A stretch of DNA of 62,304 nucleotides. Source: an uncultured Alphaproteobacteria bacterium (GTDB lineage Bacteria > Pseudomonadota > Alphaproteobacteria > JAPULJ01). The notes below the pieces were generated by a model. The model saw only the letters and a list, made by a program, of their open reading frames with translations. It made no database searches and had not been told where the DNA came from. The DNA lies in NCBI GenBank assembly GCA_964494065.1, contig CAZBRE010000005.1, forward strand, positions 1 to 62,304, given 5' to 3'. How positions within the stretch are numbered: position 1 is the stretch's first letter; every line of letters starts with the position of its first letter. The translations under genes and the position numbers were made by a program. Positions 1 through 62,304 of the stretch are shown here, piece after piece.

Positions 1-77
<77 letters not shown>

Positions 78-190
78 TCATGATCGAGGTCTCGCCGAGC
101 CATTCGGCGCCGGCACGCCAAGCGGAACTTAGTGGACCGGGAATGGCTGCGCAATGCCTGCCGATCAAGGATCGGACAGGCTCATCTGAG

Positions 191-628
191 CTATGAGCTT
201 TGCAGCATCGCGCGCAGATTGGTGAGCTCGCTGAGAGCCGCCTCCAGGGTCTGCCTTTGCTTCAGTGACAATCCCGCCGCTGCGGGCGTCTCGGTTGAGG
301 GCTCGGACTTGGTTTGAGCGGACCGCTCAAGCGATTCGCCGAGCGAGCGAACCCCGCCTTCCCGCAACAGCTTCTGTACACCGCGGATCGTGTAACCTTC
401 GGTGTATAGAAGGTCGCGGATATTGCGGAGCAAATCCACATCCTCCGGACGATAGTACCGCCGCCCGCCACCCCGCTTGAGCGGCTTGATCTGGGAGAAC
501 TTCGATTCCCAGAAACGCAGGACGTGCTGCGGCACATCCAGGGCTTGGGAAACTTCGCTGATCGTGCGGAATGCCGACGCGGATTTGGCCAAGGGTTTGC
601 TCGCGCGTGTTGGGGTCGGCTCGGCCAT
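191..628 (-). CDS. MerR-family transcriptional regulator (ihfA-linked type)
   Basis: [25 protein letters not shown]...GGRRYY MerR HTH; start chosen at ATG 628 just after the ihfA stop (the ORF-track extension to 994 is ihfA overlap). Confidence 0.9.
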
Positions 629-630
629 GC

Positions 631-948
631 TCAGCTGGCCCCGCGTCCGCCGGACAACATGGCGTTGATGCGGTCCTTCAAGACATGCGAGGCACGAAAC
701 ACCAAAACCTTGCGAGGAAGAATCGGCACTTCCTCTCCGGTCTTCGGGTTGCGGCCGGTCCGCTGTCCCTTCTCGCGTACGATGAAACTGCCGAAGGATG
801 AAATCTTGACGCCTTCTCCGCCAGCGAGCGCGTCGGCGATCTCCTCCAAGACCGACTCGACCAATGCGGTTGAGTCGCTGCGCGAGAGACCGACTTCCTG
901 GTAGACCGCCTCGCCTAGCTGAGCGCGGGTGACTGTCTTTGACGCCAT
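631..948 (-). CDS. ihfA: Integration host factor subunit alpha
   Basis: [17 protein letters not shown]...VKISSFGSF...[12 protein letters not shown]. Confidence 0.95.
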
Positions 949-1048
949 GCTCCCCCCTGTTCAAAACCGTACCGTCCGGGACCGACCTCGTCAATCGCGG
1001 AACTAAAGGATTCTTGCGCGTTGTGCCGGATAGAACACACTCCGATGC

Positions 1049-2026
1049 TCACCAGCGTATGATCGCCGAGCCCCAGGAAAGCCCGCCGCCGATCGCTTCG
1101 CACAGCACAACCTGTCCTGGTTTGATGCGACCATCCTTTACGCCCTGCGCCAGAGCGAGCGGGATCGATGCCGCGGAGGTATTGGCATGATCCTGCACGG
1201 TCAGGATCACGCGCTCGGGCGGAAGGCCGAGCTTCCTGGCCGTGCCATCGATGATGCGCTTGTTCGCCTGATGCGGAACCAGCCAATCGACCTCGTCGAT
1301 CGACAGATCGTTCGCCTTCAGCGCTTCGTCGACAACCTCCGCCAGCTTCGCCACCGCATGGCGGAAAACCTCAGGGCCCTGCATTCGAAGATGGCCGGTG
1401 GTCTGCGTCGACGATGGCCCGCCGTCCACGTAGAGCAGGTCGTAGTAGCGCCCATCGGTGTGCAGGTGCGTCGACAGGATCCCGCGCTCACCCGCCTCCC
1501 CATTGGACTTCTCCGCCTGAACCACGAGGGCGCCGGCGCCGTCGCCGAACAGAACGCTGGTCGAGCGGTCGGTCCAATCGAGGATGCGGGAATATGTCTC
1601 CGCCCCGATCACGAGCACTGTGCCGGCCTGGCCAAGCTTGATGAAGTTGTCCGCAACGCCCAGCGCATAGATGAACCCGGCGCATACGGCCTGAACATCG
1701 AACGCCGCCCCCCTCGTCACGCCCAGCTCCGCCTGGATGCGGGCGGCGGTGGCGGGAAAGGTTGAATCGGGCGTCGTCGTCGCCAATACGATCATGTCGA
1801 CATCGCCCGGCGCGACCCCGGCATTGGCCAAGGCGTCCTCTGCCGCCAGCCGGCCCAAATCGGAGGTGAGCTCGTCGTCGGCCGCAATGTGTCGCCGCAG
1901 GATCCCGGTGCGCGAGTAGATCCACTCGTCGGACGTATCGACCAACGACGACAGATCTTTGTTGCTCAGGATTTTCTTGGGCAGGTATGCGCCGCTGCCC
2001 CTGATAACCGATCGAATTTGGCTCAC
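1049..2026 (-). CDS. fabH: 3-oxoacyl-ACP synthase III
   Basis: [11 protein letters not shown] (catalytic Cys), PHQAN (His), HANTSAAS (Asn). Confidence 0.97.
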
Positions 2027-3075
2027 GACGCCGCGGCCTGTTGTCCGGTCGGATCGGCTTCGTGCAAGCTCTCGATTTCGGTCTTGATCTGCTCGATGAA
2101 CCCGTTCTTGGCCATATCGACTGCTACCCCGATTGCGGTCGCGAAGGCCAAGGCGTCGGATCCGCCGTGAGCCTTTACGGAAATGCCCCTCAAACCCAAA
2201 AACACAGCACCATTGTACCGTCGCGGGTCGACGCGCGCCCGCAACTTCTTCAATGCGCGGCGCGAAAAAAGATAACCAATGCGCGACATCACCGAATTGC
2301 GAAACGCCTCGCGGAGAAACTCCGTGTAGAGCTTCGCGGTACCCTCCGCGGTCTTCAATGCGATATTCCCGCTGAACCCATCGGCGACGACGACGTCGAC
2401 CGTTCCTGCCGCGATATCGTCGCCTTCCACAAACCCGTGAAATCTCAGCGGATGATGGAGCTCGCGCAGCATGCTTGCCGCGGTGCGAACCGAATCGTTT
2501 CCCTTCAGCTCCTCAGAGCCGACGTTCAACAGACCCACGGTGGGCTCCAGCGCGCCCAGCACGGTGCGCGCGAAGACTTCGCCCATAATCGCAAACTGCA
2601 CGAGATTCTCGGCGGTGCATTCGACATTCGCGCCCAAATCGAGCATGACGCTTTCGCCGCGCAGCGTCGGAAAGAACGAGGCCATCGCGGGACGGTCGAT
2701 CCCGGCGAGGGTCTTGAGGGAGAATTTCGACATCGCCATCAGCGCGCCGGTGTTCCCAGCCGACACCACACCCTCAGCCTCACCGTCACGCACGGCGTCG
2801 ATTGCAAGCCGCATGCTGGAGTCGCGGCCCGAGCGCAGCGCCACCGACGGCTTTTCTTCCGGCGCGACGGCCGAGGTCGTGTGCTGAATTGAGATTGCCT
2901 TTTGCAGGCTGCGGCGGCGCTTGACCAGCGGCCTTATCCGCGCCTCGTCGCCAAACACAAGAAAGCGGGCGTCGGGCCAGCGGCGTCGGGCGACGTTGGC
3001 CCCTCTCAGCACGCTTTTTGGCGCGTTGTCGCCGCCCATCGCATCCAGCGCAATCGTGAGTTGGGGGGTGCCCAC
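2023..3075 (-). CDS. plsX: Phosphate acyltransferase PlsX
   Basis: [33 protein letters not shown] motifs; rpmF-plsX-fabH order. Confidence 0.97.
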
Positions 3076-3115
3076 GTCAAATTACCAGTGGCTCGTATCC
3101 GACACGGATACTGCC

Positions 3116-3301
3116 CTAAACCGTGTCCTTGGGCTCCACGACCTGACGGCCACGGTACATACCGCTCACCAGATCCACGTGGTGCGGCCGGCGCAGCTCA
3201 CCGCTGTCCTTGTCTTCGACGTAGCTCACGGGCTTAAGCGCGTCGTGCGAACGCCGCATGTTACGCCGGGATTTCGATTTCTTCTTCTTGGGAACTGCCA
3301 T
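3116..3301 (-). CDS. rpmF: 50S ribosomal protein L32
   Basis: [19 protein letters not shown]...RRPHHV. Confidence 0.96.
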
Positions 3302-3371
3302 GACAAGTGCTTTCCTGAGGTGCCCAGAGGCGTTGACTATCTATCCAAAATTCCGCTTTGCCACAAGCGCC

Positions 3372-3929
3372 TTAGCGATCTCGCTTGGAGGCGCGCTGCT
3401 TTGAGGTCAGCTCGGCCAATCCCGCGAACGGCCGCTGCTTCGGTTCGGGCTCGCCGTCCTCCGGCGGACCCTCGAATTCAGCGCCTTCGCGCCGGGGATA
3501 GGGGTCGAGCGACAGGCCCAGATGCTCCGTGGCGGCTTCGCCGATGTCGATTGTGCCATCTAGGACCGGATCGGGCCACAACTCGTCGTCCATGGTCAAA
3601 TCGCCCCCAGGCTGGCCATCCCGCGACGCCTCGGAGTAATAGACCTCGAACCTCTCCTGGATCGTCGACGGCACAGGCTCGAGCGAAACCACGCATTCCT
3701 GGACCACATCCGCCTCGATCGAGCCCTCCAGGTGGATCAGGCCGATCGGCGTGCGGCGAAGCGAAATATCGGCCTCGAAGCGCTCGACAGCCAGGATGTC
3801 GAATCGGGTTGCTATGGCCGAACGGGCGGCCTCGTCGGCCTTCAGATGGGCCCGCCAAGGTGTGCGCTTTATCTCGCTCGCATCCACAAGACGCGAGAAT
3901 TCCGCACCGATCGGCAGCCTTTCGACCAT
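3372..3929 (-). CDS. YceD/DUF177 family protein
   Basis: VVQECVVSLEPV and IDIGEAATEHLGLSLDPYPR motifs; upstream of rpmF; start set at ATG 3929. Confidence 0.85.
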   Translation of the reverse strand: MVERLPIGAEFSRLVDASEIKRTPWRAHLKADEAARSAIATRFDILAVERFEADISLRRTPIGLIHLEGSIEADVVQECVVSLEPVPSTIQERFEVYYSEASRDGQPGGDLTMDDELWPDPVLDGTIDIGEAATEHLGLSLDPYPRREGAEFEGPPEDGEPEPKQRPFAGLAELTSKQRASKRDR

Positions 3930-4026
3930 CGAGCAAACTCCAAGATCCCTGGAAGTGTCAAAGGGGCCGCACCCCTCCGCACGACCCACAAGATGGGACG
4001 GGTTTCCCCTGACCGCAACCCCTTGA

Positions 4027-4575
4027 TTATGCCGAAATTTCAGCCGGCGGCCCGAAGCGGACGCGGCCCGCAAGCAGCTCTGCATCCCCGATATCGGCCA
4101 ACGCCTCAATCTCCCGCCGCAGATAATGCGACAGCGCCATCGCAGCTTGGCTCGCAGCGGCGTCATGGCCGAAAACATTGCGTTCCACGGCCGATGCCAG
4201 CGCATCGTTATCGCCCGCCCCAAGGCCGCGATCATAGGCCTCCACGCTGCCATAGAAGCGCTTGGCCATGCGCTTGACCTGCTTGCCGACGCTCAAGTCG
4301 CCAACGCCAATTTCGCGCAGGTTTCGGTCCATGTCGGCAAACATCTGATCGAACAAGGATTGAGCGATCTTGGCTCCGTCCTCGCCGGCATCACGCAGAC
4401 GGCGGATGACCAGATAGGCATGCAGCACGATCATCTCGAACCGGGCATCCAGCGTATCCGGCACGCCGTCGGGACCGTAAAATGCCGGCTGCCGTGCCTG
4501 CTCGACCAAGGTCAAATAGAGGTCGCTGGCGGCCCGATCCGCAGGAGCTCGTCCAAAAATCGGGGCTAGTCGCAC
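4027..4575 (-). CDS. Ubiquinol-cytochrome c chaperone (Cbp3-like)
   Basis: LVEQARQPAFY...VPDTLDARFEMIVLH...DMDRNLREIGVGDLSVGKQVK. Confidence 0.9.
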   Translation of the reverse strand: MRLAPIFGRAPADRAASDLYLTLVEQARQPAFYGPDGVPDTLDARFEMIVLHAYLVIRRLRDAGEDGAKIAQSLFDQMFADMDRNLREIGVGDLSVGKQVKRMAKRFYGSVEAYDRGLGAGDNDALASAVERNVFGHDAAASQAAMALSHYLRREIEALADIGDAELLAGRVRFGPPAEISA

Positions 4576-4731
4576 GGCCGCGCCCTCCCGATACCTGCGA
4601 TCTCACAGGTTGACAGGGCGCATACCCGGTGCGATTTTTTGCCCAGCCTAAGCAATCGCAGCGGGATTGACCCAACTGTCGCCCGATTATTTCGAGCCGA
4701 CGACAATAACGTGCGCGCAACCGAGGTTGGC

Positions 4732-5187
4732 ATGATGAAACGCATTCTAGTTCTCAGTGCTGCAGTGTCGGCCATGGTCGTTCTTGGCGCCTGCGCGCCG
4801 CGGGTGGCGACGCTCGGCAATGCGCCGCGCAAGGATCAGCTGGAGAAGGTCAAACCCGGACAAACCAAGGAACAGGTCCGCCAAGCTTTGGGGTCGCCCT
4901 CCTCCGTCGCGATGTTCGACAAGAACATTTGGTACTACATCAGCAAGCGCGAAGAGAGCTACGCGTTCTTCAAGCCCACGGTCAAGGAGCAAAAGGTCCT
5001 CATTGTTCGCTTCACGGAAACCGGGCACGTCAGGGAAGTGAAACGCCTCAGCCTCGCCGACGCCCATGACGTCAAATATGTCGACCAAGAGACCCCGACC
5101 CTCGGCCGCGAGGATGGCGTGCTGACATCGTTGATGCGGATTATCACAGATCAGCGCGGCATTCTGGCCCCGCGCGGCGGCCGCTAG
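4732..5187 (+). CDS. bamE: Outer membrane protein assembly lipoprotein BamE
   Basis: Lipobox VLGAC, then GQTKEQVRQALGSPSS...WYYIS; start ATG 4732. Confidence 0.9.
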   Translation: MMKRILVLSAAVSAMVVLGACAPRVATLGNAPRKDQLEKVKPGQTKEQVRQALGSPSSVAMFDKNIWYYISKREESYAFFKPTVKEQKVLIVRFTETGHVREVKRLSLADAHDVKYVDQETPTLGREDGVLTSLMRIITDQRGILAPRGGR

Positions 5188-5219
5188 ACGCTTAAAGGTC
5201 CAAACAGCCACAAACAATC

Positions 5220-5253
5220 AAAAGCCCCGGAGGTTAGCCTCCGGGGCTTTTTT
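5220..5253. terminator. Bidirectional rho-independent terminator
   Basis: AAAGCCCCGGAGG-ttag-CCTCCGGGGCTTT(TTT) between convergent bamE and hppA. Confidence 0.9.
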
Positions 5254-5277
5254 CGAGAACCAGTTCGTGGCGGCGGA

Positions 5278-7389
5278 TTAGTGCGCAAGCACCGCCAGCA
5301 GGAGCAATGCCACGATATTGGTGATCTTGATCATCGGATTGACGGCCGGACCCGCGGTGTCCTTGTAGGGATCGCCCACGGTATCACCCGTCACAGCCGC
5401 CTTGTGGGCCTCTGAGCCCTTGCCGCCGTAGTTGCCGTCTTCGATGAACTTCTTGGCGTTATCCCATGCGCCACCGCCGGCGGTCATCGAAATCGCAACG
5501 AACAGGCCGGTGATGATGACGCCAAGCAGCATCGCGCCCAGGGCCGAGAATGCAGCCGACTTGCCGCCGATAGCCTGGATGATGAAGTAGAGCACGATCG
5601 GGCTCAGCACCGGCAGGAGCGACGGCACGATCATCTCCTTGATCGCCGAGCGTGTCAGGAGATCGACGCAACGCCCATATTCCGGCTTTCCGCTGCCCTC
5701 CATGATCCCAGGGATTTCCCGAAATTGGCGCCGCACTTCTTCCACGACCTGGCCGCCCGCGCGACCAACCGCCATCATCGCGATCGAGCCGAACAGATAG
5801 GGCAACAAGCCGCCGATGAAGAGCCCGACGACCACGTAGGGATTGGAGAGCGAGAAATCGACATTCACGCCTTGGAAGTACGGGAACTCGGCGGCCTTGG
5901 AGCCGAAGAACTTCAGATCTTCCGTATAGGCGGCGAACAGCACCAGCGCACCCAGGCCGGCCGAGCCGATCGCATACCCTTTGGTCACGGCCTTGGTCGT
6001 ATTGCCCACGGCATCGAGAGCATCTGTCGTGTTCCGGACTTCCTCCGGCAAATCGGCCATCTCCGCAATGCCACCTGCGTTGTCTGTCACCGGACCATAG
6101 GCATCGAGGGCGACCACCATGCCGGCCAGCGCCAGCATCGTTGTGACCGCGATGGCAATGCCGAACAGTCCCGCCAGCAAATAGGTAACGATGATGCCAG
6201 CGACGATGATCAGCGCCGGTATCGCCGTCGCCTCCATCGAGACGGCCAGTCCCTGGATCACGTTGGTCGCGTGACCCGTGGTCGAGGCCTTCGCGACGCT
6301 TTGAACCGGACGATACTCGGTGCCGGTGTAGTACTCGGTGATCCAGATCAGGAGACCCGTCACGACGAGGCCGACGACGCCGCAGTAGTAAAGATAGCGG
6401 CCGGTAAACGACTTCGCGCCAACCGTGAACTGCGTGTCCATACCGACCACATAGTCGGTAACGGGCCAAAGTATGATGACCGACAGCACCGCCGAGGCGA
6501 CAAAGCCCTTGTAGAGCGCCGCCATAATCTTCTGGCTGCTGCCCAGCCGGACGAAGAAGGTGCCGATGATGGATGTGATGATGCAGGCGCCGCCGATGGT
6601 CAGCGGGTAGAGCATCATCTTCGAGACCGTTGCCGGATCACTGGCAAAGAAGATCGAGGCCAGCACCATGGTCGCCACGATCGTCACCGCATAGGTCTCG
6701 AAAAGGTCGGCCGCCATGCCGGCGCAATCGCCGACGTTGTCGCCCACATTGTCGGCGATCACGGCTGGGTTCCGGGGATCGTCCTCGGGAATGCCCGCTT
6801 CGACCTTGCCCACGAGATCGGCCCCGACATCCGCACCTTTGGTGAAGATGCCGCCACCCAAACGGGCGAAAATGGAGATCAGCGAGGCACCGAAGCCAAG
6901 CGCCACCAGCGCATCGATCAATTGGCGTCCGGTCGATCCGCTCGACAGCAGGAACGTGTAGTAACCGGCAACCGCGAGCAGAGCCAATCCGGCCACCAAC
7001 ATGCCGGTAACCGCGCCGGCGCGAAACGAGATGCTGAGCCCCTTGGCCAGGCTTTCGCGCGCCGCTTCAGCGGTCCGCACATTGGCCCGAACAGAGACGT
7101 TCATGCCGATGTAGCCGGTCGCGCCCGAGAGAAACGCACCGATCAAATAGCCAAGCCCGACCTTGAAGCCGAGAGTGACCCAAACGATCACGAAGATGAC
7201 AAGCCCGACCGCGGCGATGGTCGTGTATTGCCGATTCAGGTAGGCCCGTGCGCCTTCCTGCACCGCGCCCGCAATTTCCTGCATACGTTCTGAGCCGGCC
7301 GGCGCACTGAGCACCGAGCGCGATGCCCAAACACCGTAAAGCACCGCCAGCACGCCACAGGCGAGCACGATCCAAAGCAGCTGAGACAT
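5278..7389 (-). CDS. hppA: Membrane H+-translocating pyrophosphatase, K+-independent type
   Basis: [20 protein letters not shown] and GNTTKA motifs; many hydrophobic segments; start ATG 7389. Confidence 0.95.
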
Positions 7390-7594
7390 TTCTAATGGAA
7401 TCCTTTGTTGCTGGTCGTTTGCGCGCGAAGGAATCCAACGGCGCTGGTCAGCAGCCCCTCCCCCCGGCGTAAAAGCCGGGCGGACCATGCCAGAAATCCA
7501 CGAGCCGTGCAATGGCCCCGCAGAGACCGGTCCGCCCCTTGGGACCTCAGCACCAAGCTACTGATTCAGATAGATAACTTCGGACTGACCGCGG

Positions 7595-8038
7595 CTAAAA
7601 ACGCCGGTTGGCAGCCGCCTGGATCAAAATGGCTTTGATCTTGCCCTCTCCAACAATCCGCGCCGAGGCTTTCATGAGCAGAGCCTTCAGCTCGGGCAAT
7701 TTGACGTTGTAGAGGATCCGTGGACGGTGGGCGATATGACGGTTCAATGCGCGAATGTATTCATCGCGGAGAGGCGTCAGCTTGCTGGCGATGAGCGGGC
7801 GATATTTGAGATCGTTGAGCTCGAGGTAGATCACCAGAAAGAGATGCCCCTCGAGGCCCTTCCGGCGGATCACGGGCAGAACCAGACGCTCGATCTTGAC
7901 GTATTGAGGCGGGACGGCTGCCTGGGCCGGCCTTGTCGGCAAGGCCTGGCCGATAGCGAACACGAGCAACCCGAATGCAAGAATGCAGACAGACAGGTGC
8001 GGCAATCGGGCCGTTGGCGGATGCATCCAGAATCGCAT
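7595..8038 (-). CDS. FliL-like single-pass periplasmic protein
   Basis: N-terminal hydrophobic segment, then YVKIERLVLPV...LFLVIYLEL...LRDEYIRAL...LKALLMKASARIVGEGKIKAILIQ, the FliL-domain pattern; start uncertain. Confidence 0.55.
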   Translation of the reverse strand: MRFWMHPPTARLPHLSVCILAFGLLVFAIGQALPTRPAQAAVPPQYVKIERLVLPVIRRKGLEGHLFLVIYLELNDLKYRPLIASKLTPLRDEYIRALNRHIAHRPRILYNVKLPELKALLMKASARIVGEGKIKAILIQAAANRRF

Positions 8039-8092
8039 CGGCACAGAATGGCGGCGCCATGGTGAACAAGCGGTAAACGACACCGCCCGGCC

Positions 8093-9082
8093 TCAAAAGT
8101 GGCGGTAACCTTTGCTTTCGATGGCCATGGGCTTGCCATCCTCGCCAAGCACTTCGACGTCAGTCCCCTCGGCGATCCGACCAATTTGGGTGACGGCGAC
8201 GCCGCCCGCCTCTTCCAAGCGTTCAGCCGCCTCAAGCCGGTCCTGAGGAACGCAGAACAGGAGCTCGTAGTCATCACCGCCGGTCAGCAAGGCGCTCAGA
8301 GCGATCCTGCCCTCCGAAATCGCAGCCTTGGCAGGTGGCGAAAGCGGCACCGCGGGCGCCTCGATGACCGCGCCGACCCCCGACGCCTGGCAGATATGAG
8401 CAAGGTCGGCGACCAACCCGTCAGATACATCGACCGCCGCCGTCGCCAATCCGATAAGCGCTCGCCCCAAGGCCAAGCGTGGTTGGGGCAATCGGTACCG
8501 GTCTTCCAGATAGTCACGGTCGCCCGTCGCCAGGCCATCCAAATCCCCCTTCGTGGACTTCAAGCCGAGCGTGCCATCACCGATCGTGCCGGACACGAAC
8601 ACCACATCGCCGGGCCTAGCGCCGGAGCGCTGAAGCGCCTCGCCTGACCTTACGGATCCGATAACGGTGATCGACAGCATGGCCGGTCCGGGCGAAGCAG
8701 AGGTGTCCCCGCCGATCAAACTTATTCCGAAAGCGTCCTGATCGTCCGCCAAACCGGCGGCAATGGCGCCCACCCATTCCGATGACCGTTGCTCGGGCTT
8801 AGCCAGGGTAAGCAAATAGGCGATCGGGGCGGCACCCATTGCCGCCAAGTCGGACAGGTTGTAGCGAAGCACCTTCCGCCCGATCAGCTCCGGCGGGTCG
8901 CTTTCGGTGAAATGAACGCCTTCCACCGCCATATCGGCGGCAAGTACCAGTGCCTGTCCAGGTTCGGTTTCGAGTAGGGCCGCATCGTCCAACAGGCCGA
9001 GCGAACCCGGCGACGATCGCGCCAGCGGCGCGAAATACCTCGCTATCAGCGCGAACTCATCCGGTTCCGGCGAAGGCGGCAC
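8093..9082 (-). CDS. thiL: Thiamine-monophosphate kinase
   Basis: DEFALIARYF, DDAALL, NLSDLAAMGA, GGDT, DVSDGL, GGDDYELLF; GTG start at 9082 inferred. Confidence 0.95.
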   Translation of the reverse strand: MPPSPEPDEFALIARYFAPLARSSPGSLGLLDDAALLETEPGQALVLAADMAVEGVHFTESDPPELIGRKVLRYNLSDLAAMGAAPIAYLLTLAKPEQRSSEWVGAIAAGLADDQDAFGISLIGGDTSASPGPAMLSITVIGSVRSGEALQRSGARPGDVVFVSGTIGDGTLGLKSTKGDLDGLATGDRDYLEDRYRLPQPRLALGRALIGLATAAVDVSDGLVADLAHICQASGVGAVIEAPAVPLSPPAKAAISEGRIALSALLTGGDDYELLFCVPQDRLEAAERLEEAGGVAVTQIGRIAEGTDVEVLGEDGKPMAIESKGYRHF

Positions 9083-9581
9083 CTGAGCTTTTCCCCATCT
9101 CGGCGGCCCTGGACTTGCGGCCGATAGTGTCGAGCACACCGTTCACGAAGCCAGGCTCGTCGCCGTCAAAAAAGGCCCGCGCGACGTCGACATATTCGTT
9201 TATCGCGACCTTGGGCGGGATGTCCTTGCGACACAGTATCTCGAATGCACCGCAGCGCAGGATCGCATGCAGGACGCGGTCAATGCGATCAGCGGTCCAG
9301 CCCTTGGTTAGCGCCGCTTCGATCGCTTCGTCGATTTGGGGCCGTGCATCTGAGACGCCGCGGACCAGCTCGGAGAAAAAATCGGGATCGGCCTCGCCAT
9401 ACGACGAACGCGCCTCCGGCGACGAGATGCGATGTTTGACGAATTCCGCCATCACGCGGTCGGCCGGCATGCCCGTCGCATCGATTTGGTATGTCGCCTG
9501 CACGGCCGCGATACGCGCCGAGTGCCGCTTGGCGGGCGCCAGCTTGCCGCTCTCATCATCTGGTTTTTGAGCGTTGCCCAT
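9057..9581 (-). CDS. nusB: Transcription antitermination factor NusB
   Basis: RHSARIAAVQATYQ...INEYVDVARAF...FVNGVLD. Confidence 0.95.
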   Translation of the reverse strand: MGNAQKPDDESGKLAPAKRHSARIAAVQATYQIDATGMPADRVMAEFVKHRISSPEARSSYGEADPDFFSELVRGVSDARPQIDEAIEAALTKGWTADRIDRVLHAILRCGAFEILCRKDIPPKVAINEYVDVARAFFDGDEPGFVNGVLDTIGRKSRAAEMGKSSGAAFAGTG

Positions 9582-9582
9582 C

Positions 9583-10068
9583 TCAGCGCCGCGGGAACAA
9601 TCCGAAATGTCGCTTGAACTCGATCATTTCCAGGCACGCCCGCGCTGCGCTGCCGCCCTTGTTCAGCTTCGACACCGAGGCGCGCTCGTCGGCTTGCTTT
9701 CGATTCTCACAGGTCAAGATGCCATAGCCGATGGCCAGCACAAACTCCAAGGCCAAGTTCTGAAGTCCGCGCGCGCTCTCACTGCAAACGTAGTCATAGT
9801 GGCTCGTATCACCGCGAATGACGCAGCCCAGTGTCACATACCCGTCAAACCTCCGGCGCACCGGATTGAACTCCCGTGACTTGATCGAAATCCGTATCGC
9901 CGCCGGAATCTCGAAGGTGCCGGGCACGGCGAAGCGCTCGTAGGTCACGCCGGCATCATCAAGCACGCCGATGGCACCGCTCGCGAGCTCGTCGGCGAGG
10001 TCCTCGTAGAACCGCGATTCGATGATCATGATGTGCGGAACGTCGGTCGCTTCGGGCTTTTCCGCCAT
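9583..10068 (-). CDS. ribH: 6,7-dimethyl-8-ribityllumazine synthase
   Basis: VPGTFEIP, LGCVIRGDTSHYDYV, QADERA, NKG. Confidence 0.95.
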   Translation of the reverse strand: MAEKPEATDVPHIMIIESRFYEDLADELASGAIGVLDDAGVTYERFAVPGTFEIPAAIRISIKSREFNPVRRRFDGYVTLGCVIRGDTSHYDYVCSESARGLQNLALEFVLAIGYGILTCENRKQADERASVSKLNKGGSAARACLEMIEFKRHFGLFPRR

Positions 10069-11220
10069 TCAGTCCTCCGAAACCGGGATCGGCCGGCGAT
10101 CGGCGATCCGCAAGCCATACCCCTCCAAACCGACCACCTGACGGTTGCTGTTCGTCAGCAAGATCATGTCACGCACGCCGAGGTCCAACAGTATCTGCGC
10201 CCCGACGCCATAGTCACGGAGCTGTATATGGGCCTTGGCTTGGGCCGCCGCTTCCTTCTCCGAGGGCGGGTGCTCGGCGCGCTCGCGAACGCGGTCAGAC
10301 AAGGAATTCGACCACGGCTCGCGGATCAACACGATGACCCCGCGCCCGGCCTCCCCTATGAGCTCCATCGATTTCTGCAGCTCGCCGACCCGGCCTTCCT
10401 TCAAATCGCCCAACACATCACGAAAGACCGACAGCGCGTGCATGCGGACCAGTACCGGCTCGTCAGTCCGGACATTGCCTTTGACCAGCGCCAAATGCTC
10501 TGCGTATGCGGCATTGTTGACGTAGACATAGGTCTTGTACGTCCCGCCGAATCGGCTCTCGAAGGTGGTTTCGACAGTGCGTTCCACGATGCGGTCGTGG
10601 TTCCGGCGATAGGCGATGAGCGAGGCGATGCTCGCGACCTTGAGCCCTTGTTTCTGGGCGAACTGAACGAGGTCGGGCATCCGTGCCATGGTGCCGTCCT
10701 CGTTCATGATCTCGCAGATCACCCCCGACGCATTCAGCCCCGCCAGCCGGGCAATATCGACCGCAGCCTCGGTATGCCCTGCGCGCACGAGCACGCCGCC
10801 CGGGCGTGCGACCAGCGGGAACACATGGCCCGGCGTCACGATGTCTTCGGCATGTTTCGACGGATCGATCGCCGTCGCGATCGTGCGCGCCCGGTCCGGC
10901 GCCGAAATCCCGGTCGTCACGCCGTCGCGCGCTTCGATCGAGATCGTGAAAGCCGTTTCCAGACGCGACTGATTGCGCTTGGCCATCAATGGAAGGCCTA
11001 ACTCCTCGACCCGCTCCCGGGTCAGCGCAAGACAGATCAATCCTCGGCCGTGCATGGCCATGAAATTGATCGCCTCAGGTGTCGCCATCTGCGCGGGCAC
11101 GACAAGGTCGCCCTCGTTTTCCCGATCCTCATCGTCGATCAGGATGAACATATGCCCGTTGCGGGCCTCCTCGATGACCTCCTCGATGTCGGACAGGTAC
11201 TTGCTGTAGTCCACGCTCAT
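10069..11220 (-). CDS. ribB: DHBP synthase fused to a degenerate GTP cyclohydrolase II-like domain (RibBX type)
   Basis: [15 protein letters not shown] RibB motifs; the C-terminal domain lacks the zinc Cys residues; start ATG 11220. Confidence 0.93.
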
Positions 11221-11813
11221 TCCTTCCCCAATTGGCGGGCAACGTAACGCGCAAGCACGTCGACTTCCAGATTGACCGGATCGCCTGTTTTCAGATCGCC
11301 GAACGTCGTACAGTCCTGGGTATGGCGGATCACGTTGATGGAAAAGCAATCGCCGTCGACGTCGTTAACGGTGAGAGACACGCCCTCCAGCGCAATCGAG
11401 CCCTTTGGGGCAATATAGGGACGGTAGTCAGACGGGACCCGCACATCGAAGCGAACGCTGGCCCGTTCATTAACCATCGAGGCAATCTCGGCCACGCAGT
11501 CGATATGGCCTGTGACGATGTGGCCTCCCATCTCATCGCCCAGCCGCAGCGATCGCTCGAGATTGACCTTCGTGCCCTCACGCCAGCGGCCGAGGCTGGT
11601 GCGGCGGAGCGTCTCGCCCGAGGCTTCCACGGCGAACCAGCCCTCGCCCTTCTCCACCACCGTCAGGCACGGACCGGAACATGCGATCGACGCGCCGATA
11701 TCCACTGTGGCGGTGTCGAAGGCCGTTGATATCTCAAACCGCGTATCGGTGTCGGCGGTGCCTGCCGACACCGCTCTGATGCGGCCGAGGTCGGTGATGA
11801 TTCCCGTGAACAT
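11217..11813 (-). CDS. ribE: Riboflavin synthase (alpha chain)
   Basis: N-terminal MFTGII; GGHIVTGHID; VNLEVD. Confidence 0.96.
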   Translation of the reverse strand: MFTGIITDLGRIRAVSAGTADTDTRFEISTAFDTATVDIGASIACSGPCLTVVEKGEGWFAVEASGETLRRTSLGRWREGTKVNLERSLRLGDEMGGHIVTGHIDCVAEIASMVNERASVRFDVRVPSDYRPYIAPKGSIALEGVSLTVNDVDGDCFSINVIRHTQDCTTFGDLKTGDPVNLEVDVLARYVARQLGKE

Positions 11814-11822
11814 GTGACTAGG

Positions 11823-12947
11823 CTAGGTCGGCCGCCGGTAGGTTTCCAGTACGTCCGGCCCGACACGCGCCAGCGCCGAGCGCACGAACACGGGGGCATC
11901 GGCAACTTTGTCGACCCCAAACGCCCCGATCGATGGCAGGCCATCGCCGCCGAACATCGAGGGCGCGCGAAACCAGGCTATTCGATCGACCACCCCCGAT
12001 CGCATAAGCGAACCGGCAAGCGCGCCGCCGCCTTCGCAGAGCAGTCGGGACACGCCCATCCCTGCCAGCGCCTCGAGAGCGGCCGGGATACCGACCCTTC
12101 CGTCGTCTCCGGCTTCGACCTCGAGCATCTCGACGCCCGCAGCCGTGAGCTTTCGCCGACGCGCGGCATCGCCGCCGGATAGCGTCAGAACGATCGTCCG
12201 TGTCTCCCGCGCGCTCTTCACCATCAGGCATTTAGCAGGCATACGCAGTTTGCTGTCGAAGACAACGCGGAGGGGCGAATGCGCGGTCATCCCGGGCAGG
12301 CGGCAGGTCAACTCAGGATCATCCGCCAGCACGGTGCCGATACCGACCGCCACGGCATCGTTCGCCGCACGCAGGCGGTGCGCGAAATGGCGCGCGGGCG
12401 CGCTCGTGATCCACTGGCTGTCCCCCGCAGCGGTGGCAATGCGGCCATCCAGCGTCGTGGCCATCTTCAGAGTGACCAGCGGACGGGATTGCTTGATCCG
12501 AGCAAAAAAACCGGCGTTCAGTTCATGGGCGGCATCCGCAAGGACGTTCATGGATACAGCAACACCCGCATCCTGAAGCACCTTGATGCCCTGCCCCGAC
12601 ACACGTGGATCAGGGTCCTCAATCGCGATCACCGCGCGCGCGATCTGCGCCTCGACCAAGGCCTCGGCACAGGGTGGCGTCCGGCCGTGATGACTGCATG
12701 GCTCCAGCGTCACATAAGCCGTGGCGCCATTGGCGGATCCGCCGGCACGCTTCAGGGCTTCGGTTTCCGCGTGCGGCCGCCCCCCGCTCGCCGTCCAGCC
12801 ACGGCCGACGATCGCGGGACGGTCGCTGTCGTGCCGGACCAGAACACAGCCGACAGCGGGGTTCGGCCAAGTCGAGCCCAGCGACCGGCGGGCGAGACCC
12901 AGCGCGACCGCCATGAATCGCTCGTCATGATTATTCGACGACGACAC
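11823..12947 (-). CDS. ribD: Bifunctional riboflavin deaminase/reductase
   Basis: [32 protein letters not shown]; GTG start at 12947 inferred. Confidence 0.95.
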
Positions 12948-13392
12948 CGTCCATACTGTCGATGAACTCCTCGAAGTCCTTGGCTTCGCGGAAGTTCTTG
13001 TAGACTGATGCGAACCGGACGTAGCCAACCTGGTCCAGCTCCTTCAGCGAGTCCATGACGATCTCGCCGATTACTTTCGTCGGGATCTCACTTTCGCCCA
13101 TGCTTTCAAGCCGCCGCACGATCGAGTTGACCACCTGATCGACGCGCTCCGGGTCGACCGGACGCTTACGCAAGGCGATGCTCATCGAGCGCAGGATCTT
13201 GTCGCGGTCGAAGGGCGAGCGCTGCCCATTGTGCTTTACGACGGTAAGCTCACGCAGCTGAACCCGCTCGAATGTCGTCCATCGAGCCCCGCAATTCGGG
13301 CAGAAGCGGCGCCGGCGGATGGCAGTATTATCCTCGGTCGGACGTGAATCCTTAACTTGCGTATCGTTGTGGCCACAAAACGGGCAACGCAT
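12931..13392 (-). CDS. nrdR: Transcriptional repressor NrdR
   Basis: MRCPFCGH...DSR...[10 protein letters not shown] zinc ribbon, ATP cone, YVRFASVY. Confidence 0.97.
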
Positions 13393-13413
13393 GGGCGCCT
13401 TCCTTCGGGATCC

Positions 13414-14724
13414 TTAGAACCCGTTATAGATCGGGAATCGGCGGCACAAATCCTCCACCTTTTTCCGCGCCGCGGTCTCCGCCGCGCGATTGTCTTCGGG
13501 ATTGGCGGCGAGGCCATCCAGCACGTCGCCGATCATCTGGCCAATCTGCTGGAATTCAGCGACGCCGAAGCCCCGGGTGGTCCCCGCTGGTGTGCCAAGC
13601 CGCACGCCCGAGGTCACCGTCGGCTTTTCCGGGTCAAAGGGAATTGCATTCTTGTTGCAGGTCATCCCGGCCCGCTCGAGGCTCTCCTCCGCGGCCCGGC
13701 CCGTCAGCCCCTTGGGACGCAGGTCGACGAGCATCAAATGTGTATCGGTCCCGCCGGCGACGATATCGCAGCCGGCATTGTTTAGCTCGGCGGCAAGGAC
13801 CCGCGCGTTCTCCACGATCGATTGCGAATAGGCGCGAAACTCAGGCCGCAAGGCTTCGGCAAATGCTACGGCCTTTGCCGCAATCACGTGCATCAGCGGC
13901 CCACCTTGCAGACCCGGGAAGACGGCCGAGTTGATCTTTTTCGCCAGCGCCTCGTCGTTCGTCAGGATCATGCCACCACGCGGGCCGCGCAGCGTCTTGT
14001 GCGTGGTGGTCGTTACGACATGTGCGTGGGGTATAGGGCTCGGATGCACACCAGCGGCAACCAGCCCGGCGAAATGCGCCATATCGACAACGAAATAGGC
14101 GCCGACGCTATCGGCAATCTCGCGGAACCTTGGGAAATCGATCTCGCGGGGATAGGCCGATCCGCCCGTCACGATCACCTTCGGCTTATGCTCCTTGGCG
14201 AGCCGCTCGACCTCGTCGAAATCGATCAGCGCATCTTCGGCGCGCACGCCGTACTGAACCGCGTGGAACCATTTGCCCGACTGGCTCGGCGCCGCCCCGT
14301 GGGTCAGATGGCCACCCGCGGCAAGCGACAGTCCCATCAGGACATCGCCAGGCTGCATCAAGGCCAAGTAAACCGCGCCGTTGGCCTGCGCGCCGGAATG
14401 CGGCTGAACGTTTGCAAACCCGCAATCGAAAAGCGTCTTGGCACGCTCGATCGCGAGTGTCTCTGCAACGTCGACATACTCGCACCCGCCGTAGTACCGG
14501 CGACCCGGCAAGCCTTCGGCATACTTGTTCGTCAGGACCGAACCCTGCGCTTCGAGCACCGCCTTGGAGACGACATTCTCCGAGGCGATCAATTCGATCT
14601 GATCCTGCTGGCGTCGCAGCTCGCCCCGCACGGCCTCGGCGATTTCGGGGTCGACCTCAGCGAGGCCGGCCGTAAAGAACACGTCCGACTGGGATATGTC
14701 TGCTGCGGATTTCACTGTCGTCAT
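13414..14724 (-). CDS. glyA: Serine hydroxymethyltransferase
   Basis: [34 protein letters not shown] (PLP Lys); start ATG 14724. Confidence 0.98.
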
Positions 14725-14764
14725 ACTTTTTGGCTTTCTTCCTCGATTGCAGGGCAATTGCCCG

Positions 14765-15208
14765 TCACGACATTTTGTCGACCCGACGCTGGTGTCGGCC
14801 GCCTTCGAACGGCGTATTCAGAAACGTCCGCAGACAATCCCGCGCCGTTTCCGTTCCGATCAGCCGCGCGCCCATGGCCAGGACATTCGCGTCATTGTGT
14901 TCGCGTGCCAGCTTTGCCGAGAGCGTGTCATGACACAGCGCCGCGCGGACGTGCCGATGACGGTTGGCGGCCATGCTGATGCCGATCCCACTGCCGCAGA
15001 TCGCGACGCCACGCGACACCCGTTGGCCGTCGATCGCGTCTGCAAGCGCGTCGGCAATGTCCGGATAGTCAACACTCTGCTCGTCTTGAGTCCCCAAATC
15101 GAGAACCTCGAAACCCAGCGCCGCGAGATCCTCCTTTAGGATCGACTTCAGGTCGACGCCCGCATGATCGGACGCTATGGCAATCGTCTCGGGCGGCATC
15201 GGACCCAA
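14765..15208 (-). CDS. rpiB: Ribose-5-phosphate isomerase B
   Basis: [30 protein letters not shown]. Confidence 0.96.
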
Positions 15209-15660
15209 TCAGCTGCTGTCGGCCGTGCACCGCACCATATCTCGCAGCGACAACCGGTTATCCCACTAGGTATCGATATAAGGTGACTGACCGGGGCCTG
15301 GCAAGTCAATCTCAGCTTACAGAGTTAACCGGCAGCCCACGGGGCCAAGCCAAATCGCTCGGTCGCTCGTGAGCCGGCCCCGATCGCTTACCCGCGATTA
15401 CCTCGGAACCAGCCAGTGTCCAGTGATTGCTCATTGATTCAGTGGGTATTCATTTGGTCGCGCCACAACCGACACTGGTCTAATGGAATCACGCGACAAA
15501 AACGGCAAGTCAACCGAGACGCCCTGTTAACCAATTATATTTGTCTACTGAATCCAGCAAGAAATGAATATTCGTACTCTTACCTAATTGATTGACTCTG
15601 CTTTGAGCATGTGCCAAATATTCGACAAAATGATAATTCCCAAAAAGAACGGGGTAAGGG

Positions 15661-16098
15661 ATGAGTGAGGAAAATCAGCCGCAGCTTTCCGAAGAAGACA
15701 TGCTTCGGATGACCACTGAAGTGGTTTCCGCTTATGTCGGCAATAACATGTTGCCGGCGGCGCAAATACCGGACGTAATTAAGACCGTTTATGGCTCCCT
15801 ACGGGAATTGGGTGCAGTCGGCTCGGCTGCCGACAAGGAAGCGCCCAAGCCTGCGGTGCCTGTCAGGCGTTCGGTCACACCCGATTACATCGTGTGCTTG
15901 GAAGATGGCAAGAAGCTCAAGATGCTGAAGCGCCATCTTCGGACGACCTACAACATGACGCCCGACGAATACCGCTCGAAATGGGGTCTGGCGCCTGATT
16001 ATCCGATGGTCGCTCCGAATTACGCCAAGCAACGATCGGAATTTGCCAAGCGTATCGGGCTGGGTCGCAAGGGTCAGAGTTCCCGCGCGTCGGCCTAG
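15661..16098 (+). CDS. mucR: MucR/Ros-family zinc-finger regulator
   Basis: PAVPVRRSVTPDYIVCLEDGKKLKMLKRHL...YPMVAPNY. Confidence 0.95.
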   Translation: MSEENQPQLSEEDMLRMTTEVVSAYVGNNMLPAAQIPDVIKTVYGSLRELGAVGSAADKEAPKPAVPVRRSVTPDYIVCLEDGKKLKMLKRHLRTTYNMTPDEYRSKWGLAPDYPMVAPNYAKQRSEFAKRIGLGRKGQSSRASA

Positions 16099-16335
16099 TT
16101 GGGCAGATCGTGCCTATGGCCGTACTACCGGTGGTTGTATTGCGCGTAGTAGGTGTGATTGGTCGGCCGTTGCGACGACCGGATGCATTATGTATTCGTT
16201 CCCGGCGCTAGGCGCGTGGCTCCAAGACGCGACAGCCCGGCCAAAATCAATTGTGGCCTGACCGATATCGAATAGGACGGCCCGGCAGATCAAACCGGGC
16301 CGTTTCCAATTTCCGACGTAAATGACAGATCCGCT

Positions 16336-17448
16336 CTACTGCTCCAAATACCGGCCGTCTTTCCAAATGTACCAGGAATATTCGGGGCTTTTCACATCCC
16401 CCTTACTGTCAAACGACAGCTTGCCGATCACGGTTTCATAGGCCGACGCACGGATCGTTTTCGAGAGTATTGACGTTTCCAGGGATTTCGCGCGTCTTGC
16501 CGCCTCGGCCCAGACCTGAATAGCCGCGTAGGCGTATAGCGTATAGCCCTTCGGGTCGTAACGTTCTTTCACGAACCGCGCCACCACCGCCTTGGCGCTG
16601 GCGTTCTTGCGCTGATCGGGCAGATATGTCATCCGCGCGCCCTCCCCCGCCTGCCCGGATATCTTCCAGAATTCCTGGTTGACCAAAACGTCGCCCGCAA
16701 TGAGCTTCGGCTTGAAGCCTTGCTCATGCGCCTGGCGGATCATCGCCCCGGCATCGGCAAAATGGCCACCTATGAAGACGGCGGAGACGCCCGCCGTCTT
16801 CATCTTGGAAATGAGGGCCGCGAATGATTTTTGGCCGGCGGCATAGGCCTCAAACATCGCTTCATGAGCGCCCGCGGCACGCATGCTATTTCGGGTGGCG
16901 TCGGCAAGATCTTTACCGTAGGCCGATCTGTCATGGATGATCGCGACCTTCTGCCCTTTGTATTCCGTTGCCAGAAACTTCCCCGCGACAACGCCTTGCG
17001 CATCGTCGCGACCGCTCACGCGGAATATGTTTTTCCAGCCTTTTCTGGACGCGGCGTCGGTCAGCATCGGATTCGTCGAGACCGGCGATATCATCACAAT
17101 GCCCCGCTTGGCATAGATCGCAGACGCGCCAATCGAGGCGGCCGAACACAGATGGCCGGCAACAAATTTGACCTTCTTGTCAGCCATCTCTCTCGCCACT
17201 TCTTCGGCCTTCTTCGGCTCACACGCATCATCGCCGATAAGCAACGAAACCTTTTGGCCCAACACGCCACCTTGCGCGTTGATGTCTCTAACGGCCATTT
17301 CGGCGCCGCGTTTGACCTGCTCCCCAAGGAGCGCAAACCGTCCGGTTATTGGCCCGACGACGGCGATCGCGATGTCGGCCCGTGCCGTGCCGCAGATGAG
17401 CGGAGTGACCGCAATTCCGACGGCGAGAAGTCGATGCGCATACGCCAT
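16336..17448 (-). CDS. Branched-chain amino acid ABC transporter substrate-binding protein (LivJ/LivK family), copy 1
   Basis: Signal peptide; GPITG...INAQGGVLG...DDACEPK...GHLCS. Confidence 0.9.
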   Translation of the reverse strand: MAYAHRLLAVGIAVTPLICGTARADIAIAVVGPITGRFALLGEQVKRGAEMAVRDINAQGGVLGQKVSLLIGDDACEPKKAEEVAREMADKKVKFVAGHLCSAASIGASAIYAKRGIVMISPVSTNPMLTDAASRKGWKNIFRVSGRDDAQGVVAGKFLATEYKGQKVAIIHDRSAYGKDLADATRNSMRAAGAHEAMFEAYAAGQKSFAALISKMKTAGVSAVFIGGHFADAGAMIRQAHEQGFKPKLIAGDVLVNQEFWKISGQAGEGARMTYLPDQRKNASAKAVVARFVKERYDPKGYTLYAYAAIQVWAEAARRAKSLETSILSKTIRASAYETVIGKLSFDSKGDVKSPEYSWYIWKDGRYLEQ

Positions 17449-17625
17449 GACAGATCGTCCTGCGTTCGCAGACTGGCCGCAATGATCATACGGTCAATCT
17501 GAACGGCCAAACAAGGTGATCAGGACACGACCTATTGCCGCGCGACACTCTTTTCCGATCGGGCGTACTCAATATTACGTGAGGGGCAATATTATGTGGG
17601 GCGCGACGGCGAAATTGACCGCAGC

Positions 17626-18768
17626 TCAGCGCGGCACGTACCGGCCATTCTTCCAGACATACCAGACGTATTGTGTGCCACGTACGTCGCCTTTGTTATC
17701 GAACTGCAGGAGCCCGATTATCGTTTGGTGCCGCCCGGCACGAAGGCTCTGCGATACATTTGCGGCCCGCGATGACTTCGCCGAGCGCGCGGCCGCGGCC
17801 CAGACCTCAATGGCCGCATAGGTGTAAATCCCGTAGAAACCAAGCGCCTTCTTGTTTTTCGTCGCCGCTTGAATTGCCGCCTTGGCTTCGGGCTTGGTGC
17901 GGGGATCGACATGGAACGTCACGAGCGTCCCCTCACCCGCCTTCCCGGTCATCTTCCAGAACTCATCGGTGACAAACGCGTCGCCAGTGACGAATTGCGG
18001 CTCGAAGGCCCGTTCATGGGCCTGGCGGATGATCGCGGCCCCTTCGGGAAAATAGCCGCCCAGAAATACGGCGTCGATCTTGGCTAATTTCAGACGCTCG
18101 ACAATGTGTGCGAAGCTCGTTTGATCGGGCTTATAGGCCAGGAAGATCGCCTCCCTCAGACCCAGTTTGCGAACCGATCGCCGGACCTGCTTGGCGAGTC
18201 CCAGGCCGTACTGGCTCTGGTCATGCAGGATGGCGATCTTTTTTCCGCGATATCGGCTCGCCAACAGCTGCGCCACCATCACGCCCTGATCGTCGTCTCG
18301 GCCGCAAACCCGAAACACGTTGCGCCATCCGCTACGTCGCGCCGTATCGGTCAATTGCGGATGGGTGGAGCCTGGCGAAATCATGATGATGTTCGCTTTT
18401 GCGTATATCGCCGCGGCAGGCATCGATGCACGCGAACACAAATGACCGGCAACCATGGTGACTTTCTTCGACACGAACGCTTTCGCAACCGTCACCGCCT
18501 GGACCTGGTCGCAGCCATCGTCGCCGACGATCAGAGTGAGCTTTCGGCCGTTCACCCCGCCGGTCTTGTTGATTTCGGCGACGGCTAGCTCGGCGCCGGT
18601 GCGCATTTGGTCTCCGAGCTCCTTGAACTGTCCGCTCATCGGACCGGCAACGGCTATGGTCACATCCTTCGCCGCCGCGGACCCTGCGACCATCATGCTC
18701 TGCAAAAAAATCGCCAGAATCCGCCGTGTTTCGGGCATTAGCCACCTAGCAAATCTCAGAGGTCTCAC
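17626..18768 (-). CDS. Branched-chain amino acid ABC transporter substrate-binding protein (LivJ/LivK family), copy 2
   Basis: GPMSG...INKTGGVNG...DDGCD...GHLCS; start may be ATG 18738. Confidence 0.9.
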   Translation of the reverse strand: MRPLRFARWLMPETRRILAIFLQSMMVAGSAAAKDVTIAVAGPMSGQFKELGDQMRTGAELAVAEINKTGGVNGRKLTLIVGDDGCDQVQAVTVAKAFVSKKVTMVAGHLCSRASMPAAAIYAKANIIMISPGSTHPQLTDTARRSGWRNVFRVCGRDDDQGVMVAQLLASRYRGKKIAILHDQSQYGLGLAKQVRRSVRKLGLREAIFLAYKPDQTSFAHIVERLKLAKIDAVFLGGYFPEGAAIIRQAHERAFEPQFVTGDAFVTDEFWKMTGKAGEGTLVTFHVDPRTKPEAKAAIQAATKNKKALGFYGIYTYAAIEVWAAAARSAKSSRAANVSQSLRAGRHQTIIGLLQFDNKGDVRGTQYVWYVWKNGRYVPR

Positions 18769-18866
18769 GAAAAGCGCTCAGCCGGATCATAGGCCGCGAC
18801 TGATCGGCCGCACAAGATCGCGTCGCCTGGCGTGTGGGGCATAGATCCATCTAGGTCCAACCCGAC

Positions 18867-19058
18867 CTAGGTGGAGGCGCCTTTCTTGGCCAGCACGTAT
18901 TCGAGCTTCTGGATCGCGGTCCGCTTCAGCGCTTCCATCCCGGCCGATGCAGAACCCACGATCGATACTTCGATCAGCGTCTCAGGATCGACCGCGGCCA
19001 CGCGAACGGAATTGCCGACCTGCTGGTATTCCAGGATAACTTCGCGTTTGTCGACCAA
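18867..19058 (-). CDS. Small conserved protein (DUF6898-like)
   Basis: REVILEYQQVGNSVRVAAVDPETLIEVSIVG...ALKRTAIQKLEYVL; TTG start at 19058 preceded by GGTGAG. Confidence 0.7.
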   Translation of the reverse strand: MVDKREVILEYQQVGNSVRVAAVDPETLIEVSIVGSASAGMEALKRTAIQKLEYVLAKKGAST

Positions 19059-19286
19059 GTTCTCACCATCGCGCTCGCCCGGTGCCGGGCAAGACGTTAA
19101 ACTGCCGGCAAGGCGTGTTTGCCCGAGGCCGTAGGTGCTCAAGGCTATAAGTGTATGGTTAACGAAGGCTTTTCGCGCGCTGATGCGACATCTTGGGGCT
19201 TTCGGCACAGGACCGAACGCATTAGATGAGTGAGCCGGCGGCAAACATGGGTAGACCAGAAGCCGCCAGAGACTAGGGAGCATGTC

Positions 19287-20528
19287 ATGTCGCCAGCGGA
19301 AGCTGCAGCCAAAGAGCCGACCACCCAGACTGGGGCCAAGCCCCACAAGATGGCTCCTTTCCAGTGGGAAGATCCGCTGCTGCTCGACGAGCAGCTAAGT
19401 GAGGAAGAGCGGCTCGTGCGCGACGCGGCGCACGACTACTGCCAAGACAAGCTGATGCCGCGGGTGCTCGAAGCCAATCGGCACGAGCGCTTCGATCGCG
19501 AGATCATGAACGAGCTCGGCGAGCTCGGCTTCCTCGGCTCGACCATCCCCGAGGCTTATGGCGGCGCCGGGGCCAGCTACGTCGTCTACGGCCTGGTGGC
19601 CCGCGAGGTCGAGCGCGTCGATTCGGGCTACCGCTCGGCGATGAGCGTCCAATCGAGCCTGGTCATGCATCCGATCAACGCTTACGGCAGCGAAGAACAG
19701 CGCCGGAAATATCTGCCGAAGCTCGCCACCGGCGAATGGGTCGGCTGCTTCGGGCTCACCGAACCGGATCACGGCTCCGACCCCGGCAGCATGAAGACCC
19801 GTGCCAGAACCGTCGATGGCGGCTACCAGCTGACCGGCGCAAAGATGTGGATCACCAATGCCCCCATCGCCGACGTTTTCGTCGTCTGGGCGAAGAACGA
19901 CGATGGCGTCATTCGAGGCTTTATCCTCGAAAAGGGCATGGAAGGGCTATCCGCCCCGAAGATCGAGGGCAAGTTCAGCCTGCGCGCGTCGATCACCGGC
20001 GAAATCGCCATGGACGAGGTCTTCGTGCCGGAGGAGAACCTGCTGCCCAACGTCCAAGGACTCTCCGGGCCATTCGGATGCCTCAACAGGGCGCGTTATG
20101 GCATTTCCTGGGGCGCACTGGGTGCGGCCGAGTTCTGCTGGCACGCAGCGCGGCAATACACGCTCGACCGCAAGCAGTTCGGGCGGCCACTGGCGGCGAA
20201 CCAGCTGATCCAAAAGAAGCTCGCCGACATGCAGACCGAGATCACCCTTGGACTACACGCGTGCCTGCGTCTCGGCCGACTCTTCGACGAGGGCAAAGCG
20301 TCAGCCGAAGCCATCTCGATGCTGAAGCGAAATTCCTGCGGCAAGTCGCTCGATATCGCGCGCCTGGCCCGCGACATGCACGGCGGCAACGGTATCGCTG
20401 ACGAGTATCATGTCATCCGTCACGTGATGAATCTGGAGACCGTGAATACGTATGAAGGAACGCACGACATTCACGCGCTCATCCTGGGACGGGCGCAGAC
20501 GGGTCTCCAAGCCTTTACCGGTGCATAA
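19287..20528 (+). CDS. gcdH: Glutaryl-CoA dehydrogenase
   Basis: [49 protein letters not shown]; GGGAG before ATG 19287. Confidence 0.9.
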
Positions 20529-20556
20529 GGACCACGGTCGGTATCCGCGCTGACCT

Positions 20557-20588
20557 GATCCCGTGCTGGTCAGATCCCGTACTGGTCA
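20557..20588. repeat. Tandem 16-bp duplication (2 copies, 15/16 identical)
   Basis: GATCCCGTGCTGGTCA GATCCCGTACTGGTCA in the convergent gcdH/marR gap. Confidence 0.85.
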
Positions 20589-20591
20589 GAC

Positions 20592-21167
20592 TTAAGCAGG
20601 CGGCTGCGAGCCGTCCGATTGATCGTCGCACGAGCCACATATCTTCTTGATTTCTGTCTCGCTGAGCGGCTCGCCCGTTAGCCCGCAGCGAGGTGCAACG
20701 CCGTCATCGCAAACGTCGGAGCTGAAGTGGCCGCAATGCGTACAGACGCCGAACGATTTCATCCCGCATTGCCCCTGAAGCGACCGGACATACCCTGAAA
20801 GAATACGCGTGGCAGCCGCCACCTCATCCGGCGCGCCCATGGTGGCTGCGGACAGAGCGATCAGCGGATCATTGGCAAGCATTGCGTGCCCGGCCTCGCT
20901 CAATTCCAGCCGGACGATGCGGCGGTCCTTTACTTCGACATCCCGCCTGATAAGCCCCTTTTCCTCCAGCGCCTTTACGGTCTGCGAGACCGTGCCCTTC
21001 GTTGTGCCCAAATAGTCCGCCAGCGCGCTCGGCTTCCGCGAGTACCGGTTGGCCCGGCTCAAGAATCGGAGCGCCTCCCACTGCGCCGGATTGAGCCCTC
21101 CGGCAAACTGCAGATTATGGACAGCCCGGCCAAGGCGATCGAGTAAATGGGCGAGGGTCTCTGTCAT
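20592..21167 (-). CDS. MarR-family regulator with a Cys-rich C-terminal extension
   Basis: LNPAQWEALRFL...TKGTVSQTVKALEEKGLI...DRR wHTH; tail FGVCTHC...C...RCGL...ICGSC; start ATG 21167. Confidence 0.88.
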   Translation of the reverse strand: MTETLAHLLDRLGRAVHNLQFAGGLNPAQWEALRFLSRANRYSRKPSALADYLGTTKGTVSQTVKALEEKGLIRRDVEVKDRRIVRLELSEAGHAMLANDPLIALSAATMGAPDEVAAATRILSGYVRSLQGQCGMKSFGVCTHCGHFSSDVCDDGVAPRCGLTGEPLSETEIKKICGSCDDQSDGSQPPA

Positions 21168-21195
21168 AGGCGGATCCGCTTTCTGCCGGCCCAAC

Positions 21196-21261
21196 TAATA
21201 TCGACTCGATATTAATATTGCACCCTTCGTCTATGGGCGATATAGTTTCGGCTCGACAGTA
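21196..21261. promoter_or_regulatory. Two MarR-type operators overlapping a sigma70-like promoter for the rpoH-like gene
   Basis: Perfect 9-1-9 palindrome TAATATCGA-C-TCGATATTA (21196-21214); 14/19 copy at 21243-21261; TTGCAC(21218-23)-N17-TATAGT(21241-46). Confidence 0.75.
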
Positions 21262-21332
21262 GTCAATGCAAGGAGCCGGGCCTGTATTCACCACCGTAAG
21301 GTTGGATATGGGACGCGGCAGTCGAGGTTACC

Positions 21333-22214
21333 ATGGCGACGTCAAATAGCGCACGTACTGGACAGAGCGATCGTCGATATATTGCCGCGACCATGCGCGC
21401 TCCCTTGCTGGAGCGCGAGGTCGAGGCCGACCTGGCTCGCCGCTGGCTGAAGGACCGCGATGAAGAGGCGCTCCATGAGCTGATCGAGGCCCATGGCCGT
21501 CTCGTGGTTCGCATCGCGGTGGGCTTCAAGGGAAGCGGCCTGCCGGTGGCGGATCTGGTCCAGGAGGGCAATATCGGTCTGATGGAAGCGGCCGAGCGCT
21601 TCGATCCCGAGCGCAATGTGCGGTTTTCCACCTACGCCACCTGGTGGATCGTCGCCGGCATCCAGAACTATATCCTCCGCAATTCCTCGATCGTCAGGGC
21701 CGCGACGACCCCCAAGCAGCGCCGCCTGTTCTTCAATCTCCGGCGCCTGCGGGCTCGTCATGCTGCCCGCTTCGATGGCCGCCTATCCTCCGACGACCGC
21801 GAGATGATCGCCGAGCGGCTCGGCGCCACCGTGGCCGAGATCGAGCGAATGGAGGCGCATGTCGCACGCTCCGATCAGTCGCTCAATACGCCGATCGGCG
21901 ATGATGAGGCGATCGAACAAATCGACCTCTTGGCCGATGGGTCCCCAAATCCCGAAGATATCGAAGTGTCGGCGAGCGGCCGGCGCGCCCGCTCAGATTG
22001 GATCGACAAGGCGCTCGATCGGTTGAGCACGCGGGAGCGCGAGATTATCGCCCAGCGCTTCCTGGCCGAGCGCCGCATTACCTTGGCGGAGATCGGCGAG
22101 AATTTCGGTGTCAGTAAGGAACGGGTTCGGCAAATCGAGGGCCGCGCGCTCCAGAAGATGCACGCGACCTTGAGTGAGTATATCGATCGTCCCGACGAGC
22201 TATTCGACGTTTGA
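21333..22214 (+). CDS. rpoH: RNA polymerase sigma-32 family factor (RpoH2-like)
   Basis: DLVQEGNIGLMEAAERFDP...RFSTYATWWI; RpoH box QRRLFFNLR; region 4 GVSKERVRQIE. Confidence 0.9.
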   Translation: MATSNSARTGQSDRRYIAATMRAPLLEREVEADLARRWLKDRDEEALHELIEAHGRLVVRIAVGFKGSGLPVADLVQEGNIGLMEAAERFDPERNVRFSTYATWWIVAGIQNYILRNSSIVRAATTPKQRRLFFNLRRLRARHAARFDGRLSSDDREMIAERLGATVAEIERMEAHVARSDQSLNTPIGDDEAIEQIDLLADGSPNPEDIEVSASGRRARSDWIDKALDRLSTREREIIAQRFLAERRITLAEIGENFGVSKERVRQIEGRALQKMHATLSEYIDRPDELFDV

Positions 22215-22240
22215 GCTGATCTCGACGTTTGAGTTGATCT
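22205..22240. repeat. Tandem 18-bp duplication (2 copies, 17/18 identical) spanning the sigma-factor stop codon
   Basis: CGACGTTTGAGCTGATCT CGACGTTTGAGTTGATCT. Confidence 0.85.
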
Positions 22241-22244
22241 GGCC

Positions 22245-22724
22245 TTACGCAGCCTGCGTGCTGGACTGAAGGAAGCCGGGCTGGCTAGCCGCCCGCGTCC
22301 AAAACTGCTCGAGCGTGCGAAGGTTCTTGATCATCGCCTCGAGATCTTCCGTCGACATAACGCCGTCGCCCAAAGCACGCGCGTGGTTGGTGAACAGCTT
22401 TTTCAGCTGCTCGGCCAGCTCGCGCCCCTTGTCGGACAAACGCACCCGAACCGAACGCCGATCGCGCGGCGAACGCTCCTGCTGAACATAGCCGTATTCG
22501 ACCAGCTTCTTCAGATTGTAGGTGACGTTGGTGCCAAGGTAATAGCCGCGCGCCGTCAGTTCGCCCACGGTCAATTCGTCGGTCCCGATATTGAACAGGA
22601 TCAAGCCCTGGACGTTGTTGATGTCGTCAACGCCCAATCGATCGAGCTCACTGCGCAGGACATCGAGGAACTGCCGGTGCAGCCGCTCGATCATGCTGAA
22701 TGCTTCTCGGTATACGTGCTCCAC
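22245..22724 (-). CDS. MarR-family regulator, LdtR-like
   Basis: IERLHRQFLDVLRSELDRLGVDDINNVQGLILFNIG...GYYLGTNVTYNLKKLVE...DRRSVR; GTG start at 22724 inferred (frame is open to 23129). Confidence 0.85.
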   Translation of the reverse strand: MEHVYREAFSMIERLHRQFLDVLRSELDRLGVDDINNVQGLILFNIGTDELTVGELTARGYYLGTNVTYNLKKLVEYGYVQQERSPRDRRSVRVRLSDKGRELAEQLKKLFTNHARALGDGVMSTEDLEAMIKNLRTLEQFWTRAASQPGFLQSSTQAA

Positions 22725-22774
22725 GGCCAAGTCCGATGTGTTGGGTTGCCTGAAGCGATGGTAGGAATTGCGCC

Positions 22775-22789
22775 TTAAAATATCCTTAA
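22775..22789. promoter_or_regulatory. CtrA-type binding site
   Basis: TTAA-AATATCC-TTAA (TTAA-N7-TTAA) about 50 bp upstream of the inferred LdtR-like start. Confidence 0.55.
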
Positions 22790-23145
22790 GCTTTTGAGGT
22801 GGGCTGGCGGATTCAGGGCCGATCACAGGCGTTGGATCGACGTTTTCGCCCAGTGGCCCAGAGCCTTTGAAAGCGCGCAAAATCCGTACGGAATCCTTTG
22901 AATTTGCAGCGTTGGTCAGGCGCCCCGAATAGGGCCGCCGGGCCTCCGGGAGCCGCCGGCGGTAACACTTCCCTAACCAATTCCTCGCTTTCTCCAAAGC
23001 CGGTCGTCGAGCGGTTCGAATTCGCTCATTTCGATCCTTTTGCTCGAAATCGAGGCCTGTTTTGGGCACGCGGCGGCCGTTATAAGACGTATGGCGGTCG
23101 TAATGGCCGCTGACATCGGTCGGCGGCATCGAGAGAGGCGAATCC

Positions 23146-23622
23146 TTGGTGACCTATTCCATCGGCCGTGACGAGGCGAACGACATCGTCATCGAGGACC
23201 TCTCGGTCTCCCGCCGTCATGCCCGCATAGAAGAGCTTGGCGACGGCCAATACGTCGTCATCGATCTGGGCAGCGCCAATGGCTGCTACGTCGAGCAATC
23301 CGCGGACTGGCAGCAGTTCGCCGAAGCCGAGGTGAAGGCCACCGAGGCCCTCATGCTGGGCGAATACCAAACCACCGCCCGAGACCTGATTCGACGAGTC
23401 GCCAAGCCGCGCCCGCCCGGCGCCACGGTCATCGCCTCGGCGGAGGAGACCCAACGAAGCATCGATCGAGAGGCGGTCGGGCCCACCACGCCTCGAGAAA
23501 CGCTCGGATCGGTCTGGTCCCGATTTCCGCAATACCAGAAAATTGCGGTCATCGTCATTGCGGCGGTGCTGGGTCTACTGATCGCCGCCGCCATAACAAT
23601 CGGGTTTCTGGGCGGCTTGTAG
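23146..23622 (+). CDS. FHA-domain protein with a C-terminal membrane anchor
   Basis: IGR...SVSRRHA...DLGSANG FHA signature; terminal hydrophobic IAVIVIAAVLGLLIAAAITIGF. Confidence 0.85.
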   Translation: MVTYSIGRDEANDIVIEDLSVSRRHARIEELGDGQYVVIDLGSANGCYVEQSADWQQFAEAEVKATEALMLGEYQTTARDLIRRVAKPRPPGATVIASAEETQRSIDREAVGPTTPRETLGSVWSRFPQYQKIAVIVIAAVLGLLIAAAITIGFLGGL

Positions 23623-23640
23623 GCGAGCGTCGGGCCCATC

Positions 23641-24279
23641 ATGACAAACCGCGAGGGCCCCTCCCACGATTGGGTGACCTACTACGAGCGAACCGCCAAC
23701 CGGCCCCCGCGCTCGACCTTGCGTTTCGCCTTGCGGCGATTTGATGCCGATTGGCAGACAAAACCGAAGCCTGCGTCACCGCTCGCAGTGGATCTTGGGT
23801 GCGGTGGCGGGCGCGATACCATGGAGCTGCTTCGCCGGGGTTGGCGCGTTTTGGCCATAGACGCCGCAACCGCCTCGATCGAGGCGCTTGAAGAGGCGGC
23901 CGCTTCATTCGGCCCAAAAGCTTTGACCGCTCAGGCCCAAAGATTCGAAGACGTCGACCTACCCGCCGCTACCTTGATCAATTCGAGCTTTGCCCTGCCC
24001 TTATGCCCGCCTGGTGCATTTCACGAACTCTGGGCCCGGATCGTCGATGCCCTAGAGCCCGGCGGCCGGTTCTGCGGTCAGTTCTTTGGTGATCGCGACA
24101 GTTGGGCCGCACCCGGATCGGGCAAATCCGGCATTACGTTCTTGAAGCGCTCCGAAGCCGAGGCGCTTTTGGCCGCGTTGGAAACCGAAAGGTTTCTCGA
24201 GGAAGAAACCGAAGCCGAACGGCCAGTGGGCCAGAGCAAGCACTGGCACATCTTTCACATCGTCGCCAGGAAGCCGTAA
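23641..24279 (+). CDS. Class I SAM-dependent methyltransferase
   Basis: VDLGCGGGRD motif I, VLAIDA motif II, LEPGGRFCGQFFG. Confidence 0.88.
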   Translation: MTNREGPSHDWVTYYERTANRPPRSTLRFALRRFDADWQTKPKPASPLAVDLGCGGGRDTMELLRRGWRVLAIDAATASIEALEEAAASFGPKALTAQAQRFEDVDLPAATLINSSFALPLCPPGAFHELWARIVDALEPGGRFCGQFFGDRDSWAAPGSGKSGITFLKRSEAEALLAALETERFLEEETEAERPVGQSKHWHIFHIVARKP

Positions 24280-24335
24280 GCGAACGCCAAAATGGTCGAT
24301 GGAACTGACGGGTCCAACCGACCGATACGATTGGC

Positions 24336-24378
24336 TCACACACCAGCGCGCCGCCAATTTGGCAGCGCGCTCGTGTGA
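24336..24378. terminator. Long stem-loop between convergent genes
   Basis: TCACAC-acc-AGCGCGCCGCC-aattt-GGCAGCGCGCT-c-GTGTGA; no clear U-tract. Confidence 0.5.
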
Positions 24379-24417
24379 CTAGGAAATGAAATAAACCGGG
24401 TTCGGTCCGCCGCCGGC

Positions 24418-24570
24418 TCAGCCGCGGCGCCAAGCCTCAGTGCTTTTGCACTTCGGGCAAATCCGATTGTGGGCGCCATCGGACTGGAAGCGGGTGCTGC
24501 ACATCAAGCACTTCCGCTCCTTCCGTGTGTCCACTTCCACGGTCTCCTTCAACTGCTCTTGTGTTTCCAT
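24418..24570 (-). CDS. 50-aa C4 zinc-ribbon protein (absent from the ORF track)
   Basis: METQEQLKETVEVDTRKERKCLMCSTRFQSDGAHNRICPKCKSTEAWRRG*; GGGAG SD just before the ATG. Confidence 0.85.
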   Translation of the reverse strand: METQEQLKETVEVDTRKERKCLMCSTRFQSDGAHNRICPKCKSTEAWRRG

Positions 24571-24653
24571 TACTCCCAACCCCTTGTCCCCAACAACTCT
24601 GATCCCATAACCGGCGTCTTCTGCGCCTTGGGCAGAAAACCTTTATATACCAA

Positions 24654-24872
24654 CTATTTGTGCCTGTAAACAATACGGCCCTTTGAAAGATCGTAGGGCG
24701 TCATTTCAACGTCGACCTTGTCGCCGGCAAGAATACGAATTCTGAATTTTCTGAGCTTACCCGCCGCGTGAGCGATGATCTCGTGGCCATTGTCGAGGAG
24801 GACCCGAAACATGGCATTCGGCAAGACTTCGGTGATTTCACCGCTAAACTTGATCGCTTCTTCCTTCGCCAC
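24654..24872 (-). CDS. infA: Translation initiation factor IF-1 (divergent/paralogue-like)
   Basis: [24 protein letters not shown]...[26 protein letters not shown]; GTG start after AGGAG. Confidence 0.93.
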
Positions 24873-25116
24873 GGAAACTCCTTTCGCCGTTAACCCTTTT
24901 GCTTCTGATTACTTCTGGCGGCCCTGAGCCGCCGAACTGCGTCAATAATGGTGCCCGCGGCAAGTGCGCCGCCACGGTTAACACTGTTTCGTTCGGATCG
25001 CCCCGAAGCATCGGGACAGTACTGACCTGGTTCCCAATGGGAACACGCACCGCCAAGCTATTACCTAGCCGGGCGATGTTCGAAAAGCAAGGCTCGGACC
25101 GTTAACCTTATCGCAT

Positions 25117-25590
25117 TCAGGCCATGCGTCTGCGGATGATCGCGCACAATTTGTAGCTCATGACAACCTCATCCACTTGATTGAGCGCCGCCACATCGAA
25201 AACGACGCGGCCGCAGTCGGCTGGCAGACGGTCTGTGGAGGTTTCCAGAACGCCTACTCTCAGATGGATGGCATCGCCCGGCCGGACCGGCCGTAGCCAG
25301 CGAAGATCCTCCAGCCCCTCGGACGACAAACCGGTGCCGCGGAGAAACTCTTCCTCAAGTAATTTGACAAACGTCTCGCTTAAAACCTGCCAGCCACTGG
25401 AAATTAGTCCGCCGAACATTGTTCCGCGCGCGTAGTCCGGATCGGTGTGAAATGGCTGGGGATCATAGAGGTGCGCGAATGCGAGGATCGTATCGTCGCG
25501 GACCTCGATCGGGTTTGACCGGATTGTATCGCCGGGTCCAAACTCCTCAAAGAAACGCCCCGACTTAGTCGCTCCCGTCTCGGGCGCCAC
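25117..25590 (-). CDS. MaoC-family dehydratase
   Basis: FFEEFGPG...FAHLYDPQPFHTD...GLISSGW...LRWLRPVRPGD. Confidence 0.88.
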   Translation of the reverse strand: MAPETGATKSGRFFEEFGPGDTIRSNPIEVRDDTILAFAHLYDPQPFHTDPDYARGTMFGGLISSGWQVLSETFVKLLEEEFLRGTGLSSEGLEDLRWLRPVRPGDAIHLRVGVLETSTDRLPADCGRVVFDVAALNQVDEVVMSYKLCAIIRRRMA

Positions 25591-25597
25591 CCCCCGC

Positions 25598-25957
25598 TTA
25601 CCCTTTTTGCGCCGCGACGGCCCTTGGCTTGTTGGCCTGCATGCTTTTCACCCGTCCGACACAGATCGCCCCCGCGGCAATCTCGACGATGTCGTCGGCG
25701 ATGATGTCCCCCTCGATCCGCGCCGTCTCGGAAAGCCGGACGCTGACGGCCTTGATGTTGCCGGTCACGCGCCCGTGAATGACGGCGTGTTTGACCGCCA
25801 CGTTGCCGATGATCTCCGCCGCCTCGGACATCTCCAACCGCTCGCAGCGGAGGTCGATCTCCAGCCGGCCATGGACTTCGATCGATCCTTCCGATTCGAT
25901 CGTGCCAACTAGGCGCACGCCGGTCCCGAGGATTGTGGGTACGGTCTGTTCAGTCAT
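25598..25957 (-). CDS. Bactofilin (polymer-forming cytoskeletal protein)
   Basis: TILGTGVRLVGTIESEGSIEVHG...IHGRVTGNI...ARIEGDI...IAAGAICVG beta-helix pattern. Confidence 0.88.
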   Translation of the reverse strand: MTEQTVPTILGTGVRLVGTIESEGSIEVHGRLEIDLRCERLEMSEAAEIIGNVAVKHAVIHGRVTGNIKAVSVRLSETARIEGDIIADDIVEIAAGAICVGRVKSMQANKPRAVAAQKG

Positions 25958-26113
25958 GATGGGAGGCTCGGGCCCCGTCCTTGCTGTGTCTCACCCGAAC
26001 TGGAGGCCAATTCCAGCGCCGCTAGGCTAACGCCGATGGGCCGACGGGTTAAGGAAAAAACTCCCTCACCGGGACCGTTGATTTCCAAGCATCAATTTTG
26101 GAGAAACATCCTG

Positions 26114-26434
26114 TTATTTGCAGCGGGCATTGCTCGCATATGGCGTGAAGAAAACCTTCAGATCCGCGCTGCTGGCGTATTTCACGTAGAAGATCTTGAG
26201 ATTGGCGCCGCTCGCATACTTCACGAAGAACCATTTGGCCGGGCCTTTCGCGTTCGAGCGATACTTCGAACGCCAAATGACGCAATCGGCGTTGCTGGCA
26301 TACTTGGTAACGAACACCTTTTTATCGGCCTGGCTCGCATATTTTGCCACAAACACGGCGTCCGCCCACGCGGAGGCCCCAGTCGCCGCAATGAGCAAAC
26401 TTGCTGTCGCCACGATCGCGATCAGCCGACCCAA
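26114..26434 (-). CDS. Secreted protein with six KYASxAD-type repeats (DUF6150-like)
   Basis: GGAGG SD before TTG 26434; signal peptide ending ASAWA; repeats VFVAKYASQADKK, VFVTKYASNADCV, ... Confidence 0.75.
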   Translation of the reverse strand: MGRLIAIVATASLLIAATGASAWADAVFVAKYASQADKKVFVTKYASNADCVIWRSKYRSNAKGPAKWFFVKYASGANLKIFYVKYASSADLKVFFTPYASNARCK

Positions 26435-26502
26435 TGACTTACCTCCGCCGACCGGACGAAGAGCGCAACCGCTACATAATTCGTTTGTCACGAGCCGAGC
26501 GC

Positions 26503-31083
<4,581 letters not shown>

Positions 31084-31205
31084 CCGCAGACGACGGCCCT
31101 TCCCACCGAGCGGACGGCTACCGTCCCCCCCAGGCAATCGCGTCCAATTTGAACGGCCCGGTCACGGCAAAGCGACCGGGCCGTATGGATCATCAGCGTT
31201 ATGCG

Positions 31206-31742
31206 TCAGGCCGCCTTCTCGTTTTCAACGCCGCGCAGATAAGCGAGCATCGTATCGGCGTCGGAAACCTCGAAGGGATCGATCGGGCAGTCATCCTCGA
31301 AGCCCGGCTCGGCGAAAACCTTCTTGACCTCGCCGTCCTCGATCAAGGCCGAGTAGCGCCACGAGCGCTGACCGAAACCGAGATTGTCCTTCTTCACCAG
31401 CATGTCCATGCCGCGGGTGAACGCCGCCGAGCCATCCGGCAGCAGCTTCACCTTTTCCACGCCCAGCGACTGGCCCCACTGAAACATCACGAAGGCGTCG
31501 TTGACGCTGAGGCAATAGACCTCGTCGATGCCCTGCGCCTTGAACTCGTCATAGAGCTCCTCGAAGCGCGGCAGATGCGTCGTCGAGCAGGTCGGCGTGA
31601 ACGCGCCAGGCAGAGCAAACAAAACGACACGCTTGCCGGCAAAGATCTCGTCGCTGGTCACATCCTCCCAGCGGAACGGGTTCGGGCCTTCGACCGTCTC
31701 GTCGCGAACGCGGGTCTTGAATGTCACAGTGGGAACTCGCAT
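31206..31742 (-). CDS. Peroxiredoxin (Prx5 subfamily)
   Basis: [10 protein letters not shown] peroxidatic motif, [16 protein letters not shown]; start ATG 31742. Confidence 0.93.
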
Positions 31743-31849
31743 AGGATCGCCTCCTCTCACACAGTCACGGAAACAAGGTCAGGGCGACGTGCCGCCAGCC
31801 CTTGAGTGCCTCTGTGAGACTATGTAATGATCCTATTTTATAATACAAC

Positions 31850-31864
31850 TAAGAATTATTCTTA
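31850..31864. promoter_or_regulatory. Fur-family (PerR/Irr-like) 7-1-7 palindrome upstream of the peroxiredoxin
   Basis: TAAGAAT-T-ATTCTTA within a very AT-rich stretch. Confidence 0.5.
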
Positions 31865-32194
31865 ATTTAATATCTATTGATTATGACTATATTTCAATGT
31901 GTTGATCGGCATCCGCGCAGATGCGCCCGCTTGGTCCAGCCATTTCTCGATCGTGCCGCGTGGGCGCGCTGCCGCGCCCGTGAAGCCCGGCCTGGCCGCC
32001 GCGATGGGCTGACGGCCTCAATCACAAAGCGCCCGCCAATCGTTCGGCTTGCGCCTCGCGTAGCTCGGCCGGGCGGGCGTGGAAAAGTCTTGCGTCCATC
32101 CGCACAGCATAGGCAAATCCTCGGCGCCCAAGAACGCTACAGACCTTGGCGTACGGCCAAAGCGATCATCAATCCCCCAACGAAGCAAAGGCCG

Positions 32195-33061
32195 ATGCCA
32201 ACCGCCTATGTCACCGGGATCATTCTGATCGTCAGCTCGACCTTCTTTCTGAGCCTGTCGGGCGTCATCGTGCGCGCGCTAACGGTCGACGAGTGGACGA
32301 TCGTGTTCTGGCGCTCGGCGTTCATGACGCTGACCATGCTGATCTTAATGGCGGTTATCAAACGCGGCCGGATCGCCGCAGCGTTCCGCGAGGCAGGCCG
32401 CGCTGGCCTCTATTCCGGCATCGCAATCGGCCTTGCAATCATCTGCTACATTTTTTCCATCAGTCGGACGACCGTGGCGAACACGCTTGTGTTGGTCGCC
32501 GCCGCTCCGCTGTTTGCAGCGGCGCTGGGCATGGTCATGCTGAAGGAGCGCGTGACGCCACGCAGCTGGGCCGCGATCGCGATCGCCTGCGGCGGGATTG
32601 CGTTGATGTTTCTGGAGCGCATGGGCTCGGGCGAGCTCTTCGGCAACCTGCTCGCGATCGTTGCTGCCGTCCTCTACGCCTTCAGCATCGTGGTAATGCG
32701 CGGCAGCGGAGAGGTCAATTTGATCCCCGCCATCTGCATCGCCGGCATTGTATCGGCAGCGATCACCCTGCCGTACGCCGACTTAGCCAGCGTCCCCGTC
32801 CGCGATATGGGCATCCTCGCCGCGATGGGCGTCGGGCAGATGGGGCTCGGCCTCGTCCTGTTCGTGTTCGGCGCACAACGTCTTCCGCCGGCCGAGACTG
32901 CGTTGCTGGCACTCACCGAAACCATACTGGCGCCGCTCTGGGTGTGGCTCGCCATCAACGAGGTTCCGAGCGACTGGGCGCTCATCGGCGGCGGCGTATT
33001 GTTCGCCGCCGTGCTCACGAACACTGCACTGTCATTGCGCCGAGGGCCACGCTTCGGCTAA
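32195..33061 (+). CDS. DMT/EamA-family transporter
   Basis: About ten hydrophobic segments in two repeats; LKERV, ETILAPLWVWL; start ATG 32195. Confidence 0.88.
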   Translation: MPTAYVTGIILIVSSTFFLSLSGVIVRALTVDEWTIVFWRSAFMTLTMLILMAVIKRGRIAAAFREAGRAGLYSGIAIGLAIICYIFSISRTTVANTLVLVAAAPLFAAALGMVMLKERVTPRSWAAIAIACGGIALMFLERMGSGELFGNLLAIVAAVLYAFSIVVMRGSGEVNLIPAICIAGIVSAAITLPYADLASVPVRDMGILAAMGVGQMGLGLVLFVFGAQRLPPAETALLALTETILAPLWVWLAINEVPSDWALIGGGVLFAAVLTNTALSLRRGPRFG

Positions 33062-33070
33062 CTAAGCCAT

Positions 33071-35479
33071 ATGCGACGCATCAACAAATGGATCGGCCGG
33101 ACCCTTCTTGCGACGGTCACCATTGCGTTCGTCATTACGGTCGCCGGCTTTTTCTGGCTGCGGACGTCGCTTCCCAAGACCGATGGCGTCGTCAAGGTCA
33201 ACGGTCTCGGCCGATCGGTTGAGATCATTCGCGACGCCAACGGCATACCCCACATCTTCGCGGCCAACCACCGCGATGCCGTCTTCGCGCTCGGCTACGT
33301 TCACGCCCAGGACCGGCTGTTGCAGATGGAGCTGATGCGCCGGTTCGGCGCCGGCCGCCTGGCGGAGATCGTGGGGGCCCCGGCGCTCAGGGTCGACCGG
33401 ATGGCGCGCACCCTCGGCATGTATCGCCGCTCTCAGGCCAGCATTAAGTATCTAAAGACCGAGACGCGCGCGGGGCTCGAGGCTTACGCCGCCGGTGTGA
33501 ATGCTTACCTGGCGACTCACAGTGGCGCTCTGCCCTTGTCGTTTCAATTGCTCGGCGTCACGCCGGAGCCTTGGAAGCCCGCCGACTCGCTCGTTTGGGG
33601 CCGCATCATGGCGACGGGCCTCACGATCAACTGGCGAAGCGAGATCCTGCGCGCCTATATGGCCCAGCGGATCGGTGCCAAGGCCATCCCCGACCTCTGG
33701 CCCCCCGATCCGGGAGATGCACCGATCACGATCAAGAGTATCGACAGCCGCCACACAGATAGGTTGGACCACCGCGAACTCGGTGCGGTACTCGCCGCGA
33801 TCCCGCAGGCCCTCAGGAGCGGGGCCTCCAACGCCTGGGCCGTCTCCGGTCGGCACACGAAAACCGGCAAACCGATCCTCGCCAACGATCCACATCTGCA
33901 GATCGGCACGCCCATTCTTTGGTATCTGGTCCACATCGAGACGCCGGGAGGGCGCACAGTCGGCGCCACGACGCCCGGCGTGCCGACCGTTCTGCTTGGA
34001 CACAACGGCCATATCGCCTGGGGCTTCACCAACACTTACGCGGACACCGATGATGTCTTCATCGAGACCATTGATCCGTCCAATTCGGGCCGTTACCTGA
34101 CGCCCGACGGCCCCCGTCCCTTCGTCATCCGCAAGGAACTCATCAAGGTCAAATTGGCCAAACCGGTCACGATCACGGTGCGCGAGACCAGGCATGGCCC
34201 CATTCTGAACGGGATTGTCAGCAAACGGACGCGCAATGCCCTTCCGAAGGGCCAGCTGCTGGCCTTGGCCGCACCCTGGCTCCGCGAAAACGAAACGACC
34301 GCCGATGCGCTGCTCGCGCTGAGCCGCGCACGGAACTGGCAACAATTCAAATCCGCGCTTCAACGATGGACCGCACCGCCACAGAACATCACCTATGCAG
34401 ATGTGGGCGGCGCAATCGGCCTTTTCACGCCGGGCCTCATTCCGATCCGAAAATCCGGTGACGGCTATATGCCGGGCGACGGCGCCACGGGCCGCAACGA
34501 TTGGACGGGGTTCATACCGTTCGATGAGCTGCCGCATACTCTGAACCCCACCTCCGGCGTCATCGTCAACGCGAACAATCGATTGGTCGGGCCGGGTTAC
34601 AAGTACTTTCTCTCCCACGAATGGGGCGATTATTTCCGCGCCGGACGGATCGCCAAGCTGCTGCGCCAGACCGCCAAGCACGACCTGAATTCGATGGCAA
34701 AGATCCAGGCCGACCATTTCTCACGCATGTCCGGAGAACTCCTGCCCTACTTCCTGAAGGTCCACCCGACCAGTGCTCGCGGTAAAGAGGCCATTGCTAG
34801 GCTGCGGCGGTGGAACCGACAGATGGATCGTACGCGCCCCGAGCCACTGATCTTCATGGCGTGGCTGCGGGAAGCGAACCGCGCCCTTTACGCCGATGAA
34901 CTCGGCAAATTGTTCGACGGCTATTGGGGTGCGCGACCGAAGGTCGTGCGGCACATGCTGACCAGCGCAACGCGCTGGTGCGATGTGACGGGCACGGCGG
35001 CGAAAGAAACCTGCGACAGCCGGATGGCGTTGGCGCTGGAGCGTGCATTGACCGACCTGCGGAAGCGCTATGGCAACGATCCTAACCGCTGGCGATGGGG
35101 TCAGGCGCACTATGCCGACTTCCGGCACTCGGTCTTCAACTTCATTCCAATGTTGCGCGACGTCGGAAATCTCAGAATACCGACGAACGGCGACGGCTAT
35201 ACCATCAACAAGGCCTCGCCCGTCTTCAGGAACGAGCGCGCGCCTTACGCCCAGCGTCACGGCCCCGGCTTTCGCGCTCTATATGACTTGGCCGATCTCG
35301 AGCAGTCGCGTTTCGTGATCTCCACCGGCCAGTCGGGCAACATCTTCTCCCGGCACTACGGCGACTTCGTCCGACGGTGGCGCGATGTCCGCTATGTGCG
35401 CATTCCCACCAAGCGCGCCGCGCTTCGCCAGTCGGCAAGCGGCATACTCACTCTTCGTCCGACCAATGCCGAAAAGTAA
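33071..35479 (+). CDS. Penicillin acylase family Ntn-hydrolase (AHL-acylase-like)
   Basis: RDANGIPHI, HAQDRLLQMEL, beta-chain start SNAWAV...ILANDPHL. Confidence 0.92.
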   Translation: MRRINKWIGRTLLATVTIAFVITVAGFFWLRTSLPKTDGVVKVNGLGRSVEIIRDANGIPHIFAANHRDAVFALGYVHAQDRLLQMELMRRFGAGRLAEIVGAPALRVDRMARTLGMYRRSQASIKYLKTETRAGLEAYAAGVNAYLATHSGALPLSFQLLGVTPEPWKPADSLVWGRIMATGLTINWRSEILRAYMAQRIGAKAIPDLWPPDPGDAPITIKSIDSRHTDRLDHRELGAVLAAIPQALRSGASNAWAVSGRHTKTGKPILANDPHLQIGTPILWYLVHIETPGGRTVGATTPGVPTVLLGHNGHIAWGFTNTYADTDDVFIETIDPSNSGRYLTPDGPRPFVIRKELIKVKLAKPVTITVRETRHGPILNGIVSKRTRNALPKGQLLALAAPWLRENETTADALLALSRARNWQQFKSALQRWTAPPQNITYADVGGAIGLFTPGLIPIRKSGDGYMPGDGATGRNDWTGFIPFDELPHTLNPTSGVIVNANNRLVGPGYKYFLSHEWGDYFRAGRIAKLLRQTAKHDLNSMAKIQADHFSRMSGELLPYFLKVHPTSARGKEAIARLRRWNRQMDRTRPEPLIFMAWLREANRALYADELGKLFDGYWGARPKVVRHMLTSATRWCDVTGTAAKETCDSRMALALERALTDLRKRYGNDPNRWRWGQAHYADFRHSVFNFIPMLRDVGNLRIPTNGDGYTINKASPVFRNERAPYAQRHGPGFRALYDLADLEQSRFVISTGQSGNIFSRHYGDFVRRWRDVRYVRIPTKRAALRQSASGILTLRPTNAEK

Positions 35480-36728
35480 GCGCCGACGCGGAAAAAGCCC
35501 GGCCCTCGCCGTCACCATCGACGACGTCAGGGCTGCCCAGAAGCAGATCGCCGGATCGACCGCGGTCACTCCGCTTGATCATTCGATGGTGCTTTCGGAA
35601 ATGGCGGGATGCGAGGTCTGGCTCAAGCTCGAGAACCTCCAGTTCACGGCGTCGTTCAAAGAACGCGGCGCGCTCGTGAAGCTGCAGAGCCTGACCGATG
35701 CCGAGCGCAAGGCCGGCGTCGTGGCAGCTTCGGCCGGGAACCACGCCCAGGGCGTCGCCTTTGCCGCGCAACGCCTCGGCATCCCGGCAACGATCGTCAT
35801 GCCGAAGGGAACCCCGTTCACCAAGATCAGCCGAACCGAAGCGCTGGGCGCCACCATCGTGCTGTCCGGGGAGTCCTTGGCCGAGGCGGCCGAGCACGCC
35901 GACACCCTCCACCGCGAGAAAGGGCTGGCCCTTATCCATCCCTACGACGATCCCCTGGTCATCGCCGGACAAGGCACTATTGCTCTCGAAGTCCTGGAGA
36001 ATACCGGGGGCTTCGATACGATCGTGGTGCCCATCGGCGGCGGCGGCTTGATTTCGGGCATCGCCGTCGCTGCCAAGGCCATCAAACCTGATATCGAGAT
36101 CTTCGGTGTGGAAGCCGAGCTCTATCCGTCGATGCACCAGGCGCTGAAGGGCGTCGCACCCGAGGTTGGCGGCCACACGATCGCCGATGGGATCGCCGTC
36201 AAGAACCCCGGGAAGCTGACCAGGCCGATCGTCGAAGCGTTGGTCGACGACATCCTTCTGGTCAGCGAAGCAGCGATCGAGCAGGCCGTGCAAATCCTGA
36301 TCGACATCGAGAAGACGGTCGCCGAGGGCGCCGGCGCCGCCGCCTTGGCCGGGCTCTTTGCAAACAAAGATCGCTTCGCAGGCAAGCGTGTTTGCGTGAT
36401 CGTCTCGGGCGGCAATATCGACTCGCGGATCCTGGCTTCGATCCTGATGCGGGGGCTGGTGCGTGAAGGCCGGCTCATCCGCATACGCGTGGAAATCAGT
36501 GATGCCCCGGGTGCCCTGGCGAAGGTCGCTACCCTGATCGGCGACCGCGGCGGCAACATCGTCGAAATCTATCACCAGCGCCTGTTTCAGGACGTCCCGG
36601 TCAAGCTCGCCGATCTGGACGTCGTGCTGGAAACGCGCGACCGACAGCATGTCGACACGATCCTCAGCGCGCTGCGCGAAGCCGGTTTCGAGACACGGTT
36701 GCTCAGCAGCATGGCGGATGCCGACTGA
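35466..36728 (+). CDS. Threonine ammonia-lyase with C-terminal ACT domain
   Basis: LKLENLQFTASFKERGA (PLP Lys), SAGNHAQG, PIGGGGL, SGGNID, DAPGALAKV; start ATG 35466. Confidence 0.92.
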   Translation: MPKSKRRRGKSPALAVTIDDVRAAQKQIAGSTAVTPLDHSMVLSEMAGCEVWLKLENLQFTASFKERGALVKLQSLTDAERKAGVVAASAGNHAQGVAFAAQRLGIPATIVMPKGTPFTKISRTEALGATIVLSGESLAEAAEHADTLHREKGLALIHPYDDPLVIAGQGTIALEVLENTGGFDTIVVPIGGGGLISGIAVAAKAIKPDIEIFGVEAELYPSMHQALKGVAPEVGGHTIADGIAVKNPGKLTRPIVEALVDDILLVSEAAIEQAVQILIDIEKTVAEGAGAAALAGLFANKDRFAGKRVCVIVSGGNIDSRILASILMRGLVREGRLIRIRVEISDAPGALAKVATLIGDRGGNIVEIYHQRLFQDVPVKLADLDVVLETRDRQHVDTILSALREAGFETRLLSSMADAD

Positions 36729-36763
36729 CGTGCCTCTCGGCCGATTTCGATATGAAGAGGCGG

Positions 36764-37456
36764 CTAGCGGCCGCCCCGTCCCTTGAACCCTTTGGCCACC
36801 ACGTAGAGCTCAGGCGATTCCTTGCGGCTCGACGGCGGCTTGACGTGTTTCACGCTCTCGAACAGTCGCTTCAAGCGGTCCAAGAGGTCCTTTTCGGTGC
36901 CGCCTTGGAAGACCTTGATGACCAGCGCGCCGCCCTGGTTGAGCACCGTTTCGGCGAAATCCAGCACGGCTTCCGCGATCGCGATGATCCTCAAGTGATC
37001 TGTCGCGGAATGGCCTGTCGTCGCGGGTGCAATGTCGCTCAGGATTACATCGGCGCCGCCGTCCAGCAGGGTTTCCAACAGGGCAACCGTATCCGGTTCC
37101 AAGAAGTCGCCCTTGAGAAACCGAACGCCTGGCACCTCGGCCATGTCCTCACGGTCCAGCGCAATCACATTGTCCACACCGACCCGGGCAGCAGCGATCT
37201 GCGACCAGCCCCCAGGGGCGGCGCCTAGGTCGATGACACGTGCACCGGACCGCAGCAACTTGAACCGGTCATCGATTTCCGCAAGCTTGAACGCGGCCCG
37301 CGAGTGGTAGCCCGCGCGTTGCGCTTCCTGCACATAGGGGTCGTTGAGTTGACGGTCGAGCCATCTGGTCGAGGACGCGGTGCGCCGGCGCGACGAGCGC
37401 ACCTTCACTGCTTTCGTCCGCCGTGGCGGGCGACCGCCGGCTTTGCCCCGCGCCAT
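36764..37456 (-). CDS. rlmE: 23S rRNA 2'-O-methyltransferase RlmE
   Basis: SSTRWLDRQLNDPY...SRAAFKL...DLGAAPGGWSQ...KVFQG...KPPSSRKES. Confidence 0.95.
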   Translation of the reverse strand: MARGKAGGRPPRRTKAVKVRSSRRRTASSTRWLDRQLNDPYVQEAQRAGYHSRAAFKLAEIDDRFKLLRSGARVIDLGAAPGGWSQIAAARVGVDNVIALDREDMAEVPGVRFLKGDFLEPDTVALLETLLDGGADVILSDIAPATTGHSATDHLRIIAIAEAVLDFAETVLNQGGALVIKVFQGGTEKDLLDRLKRLFESVKHVKPPSSRKESPELYVVAKGFKGRGGR

Positions 37457-37464
37457 CGATCCGG

Positions 37465-38490
37465 TCAGTTGAGCGCCGCGGCCCCGTGCGACCGAGACTT
37501 GGCCATGAGGCTCAGCAAGATGCCTTCGCGCAAGCCGCGGTCCGCAACACGCAGACGCGAAACTGGCCAGGTCCGCCAGATGGCATCAAGGATCGCGGCC
37601 CCGGCCACAACGAGATCGGCGCGCTCCGGGCCGATGCACGGCACGCCGGCTCGTTCGTCGTAGTTCATTTCGGCAAGCCGCTCGTTAATCTCCGCTGCCT
37701 CCGTGCGGCCCAGATACGCGCCGTCGATGAGGTTGCGCTCGTATCGGGCCAATCCCTGATTGACGCTGGCGAGTGTTGTCACGGTCCCGGACGTGCCCAG
37801 CATTTGAACATTTCCATCGGCCACCTTGCTGGCGATGTCATGGGCTGCCTCGAAATCCGCGAGCCTGTTCGTGACGTCGTCGATCATTTCCTCATAAACC
37901 GCACGGCCAATCCGATCGCCGCCGAAGCGTTCGGCGAGGTTTACGACACCGACCGGCAACGACAACGTGCCCAGTATCCCGCTATGTGCCTCGCCGTTCA
38001 CCTTTTCCAGATCGATCCAAATGAGCTCCGTGCTGCCGCCACCGATATCGAACACGAAACCGTAGCGCTCCGGTCCTTCCATTAGCGGCAGACACCCCGC
38101 AAGCGCCAAACGGGCCTCTTCATGGGTCGATATGATCTCAAGATCGATGCCGGTTTCGTTGCGCACCCGGGTGAGAAAGGCATCGCAGTTCTCCGCCCGC
38201 CGGCACGCCTCCGTGGCGACGTTGCGCGCCCGAATCACCGATCGGCGGCGCATCTTGCGGGCGCAGACCCGAAGCGCGTCGACGGTGCGCCGCACCGCCG
38301 CATCGTTGAGGCGGCCTGTTTTGGCAAGACCCTCGCCAAGGCGGACGATACGCGAAAAGGCATCGACAACCTTGAAGCCATCGGGCGTGGGCCGAGCAAC
38401 CAGCAAACGGCAATTATTGGTGCCGAGATCGAGCGCCGCGTAGGTCGGGCCACGCACCTCCTCGCCACCGCAATCGCCATTGCCCGTCAT
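37465..38490 (-). CDS. Ppx/GppA-family phosphatase
   Basis: ALDLGTNNCRLL, ATEACR, FDIGGGSTE, GTSGT, DRGLREG; start ATG 38490 inferred. Confidence 0.9.
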   Translation of the reverse strand: MTGNGDCGGEEVRGPTYAALDLGTNNCRLLVARPTPDGFKVVDAFSRIVRLGEGLAKTGRLNDAAVRRTVDALRVCARKMRRRSVIRARNVATEACRRAENCDAFLTRVRNETGIDLEIISTHEEARLALAGCLPLMEGPERYGFVFDIGGGSTELIWIDLEKVNGEAHSGILGTLSLPVGVVNLAERFGGDRIGRAVYEEMIDDVTNRLADFEAAHDIASKVADGNVQMLGTSGTVTTLASVNQGLARYERNLIDGAYLGRTEAAEINERLAEMNYDERAGVPCIGPERADLVVAGAAILDAIWRTWPVSRLRVADRGLREGILLSLMAKSRSHGAAALN

Positions 38491-38677
38491 TCCGGCGCCT
38501 CCTCCCACCCGATCGCACGGCAGTCCGAGGTCGGATGCCGCCGATGTTTCGAAACTATTGCAGGATCGGCGGAATTGCAATTTGGCCGGATGGCCCTAAA
38601 TTAGGTGCCATTGGCCGCCGGACAGGGCGCGGCCGATACCTGTCGATGCGACCGATCCGGCCCCGATCCGCCGGCGA

Positions 38678-38751
38678 TGGGGGATAGTTTAACGGTAGAA
38701 CGAGCGGCTCTGACCCGCTTAGTCCTGGTTCGAATCCAGGTCCCCCAGCCA
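38678..38751 (+). tRNA. tRNA-Gln (anticodon CTG)
   Basis: TGGGGGATAGTTTAACGGTAGAACGAGCGGCTCTGACCCGCTTAGTCCTGGTTCGAATCCAGGTCCCCCAGCCA. Confidence 0.96.
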
Positions 38752-38897
38752 CCCCAAGAATGATTGAACACGACGGCAACCCTGCCAAACTGCCTGTATT
38801 CGGGCTCCGCCCATAGCATCGCCGCATTCTTGAGTTTGGTTCGGCCCACCCTCATCTAACTGCTAATCTGCGCGCTGGATAAAGTCCGGCGCGAGCA

Positions 38898-40010
38898 ATG
38901 CGTATTTGGGCGATGGAACGGCGAGCGGGACGAAAAGACTGGATCGGTGTGCGTTGGGGCCTTCCCTGCTCGGCTCTCTTCCATTCGGCGATTATCGCGC
39001 TGGTGCTGTTCGCATTGCCGGAACCGCGCAAGCCGAGAGCGTTGCCAAAAGAAATTCCAGTCGAGGTCGTGCGCAAGGCACCGGAAAAGAAGCCCACAAG
39101 CAAGCCCAAGCAACAAGCCCGCAAGCCGGCACCAAAGCCCGAGGCGAAGAAGCCCGAGGCGAAGAAACCCGTTGAAAAGCAGGCACTGGCAAAGCCGCAG
39201 AAGCCATTGGCAAAAAAGCCGGCTCCAATTGAGAAGCCGACTCTGCCGCCGGAGAAAAAGGTCGCTGAAAAGAAGCCGCCTCCGATGAAGAAGCCGGCCT
39301 TGCCCCCCGAGGAAAAACCCGCTCAGAAGAAGCCGCCTCCGATGGAGAAGCCGGCCTTACCACCCGAGAAAAAAGTGACGGAAAAGAAGCCGCCGATCCT
39401 CAAGAAGGAGAAGCCCGCGCCTGAGCCGATGCCGGTGCCCGAATCATTGCGGAAGCGCGCCGAAATCAAGGAACCGATCGAGAAACTTCCGCCGGTGGCC
39501 AGACTGCGGCCGGAGCGCCCTGTTCCTGCGCCGCCTCTCACAGCTGACGGTCGGCCGGCTGAAAAGAAGACGGACGTGCCGGTTTTGCGGCCCAAGCCGG
39601 CGCCGCCGCCCAAACCCAAAATTGCCGCACTGAAACTGCCGCCGCAGGTTGGTGCGCTGCCCCGAACCAAGACCAAGCCGAAGAAGCTACTCGGGCGATG
39701 GGTTCTACAACCCGTAACGTTCGATATCCCAAATGAGTGCGGCACGCGGCGGATAACCGGGACGATGAACCTCGTCGCTCAGCGGGCAACCGAAAATGGC
39801 GGGGCAATCCTGTATCAGGCTGTCATTCGCACGACCAACCACTGGGAGCGGTGCCCGCCAAGGGAGACCGAATACCGTGGTTTCCTGGTGGTGGTTGGCA
39901 ACCGTGTCTATTTCGCTGACCGCGTAGGAAGCAGCAGCCCTGGATATGTGAGTGAGAAGGTAATTTCCCTACGTGGCGGTCTTGGCCAATCGATTTGGCA
40001 TCGCCGATAA
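38898..40010 (+). CDS. TonB/TolA-like membrane-anchored Pro/Lys-rich protein with a non-canonical C-terminal domain
   Basis: TM with SALFH (S-x3-H), IPVEVV, long P/K/E linker, C-terminal beta domain starting LLGRW with two Cys; start may be ATG 38913. Confidence 0.7.
   Translation: MRIWAMERRAGRKDWIGVRWGLPCSALFHSAIIALVLFALPEPRKPRALPKEIPVEVVRKAPEKKPTSKPKQQARKPAPKPEAKKPEAKKPVEKQALAKPQKPLAKKPAPIEKPTLPPEKKVAEKKPPPMKKPALPPEEKPAQKKPPPMEKPALPPEKKVTEKKPPILKKEKPAPEPMPVPESLRKRAEIKEPIEKLPPVARLRPERPVPAPPLTADGRPAEKKTDVPVLRPKPAPPPKPKIAALKLPPQVGALPRTKTKPKKLLGRWVLQPVTFDIPNECGTRRITGTMNLVAQRATENGGAILYQAVIRTTNHWERCPPRETEYRGFLVVVGNRVYFADRVGSSSPGYVSEKVISLRGGLGQSIWHRR
39225..39395 (+). repeat. Three tandem 57-bp (19-aa) coding repeats
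   Basis: PIEKPTLPPEKKVAEKKPP / PMKKPALPPEEKPAQKKPP / PMEKPALPPEKKVTEKKPP. Confidence 0.9.
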
Positions 40011-40012
40011 TC

Positions 40013-40441
40013 TCAAACGATCTCCACCAACTCGATATCAAAATTGAGGGTTTCGCCTGCCAACGGATGATTGGCGTCAAGGGTCACCGTCGTCTCATTG
40101 AAATCGACCACGGTGAAGCCAAAGGTCTGCCCGTCCTCGCGCTTTGCCTCGAGAACCAGGCCTTCGGCGAGCTGAATTTCCTGCGGGATCGCATTGCGCG
40201 GTACCGTATCGACGATTTGTGGATCGCGGTGGCCATAGGCCTGCTCCGGCGCCAACACGACCTTCTTTACCTCGCCCGGCGCCATCCCGATCACCGCGTT
40301 GTCAAATCCCGCGATCACCTGCTCGGCGCCGATGGTGAATTCCATCGGGTCCCGCCCATCGGTGCTGTCGAACCGGGCGCCGTCCTCCAATGTGCCGGTG
40401 AAGTTCACCCGCACGGTGTCGCCATTCTTGGCCGTGGTCAT
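40013..40441 (-). CDS. FKBP-type peptidyl-prolyl isomerase (SlyD/SlpA-like, no His-rich tail)
   Basis: GDTVRVNFTGTLEDGARFDST...AYG...LDANHPLAGETLNFDIEL. Confidence 0.92.
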   Translation of the reverse strand: MTTAKNGDTVRVNFTGTLEDGARFDSTDGRDPMEFTIGAEQVIAGFDNAVIGMAPGEVKKVVLAPEQAYGHRDPQIVDTVPRNAIPQEIQLAEGLVLEAKREDGQTFGFTVVDFNETTVTLDANHPLAGETLNFDIELVEIV

Positions 40442-40609
40442 TGTTGGATCCTTTGTTCGATTTATCGCCCGCGCTTACGCGGTAACGCCGGCCCTTTCCA
40501 TGCCGGCGTCGAAATGGCGCGGCGACCCTAACGCACCGCACCATGGAGCGCAAATTTGCGCATTTTAGGATGTCCGGCGACGTCGATTTTCGCCGATTGA
40601 TTGAAAAAT

Positions 40610-42118
40610 TCAGCCCTTCAGGATGGCCCCCAGAATACCGCGGACAATCTGCCGCCCGAGCGATGAGCCGATGCTTCGCGCCGCGCTCTTGGCAAGCGCT
40701 TCACCCACCGACTGGCGACGCCGCCCCCCGCCCGACCGGGTCTTGCGCGCTGCGTCCCGTTCCGCTTTTTCCGCGGCGGCCTGACGCTCTTCCGCCTCCC
40801 GCTGTGCCTCGGCCTCGCGCATCCTGCGCTGCGTGCGCCCGGTCAGAATTTCGTGAGCGCTCTCCCGGTCAACCGGTTCGTCGTATTTCTGCGCGACGGG
40901 GCTGGCCGCCCTGACGGTCGATTTTTCCGCGTCGGTCGCGGGCCCGATCCGCGAACATGGCGGGCGGATCAGCGTCTGCTGCACGATGCCCGGCACGCCC
41001 TTCGGGTCCAGGAACGACACCAGCGCCTCGCCCACACCCAATTCGGTAATGACATGCTCGGTATCGAGCGCGGGATTTGCGCGGAACGTCTCTGACGCGG
41101 CCCGGACCACCTTTTGATCGCGCGCGGTGTAGGCGCGCAGGGCGTGCTGGATCCGGTTCCCGAGCTGGCCCAGCACATCGTCAGGAATGTCGAGCGGGTT
41201 CTGCGTCACGAAGAACACGCCGACGCCCTTGGAGCGGATCAGCCGCACGACCTGCTCCACCTTGTCGATCAGGGCCTTCGGCGCATCGTCGAACAGCAAA
41301 TGCGCCTCGTCGAAAAAAAAGACGAGCTTCGGCTTGTCCGGATCGCCAACCTCGGGCAGTTCCTCAAACAGCTCGGCGAGCAGCCACAACAGCATCGTGG
41401 CGTAGATCTTGGGATTACGGATCAGTTGGCTGGCGGCCAGCAGGTTGACGACGCCGCGGCCATCGAGCGCGGTGCGCATGAAGTCCTGCAGTTCGAGCGC
41501 AGGCTCCCCAAAAAATTGATCGCCGCCCTGCTCCTCGAGCACCAGAAGCGATCGCTGGATCGCGCCGATCGAAGCGGGGCTGATATTGCCGTAATCGTTT
41601 CGAAGATCCCGGGCATTCTCGCCGACATGAGCGACCATGCTCCGGAGGTCTTTCAGGTCGAGGAGCATCAACCCTTCGTCATCCGCCAACTTGAAAATCA
41701 GATGAAGGATCGCTTCCTGGGTGTCGTTGAGGTCGAGCAGCCGCGCCAGAAGCAGGGGACCCATGTCGGATATGGTTGCCCTGATCGGATGGCCTTGCTC
41801 GGCAAACACGTCCCAGAAAATGACGGGCGTTCCTTCCGGGCGATAATCATTGAGCCCCAGGAACTCGACGCGCTCGTCGATCTTCGGATGATCCCTGCCG
41901 GGCTGGCAGAGCCCGGAGAGATCGCCCTTCACGTCGGCCACGAAGACGGGCACGCCGGCACGCGAGAGCTGCTCGCTGATGACCTGCAAGGTGACGGTCT
42001 TGCCGGTCCCGGTAGCACCCGCGATCAGGCCGTGGCGATTGGCCATGCGGGGCAAAAGCTGCAATGCAAGTTTCTGTTCGTCGTTGGTCTTGCCAATCAG
42101 CAATCCATCGTCCGCCAT
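40610..42118 (-). CDS. HerA-like ATPase (DUF853/YjgR family)
   Basis: NRHGLIAGATGTGKT, DVKGDLSG, FFDEAH, IRSKGVGVFFVTQNP; start ATG 42118. Confidence 0.92.
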   Translation of the reverse strand: MADDGLLIGKTNDEQKLALQLLPRMANRHGLIAGATGTGKTVTLQVISEQLSRAGVPVFVADVKGDLSGLCQPGRDHPKIDERVEFLGLNDYRPEGTPVIFWDVFAEQGHPIRATISDMGPLLLARLLDLNDTQEAILHLIFKLADDEGLMLLDLKDLRSMVAHVGENARDLRNDYGNISPASIGAIQRSLLVLEEQGGDQFFGEPALELQDFMRTALDGRGVVNLLAASQLIRNPKIYATMLLWLLAELFEELPEVGDPDKPKLVFFFDEAHLLFDDAPKALIDKVEQVVRLIRSKGVGVFFVTQNPLDIPDDVLGQLGNRIQHALRAYTARDQKVVRAASETFRANPALDTEHVITELGVGEALVSFLDPKGVPGIVQQTLIRPPCSRIGPATDAEKSTVRAASPVAQKYDEPVDRESAHEILTGRTQRRMREAEAQREAEERQAAAEKAERDAARKTRSGGGRRRQSVGEALAKSAARSIGSSLGRQIVRGILGAILKG

Positions 42119-42395
42119 CGGCTCGTTCCCTACCCAATCCCGTGGCCCAATCGTTGCGTTTCGGACGGCCCGCCCGTCCGGCACCTAGACCTGCCCCCTC
42201 ACCGGACCCAGGTCAAGCTGGGCGCCACGCGGACAGTGAGGGACCAACATATTGCCCAATTGGGGCAAGACCGCTAGTCTCCGCCCATGCTGGCTCCACT
42301 CGCGGGACAGATCATTCGAATTGCCGGCCCGGCGCTTACCAAGCGACCGGGACCGTCGGCTGTTCGAATTGACCTATTCTGCGGGATTGAGAGCC

Positions 42396-42713
42396 ATGCA
42401 CCATCGCTACAAGACTGACCACCACAAAACCTATTGCTTTTCCGTCCGGGCCGAGGCCGAGCCATCTGTCCTGCCCCGGCTCATGGCGTTGTTCGCCAAG
42501 CGGGGTCTGATCCCCGCGGCATTTCACGCCCGTCGCCACGATCATGCCTCCAGCGGCCTCCAAGTCGACATCGAGGCAAACGGCCTGGACGGGCATTTGG
42601 CCAACTATCTCCAGCTCTGCATGGAGCGGATCGTCGGCGTCGAGCTCGTTCTCATGTCGACCAAGCACACGCTGCAATCGAACGACGTCGGGCCGGTCGC
42701 GCGGGCGGGATAG
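42396..42713 (+). CDS. Stand-alone ACT-like domain protein
   Basis: FSVRAEAEPSVLPRLMALFAKRGL...ERIVGVELV; start ATG 42396 after GAGAG. Confidence 0.7.
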   Translation: MHHRYKTDHHKTYCFSVRAEAEPSVLPRLMALFAKRGLIPAAFHARRHDHASSGLQVDIEANGLDGHLANYLQLCMERIVGVELVLMSTKHTLQSNDVGPVARAG

Positions 42714-42727
42714 ATGCCGCCCGGCGA

Positions 42728-43639
42728 TCACTCCTCGCCGGGCGATTTCTTCTTCTTTGGTTTGCTGCGAATTGGCGGCAACGCCGCGAGATAGGCCGCG
42801 ATGGCTTTCAGGTCGGCGTCCGTCAGCTTGGAGGTGTTGTATTCGACGACCTCGGTCATCTCGCCGCCAATGAAATCGCCGTCCGGCAGAATCCCGAGCT
42901 TTAGTACGCTCACGAGATCTTCTGCGCTCCAGTTGCCGATACCGGTCTCCTTGTGCGGCGTGATATTCGGGGCGCCGCCCTTTTGGTCCGCCGAGCCCGA
43001 CATGGACAGGTTCCGCTTGAGGCCACCCAGCGAATTTCGCGGCGTATGGCATTCACCGCAGTGGCCGAGCGCCCTCACCAAATAAGCGCCCCGGTTCCAA
43101 GGCTTTGATTTCGCGGGATCCGGTGCAAGCGGCCCGGGCCTGAAATTCATCCATTTCCAGAAGGTGACGAGGAAACGGATGTTGTAGGGAAATGCGAGCT
43201 CATGCGGCTTGTTCGGCCGATCAACGGGCTTCACGGTTCGCAGGTAGGCCCACAAGGCGCCAATATCCCGATCCGTCATTCGCGTGAACGACGTGTATGG
43301 AAATGCCGGATAATAGTGGCGGCCCGATGGGGCTCGGCCGTGCCGGAGCGCGCGCCTGAACTGGGCTTCGGTCCAGCGGCCAATTCCATGCTTGGGATGC
43401 GGCGTGATGTTCGGCCCAATAAACGTTCCGAATGGCGTTTTCAGAACCCGGCCACCGCCAAGGATCGGCCCCTTGGCCTTCAAGGTCGCTTTGTCGGTGT
43501 GGCAGGCGATACAGCCGCCCGCGTAGAGCAGGTACTTGCCGCGTTCAACCGCGGACGCCTCTGCACGCGCATCGGCGCCTTGTGTCACGGCAAGAATCTG
43601 AGCAGCGCCGAACGCCAATCCAGCGAGTACAAGACGCAA
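42728..43639 (-). CDS. Dihaem cytochrome c
   Basis: Signal peptide; two CxxCH motifs (GCIACH, HCGECHTPR); GPNITP, HYYPAFPY. Confidence 0.9.
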   Translation of the reverse strand: MRLVLAGLAFGAAQILAVTQGADARAEASAVERGKYLLYAGGCIACHTDKATLKAKGPILGGGRVLKTPFGTFIGPNITPHPKHGIGRWTEAQFRRALRHGRAPSGRHYYPAFPYTSFTRMTDRDIGALWAYLRTVKPVDRPNKPHELAFPYNIRFLVTFWKWMNFRPGPLAPDPAKSKPWNRGAYLVRALGHCGECHTPRNSLGGLKRNLSMSGSADQKGGAPNITPHKETGIGNWSAEDLVSVLKLGILPDGDFIGGEMTEVVEYNTSKLTDADLKAIAAYLAALPPIRSKPKKKKSPGEE

Positions 43640-43720
43640 CCCTTAAAGCCCCCTACCGCAAACACACGAAAGGCGGCGGACCATCGCCCGCCGCCCCCGC
43701 ACTATATCAGGATTCTTCGA

Positions 43721-44200
43721 TTACTTCTTCTTGGCGCGGTACGTGCCATGGCAGCCGCCGCATCCGACCTTGCCGGTGCGGCCAAATTGCGACATCGCGG
43801 CCTTGGCGTCACCCGTCTTGAGCGCCGCCACGAGCTTGGCCGACTCTGCCGTCAGGTTAGCTGCGGCTTTCTGGAATCCGGCCCAATCTTGCCAGATCTT
43901 CGGCAACGCTCTGGACTTGCCGGCGGCTTGGCCGGAGCCCGACGGTGTCACGACGGGGATGATTTTCGACAGGTGGTTGATCGCCATCGCCTGACGCGCC
44001 GCCGCTTGAATTCGCTTCTTATCGCCACTCTTGATCGCCGCGACGGTGGCGCCGAAATGCGCGCCAATCGACTGCATGACCGCCTTGCGCAGCGCCAACG
44101 ACTCGGCCGGGCTGGCCGCAAACGCTGTGGCGCCCGACATCGCCACTAGGCTGCCGGCGACGGCCGCGACCGCGAGATGCCGCTTCGTGAGTATCCGCAT
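43721..44200 (-). CDS. Cytochrome c' (class II)
   Basis: Signal peptide; RKAVMQ, ALPKIWQDWAGF; C-terminal CGGCH. Confidence 0.92.
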   Translation of the reverse strand: MRILTKRHLAVAAVAGSLVAMSGATAFAASPAESLALRKAVMQSIGAHFGATVAAIKSGDKKRIQAAARQAMAINHLSKIIPVVTPSGSGQAAGKSRALPKIWQDWAGFQKAAANLTAESAKLVAALKTGDAKAAMSQFGRTGKVGCGGCHGTYRAKKK

Positions 44201-44338
44201 TTACAGGCTCCTCTCCCGTTGTTGCCCCGGCGGACACCCCCACAAAACCGCCGGATACCCTAGCTCACTTCAATCCCAATGAATTCAGAGACTATCACCG
44301 CTATTCGGCGGTTGGACAATCACCGTTGTGTGAGCATA

Positions 44339-44361
44339 ATTGTTGCTCAATTAGCAACAAT
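44339..44361. promoter_or_regulatory. LysR recognition site
   Basis: ATTGTTGCT-caatt-AGCAACAAT, a perfect inverted repeat containing T-N11-A, just before the lysR start. Confidence 0.75.
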
Positions 44362-44372
44362 AGGGCGCCGCA

Positions 44373-45290
44373 ATGGACATATTCCATTCGATGCAGATAT
44401 TTGCCCGCATCGTCGAAACCGAAAGCTATACCGAGGCCGCCGAGAAGTTGGGTTTGTCCCGTTCCGCCGTAAGCAAGCGCGTAACGCAGCTGGAGACGGA
44501 GTTGGGCGCCAAGCTGCTCAACCGCACCACACGCCGGGTCATCCCCACCGAGGCGGGATTGGTCTATTACGACCGCTGCAGGCGCATCCTCACCGAGGTC
44601 GACGATGCGGGCCAATTGGTCCAGCGCCTGCATTCCGATGCCGGCCGTTCGCTGACGGTAAACGCCCCGGTCTCGTTCGGGATTCGCCATCTCGGATCCG
44701 CCATAGCTGGTTTCGCCGCCGGTCATCCCGATCTCGAATTGAGCGTCAGCCTGTCGGATCGGTTCGCCAATCTGAATGAAGAAGGACATGACGTTGCGCT
44801 ACGCGTCGCCAAGCAGGTCGAGCCCAGCCTGGTTGCCGAGCGCATCGCGCCGATCCGTGTGGTGCTGACCGCGTCGCCGACATATCTGGAACGCCACGGC
44901 ATGCCCAACGAGCCGGATGATCTGGCGGCGCATAGCTGCCTTCACTACACCTATCTCGCTTCGCGCGATCTTTGGACCTTCATCGGGCCGGACGGCGCTC
45001 GCACTTTGCGGGTCTCCGGCAGGATCACGGCCAACAATGGCGACATTTTGATGGACGCCGCGCTGAGTGGCCTGGGCATCGCGCATTTACCGACATTCTT
45101 CGTTCACCGTGAGTTGCAGGCCGGCCGTTTGCGGATCGTGATGCCCGACTACAAGATACCCGAGAGCTCACTCTTCGCCGTCTATCCGCCGAACCGACAA
45201 TCGAGCGGAATGGTCGGACTGTTGGTCGAGCATTTGCGCGAGCATTTCGGTCCGGAGCCCTATTGGGACCGACAGCTAACGCGCGCTTGA
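44373..45290 (+). CDS. LysR-family regulator (CrgA/DmlR-like)
   Basis: SYTEAAEKLGLSRSAVSKRVTQLETELGAKLLNRTTRR; DVALR; GLGIAHLP. Confidence 0.93.
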   Translation: MDIFHSMQIFARIVETESYTEAAEKLGLSRSAVSKRVTQLETELGAKLLNRTTRRVIPTEAGLVYYDRCRRILTEVDDAGQLVQRLHSDAGRSLTVNAPVSFGIRHLGSAIAGFAAGHPDLELSVSLSDRFANLNEEGHDVALRVAKQVEPSLVAERIAPIRVVLTASPTYLERHGMPNEPDDLAAHSCLHYTYLASRDLWTFIGPDGARTLRVSGRITANNGDILMDAALSGLGIAHLPTFFVHRELQAGRLRIVMPDYKIPESSLFAVYPPNRQSSGMVGLLVEHLREHFGPEPYWDRQLTRA

Positions 45291-45440
45291 GTACGTGCCA
45301 CGGCATTTGGCGCTCTGTCTCGTGCAACGATACCGGCCCAATTGACATCGCATCGTTGATGGGGAACAAGAGCCTGTCCCCACCTCCCGCGGCACGCTGG
45401 TTCTGGTCCGATACCTGTCTTGCGGCGCACACCGTGTCGA

Positions 45441-45468
45441 TTGCCATTTGCCATTTGCTATTTGCCAA
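45441..45468 (+). repeat. Heptamer tandem repeat, 4 copies, abutting the LOG start codon
   Basis: TTGCCAT TTGCCAT TTGCTAT TTGCCAA(TG). Confidence 0.8.
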
Positions 45469-46052
45469 TGACAGCGATCTCCAGTCTATGCGTCTATTGC
45501 GGCTCGTCGGCGGGGGCATCGCCGATCTATGCCGCAGCAGCCGAACGTCTGGGCTCGGAACTGGCGGCGCGCGGTATCCGCCTTGTCTATGGTGGTGGCC
45601 GTGTCGGGCTCATGGGCGTTCTTGCTGACGCGGTCCTCAAGGGAGGCGGCGCCGTGACCGGGATCATTCCAGGTCATCTGCAAGAGCGGGAAGTCGGGCA
45701 CAGTACTCTTAGCGAGCTCATCGTCGTCGAGACGATGCACGAGCGCAAAGCCAAGATGTCCGAATTGGCCGATGCCTTTGCTGTCCTGCCCGGCGGACTT
45801 GGAACCCTGGACGAGACCTTCGAAATCGTCACCTGGCGGCAGTTGCGGCTGCATGACAAGCCGGTGATCATCATCGACGTCGACGGCTATTGGGGCCCGC
45901 TTCAACAGATGATCGCCGCCATGACCGAAGGCGGTTTCGTGCGCAAGGAACATGCCGCGCTCTTTATCGTGGTCCCGGGAGTTGAAGAGGCTTTCGAGGC
46001 GCTCGATAAGGCACCGGCCCCCCGCTTTGGGCTCGACAGCAAGCATTTGTAG
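45468..46052 (+). CDS. LOG-family nucleotide phosphoribohydrolase (TIGR00730-like)
   Basis: [34 protein letters not shown]. Confidence 0.93.
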
Positions 46053-46195
46053 CGCAGCCGCGCAAGCCGCGGCTTTCGGCCACCATCCAGTCCCTTGCCA
46101 TTCGCAGGTGCAGTGATATGGTCCGGCCGGCTCGTGGCCCCCAGCCCCGCACCGATTTTCCGTCCACCCGCAGACACAAGGAATGCCTGGAAGAC

Positions 46196-47416
46196 ATGGC
46201 GAAGATTAAGGTCAAGAACCCGATCGTCGAGATCGACGGCGACGAGATGACACGGATCATCTGGGCGTTCATCAAGGACAAGCTGATCCTTCCCTATCTC
46301 GATGTCGATTTGAAGTATTACGACCTCAGCATCGAGAAGCGCGACGAGACCGACGACCAGATCACGATCGATTCGGCCGAAGCCATCAAAGAGCATGGGG
46401 TGGGCGTCAAATGCGCCACCATCACCCCCGACGAAGCGCGGGTCGAGGAGTTCGGTCTCAAACAGATGTGGCGATCGCCGAATGGCACGATCCGCAATAT
46501 CCTCGGCGGCACCGTCTTCCGCGAGCCGATCATTTGCGAGAATGTGCCGCGGCTGGTGCCGGGCTGGACCAAGCCGATCATCATCGGCCGTCATGCCTTC
46601 GGCGACCAATACCGCGCAACCGATTTCGTGGTGCCGGGCGCCGGCAAGCTGACCCTCACATGGGAGGGCAAGGACGGCCAGAAAATCGAGCGCGAGGTGT
46701 TCGACTTCCCCGATGGCGGCATCGCGATGGCGATGTACAACCTCGATGAGTCGATCCGCGGCTTCGCGCGGGCCTGCCTCAACTACGGCCTGATGCGGAA
46801 CCACGACGTCTATCTGTCGACGAAGAACACGATTCTCAAAGCCTATGATGGCCGCTTCAAGGATCTGTTCCAGGAGATCTTTGACACCGAGTTCAAGGAT
46901 CAATACGAGGCGAAGAAGATCACCTACGAGCATCGCCTGATCGACGACATGGTGGCCGCCGCCCTCAAATGGTCCGGCGGCTTCGTCTGGGCGTGCAAGA
47001 ACTACGATGGCGACGTGCAGTCCGACACGGTGGCCCAGGGCTTCGGCTCGCTGGGGCTGATGACGTCGGTGCTGATGACCCCCGACGGCAAGACGGTTGA
47101 GGCGGAGGCCGCGCACGGCACGGTGACGCGTCACTACCGCGAGCACCAGAAAGGCCGCGAAACCTCGACCAATCCAATCGCCTCGATCTTCGCCTGGACG
47201 CGTGGGCTCAAATATCGCGGTCAGTTCGATGATACGCCCGACGTCACCGCTTTCGCCGACACGCTGGAACAGGTCTGCGTCTCGACCGTTGAGTCCGGCT
47301 TCATGACCAAGGATCTGGCCCTCCTGATCGGTCCCGACCAGAAGTGGCTCACCACCAACCAGTTCCTCGACAAGCTCAACGAGAACCTCGCGGCTGCGAT
47401 GGAAAAAGCCGCCTGA
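46196..47416 (+). CDS. icd: NADP-dependent isocitrate dehydrogenase
   Basis: [45 protein letters not shown]; start ATG 46196. Confidence 0.97.
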
Positions 47417-47437
47417 CAGCGCGCCCGATGGGCACAC

Positions 47438-47467
47438 AAAAAACCGGGCCCCGTAAGGGGCCCGGTT
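47438..47467. terminator. Rho-independent terminator (U-tract on the minus strand, for hsp20)
   Basis: AAAA-AACCGGGCCCC-GTAA-GGGGCCCGGTT. Confidence 0.88.
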
Positions 47468-47500
47468 CGTGTTTCATCGAGTGGGAGGTCGCTGCGAGCG

Positions 47501-47995
47501 TCAGGCGCTCTTGATCGAGATCTTCTTGACCGTCTCCTTGGCACCTTCAGCCTTGGGGATCGTGACCGTGAGGACGCCATTGGCGAAACCGGCGTCGATC
47601 TTCTCGGCGTCGGCCTCGGCCGGCAGCGTCAGCCGGCGCTCGAACGAACCGTAGCTGCGCTCGACGCGGTGATAGTTCTTGTCCTTCTCTTCGCTTTCGG
47701 AGCGCTTCTCGCCCTTTATGGAGAGAACGCCCTCGGAGACGGTCACGTCGAGGTCCTTCTCCGCAACGCCGGGCAGTTCCACAGATATCTCGAAGGCCTT
47801 GTCGCTTTCGGCGACATCAAGGCTGGGGGAAATCGCCGGCACCGCAGCCGCCTCGGCGCGGCCGGCAGGGCCCTCGTCGCCGAAAAAGTCCTCGAACAGA
47901 CGGTCAAACTGCGAGCGGAACTGCCGGAACGGATCGTATCCGCCGGTCGTGAGCGCGCGCTTGGAAATACGGGGGGAAAGGTATTGCAGTCGCAT
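47501..47995 (-). CDS. Small heat-shock protein (Hsp20)
   Basis: PSLDVAES...ELPGV...GVLSIKGEK...ERSYGSFERRLTLP...NGVLTVTIPK. Confidence 0.95.
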   Translation of the reverse strand: MRLQYLSPRISKRALTTGGYDPFRQFRSQFDRLFEDFFGDEGPAGRAEAAAVPAISPSLDVAESDKAFEISVELPGVAEKDLDVTVSEGVLSIKGEKRSESEEKDKNYHRVERSYGSFERRLTLPAEADAEKIDAGFANGVLTVTIPKAEGAKETVKKISIKSA

Positions 47996-48093
47996 GGCTA
48001 CATATCCTCCTTCAGAAGCAACATGTAGAGATCAGACGGTCCACCACCATGGTCGGACCTATGTCGGTATCGGCCCCGAATGGGCTCCGATAC
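47996..48093 (-). promoter_or_regulatory. ROSE-type RNA thermometer in the hsp20 5' UTR
   Basis: Three hairpins; the last, CTACATGTTGCTTCTGAAGGAGGATATGTAG, pairs the UUGCU motif with the SD and leaves a bulged G. Confidence 0.8.
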
Positions 48094-48098
48094 ATTTT

Positions 48099-48126
48099 AG
48101 ATATTCAAACCCGGACCGATTTCAAG
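48099..48126 (-). promoter_or_regulatory. Sigma32-like promoter of hsp20
   Basis: CTTGAA-N15-AATATCT on the minus strand, ending a few nt before hairpin 1. Confidence 0.6.
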
Positions 48127-48191
48127 TCCGAGCCGAAACGATTTGCTTTCAATATTATTGTTTATTTTCAATAAATTACAAATTCCTGCCA

Positions 48192-49859
48192 TCACGCAAG
48201 ACCGGCACTGTTTCGCTCGATGACCGCGTCGAGATCGAGCCCCGTCGGAAGTGTGCCATAGGTGTGGTGCCGGTCTTCGCCGAGGCGCGACGCACAGAAG
48301 GCATCGGCCACCGCCGGCGGCGCATGGCGGACCAACAGCGCGCCTTCGAGTGCGAGCGCCATCGCCTCCGTCGTCCGCCGCGCCCGCATCTCAGCCTCCT
48401 CGACATCCGCCAACATGGCCTTCACGTCGTCGATCGCATGATCGAGCCGCCGATCGCCGCCTCGCGACGCCTCGAGCTCGCCGATGAAGATCGCGACACT
48501 GTCGGGCTCCCGCTGCATCGCGCGCAATACGTCTAGGCAAATCACATTGCCCGAGCCTTCCCAAATGCCGTTCAACGGCGCTTCACGATAAAGCCTGGGC
48601 ATCCCGCTTTCCTCGACATATCCGGCCCCGCCCAGGCACTCCATCGACTCGTTGACCAGCCCGGCATTGCGCTTGTTGAGCCAATATTTCGCGACCGCGA
48701 CGGCGAGCCGCCCAAACAGACGCTCGGACTCGTCGCGCTCGCTGTTGTCGTAGGCGCGCGCAATCCGCATGACCATCGTGGTGCCCGCTTCGCATTCCAC
48801 AGCCATGTCGGCCAGGACATTGCGCATCAGTGGTTGCTGCGACAGCAGCCGCTGGAACGCAGTCCGATGCCGCGCATGGTGAAGCGCACGCACCATGGCC
48901 TGGCGCATCATGCCGGCGGGGGCGAGCGCCGTATCGAGGCGTGTGTGCTGCACCATCTCCATGATGGTGCGAATGCCGGCGCCCTCCTCGCCCACCATGC
49001 GGGCCCAGGTGTTGTGATACTCGATCTCGGAGGAGGCATTCGACTTGTTGCCCAGCTTGTCCTTCAGACGCTGGATCATGAAAGCATTGCGCGTGCCGTC
49101 CGGCCGCCACCGCGGCACGAAGAAACACGAAAGGCCGCCCTCCGCATAGGCCAGCGTGAGGAACGCATCGGACATCGGCGCCGAGCAGAACCACTTGTGG
49201 CCGACCAGTTCGTACTCACCTCCCGGCCCACCGCCATTGAGCGGTTCTGCCCGGGTCGTGTTCGCGCGGACGTCGGAGCCGCCCTGCTTTTCGGTCATCG
49301 CCATGCCGATCGTGACCCCGGCCTTCTCGTTCGCCGGAATGCAGCGCTTGTCGTAATCCCGCGAAAGGATCAGAGGTTCCCATTCCGCTGCCAAGTCGGG
49401 TTGGTTTCGCAAGGCGGGAATGGCCGCATAGGTCATGGCCATCGGGCAGCAGACCCCGGCCTCGACTTGGATCAGCATATATTCGAGCGCGGTGTGGACG
49501 ACATGGCCGCCCGACTTGGCGGTCCAGGCGGCTGTCGGAACCTCATGCTCGATCGCCAGCGCCATCAGTTCATGATAGGCCGGATGGAACTCGACCTCGT
49601 CGATCCGGCGACCATAGCGGTCGAACAGCCGGAGTTCGGGCGGATGCTCGTTCGCCAGGCGGCCAAGCTCGAACGCCTCCTCGCTGCCCAGGCGCTCGCC
49701 GAACGCGCGCACCTTCTCCTCGGCCGATTTCCCGCCTTCGCGGCGTAGCGCCTCCTTCAAGGCCGGATCGCCATCGTAAAGATTATAGGGCTCGAACGGC
49801 GGCGGCTGGTTCGTCACCTCGTGGGTTGCGAGCGTGCTGATCGGATCGCGGGCGGCCAT
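48192..49859 (-). CDS. AidB-like acyl-CoA dehydrogenase
   Basis: THEVTNQPPP, CPMAMTYA, GMAMTEKQGGSD, RLKDKLGNKSNASSE, IWEGSGNVICLD; start ATG 49859. Confidence 0.92.
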   Translation of the reverse strand: MAARDPISTLATHEVTNQPPPFEPYNLYDGDPALKEALRREGGKSAEEKVRAFGERLGSEEAFELGRLANEHPPELRLFDRYGRRIDEVEFHPAYHELMALAIEHEVPTAAWTAKSGGHVVHTALEYMLIQVEAGVCCPMAMTYAAIPALRNQPDLAAEWEPLILSRDYDKRCIPANEKAGVTIGMAMTEKQGGSDVRANTTRAEPLNGGGPGGEYELVGHKWFCSAPMSDAFLTLAYAEGGLSCFFVPRWRPDGTRNAFMIQRLKDKLGNKSNASSEIEYHNTWARMVGEEGAGIRTIMEMVQHTRLDTALAPAGMMRQAMVRALHHARHRTAFQRLLSQQPLMRNVLADMAVECEAGTTMVMRIARAYDNSERDESERLFGRLAVAVAKYWLNKRNAGLVNESMECLGGAGYVEESGMPRLYREAPLNGIWEGSGNVICLDVLRAMQREPDSVAIFIGELEASRGGDRRLDHAIDDVKAMLADVEEAEMRARRTTEAMALALEGALLVRHAPPAVADAFCASRLGEDRHHTYGTLPTGLDLDAVIERNSAGLA

Positions 49860-50129
49860 GGCACATCTCCCTCTAGCAATGCGGCAACGGCACAAAGATT
49901 ATCGCAGCCTCCGCCGGCAAACTCAGTTGAAATGCGCAGCGCATTGGCAGCTGAAGCGTGTCCAATTTGTCGCACTACCGGGGAGGATGACCCGTTCAGG
50001 CCCCGTACTACTTATTGGAGGCCTGGGAAATCAGCCGGTCTACTATTGCCGCCGTGGCATGACGTTCATTGCTGCGGTAGTATGGTTAATGCAAAGCGAT
50101 CGCGTCACTTAGGATCGGATACACAGCCA

Positions 50130-51107
50130 ATGAGAGCCTACAAACGGTTCCTGCTTGCCAGCGCTGCGATAATCACCCTTGGGGGGCAGCAGGCCTATGC
50201 CGCCGATCGCATCGGCACGGCGGCCGCGGTCCGCAACCAGGCAACCGGCACTCTTGGATCTGAGACCCGCACGCTCAAATCCGGCCTCGGGGTGTTCAAG
50301 AACGAACGCGTCGACACGGCCCGCAATGCCAGCGCGCAGTTGATCTTCAGGGACGAGACCGCGCTCACCATCGGCCCCAATTCCAGCGTCACGCTCGACC
50401 AGTTCGTCTATGACCCCAGCCGCAACGCCGGCAAGGCAGTTATCCGCGCCACCAAGGGCGCGTTTCGGTTTGTCTCCGGTTCGGTCGACCCGCGCTCCTA
50501 CGAGATCAAAACCCCCGTCGGCACGATGGGCGTGCGCGGGACGATCGCCGATTTCTTTTTCCTGCCCAATGGCGGGCTCGTCCTTATCCTGGTTCAGGGT
50601 GGACTTCTCTTCACGCCGGCCGACGCACCAACGCGCACCATCCGGCTCACCAAGCCGGGCCAGTCGCTCATCATTTACCCCGGCGGCCAGACCGTCGGCC
50701 CACGGCCCTGGGATGGGACGATCAACGGTGTGCTCGCCCGATCGGGGGTCCCGAACCTCGGCCCGCCGTTCCTCTCGACCTCCGCCGGGACGTGGGACAC
50801 GCCTTATAGCAGCCGCGATATCAACACCGCGGTCGGCGGCGAAACCCCGGTGCCGCCGGCGCAGCTGCCGGTCGGATATGTCTGTTGGGTCGCCCGTGCG
50901 GTTTATGGCGAGTCCGATCCGAACTGGCTGCTATTCCGCGGCTGGTTGCTCGTCGACGCACCGGCCTGGTTCCGCCGCTTCTATATCCGTCACGGCGCAC
51001 GGCTGGCCCGTTGGCTGGCGCCACGCGGTTACCTGAAGGCTCCACTGCGGCGCTGGATGGACGCGCGCATTGCCGGTCATGTCGCCCGCGGTCGACGAAC
51101 GATCTAG
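50130..51107 (+). CDS. Exported FecR-domain protein with a C-terminal CWVAR-box module
   Basis: Signal peptide (QAYA); AQLIFRDETALTIGP...LDQFVYDP...TPVGTMGVRGT; tail CWVARAVYG...FRGWL...APAWFRRFY...LRRWMD; start ATG 50130. Confidence 0.8.
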   Translation: MRAYKRFLLASAAIITLGGQQAYAADRIGTAAAVRNQATGTLGSETRTLKSGLGVFKNERVDTARNASAQLIFRDETALTIGPNSSVTLDQFVYDPSRNAGKAVIRATKGAFRFVSGSVDPRSYEIKTPVGTMGVRGTIADFFFLPNGGLVLILVQGGLLFTPADAPTRTIRLTKPGQSLIIYPGGQTVGPRPWDGTINGVLARSGVPNLGPPFLSTSAGTWDTPYSSRDINTAVGGETPVPPAQLPVGYVCWVARAVYGESDPNWLLFRGWLLVDAPAWFRRFYIRHGARLARWLAPRGYLKAPLRRWMDARIAGHVARGRRTI

Positions 51108-52273
51108 TCCAACAACGTCAAGCACGCCTCAACGATTGTCCCCAACGCGTCGATGGGACCGCGCGCCATGATGGACTGCGCGCAAACGGCTGCATGATGG
51201 ACGTATCGGTCCTCTGACAGGATCGCATCGATCGCATCGCAGACTTGACGCGCGGTGAGACCGACCTCCAACGTCCGGGATACCCCCAAGCGGTCGAGCG
51301 CCGCGGCGGTTGCGTCTTTCTCAAGATCGTAGGGCAGCGTCAGTTGCGGCCGGCCCGCCGCAAGGGCGGCCTGGACGAACCCCGCCGATGCGTATCCGAC
51401 GACCGCGGCGGATTCCGGCAGGACCTCGATCAGGTCGGCGGGTTCGGCGAGCACGGTGACGCCCTGTTCAGCAAGCGACGCGCCAATCGTGCCGGGATCG
51501 CCCCGCACATGGCACGTCACATCCGCATCGGCAGCACCAAGTCCGGCCGCTATTTCATAAAGATCCGGATGCTCGACACCGATATAGGCGAATACCGATC
51601 GGTCGCTGGGCCGTGGGCGATAAGCGGGCAAGGGTTCGACCGGCCCCAATAGTTGCTCATTACGCTGTTCGCCGTAAGGATCGAGCTCCGGCAACGCACA
51701 AACGCCCCGATACTCCGCGGCGAAAACAGATGGCAGGGTTTGCGGTACGTCCCGGCCGCGATGTCGCTGAACCTCCGTTACAGTCTCCAGCAGCTTCGTT
51801 TCGTCCACGACCCGTCTGACACCGGGTTTCAGCGACGGAAACGCCGGCATATTTGTGGGCGGCAGCTCAAATCCATTTCCCATCAGCGCCAAGGGGATCG
51901 AGCCATGCGCGGTCAAGGCCGCCGTCGGGCTGTGGTTGGCAATGATCAAATCGGGGGCAACGAGGTCCAAAAGGTCCTGCCAGGCGCTCGTCATCAGCAT
52001 CAACGCCGGAACACTGTCGAAGCCAAGCAGGGCCAGCAGATCGCCGTAACTCACCCCTTTCTCGGTTCGCAAACCGGGCCATTTCGGCGCCTGCAGCACA
52101 GGGAACCCGGCCCGCCGGAGCAGCAGCCCCGGTCGCACCACGTCGGCCATCGCGCACACGACCCGAACCTCATGCTCCGCAAGAGCGTTGCCCACACGGA
52201 ACAGCGGCGCGACATGGCCGTAGCCCGCACCCAACTCGTTGATCAAGAGAACCGTTTTTGTGGCGGTGGCCAC
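51104..52273 (-). CDS. GT-B fold glycosyltransferase
   Basis: ELGAGYGHVAPL N-terminal motif, PDLIIAN, GRPQLTLPYDLEK. Confidence 0.8.
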   Translation of the reverse strand: MATATKTVLLINELGAGYGHVAPLFRVGNALAEHEVRVVCAMADVVRPGLLLRRAGFPVLQAPKWPGLRTEKGVSYGDLLALLGFDSVPALMLMTSAWQDLLDLVAPDLIIANHSPTAALTAHGSIPLALMGNGFELPPTNMPAFPSLKPGVRRVVDETKLLETVTEVQRHRGRDVPQTLPSVFAAEYRGVCALPELDPYGEQRNEQLLGPVEPLPAYRPRPSDRSVFAYIGVEHPDLYEIAAGLGAADADVTCHVRGDPGTIGASLAEQGVTVLAEPADLIEVLPESAAVVGYASAGFVQAALAAGRPQLTLPYDLEKDATAAALDRLGVSRTLEVGLTARQVCDAIDAILSEDRYVHHAAVCAQSIMARGPIDALGTIVEACLTLLD

Positions 52274-52292
52274 CGTGCGCCGCGCCGCTACG

Positions 52293-53471
52293 CTAGCGAC
52301 TCAGCTCGCGCATCGCCCGGTCGAGGCCTTCGAGGGTCAGCGGGAACATGCGCCCGTCCATGAGCTGCGAAAGCATGTCGATCGACGGCGTGTATTTCCA
52401 GTACTTCTCCGGCACCGGATTGAGCCAGACCGCCCGCGGATAGACCTGTGTCAGACGCCGCATCCAGACCTCGCCCGGCTCCGGATTGAAGTGCTCGACG
52501 CTGCCGCCCGGGTAGACGATCTCGTAAGGGCTCATCGACGCATCGCCGACGAACACGACCTTGTAGTCTGCCGGATAGGTGTGGAGCACCTGATAGGTGT
52601 CGATCCGCTCGGCATGGCGGCGCCGGTTGTCGCGCCAGACCGCCTCATAGGGGCAGTTGTGGAAGTAGTAGTATTCCAGGTGCTTGAACTCGGTCCGCGC
52701 CGCCGAGAAGAGCTCCTGGCAGACCCGGACATGGGGGTCCATCGAGCCACCCGCATCGAGGAACAGCAGCACCTTCACCGCGTTGTGACGCTCGGGCACC
52801 ATGCGAATGTCGAGCCAGCCCTGCTTGGCGGTCGCATGGATCGTATCGGGCAGATCGAGCTCGGTCGGCGCACCCTCGCGCGCAAAGCGCCGCAGACGCC
52901 GCAACGCGACCTTGATGTTGCGGGTGCCGATCTCCACCGAATCGTCGAGGTTCTTGTATTCGCGCTTGTCCCACACCTTGACCGCGCGGCCCTCCCGGCC
53001 CTCCTCCTGACCGATTCGCACACCCTCGGGATTGTAGCCGTAGGCGCCGTAAGGCGAGGTGCCCGCGGTGCCGATCCATTTGCTGCCGCCTTCGTGCCGG
53101 CCCTGCTGCTCTTCCAGACGCTTTTTCAGCGTCTCCATGAGCTTCTCCCAGCCGCCGAGCGCCTCGATCTCGGCTTTCTCTTCGTCGGTCAGCGTCTTCT
53201 CGGCCAGGGCTTTCAGCCATTCCTCGGGAACGTCTTCGACCCCGAAGATGTCGGACAGATACTCCAGCCCCTTGAAGACGTGCCCGAAGACCTGATCGAA
53301 CTTGTCGAGATTGCGCTCGTCCTTCACCAACGCCGAACGTGAGAGGTAGTAGAACTCGTCGACCGAGTAGCTGGCGATCCCGAGCTTCACCGCTTCCAAA
53401 AGGGTCAGGTACTCGCGGAGCGAGACCGGCACCCGCGCCTTGCGTAGCTCGAGGAAGAGGTCGACGAACAT
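52293..53471 (-). CDS. VWA-domain protein (CoxE-like)
   Basis: MIDAS-like DAGGSMD, YYYFHNC, VGDASMSPYE. Confidence 0.88.
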   Translation of the reverse strand: MFVDLFLELRKARVPVSLREYLTLLEAVKLGIASYSVDEFYYLSRSALVKDERNLDKFDQVFGHVFKGLEYLSDIFGVEDVPEEWLKALAEKTLTDEEKAEIEALGGWEKLMETLKKRLEEQQGRHEGGSKWIGTAGTSPYGAYGYNPEGVRIGQEEGREGRAVKVWDKREYKNLDDSVEIGTRNIKVALRRLRRFAREGAPTELDLPDTIHATAKQGWLDIRMVPERHNAVKVLLFLDAGGSMDPHVRVCQELFSAARTEFKHLEYYYFHNCPYEAVWRDNRRRHAERIDTYQVLHTYPADYKVVFVGDASMSPYEIVYPGGSVEHFNPEPGEVWMRRLTQVYPRAVWLNPVPEKYWKYTPSIDMLSQLMDGRMFPLTLEGLDRAMRELSR

Positions 53472-53486
53472 CGCCGGGTCACCCGT

Positions 53487-54332
<846 letters not shown>

Positions 54333-54457
54333 GCTGAGTATCCAGCCTCGATTGGGGCAAAAGGGGGTCGGCGTCGCCGCTGGGGAAGATTGCGAGGGAC
54401 TTTAGAGCAACGGCCCGATTGAGCAAACCCACCGCGCAGCGCCGAAAATGCCGCCGC

Positions 54458-55180
54458 TTACGCGGCGCCGTAGCCGCCACGGACCGCCCGCACGACCGCC
54501 GCCATGTGAAACGCGCCGGCCTCCTGGGGATAGGCATGGTCACGCCCGATCGGACAGGCCCGCCGCGCCAAGCAACCCCGCTCCTGGCAATTGGTTCCGG
54601 CGAGGCTGTCTACATGGTTCACGCAAGCTTGGGCATCGAAGCGGGTCGGCTTGAACGCATCCGCCGGGCAAACCTTGAGGCAGGGCCTAGCTGTGCAGGA
54701 ATCGCATGGGCTGGGCGCCTCTGTCCGGGGCGGTAATGGGATCTGCTCCTTAAAGAGCAGCGCCGCGCGATAGACGTGCCATAGGCCGAAGACGGGATGG
54801 ATCAGAATGCCGATGGGCGAGCGATAGACCGGCTCGGCGCGCATCGCCCAGTCCTGGATCGGCGGAAAGTCCGGTCCGCGGTTTGGCAGAACGAGGGTTC
54901 CACCCACTTTCGACGCCAAACGGTCGAGGATCGGATTGAGCCAACGATCCAGCGGATCGGGTATCGTGCGGTCCGGCACCGCAGCCGTGAAGGTCCGCCA
55001 CAATGCCGGACCGGCATTTCCGATCAGGACGACCGTCCCGGCCTTGGCGCCGTCTTGCAGTGGCGGGACGTCATCGTCCGGCTGGGCATGAAATCCGCCA
55101 CGGTAGACCAGCCCGGTTCCGTCCAGCGTCTCGGCGATCGCAGAGAGAAGCGGCGTCGTCTTTTCGCTGTTCTGACCCAC
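54458..55180 (-). CDS. Iron-sulfur protein with QueG/CblC-like features
   Basis: SPIGILIHPVFGLW; eight Cys in CDSCTARPCLKVCP...C...C...GCLARRACP. Confidence 0.7.
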   Translation of the reverse strand: MGQNSEKTTPLLSAIAETLDGTGLVYRGGFHAQPDDDVPPLQDGAKAGTVVLIGNAGPALWRTFTAAVPDRTIPDPLDRWLNPILDRLASKVGGTLVLPNRGPDFPPIQDWAMRAEPVYRSPIGILIHPVFGLWHVYRAALLFKEQIPLPPRTEAPSPCDSCTARPCLKVCPADAFKPTRFDAQACVNHVDSLAGTNCQERGCLARRACPIGRDHAYPQEAGAFHMAAVVRAVRGGYGAA

Positions 55181-55194
55181 CCGGGTTGCGCGAA

Positions 55195-57849
<2,655 letters not shown>

Positions 57850-58007
57850 GGCAAGCTATCTAGGAAGGCTCCAAGCCGGCGGAAAGACCGGTCGCGCGCC
57901 GCATCCCGGCGCCGCGCCACGTGGCCGATCCCTGTTTATCCCCTGCCCGGTCGAGTGTCTACCGACACGCCGATCAGGTCGGCAGGCCTCGCTCCAAAAG
58001 CCCAAGG

Positions 58008-58038
58008 AAAAGGGCGCGCACCCTAAGCTGCGCGCCCT
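58008..58038 (-). terminator. Probable terminator after recA
   Basis: AGGGCGCGCA-n8-TGCGCGCCCT followed by TTT on the minus strand. Confidence 0.6.
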
Positions 58039-58086
58039 CAATCCACCCGCTCCTAACTCCGCCCGGCCGCCCGAGCGCTGTTTCCT

Positions 58087-59208
<1,122 letters not shown>

Positions 59209-59300
59209 GGAATATCCCTCTTATTTCACAGGGCCTGGGGCGATGCAACGCGGGCCCTTGATGGCGTTCGAATGGTTGTTCTTGTACCCTTAATGTTCTT

Positions 59301-59326
59301 GTTCTGCAAGTGTTCTTTTTGCGTTT
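59301..59326. promoter_or_regulatory. Alphaproteobacterial LexA (SOS) box over the recA -35
   Basis: GTTC-TGCAAGT-GTTC (59301-15) plus a degenerate third unit GTTT at 59323; minus-strand TTGCAG-N17-TACAAG promoter. Confidence 0.8.
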
Positions 59327-59460
59327 TGTTCTTCTCGCGCAAATTCCCCAAGCGGGCTTGCGATGCCAGCCGACCCATTCATAATGCGGCGAAGAGCAAC
59401 GGGTCCCGCGTCGGTGTGTCGTCCACGCCGCGCGCCCAAAGCACAGCAATCGGCACGCCC

Positions 59461-60123
59461 GTGAGACGCCCGCCCCGAGAACTTCAGGTGTTCAGCCTGT
59501 CTGCACTCGACCTTTTTGCGTCGGCCATGGGGACGTTCATTCTGATCTCGATCGTGCTGTTCCCCTACTACCTCAAGAACCAGACGCTGATCCGGTCGAT
59601 GCAAAAGCAGTCGGGTGTGGTGGAGGCCCTGAAGCGGCGGATCAAATCAGCCGAAGGTCAAGAGCGCGCCGCCCGTGCTGCGGCCGCCAAGGCGCGCGCC
59701 GAAGCTGAGAAAGCGCGCGCGCGGATACCGAAGTCCGGCGGCGTGATGAAGCTGCCCAAGGGCGGCGAGAAATCCAAATCGCTCGATTTCGCCAAGGGCT
59801 GCTGGCGCACCGACCCGTTTCGTCACAGCCCACGCCACAAGCCTGGGGTCTCGCAATACTGCTTCGACACGGACGGCAAGGGCAACCTGATGTATTTCCG
59901 CACGACGGAGGCCTTTGCCTGCGCGACCTACGCCACGATCACGCGCGAGGGCGAGCGGATTACCATCCAGGACTCCGATGCCCGCTGCAACATCGACCAA
60001 AAGGACAAGGGGATCTGGACGGCCGACAAGCTTGATTGCGCCCCGGATACCTCCGGCGTGATCTGGTGCGAAGGGGCGTCGGGCTCGGGCTCGACCTGGC
60101 GGGTGAGGCTCTATCGGCAATGA
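59461..60123 (+). CDS. ExbD/MotB-like Asp-TM + coiled coil + six-Cys beta-domain protein, paralogue 1
   Basis: GTG start; ELQVFSLSALDLFASAMGTFILISIVLFPYY; AK-rich helix; GCWRTD...YCFD domain (the ORF-track 5' extension is antisense to recA). Confidence 0.8.
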   Translation: MRRPPRELQVFSLSALDLFASAMGTFILISIVLFPYYLKNQTLIRSMQKQSGVVEALKRRIKSAEGQERAARAAAAKARAEAEKARARIPKSGGVMKLPKGGEKSKSLDFAKGCWRTDPFRHSPRHKPGVSQYCFDTDGKGNLMYFRTTEAFACATYATITREGERITIQDSDARCNIDQKDKGIWTADKLDCAPDTSGVIWCEGASGSGSTWRVRLYRQ

Positions 60124-60800
60124 AATACAGAGACCGCACCCTTACCGTGTTCTCGGTGTCCGCGCTCGATCTTTTTGCTTCGGCGATGGGCACGTTCATC
60201 CTGATCGCGATCGTGCTCTTCCCCTACTACCTCAACACCAAGGACGCGGCCGCAGCCGCCAAGCAGCAGGCTGCTGAGATCGAGGCGCTGCAGCGCAAGG
60301 CCGCGCTGGCAAAGGCGCGCGCCGCCAAAGCGAAACGCGAAGCGGCCAAGGCAAAGGCTGAGGCCGAGCGAGCCAAGCGGGCGGCCCAGGCCGCCGAAAA
60401 GAAAGGCAGCGGGACCATGAAGGCGCCCAAGAGCCAAGGCGACAAAACGCTCAAGTTCGCCATCGGCTGTTGGCGCACCGATCCCTTTCGGCATAGCGCC
60501 AGGCAGCTACCAGGCATCGCGCAATACTGCTTCGATAAGGACGGCAAAGGCACGATGGTCTTTTATCGCCAGGGCCGGCGCGAGATGTGCGGGTCCTTCG
60601 CGACCATCAAGCGCAACGGCGCGCTCATCCTGATCGACGACTCCGATTCGCGCTGCCACAGTGGCTCGCGCGACAATGGCGGCTGGTGGGCCGACCACCT
60701 GACCTGCCGGCCCAATCCCGCCGGCGAGGTGATCTGCCAGGGCGAGTCGCGGATCGGCACGCGGGTGGATCGCTGGCAGGTTCGCCTACACCGCCAATAG
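60120..60800 (+). CDS. ExbD/MotB-like Asp-TM + coiled coil + six-Cys beta-domain protein, paralogue 2
   Basis: ATGA overlap with paralogue 1; TLTVFSVSALDLFASAMGTFILIAIVLFPYY; same domain order. Confidence 0.8.
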   Translation: MKYRDRTLTVFSVSALDLFASAMGTFILIAIVLFPYYLNTKDAAAAAKQQAAEIEALQRKAALAKARAAKAKREAAKAKAEAERAKRAAQAAEKKGSGTMKAPKSQGDKTLKFAIGCWRTDPFRHSARQLPGIAQYCFDKDGKGTMVFYRQGRREMCGSFATIKRNGALILIDDSDSRCHSGSRDNGGWWADHLTCRPNPAGEVICQGESRIGTRVDRWQVRLHRQ

Positions 60801-60836
60801 TGCGGACCAGCCGTAGCAGCGAACCAGCCCGGGACT

Positions 60837-61298
60837 TTAGACCGTGTAGGTGAGCGGCAATGCGGTCGTCGACTTGATCTTTTCCATCGCGAAGCTCGAG
60901 CTCACATCGGCCAGGTCGGCAGCCTTGATCAAACGCTTGTAGACTGCGTCATAGCCGGCGATGTCAGGCACGACCACCCGCAGCAAATAGTCGATGTCGC
61001 CGCTCATGCGATAGAACTCGACGACCTCGTCGATCTCGGAGATCGCCTTGGCGAACTGCTCAAGCCATTCGTAGTTGTGCTGATTGGTCTTGATCCGGAC
61101 GAAGACCGTCGTGCCGACGTTGAGCTTCTCGGCATCGAGCAGTGCGACCCGGCCCTTGATCACGCCGGCCTTCTCCAGGTTCTGCACCCGGCGCCAACAG
61201 GGCGTCTGCGACAGCCCGGCTATCTCCGCCAGTTCGGCGAGCGACCGGGACCCATCCTCCTGGAGAGAGCGTAGAATTTTCCTATCGATGTCATCCAT
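60837..61298 (-). CDS. Lrp/AsnC-family regulator (DecR/YbaO-like)
   Basis: IDRKIL...LSQTPCWRRVQNLE...VALLD...YRMSGDIDYLL...YKRL...VSSSFAME. Confidence 0.92.
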   Translation of the reverse strand: MDDIDRKILRSLQEDGSRSLAELAEIAGLSQTPCWRRVQNLEKAGVIKGRVALLDAEKLNVGTTVFVRIKTNQHNYEWLEQFAKAISEIDEVVEFYRMSGDIDYLLRVVVPDIAGYDAVYKRLIKAADLADVSSSFAMEKIKSTTALPLTYTV

Positions 61299-61437
61299 AG
61301 GATTTTTTATCTGATATTGTATTTATTATAGATTAATTTACTACTATTCGGAACGGATGCGCAAGAATCAAGAACCAAATTTTATAGAGTTAACGCTAGA
61401 CTCCATGTCATCAGGTCAGGCGATGGAGCTTCGGTCA

Positions 61438-61716
61438 ATGTTGAGGCGGCTTTTTGTCGAGCACCCCGAATCGGTCGGGGAAACCTACAGTGAGCACCTG
61501 TCGGTGGCGTCCTGGTATGGCGTGCGCCTGCTGGGTGCGGGCTTGGCCTGCATGGTCCATGCGGTGCTGCCCTGTCTGTTCGTTCGGACCGGAAGCGCCA
61601 CGATCGAGCGCCTGCACGGCCATATGACGGGCCGCCTCGGCCCCCTCGCTACGAACACGGAAACGGACCGCACCACTGGCGCCAGCGTCGCTGGCGTGCC
61701 CGTGAAGGAAGGCTGA
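61438..61716 (+). CDS. Small conserved protein (DUF6356-like)
   Basis: LFVEHPESVGETYSEH...ACMVHAVLPCLFVRTGS; GGAG before ATG 61438. Confidence 0.75.
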   Translation: MLRRLFVEHPESVGETYSEHLSVASWYGVRLLGAGLACMVHAVLPCLFVRTGSATIERLHGHMTGRLGPLATNTETDRTTGASVAGVPVKEG

Positions 61717-61728
61717 GCGCCACCTGCT

Positions 61729-62304
61729 CTAGTTGGTGCAGATCAGCGTCCACTCGTAGCCGGTGGTATTCGGCGCAATCGTTTTCTTGTGGAACCAAAC
61801 CAACCGCGCGCCCGTGCCGCGCAGCCGGCCGGTTGCATGCGCGAAGTTGCGCGAGCGCACCCAGCGGCGGATCGCGCCCGGCTGCCCCTGAGCACCCCAC
61901 CGAAGCCCGCCTCCGCGCGCGTAGACATAGATCACCCGGTTCGTCGTTGGCAGGCGGCGAACCCGTCGGCCTCCGCGCTCGACCCGAAGCCAGCCGCGCG
62001 TAATCCATCGGCCCGATGCGCTTCGCACCCGATAAGCCACGTAGATGGCGCTGACCCGGTTGCATTTGTTGATCACAGTGAGGGTGTAGCGGCCGCTGCC
62101 CTGTTGGCGCCTATTGGCCTCTTGTTGGCGACGAAGCGCCTCCTGCTCGCGTCGAAGGGCCTCTTGTTCACGCTTGCGCGCCTCGGCCGATTCGCGCTGA
62201 CGAGCCGCCTCCGCCCGCTTGCGCGCAGCTTCGCGACCTTGTGTCTCGGCCTGCTCGCGTTTGCGGCGCTCGGTTTCCTGGGCACGCTTGAGCGCCTCTT
62301 CGGC
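61729..62304 (-). CDS. 3' part of a coiled-coil protein with a C-terminal DUF1036-like domain (start lies outside the window)
   Basis: Frame open from 62304: AEEALKRAQETERRKREQ...RRQQGSGRYTLTVINKC...WITRGW...IYVYA...WG...TLICTN*. Confidence 0.75.
   Translation of the reverse strand, partial: AEEALKRAQETERRKREQAETQGREAARKRAEAARQRESAEARKREQEALRREQEALRRQQEANRRQQGSGRYTLTVINKCNRVSAIYVAYRVRSASGRWITRGWLRVERGGRRVRRLPTTNRVIYVYARGGGLRWGAQGQPGAIRRWVRSRNFAHATGRLRGTGARLVWFHKKTIAPNTTGYEWTLICTN

Follow-up and report, generated by a model that had tools for sequence, protein, structure and literature searches.

How is a stress sigma factor controlled when its gene stands back to back with that of a MarR-type regulator that ends in a Cys-rich tail? 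This question is raised by a locus in the 62,304-nt stretch of alphaproteobacterial DNA analyzed here (the window), whose regulator we denote MarR-Cys4. To our knowledge, ECF sigma cascades are the only described route by which Alphaproteobacteria control RpoH2/RpoHII, and our literature search (not exhaustive) returned no paper linking a MarR protein to rpoH or rpoH2 or describing a Cys4 MarR of the present kind.

A divergent gene pair conserved in relatives

The marR-Cys4 gene (20592..21167, minus strand; 191 aa, with the stop codon included in the coordinates) is a listed open reading frame starting at ATG; a TTG at 21194 is a possible alternative start, but the homologs begin at the ATG in the alignment. 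On the plus strand, an rpoH2-like gene of the sigma-32 family (21333..22214) encodes 293 aa with matches to Pfam Sigma70_r2, r3, and r4, and direct reading of the letters places a Shine-Dalgarno GAGG (21324..21327, plus strand) 5 nt 5′ of its ATG. A preliminary description had reported a MarR divergent from an RpoH-like sigma across a 165-bp gap, and our re-reading of the ORFs and of the gap (21168-21332) agrees with its coordinates. An Rfam scan of 21100-21450 returned no known RNA element. Metatranscriptome contigs from the same salt-marsh studies span the two genes together with their gap; being unstranded and only 2-6 deep, they locate no start and are compatible with read-through or DNA carry-over.

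The sigma factor comprises sigma-70 regions 2, 3, and 4 without region 1.1 (Pfam), the layout of the RpoH family, whose length of about 285-300 aa its 293 aa fit. It carries the RpoH box QRRLFFNLRRL, which follows the pattern Q(R/K)(K/R)LFFNLR and is kept in all MarR-linked sigmas. It marginally passes the NCBIfam model NF005693 (316.4 bits vs a cutoff of 315) and stays below the cutoff of TIGR02392, rpoH_proteo (278.4 vs 323.1 bits). Its identity is 50.4% to S. meliloti RpoH2 (the product of the gene beside thiQ/M48) and 40.8% to RpoH1 (that of the gene beside rluA), and S. meliloti RpoH2 falls inside the MarR-linked clade in a distance-based NJ tree without support values. By these comparisons the sigma groups with S. 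meliloti RpoH2 rather than RpoH1, which bears out its first description as RpoH2-like. There is no second rpoH within the window.

The preliminary description had proposed surveying relatives for the gene pairing and for conservation of the intergenic motifs. marR-Cys4 and an rpoH-like sigma gene are divergent neighbors in 76 of 80 related alphaproteobacterial loci. In three of the remaining four, the contig stops within the locus, leaving 76 of 77 informative loci with the pairing; one locus (L038) has the MarR without the sigma and without operators. By tblastn, the linked sigmas are 44-76% and the MarRs 44-64% identical to the window proteins. The remaining neighbors differ among loci, with an acyl-CoA dehydrogenase gene downstream of marR in about 15. 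Carriers include Ferrovibrio, Defluviicoccus, Minwuia, and a Bradyrhizobium plasmid; where the linked sigma resides on a plasmid, as in Bradyrhizobium and Octadecabacter, it is necessarily accessory.

Palindromes and promoter in the intergenic gap

The gap contains a perfect 9-1-9 palindrome, TAATATCGACTCGATATTA (O1; 21196..21214, no strand assigned; core 13-mer 21199-21211), and a 14/19 copy of it with the core TTTCGGCTCGACA (O2; 21243..21261, likewise; core 21246-21258), both re-read from the letters as first reported. O1 (TAATATCGAcTCGATATTA) starts 29 bp from the marR ATG. Judged from the window, the palindromes might be chance repeats or serve marR autoregulation only, the adjacency of the two genes being incidental: O1 is the sole perfect inverted repeat with arms of at least 9 and a loop of at most 3 in the window, and shuffles yield 1.5 such palindromes per window, so that it is not rare by itself, while the 13-nt core of O2 stands at chance level when 2 mismatches are allowed (6 observed vs 12.6 expected). 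The chance expectation for such a palindrome inside the 165-bp divergent gap is about 0.004, and apart from O1 the window has no exact match to the core.

The relatives speak clearly against coincidence. An O1-type 13-mer with at most 2 mismatches is present in 77 of 77 gaps, and the core WWTCGAsTCGAWW with at most 1 mismatch has 128 matches in 20,154 bp of gaps vs 3 in 567,540 bp of flanks, a roughly 1,200-fold per-base enrichment. O1 and O2 occur as a pair in 71 of the 77 gaps with a spacing of 44-58 bp (mode 47 bp), and it is only this conservation that makes O2 significant. The loci are not near-clonal, as the range of sigma identities indicates, the gene pairing persists while other neighbors vary, and the conserved rpoH-directed promoter carries O2 on its -10. 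An incidental adjacency is hardly credible on this evidence.

This promoter consists of a -35 hexamer TTGCAC (21218..21223, plus strand; family consensus CTTGnA), separated from the end of O1 by 3 bp, and, after a spacer of N17, a -10 hexamer TATAGT (21241..21246, plus strand), on whose final T the O2 core begins. O2 spans the 3′ end of the -10 and the transcription start predicted from sequence near 21253. The hexamers are thus present as first described, with O2 over the promoter, and their position is conserved: a TTG lies 6-8 nt past the O1 core in 51 of 69 paired loci where a TTG was found, the commonest -35 heptamers being CTTGTAA, CTTGCAA, and CTTGAAA, and the hexamer ending at O2 position 1 reads TATATT in 13 loci, TATAGT in 10, TAATGT in 7, and similarly in others. 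In the alignment of loci, the -10 columns carry high information content. On the Bradyrhizobium sp. Ash2021 plasmid, rpoH is divergent from marR-fdxA and two TTTCGAAA sites flank CTTGACA-N17-GATAAT; O-like sites also surround a TTGACA at the Octadecabacter plasmid sigma. A generic promoter scan of 21100-21400 gave no sigma-70 call and reported only a weak terminator-like hairpin, which lies in the spacer; the window promoter was missed because TTGCAC agrees with TTGACA at only 3 of 6 positions. Taken together, the alignments support both palindromes, found at fixed promoter positions in the 77 loci, as conserved predicted operators bracketing a conserved RpoD-like promoter into rpoH. The EcfG-type -35, GGAAC, is absent from the window gap, as had been stated before, and GGAAC-N15-18-CGTT occurs in none of the 77 gaps.

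Could the promoter instead be read by the RpoH2-like sigma itself, with MarR-Cys4 acting as the brake on a positively autoregulated loop? Its CTTG -35 and, in some clades, a C-rich stretch before the -10 (CCGCTATnT) resemble alphaproteobacterial sigma-32-type promoters, and rpoH autoregulation is known in some Alphaproteobacteria. Yet the -10 retains the RpoD-type T1, A2, and T6 (TATAGT, TATATT, TAATGT), the triplet preceding it is heterogeneous, and a purely autoregulatory promoter could not start from zero. We regard such a loop as unlikely.

The location of O1 also bears on the sign of regulation. Its center lies about 48 bp upstream of the predicted start, a possible position for an activator, the window -35 TTGCAC is weak, and some MarR/SlyA-type proteins activate transcription. 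As an activator or dual regulator, MarR-Cys4 bound at O1 would recruit RNA polymerase to the weak -35, with O2 tuning the response or serving autoregulation. What makes this quite unlikely is that O2 occupies the classic repression position over -10/+1 in 71 of 77 loci, that most relatives have a good CTTGnA -35 for which an activator is unnecessary, and that the sites in Enterobacter, Lelliottia, and Agarilytica relatives likewise overlap -10-like hexamers. O1 and O2 are ~4.5 helical turns apart and hence on opposite helix faces, so that simple looping is not favored. A search of the minus strand across loci for a marR promoter gave no consistent -35/-10. As a side observation, the minus-strand sequence of O1's outer arm is TAATAT, which is suggestive at most of a marR promoter.

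MarR core and Cys-rich tail

In MarR-Cys4, residues 1-133 form a complete MarR fold and residues 134-191 the Cys-rich tail. Residues 24-98 match Pfam MarR_2 (55.4 bits; cutoff 27), MarR (43.2 bits), and HTH_27 (41.9 bits), and an NCBIfam scan found no MarR equivalog near its cutoff. An AF2 monomer model computed from a diverse alignment reached a pLDDT of 92 with a confidently modelled tail, remedying an earlier run from close homologs only, in which the tail had remained below 50. The model contains helices at 3-20, 27-38, 46-53, 57-69, 91-97, 102-111, and 113-133 and strands at 73-77 and 85-89, i.e., the full alpha1-alpha6 plus wing arrangement, with the N- and C-terminal helices from which MarR proteins build their dimer interface. 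All top Foldseek matches were MarR structures, aligned over ~135 columns (E about 1e-6, TM 0.55/0.73); as the whole model was the query, they represent MarR cores. By profiles and predicted fold, MarR-Cys4 is a member of the MarR family.

The tail domain (20595..20768, minus strand) is ~55 aa long. The core (aa 1-133) has no Cys at all, and the tail has seven (134, 142, 145, 153, 161, 177, and 180), including the motifs CTHC and CGSC. All seven Cys emphasized in the preliminary description are thus present, but only four are conserved in four homolog alignments: C142 (20742-20744), C145 (20733-20735), C161 (20685-20687), and C177 (20637-20639; all minus strand) are invariant with the spacing C-x2-C-x15-C-x15-C, whereas C134, C153, and C180 are lineage-specific. 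Since four Cys make up the signature of the family, the emphasis on seven misleads. A profile search with the tail recovered 449 representatives, nearly all of them C-termini of ~180-215-aa proteins, and found the Cys4 tail almost exclusively fused to a MarR of the MarR-Cys4 type. Matches of MarR-Cys4 to Azospirillum plasmids span the core alone (aa 6-130). Compared with Pfam, the tail gave nothing above threshold, with DUF7140 and zinc-ribbon models as sub-threshold leads; compared with PDB sequences, it gave no significant match, with HiPIP as a sub-threshold lead. The comparison with known metal domains, lacking any significant match, did not tell Fe-S and Zn apart.

In alpha-, beta-, and gammaproteobacterial members alike, neither the four Cys nor T56, T59, and Q62 of the recognition helix vary, and these members also retain TAGTATCGAnTCGATACTA-type sites in their own promoters. 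Neighbors of the distant members encode glutaredoxin, protoglobin/YghU, truncated globin, aconitase, an NDH-2-like oxidoreductase, MOSC, ferredoxin FdxA, and an Mrp/NUBPL plus Nfu operon (Fe-S carriers). This redox- and Fe-S-themed company suggests a redox or Fe-S signal. Together with the four invariant Cys, it is circumstantial evidence that the tail may sense metal, Fe-S, or thiol status.

A different role for the tail would leave the O1/O2 wiring as it is: the Cys4 might be a structural zinc knuckle and the effector a small organic ligand at the MarR dimer interface, as in classical MarR, HucR, and CouR. Small phenolic or acyl-CoA compounds are the ligands of most MarR proteins, the PDB neighbors of MarR-Cys4 include CouR and MftR, the weak Pfam matches of the tail are to zinc-ribbon-like models, and there is the acyl-CoA dehydrogenase gene downstream of marR in about 15 loci. 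That synteny is partial, however, and the wider-family neighbors are redox, Fe-S, and globin genes and no catabolic pathways. Moreover, exactly four Cys are invariant in an otherwise variable tail throughout alpha-, beta-, and gammaproteobacterial members, which fits a functional center, and the tail is almost confined to this one architecture. We therefore hold a purely structural tail to be somewhat unlikely.

A proposed repressor module and its meaning

We consider it fairly probable that the locus is a self-contained module in which MarR-Cys4 represses the rpoH2-like gene via O1 and O2, with the Cys4 tail as the sensor. The preliminary description, in which a metal-, Fe-S-, or thiol-sensing MarR was proposed to derepress a sigma32 paralog directly, is supported in part. 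MarR-Cys4 would act as a dimeric MarR-fold repressor that targets a palindrome of ~17-19 bp, TAnTWTCGAsTCGAWAnTA. Two copies would flank the core promoter of the rpoH2-like gene, O1 abutting the -35 (CTTGnA) and O2 covering the -10 (TATAnT) and the start; from these positions, the bound repressor would exclude RpoD-RNA polymerase. Across loci, O1 lies 10-45 bp from the marR start, so that the bound repressor would probably autoregulate marR too. The tail domain with its four invariant Cys would be the likely sensor, most probably holding an Fe-S cluster or a redox-labile Zn(Cys)4 site, and oxidation, nitrosylation, or loss of the Cys4 center would release the DNA and turn the RpoH2-type stress regulon on. 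In this scheme, the negative sign of the regulation, the start site, the identity of cofactor and signal, and marR autoregulation are inferences.

The data point to an undescribed switch for a stress sigma, one that probably senses redox state or iron-sulfur status and that many uncultured and some cultured lineages have conserved. It would offer a second, mechanistically different input into RpoH2, in which a one-component repressor acts at a promoter of the housekeeping type. With the module comes a compact protein family, about 450 clusters when grouped at 50% identity, that combines an unassigned four-Cys domain, a readable operator, and regulons in which genes for glutaredoxin, globin, aconitase, and Fe-S carriers abound. 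Through this combination, the family is a candidate new sensor of metal or redox state that can be tested directly, and the members on Enterobacter hormaechei IncHI2 plasmids provide an easy laboratory entry. More tentatively, and as a possibility that we would not yet call probable, MarR-Cys4 may constitute an unrecognized class of Fe-S transcription factors in Alpha-, Beta-, and Gammaproteobacteria, with HiPIP-like Cys spacing and one operator type, which in a large Rhodospirillales-like group of Alphaproteobacteria might make transcription of an RpoH2-type sigma respond directly to Fe-S, redox, or NO damage and replace the ECF sigma/anti-sigma input of Rhizobiales and Rhodobacterales.

Comparison with known systems

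With MarR, SlyA, MepR, ST1710, and MftR, MarR-Cys4 shares the winged-helix MarR fold and, by prediction, the binding of palindromic operators over -35/-10 in a divergent gap. It differs from the classical MarR proteins in its additional ~55-aa C-terminal domain with four invariant Cys, present in no solved MarR, and in its predicted target, an alternative sigma instead of an efflux pump or catabolic operon. OhrR, MgrA/SarZ, MosR, and HypR are thiol-based redox sensors, MarR repressors released by Cys oxidation, as MarR-Cys4 may be. They use one or two Cys in the MarR core (alpha-1 or alpha-5), whereas the conserved Cys of MarR-Cys4 all lie in the tail, and their pattern of four ligands is one often seen where a metal or cluster is bound.

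Several assignments to known types were tried and rejected: an OhrR/MgrA-type thiol sensor (Cys-free core; 21 bits vs a cutoff of 200 for the NCBIfam OhrR model), a zinc-dependent MarR of the AdcR/ZitR type with His/Glu core sites (NF038251, 19.7 bits vs a cutoff of 175), and a zinc-binding anti-sigma (ZAS), as the tail reads FGVC-x2-C-x-H and not H-x3-C-x2-C and matches no anti-sigma Pfam model.

In architecture, SufR of cyanobacteria and mycobacteria and ArnR of Corynebacterium resemble MarR-Cys4: a MarR/ArsR-like wHTH at the N-terminus is followed by a dimerization helix, and a Cys-bearing sensory domain forms the C-terminus. In SufR and ArnR, this domain binds [4Fe-4S] and controls DNA binding, with targets including Fe-S biogenesis, hmp, and nar; the actinobacterial ArnR has three Cys, 179, 193, and 223 (PMC12343034). 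No sequence relationship to MarR-Cys4 was found, Cys spacing, operator, and targets differ, and the cofactor of MarR-Cys4 is a prediction only. A similar Cys spacing, C-x2-C, about x16, C, about x13, C, exists in HiPIP [4Fe-4S] ferredoxins, and the local alignment of HiPIP 3h31 to the tail (E = 2.5, not significant) serves as a lead only.

In its proposed output, a sigma cascade in which stress switches on an RpoH2-type sigma gene, the module matches RpoE-ChrR of R. sphaeroides, in which ChrR is a Zn/Cys protein, and RpoE2/EcfG of S. meliloti. The preliminary description had stated that alphaproteobacterial rpoH2 genes are usually ECF-driven, and this agrees with the dependence of R. sphaeroides rpoHII on RpoE (PMC7074977) and with S. 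meliloti rpoH2 being a direct RpoE2 target (PMC6180224). Unlike in these ECF systems, whose EcfG motif is missing from all 77 gaps, the input proposed here would be a DNA-binding repressor seated on an RpoD-like promoter.

Conservation of the marR-Cys4/rpoH pair

An alignment of homologues of MarR-Cys4, the MarR-type protein with a four-cysteine C-terminal tail, was used to scan genomes and recovered 427 relatives. The best 80 loci were retained, all annotated as MAGs and mostly labeled as Alphaproteobacteria or a subgroup (Rhodospirillaceae, Ferrovibrio, Defluviicoccus, Minwuia, 'Odyssella'), with a few bearing broader or other taxon labels. An RpoH-like gene was divergent from and immediately upstream of the MarR gene in 76 of these 80 loci, and three of the other four end at a contig edge; the pairing is thus conserved in relatives. 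The closest genome locus, in an unclassified alphaproteobacterial MAG, encodes a MarR and a sigma factor with 64% and 76% identity, respectively, and near-identical DNA was found mainly in salt-marsh metagenomes. Only locus L038 (3700–4561) truly has a MarR-Cys4 orthologue with neither an adjacent sigma gene nor operators; upstream of it are genes for a mutator-type transposase and a glycerate-kinase-like protein, and the surroundings of the third Cys are altered (YCALTDEPL).

Other neighbors are partly syntenic, such as an acyl-CoA dehydrogenase gene (about 15 loci) and, downstream of the sigma gene, an LdtR-like MarR gene (13 loci). In the window, this second MarR-type gene (22245–23129, minus strand) is convergent with the sigma gene and scores 182.8 bits against NF047395, under the cutoff of 250. 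Homology is confined to aa 127–278 of its 294-aa ORF. Translation probably begins within this ORF, or else the N-terminal 125 aa are novel. Divergent from it lies a gene (23146–23622, plus strand) for a small FHA-domain protein of 158 aa whose C-terminal segment is hydrophobic; this gene is conserved in no locus but L001, the closest. The window also carries tRNA-Pro(GGG) at its very start (1–77, minus strand) and tRNA-Gln(CTG) in its middle (38678–38751, plus strand).

Operators and promoter in the intergenic gap

The marR-Cys4 ORF (20592–21167, minus strand) encodes 191 aa from an ATG, the start used by homologues; an alternative TTG lies at 21194. A gap of 165 bp separates it from the sigma ORF (21333–22214, plus strand; 293 aa). 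What the preliminary description had read in this gap was verified by sequence throughout: the perfect 9-1-9 palindrome TAATATCGACTCGATATTA (O1, 21196–21214), its 14/19 copy (O2, 21243–21261), and, on the plus strand, a TTGCAC −35 (21218–21223) followed after 17 nt by a TATAGT −10 (21241–21246), with GGAAC missing. O1 is the sole perfect inverted repeat with arms of at least 9 in the 62 kb, but shuffles yield 1.5 per window; the O2 core has two mismatches, and such matches were at chance level (6 found vs 12.6 expected). Judged from the window alone, the arrangement therefore only partly exceeds chance, and the comparative evidence was decisive.

The core WWTCGAnTCGAWW was present with at most two mismatches in all 77 gaps; with a central S and at most one mismatch, it occurred 128 times in 20,154 bp of gaps vs 3 times in the other 567,540 bp of these loci. 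Paired sites were 44–58 bp apart (mode 47) in 71 of the 77 gaps. The CTTGnA that follows O1 after 6–8 nt is conserved, as is a TATAnT hexamer (TATATT, TATAGT, TAATGT and the like) whose last base is the first of O2; the order across loci is O1, −35, N16–17, −10 overlapping O2. Both hexamers and the second copy, proposed from a single sequence, are hence conserved features, and the claim that an EcfG-type promoter is absent agrees with the lack of GGAAC-N15–18-CGTT in all 77 gaps.

The sequences of the hexamers are consistent with alphaproteobacterial RpoD, with T1, A2 and T6 of the −10 retained; the RpoD motif given for rpoE3 is CTTGCA...CATATC (PMC6180224). A generic sigma-70 scan made no call at the window promoter, and a rival explanation has it read by a sigma-32-type factor, in an autoregulatory manner. 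Another rival is activation from O1, which lies upstream of the −35; O2, in turn, overlaps the −10. In the repression that we favor, holo-MarR-Cys4 dimers would sit on O1 and O2 and occlude an RpoD-type promoter of the rpoH2-like gene. The promoter of marR would probably be occluded as well (autoregulation), as it would have to overlap O1, which is 10–45 bp from the marR start.

Transcription of rpoH would start at about 21253, within O2, leaving an 80-nt leader with a Shine-Dalgarno GAGG (21324–21327, plus strand); an Rfam scan of this leader gave no match. In 13 of 71 loci, a GTCAA pentamer (21262–21266 in the window) follows the O2 core at a constant distance of 3 or 6 nt, against a background of 2% of 20-nt windows. 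It is clade-restricted (L001, L012, L021, L026, L031, L041–L044 and other loci) and might serve as a third half-site or as an element of the leader. In the metatranscriptomes, one contig (run X25, exact match; 21152–21361) extends from the first marR codons through the entire gap into rpoH, and contigs from other runs (21129–21279 and 21052–21280) likewise cross the gap; DNA carry-over, a long 5′ UTR or transcriptional read-through would each account for this.

The linked sigma factor

Profile matches placed sigma-70 regions 2, 3 and 4 in the sigma factor, which reached 316.4 bits against NF005693 'RNA polymerase factor sigma-32' (cutoff 315) and 278 against TIGR02392, under the cutoff of 323; its RpoH box reads QRRLFFNLRRL. 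It shares 50% identity with Sinorhizobium meliloti RpoH2, recognized by its thiQ and M48 neighbors and the PGAP name 'factor sigma-32', and 41% with RpoH1, whose gene adjoins an RluA-family gene. In a rough NJ tree without support values, the MarR-linked sigmas formed one group including S. meliloti RpoH2, with RpoH1 and two Azospirillum plasmid RpoH-like sigmas outside. Identities and grouping together support the earlier designation 'RpoH2-like'. The background given with it, that ECF sigmas usually drive alphaproteobacterial rpoH2, agrees with the activation of rpoHII by RpoE in R. sphaeroides (PMC7074977) and the direct targeting of rpoH2 by RpoE2 in S. meliloti (PMC6180224).

A MarR fold with a four-cysteine tail

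MarR profiles match MarR-Cys4 at aa 24–98 only, and no NCBIfam MarR equivalog came near its cutoff. The AF2 model from a diverse alignment (mean pLDDT 92) comprises a complete MarR fold in residues 1–133 and short hairpins in the tail (140–180, pLDDT 76–95); Foldseek retrieved MarR structures only, aligned over about 135 columns, none covering the tail. In the recognition helix, T56, T59 and Q62 do not vary in the plasmid-borne set (alignment A3) and are nearly invariant in the diverse set (A6). The core is free of Cys. All seven Cys previously noted in the tail are present (134, 142, 145, 153, 161, 177, 180), but only C142, C145, C161 and C177 (C-x2-C-x15-C-x15-C) are invariant in 109 close and 120 diverse sequences, as they are, at 34–40% identity, in plasmid-borne alpha-, beta- and gammaproteobacterial members; the other three are lineage-specific.

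Against Pfam, the tail fell into no family (weak DUF7140 and zinc-ribbon matches were under threshold), and no PDB sequence matched significantly. Of 1.84 billion representatives, a tail-only profile matched 449; almost all of these have the tail as the C-terminus of a protein of about 180–215 aa or are fragments, so the tail is a dedicated domain of the MarR-Cys4 subfamily. As a lead only, the best match of interest in the PDB was the HiPIP 3h31 (E = 2.5, not significant); the Cys spacing of aa 142–177 (window 20637–20744), with motifs C-x2-C-x-H-F and C-G-L, resembles the HiPIP [4Fe-4S] ligand pattern.

Neighbors in the wider family and the putative sensor

Distant members keep the operator type (TATAGTATCGATTCGATACTATA in Enterobacter; TAGCGAGTCGCTA and TTTCGAGTCGATA in Phaeobacter), and the common theme of their neighbors is redox, nitrosative or Fe-S stress. 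One partner is a truncated globin. In Enterobacter and Lelliottia the partners are glutaredoxin, DUF2024 and Rof; in Agarilytica, protoglobin and YghU; in Polaromonas, aconitase together with an NDH-2-like oxidoreductase; and in Bradyrhizobium, FdxA. In Leisingera and Phaeobacter, a MOSC protein gene shares the operon. In Octadecabacter, aconitase lies upstream, and marR, Mrp/NUBPL and Nfu/NifU-DUF6522 genes on one strand are followed by an RpoH-like sigma gene with O-like sites.

About 56 Enterobacter plasmid records have marR-Cys4 divergent from glutaredoxin-(DUF2024)-rof. Loci L094 and L082, on E. hormaechei IncHI2 plasmids (e.g., NZ_AP025834.1) and a Lelliottia plasmid, bear two near-perfect TAGTATCGAnnCGATACTA sites over −10-like hexamers; such plasmids are accessible models in which to study the family. 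Plasmid NZ_CP100605.1 of Bradyrhizobium sp. Ash2021 (L092, 4880–4990) carries an rpoH/marR-Cys4-fdxA module with a shorter operator, GTTTCGAAAC, twice, with overlapping half-sites vs a 5-bp separation elsewhere; as in other loci, the sites flank a promoter, here a textbook CTTGACA-N17-GATAAT. On Octadecabacter arcticus 238 plasmid pOA238_160 (L088, NC_020910.1 44000–55000), the cluster has the appearance of an Fe-S stress island: an SdhB Fe-S subunit, aconitase, a transposase fragment and marR-Cys4, then an Mrp/NUBPL P-loop NTPase with GBBH-like_N, an Nfu_N-NifU-DUF6522 protein and the RpoH-like sigma, with family-type operator sites upstream of acn and of the sigma gene. The linked sigma on these Bradyrhizobium and Octadecabacter plasmids is necessarily an extra copy.

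Given the neighbor theme and the four invariant Cys, the sensor is most likely an Fe-S cluster or a redox-labile Zn(Cys)4 centre. The rival reading takes the four Cys as a structural zinc site and the effector as organic. With a Cys4 sensor, damage to or loss of the centre would release the DNA, and the sigma factor would be made.

Comparison with known systems

In architecture, MarR-Cys4 most resembles SufR and ArnR among known regulators; in both, a wHTH is joined to a C-terminal Cys domain binding [4Fe-4S] (PMC12343034); no sequence relationship of MarR-Cys4 to either was found. Full-text literature searches returned no description of the MarR/rpoH pairing or of a Cys4 MarR. Conserved, with readable operators and easy to test, the MarR-Cys4/rpoH module merits interest: MarR repressors, redox-sensing MarRs and wHTH Fe-S regulators are already known, and what is new here is the putative sensor domain together with the target class, an RpoH2-type sigma factor.

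Follow-up and report, generated by a model that had tools for sequence, protein, structure and literature searches.

A TolA/TonB-type membrane anchor joined to a predicted lipocalin-like head in Alphaproteobacteria: probably a new and rare kind of envelope arm driven by a proton motor

We analyzed an open reading frame (ORF) that lies within a stretch of DNA of 62,304 nucleotides, here called the window, and that encodes a protein of 370 amino acids. The ORF stands between a divergent Ppx/GppA gene and a convergent gene for an FKBP-type isomerase (Table 1); RlmE/FtsJ is encoded upstream, and a HerA-like ATPase is encoded beyond the FKBP gene. An initial annotation, made from the sequence alone, had placed the gene directly after a tRNA-Gln gene, and this is where we find it, with 146 nt between them. 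The true start of the ORF is likely the second methionine codon (M6, at 38913), because two relatives, P0003 and the family member in genome G003, begin at the equivalent of M6. Compared with a 92%-identical orthologue (L026), the ORF has a dN/dS of 0.15 (anchor 0.14, linker 0.12, head 0.29) and zero indels, which indicates that the gene is functional and that purifying selection acts on it. The sequence of the window recurs in many salt-marsh metagenomes.

Table 1. Features of the ORF and its immediate neighbors, given as positions in the window
Feature	Position	Strand	Basis or remark
Ppx/GppA gene	37465-38580	-	Upstream of the ORF, divergent
tRNA-Gln(CTG)	38678-38751		146 nt upstream of the ORF
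Whole ORF, 370 aa plus stop	38898-40010	+	ORF call
N-terminal TM helix (residues 15-39), TolA/TonB domain-I type	38940-39014	+	AlphaFold, hydropathy, hhalign against TolA
S25-A-L-F-H29, S-x3-H motor-docking motif	38970-38984	+	Conservation in 17 full-length homologues
I53-P-V-E-V-V-R59, D-box or "motor box" strand, proline-flanked	39054-39074	+	Conservation, alignment to TolA
Pro/Lys-rich disordered linker (residues 60-262)	39075-39683	+	Composition, AlphaFold
15-bp (5-aa, KPEAK) tandem repeat, 2.5 copies	39135-39171	+	TRF
57-bp (19-aa) tandem repeat, KPxLPPExKxxxKKPPxxx, 3.2 copies	39212-39394	+	TRF score 219, 78% matches
C-terminal all-beta head domain, 108 aa (residues 263-370)	39684-40007	+	AlphaFold, Foldseek
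Cys281 (39738-39740) to Cys319 (39852-39854) span, probable periplasmic disulfide	39738-39854	+	Conservation, model; disulfide inferred
FKBP-type isomerase gene	40013-40441	-	Downstream of the ORF, convergent

The full-length AlphaFold model divides the protein into three parts: a helix at residues 15 to 39 (pLDDT approximately 80), an unstructured stretch at residues 40 to 262 (approximately 50), and a nine-strand beta domain at residues 266 to 369 (>90). The initial annotation had described much the same layout, namely a transmembrane (TM) helix carrying SALFH, an IPVEVV strand, a Pro/Lys linker of about 230 residues with three 19-aa repeats, and a beta-rich C-terminal domain of about 107 residues. 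The helix, the strand (residues 53 to 58), the repeats, and the C-terminal domain (108 residues) were all recovered, and the linker is rich in proline and lysine as claimed; only its length was overstated, since it comprises 203 residues.

The short Arg/Lys-rich N terminus ahead of the TM helix is cytoplasmic. The most hydrophobic 19-residue stretch of the protein is residues 22 to 40 (mean Kyte-Doolittle value 2.16), with SALFH inside it at residues 25 to 29, and the IPVEVVR strand begins 12 residues past the helix. Among 17 full-length members of the family, which share 24 to 92% identity, H29 and E56 are invariant, and S25, A26, V55, and V58 are each present in at least 90%. The SxxxH motif is therefore conserved in homologues, with the His and the strand Glu showing no exception, and members at only 25 to 30% identity retain the His, the Ser (at least 90%), and a PVEIV strand.

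In TonB, the His of the TM S-x3-H motif is essential for contact with ExbB. The SxxxH portion of the longer SHLS motif makes contact with ExbB/TolQ (PMC10907165; PMC12204202). As for the remainder of the SHLS motif, its Leu and its second Ser are off the canonical spacing in the 370-aa protein, as they also are in the TolA of the same genome. Just past the TM helix, TonB has a proline-flanked beta-strand, the D-box, with the pattern Phi-z-Phi-z-Phi-Phi-z; this strand, QPISVTMVTPAD in E. coli TonB, has been shown structurally to be clamped by the periplasmic dimer of ExbD (PMC10907165). Of TolA proteins, 93% have a comparable strand, named the "motor box" (PMC12204202). In the 370-aa protein, P50-KE-IPVEVVR-KAP62 matches the D-box in its pattern, its flanking prolines, and its spacing.

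To compare the family with known transducers, we used hhalign against an alignment of alphaproteobacterial TolA proteins, own genome's TolA included. The match had a probability of 98.4% (E 5.8e-15) and covered residues 18 to 65, that is, the TM helix and the PVEIV strand; bona fide TonB matched over the same stretch with a probability of 95.8%. Because linker composition could in principle inflate the hhalign score, we also built an anchor-only profile of 49 columns and searched it against the complete set of 50,012 stop-to-stop ORFs in the genome. The sole significant match besides the gene itself was the genome's TolA (E 2.3e-4), from the helix through VVVEIL. This TolA carries the same S-x3-H motif, as SALMH, and its VVVEIL aligns with the IPVEVVR of the 370-aa protein. 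These profile comparisons indicate homology between an N-terminal stretch of 48 residues and TolA domain I together with the motor box/D-box, and the TonB/TolA-like anchor proposed in the initial annotation stands.

The linker contains 27% Pro and 23% Lys, has a net charge of +33, and has no secondary structure in the AlphaFold model. A long Pro-rich arm is retained in all family members. Variation in repeat number among strains had been put forward as something to look for, and none was seen for the 57-bp repeat: the copy number is unchanged in the 92%-identical orthologue, and it showed no indels in contigs from four salt-marsh or soil sequencing runs, which as contigs hide rare variants. 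For the 15-bp repeat, a single backward joint in one run (X4) hints at copy-number variation.

The C-terminal head was modeled separately, using residues 256 to 370 and a 32-row alignment. The model is confident (pLDDT 92.9, pTM 0.83) and all-beta, with nine consecutive strands and no helices. Searches of the 370-aa protein against Pfam and NCBIfam gave no match, and when the 32 family members were searched individually against Pfam at E ≤ 5, no family recurred and neither TonB_C nor vWA was found. A PDB sequence search with the head-domain profile gave zero matches at E ≤ 10, and no paralogue of the head was found within the genome. One weak match to the head, a protein of 1054 aa (P0024), was discarded as a low-complexity artefact.

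TonB_C and TolA-III are mixed alpha/beta folds by established structures. If the protein were a TonB or TolA with a C-terminal domain diverged past recognition, it would show the domain order and the anchor homology that we observe; this explanation is essentially excluded by the all-beta model, by an hhalign probability of 0.1% for the head against the TolA alignment, and by the lack of any TonB_C match at E = 5 in 32 members. Moreover, the genome already encodes a canonical TolA within tolQRAB and is without TonB-dependent receptors. No TonB or TolA structure is among the 50 Foldseek matches listed for the head. By profile and by model, then, the head is not a variant of TonB_C or TolA-III, which agrees with the initial annotation in its two statements that the domain lacks the TonB-C/TolA-III pattern and that it replaces the usual C-terminal domain. 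Overall, we regard the architecture and the anchor homology of the 370-aa protein as well supported.

The lipocalin/calycin fold is an up-and-down antiparallel beta-barrel of eight to ten strands. The best Foldseek matches to the head in the PDB are weak and lipocalin-like (E 5e-3 to 0.5, TMq 0.45 to 0.59). The top match is the periplasmic domain of ToxS (E 5e-3, prob 1.0), and the barrels of annelid erythrocruorin linker chains match at TMq 0.57 to 0.59; further weak matches are CpeS lyase, insect milk lipocalins, japanin, apoM, beta-lactoglobulin, and VtrC. Because these matches are weak but all point toward small barrels of the lipocalin/calycin type, we describe the predicted head as a putative up-and-down, lipocalin-like beta-barrel in fold class only. 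C281 and C319 are invariant in 23 sequences of the C-terminal domain and in the 17 full-length members, and the model places them in loops at the same end of neighboring strands, where they probably form a periplasmic disulfide. Two invariant Cys residues fit a periplasmic location of the head. The clade that contains our ORF departs from the family consensus at two places that are well conserved elsewhere, with "SPG" for "D(R/H)G" and "RGGLG" for "(R/E)DxYG".

Among solved structures, the folds closest to the head are those of ToxS and VtrC (PDB 8u2f and 5kew). Both proteins are inner-membrane anchored and are lipocalin-like bile-acid sensors (PMC10624426, PMC9214523). They combine a TM anchor with a barrel for small hydrophobic ligands, and they suggest an alternative in which the 370-aa protein binds a ligand or acts as a sensor in the periplasm, attached to the membrane by a TolA-like anchor that is ancestral or vestigial and has fallen into disuse. 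We consider this quite improbable, although ToxS and, lower down, VtrC are among the best structural neighbors of the head. The likeness, at 11 to 12% identity and TMq of approximately 0.5, is one of fold class and no evidence of homology; ToxS and VtrC have a different anchor and no 200-aa Pro-rich arm; and an invariant TM His together with an invariant D-box is hard to explain in an anchor that is no longer used. In addition, no ToxR/VtrA-like partner gene adjoins the family gene in any of its contexts, where the neighbors are Ppx/GppA, RlmE, FKBP, and HerA-like genes, or EgtB/EgtD, or GlcD/E/F.

The family is rare. An exhaustive HMMER search with the head among 1.84 billion representative proteins returned 23 clusters at E ≤ 1e-3, and a profile search of 5.8 billion proteins returned 14 strong full-length members, all of them "hypothetical" or unnamed. 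The head is present in 4 of 401 genomes sampled across the class. Homologues reach down to about 25% identity, and the named relatives are metagenome-assembled genomes (MAGs) labeled "Alphaproteobacteria bacterium" or "Candidatus Odyssella sp." A profile built from a distant subgroup located four MAG loci; alignments of close relatives gave none. The gene is absent from two genomes of the same genus, G001 (81% complete) and G002 (71%), neither of which has a DNA match to the 4-kb neighborhood (ppx, FKBP, and herA). This absence is uninformative because both genomes are incomplete and the neighborhood DNA is equally missing.

We found family genes in three contexts. In the clade of our ORF, the order is ppx, the gene, and the FKBP gene, followed by cytochromes c. 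In a clade labeled "Odyssella" (four loci), the gene overlaps a downstream EgtB-like gene, which is followed by an EgtD-like gene. In genomes G175 and G243, the gene is directly upstream of glcE within glcD-glcE-glcF regions. At the 8 loci examined across these three contexts, there were no motor genes within 8 kb of the family gene, and therefore no operon evidence ties the gene to TolQR. None of the three neighborhoods, which are unrelated to one another, encodes an envelope partner either, and synteny does not reveal the target.

The genome that carries our ORF is a MAG of 4.77 Mb in 336 contigs that is 92% complete, so absences from it are not absolute. It encodes five genes of the MotA/ExbB family and a single gene of the ExbD/TolR family. 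None of these is on the contig of our ORF, and no TonB_C domain and no TonB-dependent receptor barrel was detected anywhere in the genome; the initial annotation had stated that no exbB/exbD, tolQR, or receptor gene lies nearby, and the genome-wide inventory bears this out. The sole ExbD/TolR-family gene is TolR, which belongs to a tolQ-tolR-tolA-tolB cluster of canonical layout, with ybgC and ruvABC next to it (contig C61). The other MotA/ExbB-family genes are in a MotA-MotB pair (contig C12), next to an OmpA-family coiled-coil protein (a MotA-like gene, contig C33), ahead of two Pfam-less membrane proteins (an ExbB-like gene, contig C22), and within an FHA/PP2C cluster (a MotA/ExbB-like gene, contig C142). 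Among the other carriers of the family, G243 likewise has TolR as its only ExbD/TolR-type gene. G003 has an extra ExbD-ExbD-TonB cluster, which is on a small contig of a bin with 7% contamination, and G175 has several Ton systems. A background without Ton is thus not general to the family, given that G175, and perhaps G003, have such systems.

We infer that the most likely motor is TolQR, because no Ton system or receptor was detected in the genome and because there is only one ExbD/TolR-type stator; it is also the most economical partner, because domains of the ExbD/TolR fold are what the D-box binds. Two of the five MotA/ExbB-family genes, those on contigs C22 and C142, have uncharacterized partners and no known output, which counts against TolQR. 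They raise the alternative that the 370-aa protein is a transducer for another stator, the leading candidate being the C22 ExbB-like protein with its neighbor, a 200-aa Pfam-less protein that has an Asp-bearing TM helix. The neighbor protein is found in three of the four carriers compared with 54 of 401 genomes overall (hypergeometric P = 0.008, uncorrected for phylogeny). Nevertheless, the C22 system is present in 51 genomes that lack the family and is missing from carrier G003, and its genes are not adjacent to our ORF. In addition, the known partners of the D-box have the ExbD/TolR fold, and the C22 partner fails to match the ExbD model. We rejected the C22 system as a specific partner because the 51 noncarriers have it as well as three of the four carriers, and we hold use of another stator in general to be very doubtful.

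A different alternative accepts TolQR as the partner and dispenses with force. The anchor would dock the 370-aa protein on TolQR in order to bring the head to the location of TolQR, for example the division site, or would rival TolA for docking and thereby modulate Tol-Pal activity; the protein would be a passive tether or a regulator. Homology to TolA in the anchor fits this alternative equally well; no context offers a nearby gene for a dedicated motor, receptor, or target, and the gene is rare and patchy in its distribution, as might be expected of an accessory modulator. Against this, the D-box strand, by which force is proposed to be applied, shows conservation as strict as that of the His, which would not be needed for recruitment alone. 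In addition, a long, stiff Pro-rich arm is retained in all members. We therefore regard docking without force as unlikely.

Overall, the best explanation, which we favor somewhat over the sum of the others, is coupling to a stator with transduction of force, most likely by way of TolQR. The initial annotation had likewise suggested that the protein may deliver proton-motive force to an outer-membrane or wall target. On this view, the 370-aa protein is probably an envelope arm driven by a proton motor, of a kind that is new and rare. Under this explanation, the N-terminal helix, with Ser25 and His29, would dock on the outside of a pentamer of the MotA/ExbB/TolQ type, and the IPVEVVR strand beyond the membrane would be captured by the periplasmic domains of an ExbD/TolR dimer. 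The arm of approximately 200 Pro/Lys-rich residues would then extend toward the outer membrane. At its tip, in the place of a TonB_C or TolA-III head, the disulfide-bonded lipocalin-like barrel would bind a protein, lipid, or wall partner. TolQR would in this way serve two arms, TolA and the 370-aa protein. The docking on TolQR, the transduction of force, and the target are proposals; what the analysis establishes is the architecture, the anchor homology, the conservation of the motor-contact residues, a head fold unlike that of TonB, and the motor gene inventory of the genome.

The comparison with known systems shows how far the likeness goes. The 370-aa protein resembles TolA in having a single N-terminal TM helix with S-x3-H, an (I/V)(P/V)VE(I/V)(V/L) strand a dozen residues on, and a Lys/Pro-rich domain II. 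The TolA-III C-terminal domain binds TolB. The 370-aa protein is without this head and has a predicted all-beta barrel with a conserved Cys pair instead, and its gene, between ppx and the FKBP gene, is outside the tolQRAB-pal cluster on contig C61. It resembles TonB in its SxxxH anchor, its D-box, and its proline-rich arm, but it has no TonB_C (PF03544) domain, and its genome has neither ExbBD beyond TolQR nor TonB-dependent receptors. The protein belongs to neither TolA nor TonB, as it has the C-terminal domain of neither and is in the operon of neither.

For a long time, to our knowledge, Gram-negative bacteria had no recognized carriers of inner-membrane proton-motive energy across the periplasm other than TolA and TonB. 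SHLS-anchored "motor-driven force transducers" with a vWA head were then proposed from structure prediction (Williams-Jones et al. 2025, Mol Biol Evol 42:msaf138, PMC12204202), and because of that proposal in 2025 the replacement of the head is no longer without precedent. The vWA-headed proteins are like the 370-aa protein in their SHLS-type TM helix, motor box, disordered linker, and head unrelated to that of TonB or TolA. They differ in the head itself, which here is a predicted lipocalin-like barrel of approximately 105 aa rather than a vWA domain, and in their setting: theirs are beside tolQ/tolR-like and TPR genes and mainly in PVC or Bacteroidota, whereas the present family is an orphan whose hosts are Alphaproteobacteria, judging by the names of related MAGs. 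We did not find a lipocalin-like head joined to a TolA/TonB anchor described in the literature.

The family thus adds to the TolA/TonB chassis a third, structurally unrelated head, predicted to be a small, probably disulfide-bonded barrel. The gene is an orphan in Alphaproteobacteria, and in at least two of the genomes TolQR is the sole ExbD/TolR-type stator found and no Ton system was detected. The family is tractable, with a soluble head of 108 aa and an anchor of 65 aa. If the coupling is real, one stator can power several outputs, the anchor and D-box act as an exchangeable "plug", and the family points to an energized process at the outer envelope. A more specific proposal, which we offer tentatively and think less probable than coupling as such, is that in this bacterium, which apparently lacks Ton, TolQR drives both TolA and a lipocalin-headed paralogue. 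The head of the latter would harness motor force so that a hydrophobic cargo or a partner, for example a lipid, a lipoprotein, or a wall component, is pulled out, handed over, or kept in place at the outer membrane. If this were true, TolQR would supply power to more than one system instead of being the motor of Tol-Pal alone, and this bacterium would have an outer-envelope function that depends on proton-motive force and is neither nutrient import nor Pal mobilization.

We searched the whole of G000, the window's own genome (a metagenome-assembled genome of 4.8 Mb and 66% GC), for components of a Ton system. In this 92%-complete assembly, neither a TonB_C domain nor a TonB-dependent receptor barrel was found, and ExbD/TolR genes are present in a single copy. 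For two genomes of the same genus, the count was likewise one ExbD/TolR, with TonB_C not found. The lineage is apparently that of a free-living alphaproteobacterium lacking a Ton system.

Three of the five MotA/ExbB-family genes of G000 are listed here with their loci (see table). On contig C22, the ExbB-like protein (266 aa; MotA_ExbB Pfam match, E 6e-7) has two followers: a protein of 200 aa whose transmembrane helix bears an Asp (VVFRDMIMLALLGF), and a 174-aa membrane protein. Pfam gave no match for either follower. The 200-aa partner is kept in 54 of the 401 genomes of the class sample. The locus looks like an orphan stator whose ExbD-like subunit has so far gone unrecognised. The same-strand neighbors of the MotA/ExbB-like gene on contig C142 are a vWA-TM-FHA protein, two FHA-type proteins, and a PP2C-type phosphatase, all typed by eye; the Pfam run covered the MotA/ExbB-like gene only. 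For the small secreted protein encoded on contig C33, Pfam returned nothing, and similarity to the family head was not detectable.

Coordinates of stator-like loci in G000 and of family-gene neighborhoods in other genomes (L, extracted locus; C, contig of the stated genome; G175 and G243, other carrier genomes)
Feature	Locus	Genome position	Strand
MotA/ExbB-like gene, 258 aa	L002:1111-1887	G000:C142:1779-2555	plus
ExbB-like gene and two followers	L004:876-2265	G000:C22:34110-35499	minus
MotA-like gene, 319 aa, then OmpA-family coiled-coil protein, 343 aa	L005:1192-3186	G000:C33:5306-7300	
Small secreted protein, 115 aa, two Cys; next ORF after OmpA-family coiled-coil gene		G000:C33:7313-7660	
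Family gene and EgtB-like gene, overlapping, 'Odyssella'-labelled MAG clade	L018:6-2085; L019:3384-5508; L021:5233-7327; L024:3335-5498		
Family gene directly upstream of glcE, in glcD/glcE/glcF region	L037:5109-7533	G243	
Family gene directly upstream of glcE, in glcD/glcE/glcF region	L038:1732-6643	G175	
G175 family member	L038:3044-4018	G175:C27	

In the four loci of the 'Odyssella'-labelled clade, an EgtB-like gene (DinB_2 plus FGE-sulfatase) lies downstream of the family gene and overlaps it by ~30 nt, and the next gene encodes an EgtD-like histidine methyltransferase; this arrangement suggests that the family gene may be co-transcribed with genes for ergothioneine synthesis. Two further alphaproteobacterial families, represented by G243 and G175, carry the family gene in glycolate-oxidase-like regions. 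The G175 member retains the transmembrane helix (SLAVH) and IPVEIV, and ATG, GTG, and TTG are all absent between the helix and the upstream glcD stop; translation may begin at a rare start codon, or else the assembly may be in error.

Within the window's own gene, salt-marsh metagenome run X4 contains a backward joint that spans the 15-bp KPEAK repeat of the linker (window 39135-39171) and leads from 39171 back to 39135, which hints that some strains carry an additional repeat copy; besides this joint, no indels were seen elsewhere in the gene. The head itself (window 39684-40007) differs in the window's clade (the window's protein P0001 and its relatives P0003 and P0004): the motifs 'D(R/H)G' and '(R/E)DxYG', conserved elsewhere in the family, read 'SPG/NLG' and 'RGGLG', respectively, and the hairpin after strand 3 carries a 5-6-residue insertion. 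The putative binding specificity of the head may have shifted in this clade.
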